In this document: positions 1 to 37,625 of the stretch, in pieces
Numbering within the stretch: the first letter of the stretch is position 1
Layout: each line of letters starts with the position of its first letter
Translations under genes and position numbers: made by a program
Assembly (NCBI RefSeq): GCF_004010195.1
Contig: NW_025213944.1
Coordinates: 1-37,625, forward strand
Length of the DNA: 37,625 nt
Reading direction: 5' to 3'
Origin: Chiloscyllium plagiosum
Lineage: Eukaryota
The notes under the pieces: model-generated
The model's database searches: none
What the model was told of the DNA's origin: nothing
The model's input: only the letters and a program-made list of their open reading frames with translations

Positions 1-277
1 TTTCAGAATTGTATTTGTAGACACATTCTATTCTGCTGAAAAAGCACACAATCTGCAGCCAATCAATCCATGTGACATTTTATAAATTCATACTTTGGAA
101 ATAGAACCAGCCTGACTCAAGATGGGGATACAGACAGACTCTAACCTCACACCTCTAAAACATTGTCTGAGTTGAGATGCCAGCTTTTGTTTTATAAAAC
201 TTTAAATTGTGTCAAGAATGTGACTTAAAAGAAGTTCTGGGATTTGTATACTAATGAACCGAAACCTGCAACCCATT
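1..277. repeat. Interspersed repeat fragment (possibly PLE 3'UTR-related)
   Basis: Resembles a shark repeat I recall from memory only; no diagnostic motif within the window. Confidence 0.25.
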
Positions 278-1587
278 TGCCCTGCAGTTTTGTTCATTTC
301 CTGCTGGAGACTGGAAAAAGCTCAGAGAATGTGTGATACTAGAAGACCTTTAAAAAGCGAAAAGATAAATAATAGATTCTGATTTAAAAAAAGACCCTTG
401 CAACATGAGTTTTATTTTATGTGAAATTAATTGATTTTAGGAAAAGAATATAGTATAAATGAGTGATTTATTGTTTTAGAATCTCAATACCTATGATTGT
501 GTAATTACACTACACTACCATTTTTAAAAGCAGAACCATTTAGTAGCTGATAATTAGAATGTCAACTGACAGCTGTGTGAATAATCTTTGGTGCCACTCA
601 ACGTTTTGTTGGAACAGCTGTGGCCTTCCTTACTCATTAACATTTTAATAGTGTCTTTAGACTCCAAAACAATTTTATTATTTTGCATTACCAAAAAAAA
701 ATCAATGTAACATTTAGCACATGGAAGATTGACCCTGTTCTCAACAAATCCCACATTTGCTTTTTTCAAAAAAAAACCACACTGTTTCTCCAGAACTTGA
801 TACAGCCATTTTCCAAAATATTTTCTTTCGACTTGCCTTTAATTCTTACGATTTTCTGGCCATGATGCTCCTCATAGTCACATGATCCGCACATGTACAC
901 CAGAATCTCTTCTATGAATAGTACTGAGCTTTTTCTCCTGGCCAAAATGTTCACCATCTGGAACTTACAGCTCAACAGTATGCACAATCTGCAGACCCAG
1001 CATTGCTACCTTCTAGTTCAGCTCACCGTCTCACATCACTTGTTAAAGGTTTTTATTTTCTTTCTTTTGTGTGAAAGACTCTATGCTATGGCTGCATGGC
1101 TTATTGTTATTCCTAAAAGGGGGATCAGCTGGAGTATTGCATGATGTATCCACTGAGCAAAGCCTTTGACTGCATCCTCAGTTTAGAACACAGCACACAA
1201 CAAAGTTGACTAATCTTTATTGCTGTCACTATTGACTGCTGAAGTTCAATGTCAGTGGGGTTTTTTGTACTAATACTTTGGGAATTTTTGACTATTTCAA
1301 TGTCAAGTTAAATATGGCAAAAATATTTTTGCCAAAATGTTAGTTATTTTTCTCTATTTTACTAAATTTTTAAATGAACAATTCTGTCAAAACTAATCTA
1401 AGTGTGATAATAAAAATGCTTGCAAAATATTTATTAATTTTTGAGCTTTAGATTTTATTATGTATCATTAATAGAACATAGATTTTTACTGTGTTCGATA
1501 TATGTCCAACAAATGTAGATCACATGGCTCATTCCGCGAACCATGTAAATGGAACGCATGAATTGAAATAAATTAATACTGATGACT

Positions 1588-1910
1588 CTGTGGTTAGCAC
1601 TTCTGCCTCACAGCAGCAGGGACTCCGGTTCAATTCTAGCCTGGAGCGATTGCATGTTCTTTGTGCCCACATGGGTTTCCTCCAGAAGTTTTTGATTTCC
1701 TGTCACAGTCCAAAGATATCCAGGTTCGGTGGATTGGCCTTGCTAATTTACCCACAACATCCAGGGACTTGTATGTTAGGTGGATTAGCTGTAGAGAATG
1801 CAGGGTTATTGGGAAGGGTGGGTATTTGGGTGGAATGCCCTTCAGAGGATCAGTGTGAACTCAGTGGGCTGAATTGCCTGTTTCCATACTGTAGGGATTC
1901 TATGAATCTA
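1588..1910 (+). mobile_element. HE1-like V-SINE (tRNA-derived)
   Basis: gtggttagcacttctgcctcacagc head with B-box ggttcaattc, central V-domain, tail cctgtttccatactgtagggattctatga. Confidence 0.8.
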
Positions 1911-2597
1911 ATACTCCAAAGGATGTGATGATTGCTGGCGATAAACTTGATGCATTCACATGATGCAAGCATTGCAGGTATCTGTGGAAGGTGATTGGCA
2001 TAAGCTAACTATAGATTAGGAAGACACTTGATTCATGCAATTCATCCGAGAAATCCCGCCCCACACACACCCATTGCAACTTCAAACTAAAAGGACTGTG
2101 CTCCCAATACCACACATGGATTTCTAGGCCACTCTGTTCCTTTCTGGTTTTCCCATTACCTGTCTGAGATGTTCCCACACAGAGCCAAACTTTTTTTAGG
2201 TCGCAACAGAGAAAATAAAACTTGAGACTGAAGAAGGCCACTCACCCCATCATGTCTGTCCCAGCCAAATACACGCATGGTCTATTTTCCTGAGGAAATG
2301 CATGTTCAAGCATTTTCTTTTACACACAATGAAAGTTTTTGCTAATACCACTCTTTCAGATCCCACAACCCTCTGGACCTGACTATTGACTTCTCTACTT
2401 AGGAAATGGATCCTTCCTAATCACACTATTAAGATTCCCCATCATTTTACATGCATCAGTTAAGTCATCACTCAGACTCTTCTGTTCCAAAGAAAATGGC
2501 TCCGATCTATTATTATCACTAAAATTCACCATTCCTGGCAGCATCCTTATAAATAGTTTCTGTAAAGTATAGGTGAAGTCACCATCATCATACCTGA

Positions 2598-3613
2598 CCA
2601 CAGGGTTGCTCTCTTATCAGAGTGGTGGTTTAACCTGAGGATCACCAGGCCTGAGGTGAACACAGTGGTTATAAAGGAGGGTCCTTCATGGGAACCTCCG
2701 CCTGGTGCAGGAATGGAACCCATGTTGTTACAAAGTTGTGTAAAGTACTTGTGAAGTGGAAGGCAGGAAGTTAGAATTTGTTTCTAAAACTGATAGGGGG
2801 AAAGAGTGTGTGGTCCCTTTAAGAGATAAAGTGCTTTTCAAAACTTGGAGATTTAAAAAAAGAAGTCTGCAAGCAGCTGCAGATTACAGACTGTTCTGAA
2901 ATTGAAACATGTAACTATTGGCTGTGTGATTGGAAAATCTTAACATCAAAACAAGCTTATAGTAATCAGCTTCAATATTAGCCAATTAATTTAAACCAGG
3001 CCCTAGATAATAAAACCCAATTAAATTTAAATCTGATGGTTTTGAATGCCTGGAACCAATCTAATTGTAAAAAAAATTATGTCATCACAGGAATAAAGGG
3101 GGCAGTGGGACAGATAATATTCCTGACACCAGAATTCGATGGAGAAAGTCATTCGGAACAGAACAATTTCTAGAGAAAACATCCCTGAGAGAAGGATCAG
3201 TGGAAAAAAAGGCATTTATGACAGGAAAGACAGTGGTACATTCCAAAAAACACATCCTGTACGGACTTTGAAAGTCTAAGTTTTAATTTAGTTTTCTTAT
3301 TACTTGGGTTTCATTGGAACAGCATCCCAGTAGGATTTGTAGCAGGGAATTATTCAGTTTGTCAGTAATTCTGTTAATTTGTTCACTGTTAGGGTTAAAT
3401 AGAAAGGATGTTACTTGTTACTTATAAAGTGGAGATCAGGAATTCCTTTCATTTTAACCATTCTTTTAACCAATTACGAAGTAAGGTGGTTCTTTTGGGG
3501 ATTTAGGTTATTAACTCTCGGAGGTGGGGGGGGGATTAACCTCCGCTCCATACCAACATGATTGATACTACTGTGCATCATAAACCAGCCATCCAGTCAA
3601 CTGAGCTAGCTGA
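2598..3613 (-). mobile_element. tRNA-derived SINE split in two (2598-2725 and 3556-3613) by an LTR-like insertion
   Basis: On the minus strand the head tcagctagctcagttgactggatggctgg (A box) joins catgggttccattcctgcacc (B box) once 2726-3555 is removed. Confidence 0.6.
2726..3555 (+). mobile_element. Probable solo LTR (about 830 bp)
   Basis: Starts TGTTAC, ends CCATACCA (TG...CA), has no ORF and cleanly interrupts a SINE. Imperfect flanking repeat CATGT/CATGA. Confidence 0.5.
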
Positions 3614-3854
3614 TCCTTTGTCTTCTTTCTTCTGTATTTTCCCCCATAAAGAAAACTGTGCACAGTACCATAGATATATATTTAGCATAACCGACCTGCT
3701 GTTCTAATTTTGCGCTTCAATCAGTGAAGGAAAGAATCCTGTATGTTTTCTTCATCTCCCTACTGACCTGCCTGGGGATAGGCATTCCAAGGTTAGAATA
3801 TACTTCCACTCATAATAGTAGAGTCTACCACTACTTCAGTGGTAGACTCACTGA

Positions 3855-4017
3855 CTCAGTACTAGATTCACCAACTTTAAGGGCATTTAAATGGTCATTC
3901 CATAAACATATGGATGAAAATGGAATAGTGTAGGATAGATGGGCTTCAAATTGTTTCCACACGTCAGTGCAACATTGAGGGCTGAAGGGACTGTACTGCA
4001 ATGTTCTGTGTTCTATA
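3855..4017 (+). mobile_element. CR1 3' tail, same subfamily as the end of 32901-34187
   Basis: catttaaatggtcatt...atggatgaaaatggaatagtgtaggatagat is shared with 34063-34120; ends gttctgtgttctat. Confidence 0.8.
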
Positions 4018-4359
4018 ATTGTAAATTTTTTTGGCAAAGTCCAATACGCGTCAGATTTTTAAAAGAATTTCATACTGTAAGGCCTACTGGGCCTTAACTC
4101 AACGTATCTTACCGAACCTGTCTTATTATCTACCCACCATGTCCCTACGGCATCCCTCACTTCTAATTTCCACCCTCTTTTACCATTTGCCATTCTTAGA
4201 ATGTCTCCCCATTTAGCAGTTATTTCAAGACTTTACAGACATCCTTTGCAACTGCCCCATCATTAAAAAGCAATTTTGTACCTGGACAAGCACTGTCAAT
4301 CCGGAGGTGCCCTACATGGTTCCTGATATTGCCCCAGACATCTCGAATGGGGGAATTCA

Positions 4360-4573
4360 CTGCCCTACTTTTTTTTGGGCAGGGCCCTGGAGCGCTCGCT
4401 CGATGAATGATGCAGGTTTCCTTGTCTCCTTGGACTAGCAGTGGAGGACTGCTAGTGGAGGTGTGCCAACCTGGTCCAAAGTTGCCACCCAGGTAAAACC
4501 GTTTAAGCCATCTGGAGGAATGCTCAACACTGTAGGAAGAAGTATGATGTCCTTGTCCACTTCATCAATGTAA
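4360..4573 (+). pseudogene. Decayed Myb/SANT-like (trihelix) exon, probably Harbinger-transposon-derived
   Basis: Frameshifted RALERSLD ... WSKVATQV (4472) ... RNAQHCRKKYDVL (4516), ending at a GTAA donor-like site. Confidence 0.5.
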
Positions 4574-7472
4574 AATGCCACCATCTTCTTTGATTCCTCA
4601 CAATCACTCTATTTCTGCTACTGTACCCACCTCCAACTAATGCTCATTATTGTCTGCAACTCATCCCCACTTCACCCACCCCAACACACGATACCACAGA
4701 TATTGTATCTGTATTGAAATAGCGTGACTATAAGCATCGTAAGTTCTCAAGTGCAAGTCTTCAGTACTATGGCCAGAAGGTTGTCCGGCACAATAGGCTA
4801 TGTAATACTTCAAAGTATCTCTTAATTCTTTGCATCGAAAAGTGAACACAGAAATTAAGGTGAAGCATGATTGGACTGCTATAATGTTTGATCATTGCTA
4901 AAAAAGTGAAAATGTGATACAGAACATGCAATATATTCTACATTTACTGCTTTGTTCATTGCTGAACAGGCATGTTTCATACTAAAATTACAAACATCTG
5001 CATTATCGTTTATCTGCCACAATTGTACTATGCAAGATAGATTCTTGATATTAGGGTGTCATGGCTACTAGGCATGCGCACAATGTGATCAATGAACTGC
5101 AGATTGATGCAGTTTGTGTAGTCCCCATTTTTAAAATAATGTAATGTCTTATGTTAATACAGATCAGCAGTCAAACTTTTATTTCCATACCCTAGGAAAT
5201 CTAATCACAATCTAGGAAAAATGTCCTTTCACAAATGGAGCATCCAGTGGACTGTGCAGGAATTGCTTGCGTTTCCTTTGCAGTGCTAAGCAAATAATTT
5301 TATGTCCTATAACTATTAAAAAAATTTAAAAAATTTTTTTTCAACTGTATTTTATAAATAAATGGTTTACCCAGGCACACCTTGCTCACACTGAAAATCG
5401 GATACGCTTCAGAACAGAAAACAAAACAGAAGGAATGTTTGGTCAAATGCTCTCTATCAACTATACTCTTTCTTATTTAGGAAAATTACACAATTTGTCT
5501 AAAATAGGTATTCCAAATTGGCAGCAGTTCTCTCTATACATGTAATAAAGATTTAAATATGATTACAAAAAACACTGCCACTTCAACACTTTCATGAGAT
5601 ATGGGATCATGGTGAAGAAATGATCTCAAAACATGTTGACTTTGCAAACAACAGTTTAAAAGAAGGCAAGATGATTTTCTGCATTGCCTTCATATGTTTT
5701 AATGTGAGAAAAATGTGGACTGTCTCCACAGCTCACTTTGACTTCTTCATTCTCAATTTGAGATTGAGCACAGAGCAATACAATCAACCTTAATAACGAT
5801 GCAGAGATCTTCCCTGTGAGGAAATAGATTGTTTACAAGTTCCTGATGAAGAGCTGGCCTGAAGTTATTAACCATTTTTTTTTTAAGATACTGAATAAAC
5901 CTTTTGTATATTTCTACAGGGCATTTATCCTTTAGATCTGCACTTGTCCTGTAGCCCCAACCTCCCAAACACTGAAGAATCCCCAAATTTCTAGCCTATT
6001 AAATCTTTCTTTCAACAATCACAAAATACAAAATATGCCAATTTTAAAAACGCAAAGTAATAATGACAAATAATCGTGACAATTCGGGAATCTTTTTAAG
6101 ATGATATGTTTATTTGAAGTTTCTTCTTTGTAGCTATTACAGTTTACCATTCTTTATTATTTGATAAATGTGAAGAACTTTTTATCTCCGAATGGAAATC
6201 ATTTATGAGAAAGTGAAAAGGAAACTGATAGCAATTACTTTATAGTAAACATTATCAAGATGCTGAAATCTGCAACATGTATTAGAATAACATGACAAAT
6301 ATACAGCACATAAAAATACCTGTATATGTACACAATCCACAAACTGAAAGAAGTACACATAATTCATATACAATGGTATCACTCACATCAACTGTTCCCT
6401 TTTTGTGGGCACTATCATCAAAACATTGGCCGTGCACATAGAAAAGTGGTGCTAAATTCATAATAAAACATTGTTCCTCAGATAAATCTGTACATTAACT
6501 GTTCCATGTGTTAATTTTAGAATGTCCTCTTTCTTTTCTGTGATAACAATTTTTGACTTTGAATTCAAAGAAATGGATGAGTTGAACTTTAAAATATAAG
6601 CTGTTTATATCTTATTAAAAAGTAATGATGCCTTCCTTGTACTATTCCAGAAAGTTAAAACTTATTTTTTTTAATTTAGAGTTTGTGGGTGTCATCTGAA
6701 ACTGTTAATGGGCAGAAGAGTTGATTTTGAAGAATAATGTTTTTCTTGTTTCATGTTCTATTAGTACTAAGATGCTGAATTTGAAATGATCTTAAATTGC
6801 CATTGGTAAGGCTACCTAATGAGATTAGCAAGACTGTAAACATGACCAGGTGACTAGCATTAGCTATCACGCTAAGGAACATCTTTGGTTCCAACCGGCA
6901 TGTATGGACAGGGTAAGGCAGACAGGTCAGACTTTCAAAAAACAGGAAGTACTTGCGCATATGCAACTCACAATATCTAGGGAGCAAAATGAGTTTCTTT
7001 TTCAACTCTGTCCAAAGTATTCGTTTGGAATGAAATGAAATAAGGTGTCAACAGAGAATGAGTTTGATCTCTGCGTATAACTCCTAAATCAAAGGCCATG
7101 GTAGAGTCAGTGTTCTTGGGAAGATGTGAATTTGACTAGTATGCAGCCACTTAAATGAAGAACTTGAGGTTCAATAGGCCTGCCTCTAGACGGAGATTCA
7201 GTAGTCTTCCCTGTCAATCATTGCATTTGTTCCTCCCCTTCTATCTGTTTCTATGTAAGGCAAGACAATGAAAATGCAGCAGGTCACAAACATCTTAAAG
7301 ATTTTGGAGGGGCTACATTGTGTTACCCTGGTTGATTTGTCTAAAATGTGAATGCTTTTTCTTACCAGTTGAGCATAGTACTGATACCAGACATTCATTA
7401 CCTGTCCTGCCACCCTTAATCAGTTTTCATTAATTATATTCTCCATTGATTCCAAGCAGTTCCTGTATGCTC

Positions 7473-8238
7473 TTAGAACATAAGAACTAGGAGCAGGAGT
7501 AGGCCATCTGGCCCTTCCAGTCTGCTCCACCATTCAAGAAGATCATGGCTGATCTTTTCATGGAGTCAGCTCCACTTACCCACCCTCTCACCATAACCCT
7601 TAATTCCTTTACTGTTCAATAAAATATCTCTTAGTTTTAAAAATATTTACTGAAGTAGTGTCAACTGCTTCACTGGGCAAGAAATTTCATGGATTTACAA
7701 CCATCTGGATAATGAATTTCCTTTTCAATTTAGTCCTAAATCTGTTCCCTCTAATCTTGAGACTATGCCCTCTTGTCCTCGTTTCACCTGCCAGTGGAAA
7801 CATTCTCTCTACTCCTATCTTATCTATTCCCTTCATAATTTGCTATGTTTCTATAAGTTTCCCCCCCCCCCCCTCATTCTTACAAATTCCAATGAATATA
7901 ATCCCACTCTACTCAGTCTCTCCTCATAAGCCAACCCCCTCAACTCCAGCATCAACCTACTGAACCTCCTCTGCACCCCCTCCAGTGCCAGCACATCTTT
8001 TTTCAAATAAGGAGACCAAAACTGCGCACACCACTCCAGATGTGGCCTCACCAGCACACTGTACAGCTGCAACATAACCTCTCTGCTTTTAAACTCAACC
8101 CCTTTAGCAATGAAGGACAAAATTCCATTTGCCTTTCTAATTACTTGTTGTACCTGCAGACCAACCTTCTGTGATTCATGCACAAGGACACCAAGGTCCC
8201 TCTGCATTGCAGCATGCTGCAACCTTTTACCATCCAAG
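7473..8238 (-). mobile_element. CR1 LINE 3' fragment
   Basis: ORF 7851-8237 RDLGVLVH...VRPHLEWCAQFWSPYLKKDVLALEGVQRRF; tail gaacataagaactaggagcagg at the 7473 end. Confidence 0.9.
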
Positions 8239-8351
8239 TAATAATAGTTTTGAGGTCCTCATCTTGCCTGATCCTCTTAGGGATGCAGAATAGCTGCCAT
8301 AGTGTTCTCACCTTGCCCAATCCTCTACGTAATGAAGACTCCTTGTTTTGT

Positions 8352-8559
8352 GTCAAGAGTGTGGTGCTGGAAAAGCACAGCATGTCAGGTAGCATCCGAG
8401 GAGCAGGAGAATTGACGTTTCGGGCATAAGCCCTTCATTAGGAAACTTATGCCCGAAATAGTGATTCTCCTGCTCCTCCAATGCTGCCTGACCCGCTGTG
8501 CTTTTCCAGCACGACACTCTCGACTCTGATCTCCAGCATCTGCAGTCCTCCCTTTCTCC
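8352..8559. mobile_element. Penelope-like pseudo-LTR fold-back (family B)
   Basis: Arms 8352-8430 and 8446-8524, 35-bp extension. Hammerhead remnant gggcttatgcccgaaacgtc with core mutated to CTAATGA. Confidence 0.8.
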
Positions 8560-8827
8560 TTTTTTGGGTTCCTCACACTCACACTCCTCTAGGTAATGCT
8601 GGCTGTCAGGCGAGGTGAAAATCCTGAGCCAGATTCTCTCTGATAGTTGCTGCCTTCTGCAAGGTACTCACCTCGCCACTCGACTCAGCATCCTTTTAGC
8701 ATTCACTGTCAATTCCCCTCAGAATATTTTATGTTTCAGCAAGATCACACCTCATTCTTACAAACTCTAATGGATATAGAATCCACTGGTTCAAGATTTC
8801 TCATAAGGAACCTTCTCTATATATAAA

Positions 8828-9322
8828 GTCATAGAGATGTACAGCATGGAAACAGACCCTTCAGTCCAACCCGTTCATACCAACCAGATATCCCAACCCA
8901 ATCTAGTCTCCCCTGCTAGCACCCGCCCCATATTCCTCCAAACCCTTCCTATTCATATACCCATCCAAATACCTCTTAAATGTTGCAATTGTATCTGCCT
9001 CCACCACTTCCTCTGGCAGCTCATTCCATACACGTACCACCCTCTGTGTGAAAACGTTGTCCCTTAGGTCTCTTTTATATCTTTCCTCTCTCATCCTAAA
9101 CCTATGCTTCTGGACTCCTTGACCCCAGGGAAAAGACTTTGCCTATTTACTCTATCCATGCCCCTCATAATTTTGTAAGCCTCTATAAGGTCACCCCTCA
9201 GCCTCCACTCCAGGGAAAACAGCCCCAGCCTGTTCAGCCTCTCCCTATAGCTCAAATCCTCCAACCCTGACAACATTCTTGTAAATCTTTTCTGAACCCT
9301 TTCAAGTTTCACAACATCTTTC
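8828..9322 (-). mobile_element. CR1 (HER1-like) LINE 3' fragment
   Basis: LERVQKRFTRML..LGLFSLE..LRGDL; FTQRVVRVWNELP; (gtcataga) tail. Confidence 0.9.
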
Positions 9323-10552
9323 TGATGTCGGTCAAATTAACATTCTCTGAGCTGCTTTGAGCACATTTATATCCTTTTCTAAATAAAGACTTTAAAAAAG
9401 GAAGTGATAAGCTAGATGTGGTTGCACCAATAACTGCTACCAGAGTAGGAAAACATCCTGACTCTTGTATTTCATTACTTGCAATTGAAAGCTGGTTTAA
9501 TGCTTTTTTGAGAATACACATTTTGCTCTTGGACCAACACCTCAGGAAAAAAACCCCATCCATTCCTCTGTTTTGGGGCAGGATTTTCAACATCTGGTAG
9601 TTTGCATTTCCCTTAAATGCTGCCTAATTCTCTTCTGTCCCCTCTTCAGTCGTCATAACACAATGGATTGCCAGACCTAGCTCTGAGAAGTCTTAGTTTA
9701 TGGGTACAGGCGGTGTGGGATGAGGACCTATGGTTTCACACTCTTTAAAAAGTACTCAAATATTTCAGGAGCTCCATTTTGTAATGGCTTGTAGAGAGAG
9801 TTTTTCACTCCAGTGTGAAGGGTGTTGGTAACAATATCCATGGAACTGTTTTGGGCTGGTTTGCTGACATGTCCATGTGCTGTTTCAGTGTCATGGTTCA
9901 TCTTCCCAGCAGTAGTGGGTGCCCAATTAGGAAATGCAAGGAGCCCTTATTCCAGCAATAGATTGAAATTTTCCCAATGGTCTGTCCATTCCATGTTGTT
10001 GGGAATCCAGCAATACAGCAGTATGTCCATTTGAACCCTGTTATTACTAATTTCTGGCAGTAAGTTACAGTGCTCAGTTTTCCCAAACAGAGCATGCCAT
10101 TGGAGCAAAGACAGAGAGATTGATGTCTGCACTTATATAGCTGTTCCTGCAATGGCAGCTGATGCACACCTGCAGAAAATGACCCAACAAGCTGCTTCTA
10201 CTCTTAAGGCTGGCCTGTTAGCAATGCCCACACAGTGAGGTAGATAGATGACCACTCTGAATGAACCTCCCAGCTGTTGGACTTGGCAATGGGATAGGGC
10301 TCCCAGAACTGGCTTCTTAATTTGCTGCTCATGGGAAAATCATGCCTGATTTCTCATGATGGCTACTTCTAAGTTTTGAATTTGGAATCAAGGTGATTAT
10401 TAGGCATGCTATCATCCAGAAAGATTTGACTCAAAGGCTGGAATATTGTGCAGGTGATGGAGGCCTTGCCTGCCAGTCTGAGAACAAGCAGGAAACTCAC
10501 ATTGTCTCAACACTTGGCCCCTCTTCACAGGGAACACATTTTATAAGGCTTG

Positions 10553-10812
10553 GCCCATTCAGGATAGGAATGAGGAGAAATTCTTCTGAGGGTTTTGAGT
10601 CTTTAGAATTCTCTGGTCCAGACAGTGATGTAAGCAGAGTCATTGAATAATTTAAGGCAAAGCTAAATAGATTCTTGACTAACATGAGTTAATCTGGGGA
10701 AGATTAAAATGTGGAGTTGAGTCCACAATCAGATCAGTCATGATTTTATTAAATGATTGAGTAGGCTCAAGATGCCAAATGGCCTATTCATACTCCCAAT
10801 TTGGATGTTTGT
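10553..10812 (+). mobile_element. Old CR1 3' end
   Basis: ccattcaggataggaatgaggagaaattc ... agatcagtcatgattttattaaatg ... aatggcctattcatactcc. Confidence 0.6.
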
Positions 10813-13049
10813 TTTGAGAAGGTCTGTTGTATCTTCTTCCACTCGGGCAGTTTGTAGGTCAGAGGTGGGTCTTCTGCCAAGATGAAGGACCCTTGGGCAG
10901 AAATCCCAACCATTAAGATCTGATCAATTAAAGACTGGCAGCTCTATTCAGTGCTCAGGTCATCAGGGAAGTGGTAGCTCCTGCCAGTAAGTCACCCACC
11001 AATGGCCTAGGATTATTACTTAATCCCAGCGCAAAGATGATGGGGATCATAGGGGCAGGAGTCATTAGCAACAGCAGGGGGTTAGTTCTCAGCAGGTATC
11101 CCTCATTATCCGTTGATCAAAGAAGAGTCTTTAACAAGAGACCCTTCCCTGGCGGCTGCAACCCACTGGCAAGAGCTTACATGTGAAGTCATTTAATGTG
11201 AGGAGGCTTTTGCTGCACTGCTGGACAAGAATCCTTCCAGCTCTTACCCTCCCCATATCAGAAAGGTTTGCAGGTTACTATTAACCTGTCTGGCAATATC
11301 GTAAATGCAACTTTTGTGGTGACTGAGTCCCGGAATGGAGCATGAACCTGGAATTTCTCGCTAAGAGGAAGGGATCTTACCAACTGCATCATGAGACCTC
11401 ACCCAATTACAAAATAGTAGTCAACTTGCAGATAGTCTTAAAAAGTGTGGAAGCCATAGCTTAATGGTGGAAATTCAGCAGCTTCCACTTGATTTCTCCA
11501 ACTTAAAAATTCATGCACATATTGCTGCTTGAATTTCTTCACACTTTAAGTCTGTCTGTAACTGACTGCTACATCATAATTAATCTCATTTGTTTGCTTC
11601 AAGCTGATAGTGCTCCAGCTCCCAAGATTTATAATGGAAACTAACTAGACTCTTATTTAGGATTGAAAAGGTAACTGTAAGGCTTCACTGTCCAGGTGGA
11701 GTTGCCTTCCAGGAATAACTAATTAGAAAATCTCTGAACATTATTACCAAGGGACACTATACATTTCCAACTTAATAAGTAAAGTGGAGATCATAGCTGC
11801 TCTGATCGAGTTGCAGAATTGACCCCACCAGAGTTAGTAACTCATCTTGTCTTTTGTAGGCTCAAACACGTCAGAATGTAGAAACAATAATTTGTTTGAC
11901 ATGTTGACTCAGTGGAACATCTTTACAACTAACAGTTTGAGGTCATTGGTGTCTCAACAATGAATTGGCCTGTTCATTCCATGAGGAAAAATTAGGCAGA
12001 ATTTAATGTAATCTATCATCACAGTACTCTTCTTAAACAGTGGTTGCCAGAAATTCTGAGAAACAACAGATTTATAAAACTAACAGTCTTGATCAGCTTG
12101 CAGATGCTTATTAAAATAATGAAAAATCCAGATATAAACAAAATACCATTGACATTTCTTATTGGGAAAACATTAGCTGCCTGGCTTAGAATATGTCAAG
12201 TCCTGAGGACTTGTGACATAACAGTATCTGTATCTTTTGTCACAGAAGATTCAAAATATATTGAAAGAAGAGAAACATTGTTATTTTAAGAAATGACAGG
12301 ATCTCTAGTTTGTGCCTGTTGTTTCAGGATGATTTACATTATATAAAAATGTTCCAAATAAAGTGCAGTGGTTACCGACCCTCCCATCACTTTCCGATGC
12401 TGCGCTCTGTCTGCTGGTTTGTTCTCTCCAACTCACCCAATGTTTCCACATATTGACTAACAGAACAGTTATCTCTAATTCTTCCTAGCTTTTGGTTTTT
12501 CTGTATTAATGTGGGAGCCTTTCTACCACAGAAAATGGATTAACTCAGCAGAGAGAGAATGGCACTAAGACCTGGAATTCTGTGTTGTTGGATTCACCAA
12601 ATTCAAATAGTCAAACACCAGCATGGAAATAGGTTTGGGCCAGAATTTGAAGGTGAAATTGCAGAATGTTAAATATGGGTCTACACACCATTATCATGCA
12701 CAAACTGGTCAGCAACTTGTGGAGAAAAATCATAAACCGATTGAATTGCAAATTGCTGACCAAGCAGTGCCTGTCCACTATTAGTTTCATGAAATGACAT
12801 ATTACCCTTAACTTATTAAATTCATGTAGGGAGGAGAGTTTTACTGCTGAACCAGAATTTATTGCCCATCCCTAATCGACCTGGAAAAGGTGGTGGTGAA
12901 CTGTCTTTTTGAATCATTGTAGCCCATTTTATGTGAATACACCCACAGTGTTGTTAGGAGAAAGTTCCAGGATTTTGGCCCAGCTATAGTGAAGGAACAA
13001 CAATATTGTTCCAGTTCTGAATGGTGAGTGGCTTGTGGAGGAATTTGCA

Positions 13050-13948
13050 GATGGATAGAGTCAAGATTAGGGTGGTGCTGGAAAAGCACAGCAGGTCAGG
13101 CAACATCCGAGGAGCAGGAAAATCGACGTTTCGGGCAAAAGCCCTTCATCCCCTAATCTTGACTCTTATCTCCAACATTTGCAGTCCTCACTTTTGCCAA
13201 GGTGATGGGCAGGTCAGGAGGGCTGTGTTGAGTTGGAGGCTTGGAACTGTGATAATGTGGGGGGGTGGCGAAGGGGAAATGAGGAAACTGTTGAAATCCA
13301 CATTCATCCCATGTGGTTGCAGGGTCCCAAGGTGGAATAGGAGAACACTTCATACCCCTTTTTGGCCATCTTATGTCAGTTAAAAAGCCTAGGGCAGCCA
13401 CTTTAAGTCAACCTTAGTCATGGGCAGCTGCCCTGCAACCACATGGGATGAATGTGGATTTCAAAAGTTTCCTCATTTCCCCTTCGCCACCCCCCCCCCC
13501 CCCCCTACATTATCACAGTTCCAAGCCTCCAACTCAACACAGCCCTCCTGACCTGCTCATCACCTTGGCAAAAGTGAGGACTGCAGATGTTGGAGATCAG
13601 AGTCAAGATTAGGGGATGAAGGGCTTTTGCCCGAAACGTCGATTTTCCTGCTCCTCGGATGTTGCCTGACCTGCTGTGCTTTTCCAGCACCACCCTAATC
13701 TTGACTCTATCCATCACCTTTCCCATCTATCCGCTCCACCCCCCTCCCCCGCTAACCTATCACCTTCTCCCTCACATTTATCTACCTATCGCTTTCTCAG
13801 CTACCTTCCAACCCCACCCCCTCCCATTTATCTCTCAGCCCGCCGGCCCACAAGTCTCATACCTGCTCCTCGGATGCTGCCTGACCTGTGCTTTTCCAGC
13901 ACCACACTCTCAACTCTGAACCCCAGCATCTGCAGTCCTCCCTTTCTC
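13050..13948. mobile_element. Composite Penelope-like element (family B) with long inverted arms and GIY-YIG C-terminus
   Basis: Arms 13050-13324 and 13431-13715. Encodes LFHLGTLQPHGMNVDFNSF. The 3' pseudo-LTR tail runs to about 13948. Confidence 0.85.
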
Positions 13949-14078
13949 TATATTTACCCCTGACCAATGCACCTAACTTACATATCCCTGAATACTACGG
14001 GCAATTTAGCATGGCCAATTCACCTAACCTGCACATCTTTGGATTGTGGGAAGAAACCGGAACACCTGGAGGAAACCC
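13948..14078 (-). mobile_element. Partial HE1-like V-SINE
   Basis: gggcaatttagcatggccaattcacctaacctgcacatctttgga matches the other V-SINE copies. Confidence 0.8.
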
Positions 14079-14429
14079 TGTAGATGTGGTATGTTTGGCT
14101 TTCCTTGGCACTTAGTAATTTTGCTAGATAAGGGATCATGGATTTGGGCTAATATATTAGCATGGACAGAGGATGAAGTCCAAAGATGTGCAGGTTAGGT
14201 GAATTGGCCAAGGGTGAGAATGAGGTCATGTCCTGTTGGATCTTGGGAATCCAAATATGTTTCCTTTAATTACTCGGTAAAGTTGCAAAGAGATTGAATT
14301 TCCCGCTCATCAATGGAATTCAAATAAATGCTGTCTTATTTAGTAAAGAGAACTAGTTTAATATAGAGACAGTATGATTAATCTGAGAATCAAAACCAAC
14401 TTACAGCAATAGCAAAGTCAGTGATCGCC

Positions 14430-15150
14430 CTGATGATTGTAATGAATTCAGAATCCAGCAAAGGAGGACTAAAAAGATAATACAGGGATAGAAAATAAAC
14501 TACGAGGACAAACTAGCAAAGCATATACTGACAACAAGACTTTCTTTGACTGTCATCACTTTTACATATTTAAAGTGAGCATTGGTCTCTCATAAAATGT
14601 GGGAAGTAGTTGTGGGAACAAAGAAACAGCAGAGGATTAATCAGATATTTTGCATCAGTCTTTACTGTAGAAGAACATTTCATTAATTACTGAAGAATAA
14701 TAGGGAAAAATTAAATCACTATCCCCATAAATAGAGTAGTATTAAACAAACTAATGGAGTGAAAGGCAGATAGGTCTGGCCTGGCATGGATGGCTTGCAT
14801 CCTAGGATTGTAAAAGAAGTAGCTACAGAGTGATAGAGGTTTGTAAATTTCTAAAACTCCTTGGATTCTGGAGAAATACCGGAGGACTGGAAAACTACCA
14901 GTGTGATATACCTATTCAAAAAAAGGGGTGGGAGAGCCATAGCAGGTAACAATAGGCTGATTTGACTAACGTCCATTGTTCAAAAAGTGTTGGAATTAAT
15001 TAAGGAATTAATAGCAGAACATTTAGAAAATCATAATCTAAACAAGCAGAGTCAGAAGTTCAAGAAAGGGAAATCAAGTCTGACAAATTTGTTAGAGTTT
15101 TTGAGGAAGTCTCAACCAGACTGTACAGGGAGGAATCAGTGAAGCGTATA
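14430..15150 (+). mobile_element. Old CR1 ORF2 fragment (likely continuing at about 16310-16730)
   Basis: Degenerate GxDGLHPR.KEVA, PEDWK, LFKKG, KGKSSLTNL motifs. The 16310-16730 block has CR1 C-terminal and 3'UTR motifs. Confidence 0.65.
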
Positions 15151-15835
15151 TCATAGAGTCAAAGAGACGTACAGCACGGAAAGCGATCCTTTGCTCCAAC
15201 CCGTCCATGCCGACCAGATATCCCAACCCAATCCAGTCCCACCTGCCAGCACCCAGCCCATATCCCTCCAAACCCTTCCTATTCATATACCCATCCAAAT
15301 GCTTTTTAAATGTTGCAACTGTACGAGCATTCACCACTTCCTTTGGCAGCTCATTCCATATACATACCACCCTCTGTGTGAAAAGTTGCCCGTTAGATCC
15401 CTTTTATATCTTTCCACTCTCACCCTAAACCTATGCCCTCTAGTTCTGGATTTCCCCATCCCAGGGAAAAGACTTTGTCTATTTATCTTATCCATGCCCC
15501 TCATGATTTTATAAACCTCTATAAGGTCACCCCTCAGCCTCTGACGCTCTAGGGAAAACAGTCCCAGCCTATTCAACCTCTCTCTAATAGCTCAAATCCT
15601 CCAACCCTGACAACATCTTGTAAATTTTTTCTGAACCTTTCCAAGTTTCACAACATCCATCCTAAAGGATGGAGACCTGAATTGCAGCAATATTCCAAAA
15701 GTGGCCTAACCAATGTCCTGTACAGCTGCAACATGATCTCCCAACTCCTGTACTCAATCCTCTGACCAATAAAGGAAAGCATACCAAACGCCTTCTTTAC
15801 TAACCTATCTACAGCGACTCTAATTTCAAGGAGCT
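15151..15835 (-). mobile_element. CR1 (HER1-like) LINE 3' fragment, same subfamily as 8828-9322
   Basis: LGLFSLERQRLRGDLIEVYKIMRG; tcatagagtc tail; long near-identical stretches shared with 8828-9322. Confidence 0.9.
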
Positions 15836-17224
15836 GTGATCTGCATTGATACAGTTAGTGCAGTACTTGGGAGAGTTCTTCATGTAAAGCAACTATTTAG
15901 GTTGTTGGAAATGATGCAGTGCAATTAGCAAATGTCTAGGAAGGGATAAAACTGTCAAGTGCATTGTAAGATCCCAAAGACAAACATCATGAGATTATGG
16001 GAGGTCCTAGGACTTTCTATAGATTTGTTCATTGGTGATTGCGCATTTACTGGATGTATAGATTAGGGGGATGTGGCTAACAATGACATCAATGTTGCAT
16101 GGAATTATTGTAACACTAAAGGGTATAAAAATGTTGTATTTCACTGGGGAACTCAGAGCATCATTGACCTGTTGGATATTAAGAGGTCAACTGTGTCCCA
16201 CACGAAGGCCAGATTTGGGGTGGTCTCTGGCCTCTCCCAATGTGTGGTAATAGAGCTCTGAATAAAGATCGCTTGTGCCAAGGTTCACAGGACTCCTCTT
16301 TCCTATTTCTCCCTACAATAGGAAAATATCATGTTATTAATTTCAGAAGCAATACCAAAAGAAGAGCATTATTTAAATGGAGTTGAAAAACTGCAGTAAG
16401 CTGTAACACAATGATTTCGGGTACTGGTGCACAAAACACAGGAAGCAAGAATACAGGTACAGCAGATAATTATGGAAGAGTCTAGGACCAGAAGGCATAA
16501 TCAATTTAAGATTGAAATGAGGAAGTATTTCTTCTCTGAGGGTTGACAGTCTTTGGAATTCCTTTTCCACAGAGAGCTTATATAGGCAAATTCCTTATGT
16601 ATACTTAAGGCTGATGTAGACTCTTGATCAGTCAGGGAATCAAGGGTTATGGGGAAAGGGTGGGAAAGTGAATGTGAAGCATGCTTGAGAGGTAAAAAGG
16701 CTCACTTCTGTTCCTATTTCTTCTGGTCTAATAGCCTTACTCAGACAAGTGGACTCCTGACTTGTGCTTTGGGGAGGATGTACAAACTTTCAGGAGTCAG
16801 GTGGCTTCAGAAGTGAGGAGTTACAACTGTTGCTGAACATTGTGCAATCTGCAAGGAAGATCCCATTTCCAGCCTTATTATAGAGGGAAAGTCATTGATG
16901 AAACCGCTGAAGAGTTGGGCCTAGAACCCTACCTTTAAGGAATGTCCTCAAGCTGAGATGACTGACCTCCAAAAATTACAACTTTTTTTTTGTGTTCGGA
17001 ATGAACCTAACTAGTAGGGAGCATTCTGTCACTTCCCATTGACTCCAGCTTTACTGATGTGGCCTGGGTGTCACTCACATCTCACGAATCCCAAGATTTT
17101 CATGAAGTTGCTAAATTTGTACATTTATTGCCCATTAAAGCTGTCAGAGAAAGTTGTGATAGTAACTAACAGCATACTTCAACCATTCAGATCTTCTGTG
17201 ACATGCACAGTGACAACAGCCTAA

Positions 17225-17550
17225 ACAACCTACCAGATGCATTCTAGCAATCTCCTGGGCTCCTTAGGCAGCATCTTCGCAACCTACAATCTCAACAACC
17301 TAAAAATCTCATACACATAAGCCCCCACCTTTAAATTTCCTTTTATGTCACAGCATTAAGACTTGGAAATATATCACAGTACTTCATTAATGCTAGGTCA
17401 AAGCCCTTCATAATAGCATTGTAGGTGTACCTACACCAGATGGACAGCAGTAGTTTGGCAAAGTGACTCACCAGCATTTTCCAAGGTCAATTAGGGACGG
17501 GTAATAAATGCTGGCTTAACTGGTAATGCTCACATCCCATGAATGAACAA
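17225..17550 (+). mobile_element. LINE/SINE 3' tail (family uncertain); inverted relative at 12858-13049
   Basis: caattagggacgggtaataaatgctggc...cacatcccatgaatgaa; the reverse complement tttattgcccatccctaat is at 12858. Confidence 0.6.
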
Positions 17551-18199
17551 ACCAAGTACTACTTTTAACAATGTCTGCTATTAAAACTCTCTTTACCAGC
17601 AATTGAACAACTAACAATGTAAAGTCTTATTCTTCAGATTGTGAATTGTTTGATATTAAAAATAACTAACTTTAAGTTTCATTTTTTTTTACTACTTACT
17701 TTTCATTTGTTTCTTTTTTGCCCCTCTATCATTGAGTCCAATTTTTGTTCTGCTCTCAAGTTCTGTTTTTGCACTGGATTCAATTTTTGATTTCACCTTA
17801 TTCTCTACTGTACATTCCTCCTCAATCCTTCCTGTTTATCAAATAATTGTTCAATTCCATTAGTTAATGTGAAACAATCTTTCTCCTGTTATTCACATGC
17901 TTGGTGCACTGTTGACCATGTGCATTTCCAGTAAATTTGTGGGTAATTTTTCCTAAACATAGATATGCACTATCAAGTCTAACTGGCACACCGGGATGTT
18001 CCGCTCTAGAAAAGTCTGCTCCAAGGTTCCACTGACTTCTGGTCTCACAAGGACCAGAACTTCAAGAAAGAGAAAGACTGTGCTATAGAATTTGTGGGGC
18101 TATGGGTGTGGGAGAGGGCTAAACCATTGCAGAATTTATAACTGACAAATTGGGAGCACTGTGGTGCTGTAAAATTTGATTAGCAAACTGCATTTGAGG

Positions 18200-19096
18200 C
18201 ATAGCAGAATTATGCTAAGCAGGTAAATTCAATAATTTAGAGTTGAACCACTAATAACTATTAAATATTTTATATAAAAGTCAACTTCAATATATTGAAG
18301 TAACATTTTACTTTGGGAAAATGGAACAAGCTAAAATATCAACATAGCAAGTTAATCAATTTGTCTTATCAAGAATCAATTGTACATCTTTTGAGCAATT
18401 TAAACATCAACAATAAGCAGCGGAACTTGTTATCTTCAAATATACAAATTATTAAGTGTTAAAGATTCTGATTTTGTTAGATTTTATGACTTAGATTGAT
18501 AAGGTATTTTAAAGTTTTTTTTTAAGGATGATATTTTAAAACGATACAGCATATTATTAAATGGGAGAACTGTTAATTTAAATTTAAATAATCCAAGTCT
18601 CCGTTGCAGCCAAATGCTATAATAACAGCAGTGGTTCTTGAATTTATGTTGTATCTTAATACAATGGAGAGAAAGAAAAAATGCATTTTAATACAATTGA
18701 TTATTCAGTTCAGGTATGAACAAATGAAATATTAAGTTTTCATTCAAGAACTGAAATCTATATTTACCTAAATAATCCTATTAATTTAAATGTTCTTAAA
18801 CCAACTACCCAGCACTGTTTTAAACATTTTCATTTTTATAGTTTTCATTCAAATTATGTGCATGGAAATTGTGAACATCTTCAATTTTGATTTGATCAAT
18901 GCAACTCTTGAAGTCAAAGCAAAAGAAGAATTTCTTCTGTCACAGTACACTTAGCATCACTTACACAACAAATTTCACGTTTTCAGATCTTTTAAGTATA
19001 ACTTTGAGTTGTTTTTCATCCTTCACATGTTGAAGGAGCTGATATTTTCATTTTTTGGTCTGTGTTTTCCAAGTCCATTCCTTTTGTTCCATGTTT
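18200..19096 (-). other. SLC6A3: Probable SLC6A3 3'UTR (AT-rich; distal end not determined)
   Basis: Very AT-rich stretch with no recognisable TE directly after the stop codon. Candidate ATTAAA on the minus strand at 18687-18692 followed by a U-rich tract. The lower boundary is a guess. Confidence 0.45.
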
Positions 19097-19120
19097 TCAC
19101 ACCATAAGCCAATGGCGCAG
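19097..19120 (-). CDS. SLC6A3: Dopamine transporter, terminal coding exon (LRHWLMV-stop)
   Basis: Minus strand reads ttttactacctacAG|CTG CGC CAT TGG CTT ATG GTG TGA. Human DAT ends LRHWLKV; NET ends LQHWLAI. Confidence 0.93.
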   Translation of the reverse strand: MRHWLMV

Positions 19121-19620
19121 CTGTAGGTAGTAAAATGTCAGTTTTCAAATTGAAATTCTTATATTTTTCATGACATGCAGATCTTTGATCTCTTTTGGTG
19201 TTGATTATAGACAGATATCTTTAAAATTTGTTCACCTAAATATTCCTCCACTTCATGACGTACAGAAGAATCTTTTTGCATGATAAAAGATTTTGTTTCT
19301 GCTTACTTTGTTTCTACTCTGACAGTCTCCCTCCATTTCTGAAAGGTTCACATGCACAGTTGTTGCCTTTTGGGTTTGTCGCAGTCAATAATACTTATTG
19401 TGTGAGCCATGAAATTGATTATTCTGTTAAAATAGCATTCTTTGTTTGATGTCTCTGGCTTTCTGATCTCTTCTGTTGTTTGCACATTGCTAAGTTATGT
19501 AAGTGAAAAAAAAATTAAGTACTTACAGTTTCTGCTATTGGCACTTTAAAATGTCTGGATGATTGACATTTATTAACCTTTAATAAAATTAGCTTTTTTA
19601 AAGAAAAGAGATAAGGTATC

Positions 19621-19967
19621 TGTTGTGGTTCTGTTCGCCGAGCTGGAAATTTTTGTTGCAAACGTTTCGTCCCCTGTCTAGGTGACATCCTCAGTGCTTG
19701 AAAGCCTCCTGTGCTGCACTTCTGTGGTGTTTCCTCCGGCATTTATAGTGGCCTGTCCCTGCCGCTTCCGGTTGTCAACCGGAAGCGGCAGGGATAGGCC
19801 ACTATAAATGCCGGAGGAAACACCACAGAAGCGCTTCACAGGAGGCTTTCAAGGACTGAGGATGTCACCTAGACATGGGACGAAACGTTTGTAACAAAAA
19901 TTTCCAGCTCGGCGAACAGAACCACAACAACGAGCACCCGAGCTACAAATCTTCACCCAAACTTTGA
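19621..19967. mobile_element. Penelope-like element pseudo-LTR fold-back (family A) with a hammerhead motif in each arm
   Basis: 154-bp inverted arms (19621-19774 and 19776-19929) with a 1-nt spacer, 38-bp 3' extension, TSD agataaggtatct (19609-19621 and 19968-19980). Confidence 0.88.
19658..19697 (-). ncRNA. Minimal type I hammerhead ribozyme motif (core intact), sense to the SLC6A3 pre-mRNA
   Basis: gca CTGAGGA t GTCaCCT agac AGGgGAC GAAAC GTT tgc. Confidence 0.65.
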
Positions 19968-20525
19968 AGATAAGGTATCTATCAATTTTTTAAAAAAAGT
20001 AATTTTTTGAACACATTCTACAGTTGCTATGGGGTTTTGTTAATATACAGAGTGTCTAGTCATTGAATTGGTATGGAGAAGCCATAATTTGGCATGAAGG
20101 TTATAAAGAGTCATAGAGGGTGCCACAAGGGCAAAGCTTGGCACTGGTGGTATGTGAACTCATGGATGGACAGACTGTATCAAAATCATCACTTGCAGTG
20201 GGGAGCATGGGTAAAACATTTGGAACTTCACTTTCGAAATATTCCCTTATCCAGGTTATGGTGCATGATACTCCAAAGCCCCATCAACTCTTTGGAAAGT
20301 TGACCTGCCTCCATGGAAAATGTAAAGGATGAGAACATGCTTATCCTTTCTATGGAGCTGACAGGTCAGGAGTGTCGGGAGTAGGCTTAGGATTGAAACT
20401 ATCAGGCTGGCCAGTGAACATTACATTCACACCAGATCGAGACACTCAGGCCAAGTGGGCTGTTAGCATTAGGACCATACCCAGACTATCCCAGATGCAG
20501 GGAGCCTTTGACTGTGCTCATGTGA

Positions 20526-20743
20526 GACTAGATTAGAGTGGTGCTGGAAAAGCACAGCCGGTCAGGCAGCATCTGAGGAGCAAGAAAATCGACATTTCAG
20601 GCAAAAGCCCTTCATCAAGACTCAAGACTTTTGCCTGAAACGTTGATTTTCCTGCTCCTCGCATGCTGCCTGACTGGCTGTACTTTTCCAGCCCACTCTA
20701 ATCTAGACTCTGATTTCTAGCATCTATAGTCCTCACTTCTGCC
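20526..20743. mobile_element. Penelope-like pseudo-LTR fold-back (family B)
   Basis: Arms about 20528-20608 and 20628-20706, about 37-bp extension, perfect 14-bp TSD ctgtgctcatgtga (20512-20525 and 20744-20757). Confidence 0.85.
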
Positions 20744-21052
20744 CTGTGCTCATGTGACATCATTAGCAAATTGGCTCCTCTATAAACAAAGGCTTTCATT
20801 CCCTAAATGAGGAGGTTGTAAAACCACCGTTCATACAGGCATGAGTGTTTTACAGAAAGGTACTGTAAATTTTACATTCTTACACAACCCCAATTGCCAC
20901 AGCTCTTCAAGCGTTCTGATCCTATTCCTGGCTCTATGCTAAGGGACAATATGCTATCCACTGAAGTCATGGTTACTGACATCTTTATGCAAATGAGTAC
21001 AAAAGCACAAGACAAATATAATTGTTGCCATGTGACTGGAAGGGCCACCATT

Positions 21053-21088
21053 GATCCTGAAGAAGGGCTAATGCCCGAAACGTCGATT
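21053..21088 (+). ncRNA. Minimal type I hammerhead ribozyme motif (core intact)
   Basis: gatc CTGAAGA a GGGC taat GCCC GAAAC GTC gatt: CUGANGA core, 4-bp stem II, GAAA, palindromic ACGT stem III, GUC cleavage triplet, 4-bp stem I (gatc/gatt). Confidence 0.7.
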
Positions 21089-21182
21089 CTCCTGTTCCCT
21101 AGATGCTGCCTGACCTGCTGCACTTTTCCAGCAACACATTTCCATCTCTGATCTCCAGCATCTGCAGACCTCACTTTCTCCT
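21057..21182 (+). mobile_element. Single Penelope-like pseudo-LTR fragment (family B)
   Basis: Perfect 11-bp TSD caccattgatc (21046-21056 and 21183-21193); the insertion begins at the hammerhead core. Confidence 0.85.
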
Positions 21183-22427
21183 CACCATTGATCAGGCCAT
21201 GGTTTACATGGTACTATACTTTTGAGGTCTTGATAGATCTGAGTGAGCCCAGTGAGCAATCCATACCATCAAAGCTATACATACAAACATACACCTTAGG
21301 AGTGGAAATAGGCCCTTCAAATGTCCTGTCATTCAATAGAATATTGGTTGATCTATTTGTGTTGTGATCATAGTGTGCAAAGCCCATCATCAATACAGGC
21401 CCTTATGGATGCCTAGACAATCATCAGTGGATTTAACAGCTGGCTAATGTCAACAATTATATTCAAATAAATATGCAAATTATTTCAGTTCACAATTCCA
21501 AAATATTTTCTACAATTAAACAATTTTACATTTGAGAAATTAATGTCACACAGTGAACTTCAGTACTAGTCCATGTATATGGTAAGATATTCATTATAGC
21601 TTCTGTTAGATGCTCCCTCTACACCTCTAGCTGCAATGGAGGAAAGCTCCAGAATGCTAGATGGCCTTGGTCTACACCTTGACAATACAGTAGCCATAGG
21701 GGAACGAGCACACTTGGGACTACCAGCATCTGTCCAGGGCAGCAGAGAAGCATCTGGTGTGTCACTGTCAAAGGGATTAAAGATATACCTTCAGCCAAGG
21801 AAGCACCCTAACAGGAGCCCCCAATGCCTGAACCCTTCCCATGCTCTACCCGGAAGTTTCACCTCCTGGAATCCTAAAGACACCTGGACAGTCCCTTTCA
21901 CCCATCTATCACTTCAATGGCCTCATATGTCCCTTCAGAACTATTGCATCCGTAGTATGGTCCCTGTCTCTCCATTTGGCTTGCCATCCTCTCCATCAAG
22001 AACACAGATGAGATATGAGCCATGCATGATGGGATTCCTCCATTATTTGCACCAAGAACTTCACTGCCCCCAGCAAACCCTAACACATCTTCACACGTTT
22101 TATGGATTGGCTTGAGCCTGTGTCACTTGGGTGAAAATACCTGAGGCTTACCATCTGCTTGGAGCTGAGCATTGCTGGGCCTCAATTCACTCCTCAGTGA
22201 TGAAATGCCTCCAAATTTCATTACTTTCCAACAGAGCCACCAGTACTACACACAAAACAGAGCCACAACACACTACAAAACTATACAGTCAGGAAGTGGA
22301 ATGGAGACACTGAAAGCCAACCCCAAAACTGTCGCCTCCTCCAACCACCTCTCCTCACTCACTCTACCAGCTTTGTTGCTGGAACTCTCCCCAATGACCA
22401 CCTCTCCCTCGTCTTCACTGACCTGCA

Positions 22428-23450
22428 GAATTTAATTTCATTTAATTCAATAAAGCTGAAATAAAAAAGCTAGTATGCTGACCAAATAACGCTTTGATTA
22501 GGGAAGAAAATGTGTTGTGCCTACCTAATCTATTTACATGTGATGCCAGACGCAATGTGCTTTACCCTTAACTGCCTTTGGGATGACTGAGTGAGTAACT
22601 CCGTTGTACCAAACCTCCAAAACCAGATGATATGAATAATAAGAAGAACAAAGCCAAACAGCCCATATCATATCAGACTAGGCATCACATGTGGAAGTGA
22701 CGAAGGCATGCCCATTCCAATTCTGCTCCTCCTCACTGCCAAAACTGGGGAGACTGTGGTACAGACTAGTCAAAAAACAATTTTACATAATCATATCTTT
22801 CGGTTAACACAAGATACCTCCATTATCAAGCTAGATCCTGTCCCATCAATTGGTCTGACCCACCAGAGGTGGCACTAATATCGGTAGGAAGATTAAGTGA
22901 CAGGAATACCAATGTTTTACTGAAATCAGCACAGAAAAAACACTCTTAGAATGGGTTTCAATTTTTAAATTCAAGTTTTATACAGTAAGGATGGAGCAGC
23001 CATGCTATTCACCATTGACTCCAGGCCTCACGCAGTGCATGCCTCATGGAATTAGGTCAAGCGTGAGCGAGAAACCTCCCCCCTACTATGTATGGCAAGC
23101 CTGCAGCAGAGAAAGCAGTGATCTTTCATGTTGAACAGCATTTGGAGGAAACATTGAGAGCAGCAAAGGCACAAGATGTAACCTAGATTGGGGGCTCCAA
23201 GGTCCAACAGCAAGAATGGCTTAGTAGCACTAGTCCTGTCAACGGACCTAGTCCTTAAACATATAACTTTGAGATTGGGTTTGCAGCAGGTGGGGAGACA
23301 ACTAATAGAAAGAAAAATGTACTTGACTTTGTTCTCACCAATTTGCCTGTCGTACAGCTTCTGTCCATAACAATAAGGTCGAGGTGACCTCCTTGTGGAA
23401 ACCAGGTTCCATGCTGAGGACAGCTTCCATCACATTGTCTGGAAAATATC
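22428..23450 (+). mobile_element. Decayed Deu-domain-like 5' region followed by an APE endonuclease of a non-CR1 LINE
   Basis: ttagggaagaaaatgtg...acatgtgatgccagac...cttaactgcc; remnants PKLG...RLVK, PTRGG, RKMYLTL. Related RT piece on the minus strand at about 16820-17090. Confidence 0.5.
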
Positions 23451-23464
23451 TCTCTCTGCTATTC

Positions 23465-23550
23465 GGGATAGATTCAGAGATGTTATTACACACTTCTGAA
23501 TAAGGTAGGGCTTGAACTTGGGATACCTGGCTTGGAGATAGGGGCACTAC
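23465..23550 (-). mobile_element. Short tRNA-derived SINE remnant
   Basis: Minus strand gtagtgcccctatctccaagccaggtatcccaagttcaagccc (B-box-like). Confidence 0.4.
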
Positions 23551-24024
23551 CTCTCCAAAGTTTTGATAATTTTGATAATATTAATTCATTGGGTAACAAA
23601 TTAAGTGAAGTCATCCAGATAAATGTAATATGTGCTGCTCTCAGTCTCTGCTGGATGTGGCATTGAATGATGGTCTGACAGTACAGTGGAAGAGGGCATC
23701 TAGTCGACTGGATCTTTACTGAAATTCTATCCTAACCTGCTAGATATCACTTGAAAACAGATTTGACAGAAGAACACCCATCTCTGTTCCAAAATTCAGG
23801 CCCTTTGTGTGTAGATGACAAACTGTTAATGTTTATTTCATTGTTTTTGTTCATGTGGTTTGTCCTACATTGCTTCTTCCAATATGTCATATCTGACCAA
23901 AAAAGAAATTCACATCGTGGTTTTTATCCATGGTATAGACATAAATAAAACTATAAAATATTGATAATTTTAGCCAAGATCATAAACTGCAATAGACTAC
24001 TAACCCTGTTATTCATGTTTCGTA

Positions 24025-24350
24025 CATGGTGGCTTAGTAGTTAGCACTGCTGCCTCACAGCGACAGCGACCCAGGTTGGATTCCCACCTCGGGCAACTGT
24101 CTGTGTGGAGTTTGCACATCCGCCCAGTGTCTTGTTGGGTTTCCTCTGGGTGCTCCAGTTTCCTCCCACAATCCAATGATGTGCAGGTTAGGTGAATTGG
24201 CCATGCTAAATTGCCCATAGTGTTCAAGGATGTGTAGGTTAGGTGCATTAGTCAGGGGCTATGTAGAGTAATAGGATAGGGGAATGGGTCTGGGTGGGTT
24301 GGTATGGATGCATTGGACCAAATGGCCTGTTTCCACACTGTAGGGATTCT
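24025..24350 (+). mobile_element. HE1-like V-SINE, near full length
   Basis: ggtggcttagtagttagcactgctgcctcacagc; tgtgtggagtttgcacat; gatgtgcaggttaggtgaattggccatgctaaattgccc; tail cctgtttccacactgtagggattcta. Confidence 0.9.
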
Positions 24351-24431
24351 ACAAACTGGGTGACAGAACACCTCTGCTCTATCTGTAAAAGTAGCTTTGG
24401 CTTTCCAGTTGCTTGCCATTTCAATACACCA

Positions 24432-24594
24432 GAATAAAAAGGATGAACTACAGACCCTGGAAATATGAAACAAAAATAGGAAGTGCTGCAGAAACTCAAC
24501 AGGTCTGGTAGCAAGTGTAGAGAGAATGGTTCTGATGAAGAGTCACTGGACTCAATATGTTTTGCTGACTTTCTGCAGCCCTTTCTATTTTTAC
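24432..24594. mobile_element. Older Penelope-like fold-back (family C)
   Basis: 12-bp TSD ttcaatacacca (24420-24431 and 24595-24606). ctgatga-a-gagtc-actg-gactc hammerhead remnant lacking GAAA. Confidence 0.65.
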
Positions 24595-25040
24595 TTCAAT
24601 ACACCATTCTGCTTTTGTACTAACCTTGCTGCCCTAGTTCTGCTGCAATGTTCCAGTGAAGACATTCACTGAGGTAGTTAGCTCAGGTGCCATTCCAGGA
24701 TGAATGGCACCTCCTTTTCCGCTTAGCACTTTCTAGCCTTGAGGACTCAACATTAAATTCACCAACTTCAGAGCATGATTACTGTTTTCCATCTTGATTC
24801 CACTGACAGACCTCCACCATTCCCCTCACGTTTTGATGACATTGGTTTTCTTTCAGAGTGAACCTATTATCAACTATTTGCACCAATCATTCACACCTAT
24901 TTTGCATCTATATTTTTCCTTTACAACCATTAGCAGTCCTTTTTTCTCTTTTTGTTTTCAGGACCCTCAACATCTGTTCCACTGGCTTCTCTTCCACTTC
25001 TGTCAATAACATAAAAGCCATCATTTTCTCTCCATTCTCT

Positions 25041-25165
25041 GTTCTGAAGATCCATTGGATTTGAAACATTATGTTTCACTCTTTCCACAAAGAGTGCCTG
25101 AATTGCAGAGTTTCTCCAATATTTTCTATTTATCAGATCTCCAGTATCTGTACTATTTTGCTTTA
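25041..25165 (+). mobile_element. Degenerate Penelope-like pseudo-LTR (family C-like)
   Basis: ctgaaga...gaaacatt followed by ...agatctccagtatctgtactattttgcttt tail. Confidence 0.5.
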
Positions 25166-25300
25166 TACACATATTAAAAAAAAGAGTTGTCTGCTTTATA
25201 AATTTGAGAAGCATACTCCACCTTCAAAGTTGCTTTGGTTCACATGACATCAATACAAGATAATATTGCTGAAGTCCATTTCTCATTGGCTGTTACTCAC

Positions 25301-25372
25301 AGTAAGCTGACGAAGTTCTCCATGTTCCACTAGATGCTGGTCCTTCTCAGGTGTAATCGCACAAGCTAATCT
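25301..25372 (-). CDS. SLC6A3: Dopamine transporter, penultimate coding exon (equivalent to human exon 14)
   Basis: RLACAITPEKDQHLVEHGELRQLT versus human [24 protein letters not shown]. 72 nt, AG acceptor at 25373-25374, GTGAGT donor at 25295-25300. Confidence 0.95.
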
Positions 25373-26409
25373 CTAAAATGATAAACAAGATTCCATGCAT
25401 CAATAGCAAACAGACCATAGCGTCACTCCATACCACCTGAGCAATCTTCATTCACCATTCCTTGAGTGTACCAGATAGTTCTTGCATACTTTTGGATTCT
25501 TGCTCCATGTTCGTCCCCACTGGCTGTGGTGCCCATTCCTTCAGGTATGATGTTTAATCCATTGGGATTCAAAATCCTACTGAGGACCTATCTCTTTAAA
25601 GATTATATAATTTTTTTTTCATTATACTTGACATTTATGCTTTGTCTAGTGCTTTATAAAACCCTTTTAGACATTTCTGTGTAAATTTGTTCTTTATTTT
25701 TTAATTCTGCTTAAAAAGTGACATTCAATTGAACTGTGCAAATGTCGTGGCACCGATATTCATTTGAGATATTTTAAACATTTCCTTAAAGATTATAGTG
25801 ACACATTTGCCTCTTTTTCAGTATCTCACTCTCCCTCATTAGAATATTACGATCATCATTCCTTGGTCAAGTGGTAGGCAGTCGACTGTTTACCCATGTT
25901 TTTCTGAATAGGCTACGATGCAATGCATATGACTGACCCCTGACAATTATCTTTCAATTGCAGTTTGTCAGAGCACAGTTCTGATGGAGTGATTTGGAGT
26001 ATTGTCTGTTTTTTTCCAAAATGTGAAAATTTACTGTGTCCCATGCCACCTGCCTTTTGTGCATTTTTAATATTTCATTTGCCAAAAAAATATTTTTCAT
26101 ATTATTTAGAAGTTCTGTATGATACTATTTGCAGACTATTTAACCCATTAAATCCCACTATCAGATCCTTCTTACCTGTTGCCTTTTTCTATTTTTACTA
26201 AAGAATAGAATTATTTCTGTTTTCCACTTGATGAATGATTATAACTGTTATTATGCCTTTTATTTTATAGGTGCTGACTAACCTGCTACATATTTCTAGC
26301 TTTATCCTATGTTATCAAATGATTGAACAGATATGAACAGAAGCATTAATTATAAAGTTCATGAAATGACCTATATAAATGATCATGTATAAATCTTTAT
26401 TGATTATAA

Positions 26410-26697
26410 CAGAGCCCTAGGGGTTTACAGCATGGAAGCATGCTCTTCGGCCCAACTTGTCCATGCCATCCATTTTTCACTATTAATCTAGTCCCATTTC
26501 CCTTCATACCTATCCCATCCATGTATCTGTTCAAACATTTCTTAAATGACAAATATGTACTTGCCTCCACCACTATCTCTGGCAGCCTGTTCCAGACACT
26601 CCTCACCCTCTGTGTGAAAAAAATTGCCCCTCTGGATCCTTACGTACTTCTCCCTCCTTATCTTAAATCTATGCCCTCTAGTTTTAGACTCCCTTAT
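26410..26697 (-). mobile_element. CR1 LINE 3' end fragment in the SLC6A3 intron
   Basis: ESKTRGHRFKIR; SVWNRLPE..VEA; typical tail. Confidence 0.8.
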
Positions 26698-26897
26698 CAG
26701 GAAATGTGGTGCCTTTTTAAAAAAAAATATTTGCATCAATAAATAACCTTTTTGATTTTGGCTGTAATGATAACTTTTCTCTGAATTTTAGACACAAAGA
26801 ACAAAAATAAGGAACAATAAATCACTTAGACTTGAGAGATATTATGACAAGAACAAAAGAAATCAGTTACTCATGAACAAATATGAGATGTACTCAC

Positions 26898-27065
26898 CTC
26901 ACGCAAGGTCCCACGCAGGCTGATACATTTGTACACGGCAAAAATGGGTACAATTGCCATTGAAGATATGGCAATACACCATCCAATGACATTGGCCCAG
27001 TCTGGAAAGATGTAATTGCCATATTCTGGTGCTTTGAATGTTGAAATGCTGACGACCACAACAAA
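26898..27065 (-). CDS. SLC6A3: Sodium-dependent dopamine transporter, internal coding exon (equivalent to human exon 13; TM11 end to TM12)
   Basis: Translates [56 protein letters not shown], closely matching human [61 protein letters not shown] acceptor at 27066-27067, GTGAGT donor at 26892-26897, 168 nt, phase 0/0. Confidence 0.95.
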
Positions 27066-27280
27066 CTTTATTTAATAAGTTGGGAGGAAAGATGGAAACA
27101 GATAAAGCACTTGTTAAGTTCGTCCTACATCAGTTTTTACACTTAGATGATGTTGATGAATAACTGAAATAAAGATTTACATTAAAGCCACTGATGGTTC
27201 CAAAACAAAGAGATAAGACTTCCCTTTGTGAAAAATGCAATATTTCACATGCCAGTAATAGGCCACAATAGTATTGAAAT

Positions 27281-27640
27281 TGTTGTGGATCTGTTCGCCG
27301 AGCTGGGAATTTGTGTTGCAGACATTTTGTCCCCTGTCTAGGTGACATCCTTAGTGCTTGGGAGCCTCCTGTGAAGCGCTTCTGTGATGTTTCCTCCGGC
27401 ATTTATAGTGATTTGTATCTGCCGCTTCCGGTTGTCAGTTCCAGCTGTCCACAAGTGGCCGGTATATTGGGTCCAGGTCGATGTGCTTATTGATTGAATC
27501 TGGAGGCTTCACAGGAGGCTCCCAAGCACTGAGGGTGTCACCTAGACAGGGGACGAAACGTCTGCAACACAAATTCCCAGCTCGACGAATAGAACCACAA
27601 CAACGAGCACCCGAGCTACAAATCTTCTCACAAACTTTGA
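27281..27640. mobile_element. Penelope-like element inverted pseudo-LTR (family A) with GIY-YIG C-terminal remnant
   Basis: Same sequence family as 19621. Minus strand encodes DSINKHIDLDPIYRPL. TSD agtattgaaatt/agcactgaaatt (2 mismatches). Hammerhead cores are mutated. Confidence 0.85.
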
Positions 27641-29570
27641 GCACTGAAATTTCCCACCTCATATTTATTGTTTATCAATGATTATGCTACCTCAAACTGA
27701 AAATAATTGGTGCAATCTACCTTTTTGAACTCCTGACTAGTAATAGCAGGTGGCTGATGTTATAACTTGCACTTGCTGACATGCTCTCCCTGTAGTGTTT
27801 ACAACACAAGACACGAATTATTGCATTTTAGTTGCTGCAGCATGAGCAAAGTGCTGGGTAATGCAAGCAGAAAACATCTAGAATGTTGCTTACTTAGCAG
27901 CTGGTGCATCTGAGAAGTGCACCATTTGCTGTTCATCTGTTGAAAATGGGAACTATAAAGAGGAACCAAAGGCAGAGCATGTGTAATTCTTTGGCTTTAA
28001 CCTTCCTCCTAGACCGCTCAGCTTGACTGTTGTGTGCATCAGGCCTCGAGGTCTGTATACTATTATCATTATCCTCCCCACATGTATCTTGACCTGTTTC
28101 AGTTACAACGATTATACATTTAAAGCAGCTGCTCAAAGAAATTTGGGTAACTCTGTGCCACTGACAAGTTCCTTGTGCTGAATAAGCAATATGCTTCAAA
28201 CAACATATGAACTGGCTTTATATGAATGTCCAAGCAGCACATACTTGGAGTAGAGGCCCCAGTACTATGCTGACAGGCCCAGTTTTGGAAGGATACTAAA
28301 CTGCAACATCTCCATGCTCTGGTATCCGTAGGAGTATGTTTATGGAAATTGTCACTGTGTATCCATATATAAATTTAAATGGATAAACATTATTTAAGAA
28401 AAGTGTTTCCTCAATAATGAAAGCTCTGAGAAGTAACAGCACAACCACTATATAAATATTACACCTCTATTATTTCAATGAAATCATTAATGCAGATGTA
28501 GCAGCTTATTGCTTCATTCCTTTTGGTTGTTGACCTCATAATGTTTTATTCATAAAATTATATGGCAGGAAATTTAATGAGACCTGAAAACAGATGTGAG
28601 AATAGGGAATTGCACTATTGTGTGATCACACATCTGAGCATAGTGATTGTACTATCTTGCAAATAGTGAGAGCTCATATGAGTTAAAGCTGGCCTGCTCT
28701 ACTTAGTGAGCCTGCATGTTTGCATGCACAAAAAGTTGTCGCAAGTTGTCTAAAATGTGATGAGATAATAGAAAAGGAGAAAGTCAGTGGATGAGCAATG
28801 GCAAATATATAAGCAGATATCGCATAATGCTCAACAAATATTTATTCCAGTCAAAAAGGACTCAATGAGAAGGATGAACCAAACATGATTTTAAAAAGGT
28901 GATCGAGGAAAGTATTCAATCAGAAACCAAGGCATACAAAGATGCAAAAAACAGTGGTATGTCAGAGGATAGGAAATTATTTTAGGAATCAGCAGCAGAT
29001 GACTCAAAGACTAATAAGGAGGATGATAATTGATTATGGAAGTAACTTGGCAAGAAATATATAAAAAGAAACACCAAGAACTTTTCACATACATAAAGAG
29101 AATGAGAGACATAGAATCAGAGTCATAGAGATCTACAGCACAGAAAAAGGCCTGTTAACCCATCAAGATTATGCTGGTCAAAAACAATGACCTAACTATT
29201 CTAATCCCATTTTCTAACACTTGAACTTTTATGCCTTGGCATTGCAAGTGTGCATCTAAAGACTCCTTACACATTGAGGGTTTCTGCCTCTACCACTCTT
29301 ACAGATTGTGAGTAGCTAAAATAAGTGCGGGACTCCTGGAGAATGCAACTGGGGAATTGATAATGGGGAACAGGGAAATGGCAAATAATTTAAATCAATA
29401 CTTTGTGCATCAGTTTTCAAGGTGGAGAATATTATAAACATTCCAAAGATAACATAAGCAAAGTACTAACTGTAGGAAAGATCTCAAATCATGATGGATA
29501 AAGTATTTGACAACTTAATGGGATTAAAGGTGATCTAGTGCAGGACTTTGGTGGCCTGCGTCCAAGGGGT

Positions 29571-29855
29571 TTAGATTAGATTACTTACATTGTGGAAACA
29601 GGCCCTTCGGCCCAACAAGTCCACACCGCCCCGTCGAAGCGCAACCCACCCATACCCCTACATTTATACCTTACCTAACACTACGGGCAATTTAGCATGG
29701 CCAATTCACCTGACCTGCACATCTTTGGACTGTGGGAGGAAACCCACGCAGACACGGGGAGAACATGCAAACTCCACACAGTCAGTCGCCTGAGGCGGGA
29801 ATTGAACCCGGGTCTCTGGTGCTGTGAGGCAGCAGTGCTAACCACCGTGCCGCCC
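29571..29855 (-). mobile_element. HE1-like V-SINE, full length, relatively young
   Basis: Reverse complement begins gggcggcacggtggttagcactgctgcctcacagcaccagagacccgggttcaattccc (A and B boxes) and ends with an (aatct)n tail. Confidence 0.9.
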
Positions 29856-30001
29856 AAAGGAAGTGGCTGCAAAGTTAGTAGAGTTATTGATTAAAATATT
29901 CCAGAACTCATTGGATTCTGGGAGGGTTATGGTGGACTGGAAAACTGTGCCTATGATGCACTGTTCAAGAGGAATGGAGGCAGAAATTAAGAAACTATAG
30001 G

Positions 30002-30131
30002 AGAAAATGAGGACTGCAGACGCTGGAGATCAGAGTCGAAAGTGTGGCACTGGAAAAGTACGGCTGGCTAGGCAGCATCGGAGGAGCAAGAGAGTCGACA
30101 TTTTGGGCATCAGCCCTTCACTTTTCAACTC
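30002..30131 (-). mobile_element. Penelope-like pseudo-LTR fragment (family B) nested in an old CR1
   Basis: TSD aagaaactatagg/aagatactatagg (29989-30001 and 30132-30144). Confidence 0.8.
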
Positions 30132-30579
30132 AAGATACTATAGGCCAAATAGCCGAACATCTGACATTAGGAAGGTCCATTATTAAGGAAGAAATACTGG
30201 GGCATTTAGAAACACAATGCTATAAAAGAGTCATCATGGTTTTGTGAAAAGGAAATCCTGGATAACAACTTTGTTAGGGTTCTTTGAGGATACAACAAAC
30301 AGAGTTGCTAAACAGGTTAATGTAGCATGCTTGAATTTTCAGAACATATTTAATGAGCTGCCACATAAAGACTATTACACAAGATAGGAGCTCATGGTAT
30401 TGGGGCTAATGCATTCATATGTATCGAACATTGGCCAACATGTAGAAGACAGAATGAAACTGATGAGCCATATTCAGGTTGGAGTGCCACAAGGATCAGT
30501 CCTAGAGCCACGATTACTTATATATTTATCATATCTGTATTAATTATTGAGAGGAGAGGGCACAGTATAATGTCTAATC

Positions 30580-32900
30580 ACTAAACAAAAATGATCTTGA
30601 TTCCTAAATGCGAGGATAAAGACTGCCTGAAAAGCATAGACAACTGGCGGCCTATAACCATTGGTCTGATGCTGCTACGACTTTTCACGAAATTAGTGCC
30701 GATATGCCTCAGTGAAACCGTCAAAATTAGCAACAGGCAACAGGGGTTTCTAGCAGCCACTCCCAGGTGCAATGAAAACATTGTCATCCTCGAGAACATA
30801 ACTAAGGGAGCAAAGCATAACTGTAAGGACCTCCCAGTTGATCTGGCAAAAGTGTTCGACTCAGTTGGGCACAAACTACTATTGAAAACGTTGCAAAGAG
30901 CACATTTTCCAAAAGCCTGATCAAGGATCTCCACACTGGCAATATAACTGTGGTAGAAGGGAACAATACTTATACCACTCCAATAGACATTGGGAGGGGT
31001 ATGATGCAGGCCGACCCACTCTCTCTGATATTATTTAACATCTCTCTTGAGCCATTGATATGCTGTCTGGAGAAGGCAGACTCGGGGGTCGCCATGCTCC
31101 TGGGTGGAAGAAGAGTCAACTGCTCGACTTTGGCCTTTGCAGAATGACATAGCCCTTCTGAGTGACTCTCACACCGGCATGGCGAGGAATCTGAACTGCT
31201 TCAGTCATAGTGTGACCATACGGGCCTCAATATTAACATCGTGAAGACAAAGAGCTTCCACTTTATGTTTGAGAGGAAGCCCTTCCTGTACAATCACTTC
31301 GCTAACTGGAAGCTGCGTAACGCTTATATAGCCCCAGGTGATACTGAGAAATGCCTGGGTGCTCGTACGAACCCGTGGGCAGGTGTGACAGAAGGAGAAT
31401 GTGAGGAGAGGCTTAAGACGGGAGTGAAAGGAATACAGGCAGCATCCCTCCGACTGAGGCAACGCCTAGAAATCCTAAAAACCCATGTCATCTCCAGATT
31501 GTATTTTCATTTGATCCTGTCCGAAGCATCTTGAAGCAGACTGATAAAGCTGGACCAGATTGTATGCAATGCCATGAAAGAATTCCTCCACCTACCACCT
31601 CCTACCACTGATGGAGTCCTGTATGCTAACAACCAGAATGGCGGTGTAGGTGTGCCGAAACTGGAAGTGCAAATTCCATCCACGATTGTCCACAAACGAG
31701 AGGCACTAGATATGTCCAAGGACGTGATCATAAGGACCTCCTTCCAGTATAGAGGAGAATGCAACAGAGATACCATTGCAGGACTGTGAGAACACAAAAT
31801 CCTCAAAGAAATTGAAGATTTCCTACCTGGCAGCCAAAGTGGCAGCAAAGGGAAAATGGATCCAATGACTCACATCCAGGCAATTATGCCAGCACTACAG
31901 GATGCTGGGTGACAGAAACTGCCCAACAGGTGTGCAGGATGGAGAGAGTGGGAATAAAAAAGTGGTGAAGCCCTGAATGTCAAGGGGCAGGCATTCAGTA
32001 TTACAGAGATGACAAGATCTCAAACTCTTGGTTGAAACCAGCAATTCAACTGAAATCCTCATGGTTTATAAACAGCTATACTCAACAAGAGCCACCTATC
32101 ATGGGGAAGACCAAACAAAAACAAAACTTGCCGAAGGTGTGAGACGGCTATCAAAACCATTTCACACATCTCGGGTTGCTGCCCATTTGTTAAAAACACT
32201 CGAATAAAACACCATAATAAGATCGTAGACCAGTTGTGGAAGCATGTCAGTAAATACAGCTGGACATCATACATTGAGCCGAAGTTATTCATGAAAGATG
32301 GCTCACTATGGAAACCCAATCTCATATTTGAAAAAGATCAAAAGATCGTGGTAGTCAATGTCACAGCATGGTACGAAAACATCAAAGCGTTGGAAATGGC
32401 ATGGCGTGTAAAAACAGAGAAATATAACCACCTTAACACCGAGATAATGGAATTGGCGGGAGGCTCTCAACCCAAGGACTTTGGCTTCATGATGGGTGCT
32501 CAAGGCAAGTGGCTGCTTGAATAACAGCCTGAAATTCCTCAGCATTGAACCATTCCGAACATTCGCTCAAAGGACATCTAGGCTCACCTTTTCACTGACA
32601 CTCAAATTATTACACCTCTTCAGTGATAAGTGAGCAAAATACCGCAGACCGGCTCTGGTCGGAGACAAGGACCGGCCAACCCTCACCGAACAGATTAACT
32701 AAAAATAATAAAATGAAAAACGGGGGCGCCGGTCCATCAAAACCACCATCAGTTCTGACACCAGACTGTTATATTACCCCTTAGTTTGAGCCTCATATAA
32801 ACACCAATATTACCTGGACCTGGCCCGTGGTAATGCTAGAAAGTCTAAATGTCAACAGGTGACGTAAAGACTCGGAAAAGGCACTCGTGAGTGTGGATAA
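30580..32900 (+). mobile_element. R2-clade (restriction-like endonuclease) non-LTR retrotransposon, 5'-truncated and pseudogenised
   Basis: Frameshifted ORF pieces: LIPK..DNWRPITIG..LRLF, RQQGF...CNEN, VDLAKVFDSV, GMMQADPLSLILFN, LAFA(D)DIALLS (1-nt insertion near 31143), KEFLHLP..TDGVLY....GGVGVPKL, QGAGIQYYRDDKISNSWL, CCHC knuckle CRRC..TISHISGCC from 32129, HNKIV, KPNLIF..VVNVT, EKY, GFMMGAQGKW. Stop at 32631-32633, then a 3'UTR of about 270 nt. Confidence 0.85.
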
Positions 32901-34187
32901 CATGTTGGAAAAGGTTATAAGAGAGAGGATTTATAATCGTCTAGAAAGGAATAAATTGATTAGGGATAGTCAACTTGGTTTTGTGAAGGGTAGGTCGTGC
33001 CTCACAAACTTTATTGAGTTCTTTGAAAAGGTGACCAAATAGGCGGATGAGGGTAAAGCAGGTGGATGTGGTATATATGGATTTCAGTAAGGTGTTTGAT
33101 AAGGTTCCCCATGGTAGGCTATTGCATAAAATACAGAGGCATGAGATTGAGGGTGATTCAGCAGATTGGATCTGAAGTTGGCTAGGTAAAGGAAGACAGA
33201 GGATGGTCGTTGAATGGAAATGTTCATCCTGGAGTTCAGTTACTAGTGGTGTACCACAAGGATCGGTTTTGGGTCTAATGCTGTTTGTCATTTTTATAAA
33301 CGACCCGGATGAGGGCGTAGAAGGATGGGTTAGTAAATTTGCAGATGACATTAAGGTCGGTAGAGTTGTAGATTATGGAGGGGCATAGGTAAACTGCAGA
33401 GTTGGGCTGAGAGGTGGCAAATGGAATTTAATGTGGAAAGTGTGAGGTGATTCACTTTGGAAGGAGCAATAGGAATGCAGAGTACTGGACTAAAGGTAAG
33501 ATTCTTGGTAGTGTAGATGAGCAGAGAGATTTTGGTGTCCATGTACATTGATCCCTGAAAGTTGCCACCCAGGTTGATAGGGTTGTTAAGAAGGCATACG
33601 GTGTGTTAACTTTTATTAGTAGAGGGATTGAGCTTTGGAATCATGCGGTCATGTTGCAGCTGTACAAAACTTTGGTGTGGCTGCACTTGGCGTACAGCGT
33701 ACAGTTCTGGTCACCGCATTATAGGAAGGATGTGGAAGTTTTGGAAAGGGTTCAGAGGAGATTTACTAGAATGTTGCCTGGTATGGAGGAAAGGTCTTAT
33801 GAGGAAAGGCTGAGGGACTTGATACTGTTTTCATTGGAGAGAAGGAGGTTGAGAGGTGACTTAATGGAGACATAGAAGATAATCAGATAGAGTGAACAGT
33901 GAAAGTCTTTTTCCTTAGATGGTGATGGCTAGCACAAGGGAGCATAGCTTTAAATGGAGGGGTGATTGATAGACGACAGATGTCAGAGGTAGTTTCTTTA
34001 CTCAGAGTAGTAGGGGCGTGGAACACTGCCTGCAACAGTAGTAAACTCATCAATTTTAAGGACATTTAAATGGTCATTGGATGGATTTATGGATGAAAAT
34101 GGAATAGTGTAGGATAGATAGGCTTCAAATTGGTTTCACGGATTGGTGCAACATCAAGGGCCAAAGGGCCTGTACTGCGCTGTAATG
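32901..34187 (+). mobile_element. CR1-type LINE, 5'-truncated (RT domain to 3' tail), with stops and frameshifts
   Basis: [64 protein letters not shown], ending in the tail gggccaaagggcctgtactgcgctgtaatg. Confidence 0.9.
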
Positions 34188-35189
34188 AGAAAAGAATATT
34201 TAAGCTTTACTTCAACCTCACACATGTGACACTTCTATTAAGTCTAAAACCCACATCTCACACCTTGCACATGTTGCCAGATATTCAACCAAGGCAGGAA
34301 CACCGCACAGATACCTGCACCACATTCAATGACAGTCTTTTCACTTGCTTACATGACAAGGTTATGTATAATTGGAGGCAGCACAGCACTTAAACTGCAA
34401 ATAGGCCTGGGCTGTGTCCCCTCAACCTGATGAAGATTGAGATGAAGCTCGATGTCATTGGAATGGCCAAGACTGTGGTCATTGGTGGGGCTGAAACAAT
34501 GGAAGGTGTGGTATGCTTATACTAGAAGATGGCTCCGCTCTTCACAGATTCCTCACTGAACACTTTGGTCTAATATATCCAAGCCAAAACGAGATGGTCT
34601 TCCTTTCTGATGAAGACTCTCCTACAAGACCCAGATGGCTTAGGTCCAAGTTGCACATGAGGTCAGCACCACAGCAGGCTGATAGTTGAAAAACATATGA
34701 AGAATTTACTATGCTCCTCAAGGGTAAAAGTGTCACTATCTTGTCACTGCAAGTTCACACTCATGGAACCATCACTCAATCCTCAATACCAACGTGTCTG
34801 AGGATGAAGATTGTGGAATCCCAGTGGACGCACTGGTGAGGCGTTCACCCTCACCAGAGTCTGTCACCCCAGTAGATATGTTAACTCAGATATACTCAAG
34901 GACACCAGCCAGTGACGATCACTGACCAGTATTTGCAGTTAATGTCGAAGGTGCCCCCCAAAATCTTTGGCTGTCCAAGATGGTTGAAGTCCAGTCATAA
35001 GCTCAACTTGAGGCAGATGATGTGACTCTGGGCATAACTGACTTGTTTAACCTACAGAGACAAATAGGGAAACATCAGGCCAGATTGCCAGAGGTCCTCA
35101 CTGGGCTAAAATGAAGGATGGAGGGGTTTATCTATCTGCTGTTAACTGTTGTGCTTTGTCAGCATATGAGCACTTGGTTACTCCATTTT

Positions 35190-37625
35190 GATAGAGCGGC
35201 GAGGAGAGAAGATGGAGTGAAGCGAGGGCTGCTGGGAAGGGTAAGTTTTCCCATTTTTTCCTGTCTGGGAGCAGAGGGAGACACAGCGAAGGTGGAGACA
35301 AGGAGCGTCCCGGGAAGGTAAGGACTTAATATATATTTGGGCAGCGGCTAAACCAGAGATACTACACGTGAAGTATCTCTCTCCCGCCCCCCTCCTCTAA
35401 CCGGAAGAAAAAGACTCTAAGGTAAGGCTTCTATTTTTTTCTTCATCTTTATTTTTCATATATTTAAGTGCATAGTTTAGTTTTAGTTAGTTGATATAAA
35501 GCTAAAGCTGACAATGACAGGGGACCTCAGACCCCTGGCATGTACCTCTTGCTTGATGTGGGAGCTCAGGAATGTGGCTGACGTTCCTGACTCTTACACT
35601 TGCAAGACGTGTGTTCAGCTGCAGCTCTTGTTTGACTGTATGACAGCTCTGGAGCTGCGGATGGATTCACTGTGGAGCATCCGCAATGCTGAGGAGGTAG
35701 TGGATAGCACGTTTAGTGAACTGGTCACACCGCAGGTTAGAATTGCTGAGGGAGACAGTGAATAGGTGACCAAAAGGCAGAAAAGAAGTAGGAAAGCAGT
35801 GCAGGTGTCCCCTGCAACCATCTCCCTCAAACAGGTATACCGTTTTGGATACTGTTGGGGGCGATGGCTCACCAGGGGAGGGCAGCAGTTGCCAAGATCA
35901 TGGCACCGTGGCAGGCACTGCTGCTCAGAAGGGCGGGAAAAAGACCATAGTCATAGTCATAGGGGATCCTGTAGTAAGGGGAGTGGATAGGCGGTTCTGT
36001 GGCCAAAAACAGAACTCCCGGATGGTATGTAGCCGCCCAGGTGCTCCAGTCAGCGATGTCACTGATCAGCTGCAGAGCATTCTAAAGGGGGAGGGTGAAC
36101 GGCCAGTTGTCGTGGTGCATATAGGCACCAACAATAAGTAAAAAAACGAGATGAGGTCCTGAAAGAAAAATTCAGGGACCTAGGAGAGAAGATAAAGAGG
36201 AAGACCTCAAAGGTAGTGATCTCGGGATTACTACCAGTGCCACGTGCTAGCTAGTGTAGAAATGAAAAAATAGGCAGGATGAACATGTGGCTTGAGAGAT
36301 AGTATAGGAGGAAGGGATTCAGATTTGCTGGATATTGGGACCGGTTCTGGGGAAGGTGGGACTATTACAAAATGGATGGTCTACATCTGAACCAGACTGG
36401 AACCAATGTCCTTGGGGGAGTTTTTTGCTACTGCTGTTGGGGAGGTTTTAAACTAATGTGGCAGGGGTTGGGAACCAGAAGAGAAAACAAGTAGACAGCG
36501 AGGTGGAAACTGGAGACTGAAAAAGAATCATGAAGATAGTATTAATAAGGGGAAGAGTAGGCAGAGAGCAGATGAACGCAAAAGAACTGGTGGCCTGAAA
36601 TGCATCTACTTTAACGCAATGAATATAGCGTGCAAGGCAGATGAACTTAAGACTTGAATTGGTGTCTGGGAGTTATTGCAATCACAGAGACTTGGTTGAA
36701 GGAAGGGCATGATTGGCAACTAAATGTTCCAGGATATAGACACTTCAGACAGGACAGGGAGGGAAGTAAAAGGGGGGTTGGGGTGGAGTTGCATTGCTGG
36801 TCAGGGATTATATCATGCTGTGCTAAAGGAGGACACTATGGAGGGCTTAGGTAGTGAGGCATTATGGGTGGAGCTGAGAAATAAGAAGGGTACAGTTACA
36901 TTGATGGGGCTGTATTACAGGCCTCCCAACAGTGAGTGAGAGGTAGAAAAACAAATAGGTAAACAGATTATGGAAAGATATGGAGGCAAGAGGGTAGTGG
37001 TGATGGGAGATTTTAATTTTCCCAACATTGACTGAAATACACTTAGTGTCAGAGGTCTGGATGGGATGGAATTTGTAAGAAGCATCCAGGAGAGTTTTCT
37101 CGAGCAGTGTGCCAATAGTCCGACGAGGGAAGGGGCCATATTGGACCTGGTATTGGGGAATGAGCCAGGACAGGTGGTAGAAGTTGTGGTGGGGGATTTC
37201 TTTGGGCACAGTGACCACAATTCTGTAAGTTTTAGAATACTCATAGACAAAGATGAGAGTGGTTCTAAGGGAAGAATACTAAACTGGACCAAGGCCAATT
37301 ATATTAGGCAGGAGCTGGGAAATGTGGTTTGAGAGCAGCTATTTGAAGGGAAGTCCATATTTGATATGTGGGAGGCTTTCAAAGACAGTGCAGGATAGGC
37401 ATGTCCCATTTAAGGCAAAGGATAGGAAAGGCAAGATTCGTGATCCGTGGATGACAGGAGAAATCATGCGACTAGCCACGAGGTAAAGAGAAGCGTACAT
37501 AAGGTTGAGGCAGCTAAGAACAGAATGTGCCCTGGAAGAATATCGGAAGAGTAGGACAGTCTTAAACGAGGAATAAAGCGGTCATGAAATAGGGGTCATG
37601 AAATAGCTTTAGTGAGCAGAATTAA
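35190..37625 (+). mobile_element. CR1 LINE 5' portion: 5'UTR, ORF1 (CxxC..CxxC/leucine zipper plus SGNH esterase) and start of ORF2 (APE endonuclease); decayed; runs off the window
   Basis: ORF1 from 35514: CTSCLMWE..YTCKTCVQLQLL, then VIGDPVVRG, CSRPGA, VVVHIGTN, DGLHLN. ORF2: IAITETWL, GLYYRPPNS, MGDFNFP, PTREGAILDLVLGNE, HSDHNSV. In-frame stops present. Confidence 0.9.

Follow-up and report, generated by a model that had tools for sequence, protein, structure and literature searches.

A decayed R2 retrotransposon between CR1 fragments in a bamboo shark genome most likely belongs to an already described ribosomal-gene R2 family

R2 is a retrotransposon that normally inserts solely in ribosomal RNA genes. 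In the window, by which we mean the whole analysed stretch of Chiloscyllium plagiosum DNA (37,625 nt), the forward strand at 30579-32900 carries the 3′ portion of a lineage A R2 element with RT, CCHC and RLE regions. CR1 LINE fragments border the copy on both sides, and 28S sequence is absent (Table 1). The limits 30580-32900 reported in an earlier note are correct to a few bases. The copy lies antisense to SLC6A3, 3.5 kb upstream of the exon at 26898-27065, which matches the dopamine transporter at E 3e-20 and the noradrenaline transporter at 7e-15. The note had also placed the element in an SLC6A3 intron: the copy does lie upstream of three SLC6A3 exons on the opposite strand, and the intron itself is only deduced from the direction of the gene, as a search for the next upstream exon within the window found none that would bracket the copy.

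Table 1. Features of the R2 copy, its junctions and the neighbouring host gene in the window
Feature	Position	Strand	Basis or remark
SLC6A3 (dopamine transporter) coding exon	26898-27065	-	best match human dopamine transporter residues 534-589
Two additional SLC6A3 exons	about 25370-25300 and 19120-19097	-	three terminal exons in total
Older CR1-type RT piece, different subfamily	30150-30578	+	truncated at the left junction, ahead of its FADD motif
Decayed R2 ORF, 5′ part gone	30579-32630	+	frameshift-aware translation and PDB matches; start set visually with the R2-1_SAc nucleotide sequence
RT from just ahead of motif 1, then thumb	from 30579	+	translation
WREWE in linker	31940-31954	+	translation
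CCHC knuckle	32129-32182	+	translation
RLE, PD reading as PN	32318-32320	+	translation
R2 3′ UTR, complete to about 7 nt	32631-32900	+	by-eye comparison with zebra shark R2-1_STig
6-bp stem with 5-nt loop	32849-32865	+	fold; pseudoknot stem 1 by analogy
GGAAAAG hinge	32874-32880	+	motif of the A-clade template-recognition module
Terminal stem	32881-32885 with 32890-32894	+	fold
Right junction zone	32892-32902	+	bases fit R2 terminus and CR1 alike; 8/11 against CR1 read consensus
CR1-type LINE, RT to 3′ end, without 5′ part	32903-34185	+	about 20,000-25,000 copies by read depth

Self-complementary blocks at 13050-13715, 19621-19929, 8352-8524, 20524-20710 and 27280-27603, with arms 81-95% alike (95% at 19621-19929), look MITE-like or like inverted SINE pairs. 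Two SINE-like inserts (29570-29860 and 29993-30120) sit within the old CR1 to the left of R2, and several more copies are scattered across the window. The 5′ part of another CR1-type element occupies about 35200-37625 of the forward strand and continues past the window edge; by eye it comprises an ORF1-like esterase region followed by an endonuclease region.

Aligned to an intact relative with frameshifts allowed and each break written as X, the ORF can be read through for 684 residues over 30585-32630, interrupted by seven frameshifts and five stops. The order of domains—RT, CCHC knuckle and C-terminal RLE—fits the single ORF of R2 lineage A. The zinc-finger/Myb N-terminal region, a lineage A feature present in the catshark scaffold model P0012 (three zinc fingers and Myb) and in R2-1_STig, is missing from the window copy. 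The four motifs on which the element had earlier been assigned to the R2 clade are all recovered on the forward strand (NWRPITIG, HLPPPTTDGVLYANNQNGGVGVPKL, DKISNSWL in a frameshifted segment, and GFMMGAQGKW), and the assignment stands. The first ORF piece matches RVT_1 (E 9e-6), while PDB matches below E 1e-3 are exclusively R2 proteins, led by those of the vertebrate A clade (9nl2 at 5e-28, 9nl3, 9dou); all five PDB matches of the thumb piece are R2. The CCHC/RLE piece finds silkworm R2Bm at E 5e-8, far behind the turtle and zebra finch A-clade proteins. A C/D lineage origin was rejected, since the clade C element R2-2_STig fails to match. A frameshift at 31145 disrupts the RT catalytic motif and both RLE aspartates have become N (KPNL, VNVT); read from the sequence, the catalytic motifs of this copy are dead.

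By eye, positions 32790-32900 agree with the end of R2-1_STig, up to its TAGCC, at 85 of 108 aligned nucleotides (loop and gaps excluded), including a perfect run of 22 nt. Compared in the same way, the stem at 32849-32865 keeps its pairing despite two changes affecting both sides and one affecting a single side, and the loop-to-hinge pseudoknot pairing carries one mismatch. The hinge and the terminal stem are features described in A-clade R2 templates (PMC11601368). The fold of the 3′ region as a whole is no better than that of shuffled sequences (z 0.44). No TAGCC tail follows the R2 end at the right junction, and reads follow the CR1 family sequence from 32903 on. At the left junction R2 begins just ahead of RT motif 1 and abuts the truncated older CR1. 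No target-site duplication is found, the longest shared word being 7 nt and located away from the junctions; because both R2 and the older CR1 are truncated at the left junction as well, DNA appears to have been lost there, at insertion or afterwards. The left and right CR1 pieces are 42-44% identical in amino acids and cover overlapping regions, which rules them out as halves of one split element.

An Rfam search of all 37,625 bases returns no matches, hence no 28S. The downstream and upstream 28S target motifs, allowing up to three mismatches, occur 4 and 1 times in the window against 3.9 and 1.5 expected, and never at the junctions. With CR1 on both sides, the copy lies outside 28S, as had been claimed for it. 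A GG/TA resemblance of the CR1 site to the 28S cut site was discarded as too short and picked post hoc.

Contigs from another individual and from two related species, here organisms B and C, contain this R2 copy too, so the insertion is old and real. The comparison covered four of 24 listed runs, among them one (X12) of the seven with small word shares (X8-X14). The contig from the second sample of the host covers 32048-32932 with 5 differences and reaches 30 bases beyond the right junction, one base short of the bridging threshold of 31. In organism C, one contig (30380-30787, 25 differences) crosses the left junction and another (32022-32924, 39 differences) extends 22 bases beyond the right one. 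Organism B contributes a piece at 31546-32003 with 11 differences and a further contig over 30574 that reaches 81 bases to its end. Orthologous distance to the window copy amounts to 2.4% in organism B and 4.3-6.1% in organism C. Read depth in organism B is zero at 32720-32809, a segment that its R2 copy may lack. On the basis of these contigs, the possibility of an assembly artefact, raised in the earlier note, was rejected. Dating in years was abandoned because the shark pedigree rate, 7e-10 per generation, has a tenfold-wide interval (PMC10587355).

Relics of this kind are present in more than one copy. In a raw-read sample of about 4 in 100 of run X19, nine reads are at least 99% alike to the window copy, about 0.5-fold, which gives a rough single-copy level; the median depth over 22 ORF bins is 6.5, corresponding, for sequences at least 80% identical, to about 13 copies, against about 24,000 for the CR1 flank. 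Three contig sets agree, with depths over the R2 ORF of 12-13, 11-21 and 10-12 times single copy. The genome is thus estimated to hold about 10-15 R2 relics at 80% identity or more to the parts present in the window copy, more distant relics falling outside this count and flanks having been read for the window copy only. The paralog pieces listed, 12 among more than 23,000 in all (CR1 included), are 11-18% apart and have single-copy-like depth, and seven of them hold 9-36 gaps. R2 copy number lies about three orders of magnitude under that of the neighbouring CR1. The earlier description of the element as a rare off-target fossil is upheld as regards the off-target fossil, our best reading, but not as regards rarity.

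Searching with the thumb piece produced seven proteins of 886 candidates, six of which are shark gene models; a representative search extended the set, with 10 of 150 listed entries examined, so that the model counts are lower bounds. We found at least 11 models in Chiloscyllium punctatum, on scaffolds of 11 different lengths from 58 kb to 4.4 Mb (64-72% amino acid identity to the window copy), and at least four in Scyliorhinus torazame, on scaffolds of 40-487 kb (51-63%). Three further C. punctatum models (P0013, P0027 and P0134) sit on contigs shorter than 5 kb. The N-terminus of P0013 is identical by eye to that of the published 28S-flanked R2-1_CPu, and its identity to the window copy is 46%; P0027, on a 4.5-kb contig, represents a third, intermediate type. 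In model P0131 (chiPu_0010969) an R2 RLE piece is combined with exons from a host gene for an MPN-domain protein, which we take to be ABRAXAS-like; the fusion probably stems from faulty annotation across a further intronic relic. Other searches were empty: the 150-aa RLE piece gave no matches among 122 candidates in a word-index search, the 22-nt 3′-end motif gave none in metagenome contigs, and none of 47 pattern matches to the P0010 query in metagenome contigs was confirmed.

In a tree of 23 rows (LG+G4, supports from the raw Newick), the window copy groups with seven C. punctatum scaffold models at support 100, the inner branches being short and the tips long. All shark R2s, including the 28S-flanked R2-1_CPu (P0013), likewise form a clade with support 100, whose neighbours are turtle and coelacanth proteins. 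Between two long-ORF catshark copies the distance is about 0.06 substitutions per site. The window copy thus falls within the shark R2s, which include a 28S-flanked element, in line with its earlier placement in R2 and not in another RLE clade, in a tree whose rows contain no NeSL, R4, HERO or CRE sequences. Membership of NeSL, R4, HERO, CRE or Utopia is very unlikely, given that amino acid identity to shark R2s is 60-72% and the 3′ UTR is shared. The C. punctatum scaffold relics are closer to the zebra shark rDNA element than to the species' own published long-branch R2-1_CPu, a pattern that possibly records turnover of R2 families in rDNA.

Published shark elements offer the closest comparison. 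Table S2 of Hassan et al. 2026 (PMC13188248) holds 13 chondrichthyan R2 rows, several of them full length, which supersedes the suggestion in the earlier note that the window copy might be of use in rebuilding a chondrichthyan R2 protein. In that table, 12 of the 13 rows have TAGCC downstream, and the 28S columns of the white shark row are empty. R2-1_STig, labelled clade A in Table S7 of the same source, has 28S on both sides. Compared by eye over at most 400 characters per entry, R2-1_SCa matches the window copy at 83 of 122 amino acids and R2-1_SAc at 74 of 85 nucleotides, both with TAGCC downstream, and R2-1_STig matches the scaffold copy P0006 from the window's clade at 56 of 60 amino acids. 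These three elements, compared by eye only and not among the rows of the tree, share their family and 3′ module with the window copy, and 28S-resident members of this family thus occur in zebra shark, dogfish and small-spotted catshark. They have 28S flanks and long ORFs, whereas the window copy has CR1 flanks and no 5′ half, its frame is broken 12 times and its catalytic motifs are dead. In the same Table S2, the white shark row (R2-1_CCar) has no 28S flank and an AT-rich start that does not look like R2, and upstream of the catshark element R2-1_SCa there is only about 130 nt of 28S, preceded by sequence that does not look like rDNA; judged from these ends, each of the two may lie outside the rDNA array. 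The best solved matches, turtle R2Pm (9nl2/9nl4) and zebra finch R2Tg (9nl3/9dou), show the same domain order, EWE anchor, GGAAAAG hinge and terminal stem; they are about 34-35% identical to the window copy in amino acids, and are active and 28S-specific.

We consider it probable, at roughly 0.65, that the window copy and the other relics are off-target leftovers of an rDNA-resident shark family of lineage A R2, retained in slow shark genomes. RNA of a master element in rDNA would have been copied into DNA by the R2 protein away from its proper target, probably within an existing CR1. Target-primed reverse transcription requires a start at the element's own 3′ end, and the complete 3′ module observed here suggests that the insertion was primed there. 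The upstream portion of R2, and whatever DNA had separated the CR1 pieces, would have been lost at insertion or by later deletion. R2 depends on rDNA transcription (PMC13188248, Background); without this and without its 5′ half the copy would have been unable to spread, and after landing would have decayed neutrally in place. Strays could have reached a dozen or more as copies in rDNA were purged and dispersed ones persisted in a slowly mutating genome. A zebra finch A-clade protein in human cells is reported to leave about 1% of its 3′ junctions off target, at sites with little target likeness (PMC11371274), copies in rDNA are purged whereas dispersed ones remain (PMC13580325, section 7), and mutation in sharks is slow (PMC10587355); taken together, a dozen relics need no change in specificity. 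That the relics belong to one family with the 28S-flanked shark R2s follows from the tree and the by-eye comparison. Several points count against the off-target reading. Members inserted in 28S are known from other sharks, the host not among them, and the published rDNA resident of C. punctatum is a distant family (46% amino acid identity to the window copy against 66-72% for the scaffold copies). The relics span two shark orders. Past the R2 end a TAGC-like primer match, of the kind seen at off-target insertions in cells (PMC11371274), is not clearly present, and the target-site duplication is absent.

A shark R2 subfamily might instead have relaxed or lost its 28S specificity and spread for a time from dispersed masters, like the flatworm families R2NS-1_SMed and R2NS-1_CSi, which we regard as unlikely. 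The C. punctatum and S. torazame models (at least 11 and at least four, on scaffolds whose lengths range from 40 kb to 4.4 Mb, one fused to the MPN-domain gene) would suit such a spread, yet the copies are about three orders of magnitude fewer than the adjoining CR1. The scaffold models group apart from the 28S-flanked R2-1_CPu and the 28S columns of the white shark row in Table S2 (PMC13188248) are empty, but TAGCC lies downstream in the nearest published relatives (R2-1_STig, R2-1_SCa and R2-1_SAc), and P0012 retains zinc fingers and Myb. The closeness of the two long-ORF catshark copies, at about 0.06 substitutions per site, speaks for spread from such masters; the listed relics, 11-18% apart, speak against it when set beside R2NS copies, which are more than 98% identical to their consensus (PMC5035012). 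The dispersed lineage without specificity entertained in the earlier note is therefore disfavoured, its closest published relatives being 28S-flanked and the relics few and old. We think it quite improbable that the element entered an rDNA unit or an orphan 28S piece on target, came to or remained at the present locus with rDNA around it, and later lost its flanks, to a CR1 insertion on the 3′ side and a deletion on the 5′ side. The right-hand CR1 does resemble a 5′-truncated insertion, with a brief stretch of common sequence at the 5′ joint and no upstream half on the left, and R2-1_SCa, with only about 130 nt of 28S after sequence that by eye does not look like rDNA (PMC13188248), offers a possible parallel. 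However, no trace of 28S exists anywhere in the window, even past the 3′ end of the CR1, and a second event would have to strike no more than about 10 nt from where R2 ends, a coincidence that landing in an abundant CR1 would not require.

Extra-rDNA copies consistent with the off-target reading have been described elsewhere. Those in five Drosophila species are dead ends (Stage and Eickbush 2009, PMC2718515), and many avian R2 remnants carry non-rRNA flanks (Kojima et al. 2016, PMC5035012). As reported there, Drosophila and avian copies resemble the shark relics in being incomplete, diverged, outside rDNA and not founders of the rDNA population. The Drosophila copies are 1-2% diverged, whereas the shark relics, at 11-18%, are shared between species and occur in two shark orders. 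Flatworm R2NS-1_SMed and R2NS-1_CSi, the sole non-specific R2 families named in the part of Kojima et al. (PMC5035012) drawn on here, have, like the window copy, an R2-clade protein at a non-28S site. They belong to clades D and C and consist of copies near their consensus, whereas the family of the window is of lineage A, with 28S-flanked members and old relics. Young near-consensus copies and the lack of a 28S-inserted member, which mark the R2NS families, are both contradicted in sharks by the divergence of the relics and by the 28S-flanked relatives.

The window copy most likely belongs to an already described ribosomal-gene R2 family, and not to a new free-roaming lineage. Taken alone it is an ordinary fossil; the interest is in the relics as a set. 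We found no description of dispersed R2 relics in sharks in the open literature, a coverage without most subscription papers and Repbase. A 2026 review notes that genome positions may mislead on R2 specificity, as rates of loss differ between rDNA and the rest of the genome (PMC13580325, section 7), and sharks seem a clear case of such unequal loss. It is a doubtful though consequential scenario that a lineage A R2 of carpet sharks and catsharks, which in the zebra shark still occupies 28S, became less strict in its targeting and spread to ordinary chromosomes, in bamboo sharks while another R2 family occupied rDNA. If true, naturally relaxed specificity would be a first for a jawed-vertebrate R2 among those we found described, and the relics would form a natural atlas of off-target sites for a protein class now used in gene insertion. 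The junctions of the shark relics could reveal where A-clade R2 lands upon missing its target, and how R2 families turn over in rDNA.

What the first reader, a model, noticed from the sequence alone, without database searches (positions are those of the whole stretch)
32860..32945. Apparent native R2 3' terminus fused directly to a 5'-truncated CR1: possible template-switch chimera
Seen: the R2 3'UTR ends ...CTCGGAAAAGG-CACTC-GT-GAGTG-TGGATAA (purine tract, perfect 5-bp hairpin, GATAA) and is followed at once, on the same strand, by CR1 RT sequence (LEKVIRERIYN). From memory, avian R2 3' ends have a similar CGGAAAAGG-hairpin-GATAA layout. The CR1 upstream of the R2 is a different, older copy that has already passed this RT position, so this is not a simple insertion into one CR1. 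Inference: a CR1 RT may have copied its own RNA and then switched onto the 3' end of an R2 RNA, by analogy to U6/L1 chimeras. That would explain an R2 outside rDNA. The TGTGG at the junction may be microhomology. I could not find a TSD bracketing 30580-34187, so two independent events or a deletion remain possible.
Basis: partly seen in the sequence, partly recalled or inferred. Interest (0 to 1): 0.7.

Follow-up and report, generated by a model that had tools for sequence, protein, structure and literature searches.

The report
Stray shark R2 abutting a CR1
A dead copy of R2, a jumping gene that normally lands only in ribosomal DNA, is joined near its tail end to a dead CR1 jumping gene in a shark-like genome; it most likely landed there by its own off-target insertion, as sister copies appear to have done, though a one-step hybrid copy is not excluded.

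Summary
The junction is real but misread in detail. A decayed, 5'-truncated lineage-A R2 (30578-32894) abuts a same-strand, 5'-truncated CR1 (32892-34187), and two related species have the same join. 'GATAA' is probably not the R2 end: CR1 coding sequence aligns in frame from 32892. A published rDNA-inserted zebra-shark R2 and two sister copies end in a TTC/TCC-(T)AAA tail instead. The copy lacks about 7 terminal bases and joins CR1 through a 3-nt microhomology. No chimera is needed to put R2 outside rDNA. Close relatives lie on seven separate bamboo-shark scaffolds. Two of three sister 3' ends keep the native tail followed by TAG(C), as in R2's own off-target insertions. None repeats this join. 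No target-site duplication beats chance, and the two halves cannot be told apart in age (p=0.15). Best reading (0.5): R2 inserted into an existing CR1, and a deletion removed the upstream part. Template switch 0.22; later CR1 insertion 0.22. One sister copy ends at a SINE head, which keeps the chimera idea alive. The scan has already reported stray R2 copies in CR1 in this and other shark genomes.

The parts
28733..30577 (+). Old, heavily decayed CR1 ORF2, interrupted by two short repeats; stops just before the FADD motif, so its last ~0.9 kb is missing
   Evidence: Profile of CR1 proteins: 30139-30525 E 1.7e-14; colinear weaker pieces from 28733, E 0.004-0.4; 45.7% identity to P0156; reading on to 30577 by eye; no continuation found after 34187
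30578..32633 (+). 5'-truncated, dead R2 ORF (RT, thumb, CCHC knuckle, RLE endonuclease); 5 stops and 7 frameshifts in about 682 codons; stop codon 32631-32633
   Evidence: 5' boundary by eye against the R2-1_SAc nucleotide row
32634..32894 (+). R2 3'UTR, about 7 nt short of the family's native end
   Evidence: Sister copies align to 32889-32894 and stop; R2-1_STig 3'UTR
32842..32872 (+). Predicted two-part stem in the R2 3' core; inner stem shows two double-sided changes against R2-1_STig
   Evidence: Fold z -3.1; pair comparison by eye
32881..32894 (+). Predicted terminal hairpin after the CGGAAAAGG linker; its 3' arm ends at the junction
   Evidence: same layout in R2-1_STig and avian R2
32892..32894 (+). 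3-nt microhomology TGT shared by R2 and CR1: the junction
   Evidence: CR1 loose ends before 32892 and 32903; sister R2 copy matching to 32894
32892..34187 (+). 5'-truncated, dead CR1 (RT from the VGK motif, 3'UTR); 7 stops and 6 frameshifts in 403 codons; ends without the short tail repeat seen on the copy near 4010
32888..32891 (+). Candidate 4-nt duplication TGAG for the CR1 alone (other copy 34186-34189); weak
   Evidence: chance 0.07 given the boundary slack

Best explanation
This is a dead, 5'-truncated R2 copy whose 3' end sits in a same-strand CR1, most likely because the R2 protein primed reverse transcription off-target at a nick or break inside an already present CR1. Shown: identity and boundaries of both elements, loss of about 7 terminal R2 bases, a 3-nt microhomology, the same join in two related species, and sister copies elsewhere with native ends. 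Inferred: the CR1 strand served as primer by pairing with the last 10 nt of R2 RNA (TGT, and possibly the terminal TAAA: 7 of 10 letters match if the family ended like R2-1_STig), so copying began inside the tail. Inferred: one deletion of at least 0.9 kb, at insertion or later but before the three species split, removed the old CR1's 3' part, the young CR1's 5' part and perhaps R2's 5' part. That would explain why the two flanks do not belong together and why no duplication brackets anything.
For: Any R2 insertion puts its 3' end against flanking DNA, and that DNA is often CR1: CR1-group elements are 22-34% of elasmobranch genomes (PMC13343379), and 10.6% of this window is + strand CR1-profile match (this CR1 included). 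The family disperses by itself: P0004-6, P0008-10 and P0012 are C. punctatum gene models on 7 separate scaffolds of 121 kb-1.7 Mb, and five of them tested group with this copy (SH-aLRT 99, quick tree). Two of three sister 3' ends keep the native tail followed by TAGC or TAG, the downstream match reported for R2Tg off-targets (PMC12222951 section 11; PMC11371274 section 9). The CR1 half is, if anything, the more decayed: 13 per 403 against 12 per 682 codons; likelihood 0.14-0.15 for a CR1 1.5-2 times older, 0.05 for equal age, 0.009 for a younger CR1. No sister copy repeats the join.
Against: This junction has no TAG(C) and is about 7 nt short, unlike canonical R2 priming. The CR1 upstream of the join matches the 28S target at only 9 of 25 letters in register (by eye). 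In PRINT almost all R2 5' junctions lie within 100 bp of the nick, so the large deletion is probably a second event. A 4-nt duplication flanks the CR1 alone (chance 0.07), of the length typical for CR1 (PMC4245944). One of three sister copies also stops short and is followed by a SINE head, which random landing explains poorly. The age difference is not significant (p=0.15).
Confidence: 0.5

Rival explanations
1. Template-switch chimera: the CR1 reverse transcriptase, or an R2 RNP taking over the CR1 cDNA end, moved from CR1 RNA onto the last 10 nt of an R2 RNA, and both went in as one insertion with a target-site deletion.
For: Same strand; join within 7 nt of the native R2 end; 3-nt microhomology. 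Ages compatible with equality (p=0.15). A sister locus in organisms A and C stops at 32890 and is followed by a tRNA-SINE head, the layout an end-to-end jump would give. Chimeras by non-L1 LINEs and their SINEs are published for platypus and Anolis, with one unresolved U6-CR1 case in turkey (PMC4476161).
Against: No duplication around both halves above chance: TAAT lies wholly within the CR1 end, chance 0.13. R2 outside rDNA needs no such help. The CR1 half has 1.8 times the density of stops and frameshifts. Published 5' partners are abundant small RNAs (71% U6; PMC11838501); R2 RNA is expected to be rare (inference).
Confidence: 0.22
2. Later CR1 insertion at the R2's 3' end, or a later microhomology-mediated deletion that brought an R2 end and a separate CR1 together.
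For: TGAG sits exactly at both CR1 boundaries (32888-32891, 34186-34189; chance 0.07); CR1-clade duplications peak at 3-5 bp, and microhomology at truncated LINE 5' ends is usual (PMC4245944). The SINE-followed sister copy could likewise be an insertion into the R2 tail.
Against: Needs the breakpoint to fall in the last 10 of about 2,300 R2 bases. The missing R2 tail and TAG(C) are not found after 34187. A younger CR1 fits the decay counts worst.
Confidence: 0.22
3. A propagated fused family, a fixed R2 hotspot at this CR1 base, or an assembly artefact.
For: Earlier unchecked scan notes report R2 hotspots in CR1 in this genome. The CR1 sequence 30 nt upstream of the join resembles the 28S -21 to -14 motif, 10 nt out of register (by eye).
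Against: Only the window's own locus and its orthologues bridge this join in the pieces listed from 7 runs. Independent contigs carry the join in organisms A, B and C, which excludes an artefact.
Confidence: 0.06

Closest known systems
R2-1_STig, R2-1_SAc, R2-1_SCa (shark R2, Hassan et al. 2026, PMC13188248 Table S2)
   Same: Terminal 3'UTR motif shared with R2-1_STig; RT start aligns with R2-1_SAc and R2-1_SCa
   Different: Those have 28S TAGCC downstream; this copy is dead, 5'-truncated, outside rDNA and lacks the last ~7 nt
R2Tg off-target insertions (PMC12222951, PMC11371274)
   Same: R2 3' end joined to non-rDNA through a few primer-complementary bases; two sister copies show the TAG(C) match
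   Different: This junction has no TAG(C) and starts inside the R2 tail; its left flank is not contiguous with its right flank
U6/L1, Alu/L1, U6/L2 and U6/SINE chimeras (PMC4476161, PMC11838501)
   Same: Sense-oriented 5' partner joined near its 3' end to a 5'-truncated LINE
   Different: Those are called on one duplication around both parts or on joint arrival in alignments; neither is shown here, and the partner is an autonomous retrotransposon
Non-specific R2 families R2NS-1_SMed and R2NS-1_CSi (PMC5035012)
   Same: R2 copies dispersed outside 28S
   Different: The shark family still has 28S-inserted members; no shark R2NS appears in the passages read

Membership tests
R2, vertebrate lineage A | RT plus C-terminal CCHC knuckle and RLE endonuclease closest to R2 | tested here: met
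   phmmer to R2Tg E 1e-53, R2Bm E 6e-21; tree
R2, vertebrate lineage A | 3'UTR core: stem, CGGAAAAGG linker, terminal hairpin | tested here: met
R2, vertebrate lineage A | N-terminal zinc fingers and Myb domain | not testable with these tools
   The copy starts at RT domain 1 (30578)
R2, vertebrate lineage A | Insertion at the 28S target | tested here: not met
   Flanks are CR1; no rRNA match in 28000-37625
CR1 LINE | CR1-type ORF2 RT and 3'UTR | tested here: met
75.7% identity to P0156, an EN-RT protein; 3'UTR 80% identical to the copy at 3839-3999.
CR1 LINE | 3' tandem tail and 3-5 bp duplication | tested here: inconclusive
   No tail unit after 34187; TGAG, chance 0.07
LINE template-switch chimera | Both parts on the same strand, LINE at the 3' side | tested here: met
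LINE template-switch chimera | 5' partner joined at or near its RNA 3' end | tested here: met
   Within about 7 nt of the native DNA end; the RNA end itself is unknown
LINE template-switch chimera | One target-site duplication around both parts | tested here: not met
   the flanks are not contiguous
LINE template-switch chimera | Both parts arrive together (empty site in outgroup, equal age) | tested here: inconclusive
   Both halves in organisms A, B, C (2-3% apart), no outgroup; decay ratio 1.8, p=0.15
R2 off-target TPRT product | TAG(C) directly downstream of the native 3' end | tested here: not met
   Absent here; present in 2 of 3 sister ends

The most novel reading that the evidence does not exclude
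R2 RNA 3' ends are captured during CR1-driven retrotransposition in sharks: this locus (R2-CR1) and a sister locus (R2-SINE head) are two fossils of a switch from CR1 or SINE RNA onto R2 RNA at its terminal hairpin, a second route out of rDNA besides R2's own off-target insertion, and a record of where R2 RNA ends in vivo.
Probability: 0.22. Interest if true: 0.55.

Novelty: new member of a known kind. Interest (0 to 1): 0.27.

Why it matters
As read here it is one more fossil of R2 missing its target, a class the scan has already noted many times in this genome; its own added value is a non-canonical 3' junction. If the chimera reading holds, it would be a LINE-LINE chimera between two unrelated clades, of which six literature searches listed no report by title or abstract start. 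It would also mark the in vivo 3' end of R2 RNA and show a way for R2 templates to be inserted by host LINE machinery, which bears on R2-based gene insertion.

Tried and rejected
No whole genome is held, so no census of R2 copies or CR1 subfamily consensus was possible. A short RLE query found no protein relatives. The metagenome scan for the terminal motif gave one hit, L001, inside bacterial-looking coding DNA: a chance match. My recall of a non-specific R2 family from elephant shark was not borne out in the passages read. Free duplication searches near the boundaries gave 5-7 nt matches at chance level (null fractions 0.21-0.94). A 28S-like motif search in the window was at chance (11 found, 8.9 expected). 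The idea of an R2 nick 10 nt upstream followed by a 20-nt deletion between two TGT is arithmetically neat but rests on a 10-of-21 match chosen among offsets; kept as speculation only. Rfam gave nothing relevant. Look-ups of earlier findings by relatives and by protein were blank. The careful tree did not finish; the quick tree is cited.

Full report
What is there. The window holds, on the + strand, an old CR1 (to 30577), a dead R2 (30578-32894) and a younger dead CR1 (32892-34187). The R2 read through its stops hits R2Tg and 9nl2/9nl3 at E 1e-53 to 7e-49 and R2Bm at 6e-21. Of the ten closest proteins looked up, seven are Chiloscyllium punctatum gene models, one is from catshark, one from a butterfly and one unnamed. 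The host is therefore probably a bamboo-shark-like species (inference). In a quick tree of 24 proteins the copy groups with the five C. punctatum proteins included, sister to catshark R2. The CR1 half is 75.7% identical to P0156 over 403 codons from the VGK motif.

Where the R2 ends. Laying four runs on 32450-33050 showed CR1 contigs aligning back to 32892 or 32903, their loose letters being the CR1 NYRPVSLTSV codons. The window's 32893-32904 is in frame with V-G-K-V without an indel. R2-1_STig, which sits in 28S, shares GTAAAGACTCGGAAAAGGCACT and ends GAGTGTTCCTAAA before TAGCC (PMC13188248 Table S2). In one search (22 records laid, 24 of 31 loose ends shown) four loci reach the terminal motif: the window's own locus; X2 record 12, matching to 32894 and then TTCAAAG-TAGC; X17 record 5, matching to 32889 and then TGTTTTTCAAAA-TAG; and X5 record 16 / X17 record 4, stopping at 32890 and followed by CAYGGTGGCTCAGTGG. 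That last motif matches the head of the window's own tRNA-type SINE at 24025. X2 record 7 is assigned to the same locus by shared differences; its loose letters were not shown. So the shark family ends about 7 nt after 32894, this copy lacks those bases, and TGT at 32892-32894 belongs to both elements. A native GATAA cannot be fully excluded but fits worse (5 of 7 letters to CR1, 2-3 of 7 to shark R2 tails, by eye).

Reality and age. The join is bridged by 31 or more letters on each side in organism A (X1 record 1, no difference; may be the source), B (X10 record 12, 7 differences in 313) and C (X18 record 17, 16 differences and 13 gap letters in 475). It is not an artefact and predates their split; no species with one half was available. 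Sister R2 pieces listed differ from this copy by 10-18% pairwise, and contigs laid on the stretch, mostly CR1, peak at 90-95% likeness: both suggest similar decay. Stops plus frameshifts are 12 in about 682 codons for R2 and 13 in 403 for CR1 (p=0.15). One further R2 frameshift probably lies just before the aligned start, and two adjacent CR1 stops may be one event, which would narrow the gap.

Flanks. The old CR1 runs colinearly from about 28733 to just before FADD and does not resume after 34187, so at least 0.9 kb was deleted under every model. Anchored at the boundaries, the best duplications are TGAG for the CR1 alone (chance 0.07), TAAT for the composite (inside the CR1's own end, chance 0.13) and TAA for the R2 alone. 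CR1-clade duplications are 3-5 bp and microhomology at truncated LINE 5' ends is common (PMC4245944), so neither feature is diagnostic.

Mechanism. Three models make the same sequence. R2 priming in an existing CR1 gives an R2 3' end at the join by necessity. It is favoured by the abundance of CR1, by the family's independent dispersal with the TAG(C) signature of R2 off-targets, and weakly by the decay counts. It is hurt by the absence of TAG(C) here, the poor 28S likeness of the site, and the rarity of large upstream deletions in PRINT. The template switch explains the near-terminal join equally well and gains from the SINE-followed sister copy, but has no duplication and is not needed. Later CR1 insertion gains from TGAG but needs a breakpoint in the last 10 bases and fits the ages worst. 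My odds, 0.5, 0.22 and 0.22, are judgement and not a computed result.

Limits. Contigs at 80% likeness show only close subfamilies: four 3' ends, against 55-65 stray copies claimed in unchecked earlier notes. Those notes also report CR1 hotspots and at least 21 tRNA-SINE fusions in this genome; I could test only that stray copies exist. Table S2 cells are cut at 400 characters, so the 3' ends of R2-1_CPu, R2-1_SAc and R2-1_HSa could not be seen, and R2-1_CPl and R2-1_SCa have no 3'UTR cell; these may bear on the native end.

Papers seen. PMC5035012: passages and part 2 of 5. PMC13188248: abstract, passages, and Table S2 rows in the spreadsheet. PMC11371274: passages and section 9. PMC12222951: passages and sections 8 and 11. 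PMC11838501, PMC4476161, PMC4245944, PMC13343379: passages only. No R2-CR1 chimera appeared in the listings; that library lacks most subscription papers.

Verdict. Real junction, correct elements, misplaced terminus. Most likely an ordinary stray R2 beside an abundant repeat. Interest 0.27; 0.55 if the capture reading (probability 0.22) is shown by a genome census.

Noticed in passing
X5 record 16, X17 record 4, probably X2 record 7 (laid on window 32640-32890): A sister R2 copy in organisms A and C stops within the terminal hairpin and is followed directly by a tRNA-SINE head on the same strand; nested insertion or chimera.
   Followed up: partly
X2 record 12 and X17 record 5: Two sister R2 copies end in the native tail followed by TAGC and TAG, natural examples of the off-target signature of R2Tg. 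By eye both flanks could be CR1-derived; not tested.
   Followed up: partly
joints 32679-32687 to 32859-32864: Some copies skip about 180 nt of the 3'UTR yet keep the terminal motif: a shorter-UTR subfamily or internally deleted copies.
   Followed up: no
window 32842-32872: The inner stem of the R2 3' core differs from R2-1_STig by two double-sided changes and one G-U change, suggesting a conserved RNA structure in shark R2.
   Followed up: partly
P0003 and P0154: Two long, nearly open catshark R2 frames (921 and 1013 aa) lie on contigs of 255 and 325 kb, so dispersed R2 probably exists in catsharks too.
   Followed up: no
window 35500-37625: A long CR1 with an upstream esterase-like frame (by eye) and the endonuclease part of ORF2 runs off the window end.
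   Followed up: no
window 13057-13707, 20524-20743, 27280-27603: Inverted pairs of short repeats lie close together.
   Followed up: no
P0007: A 2328-aa butterfly gene model made of six near-identical R2-like C-terminal units.
   Followed up: no
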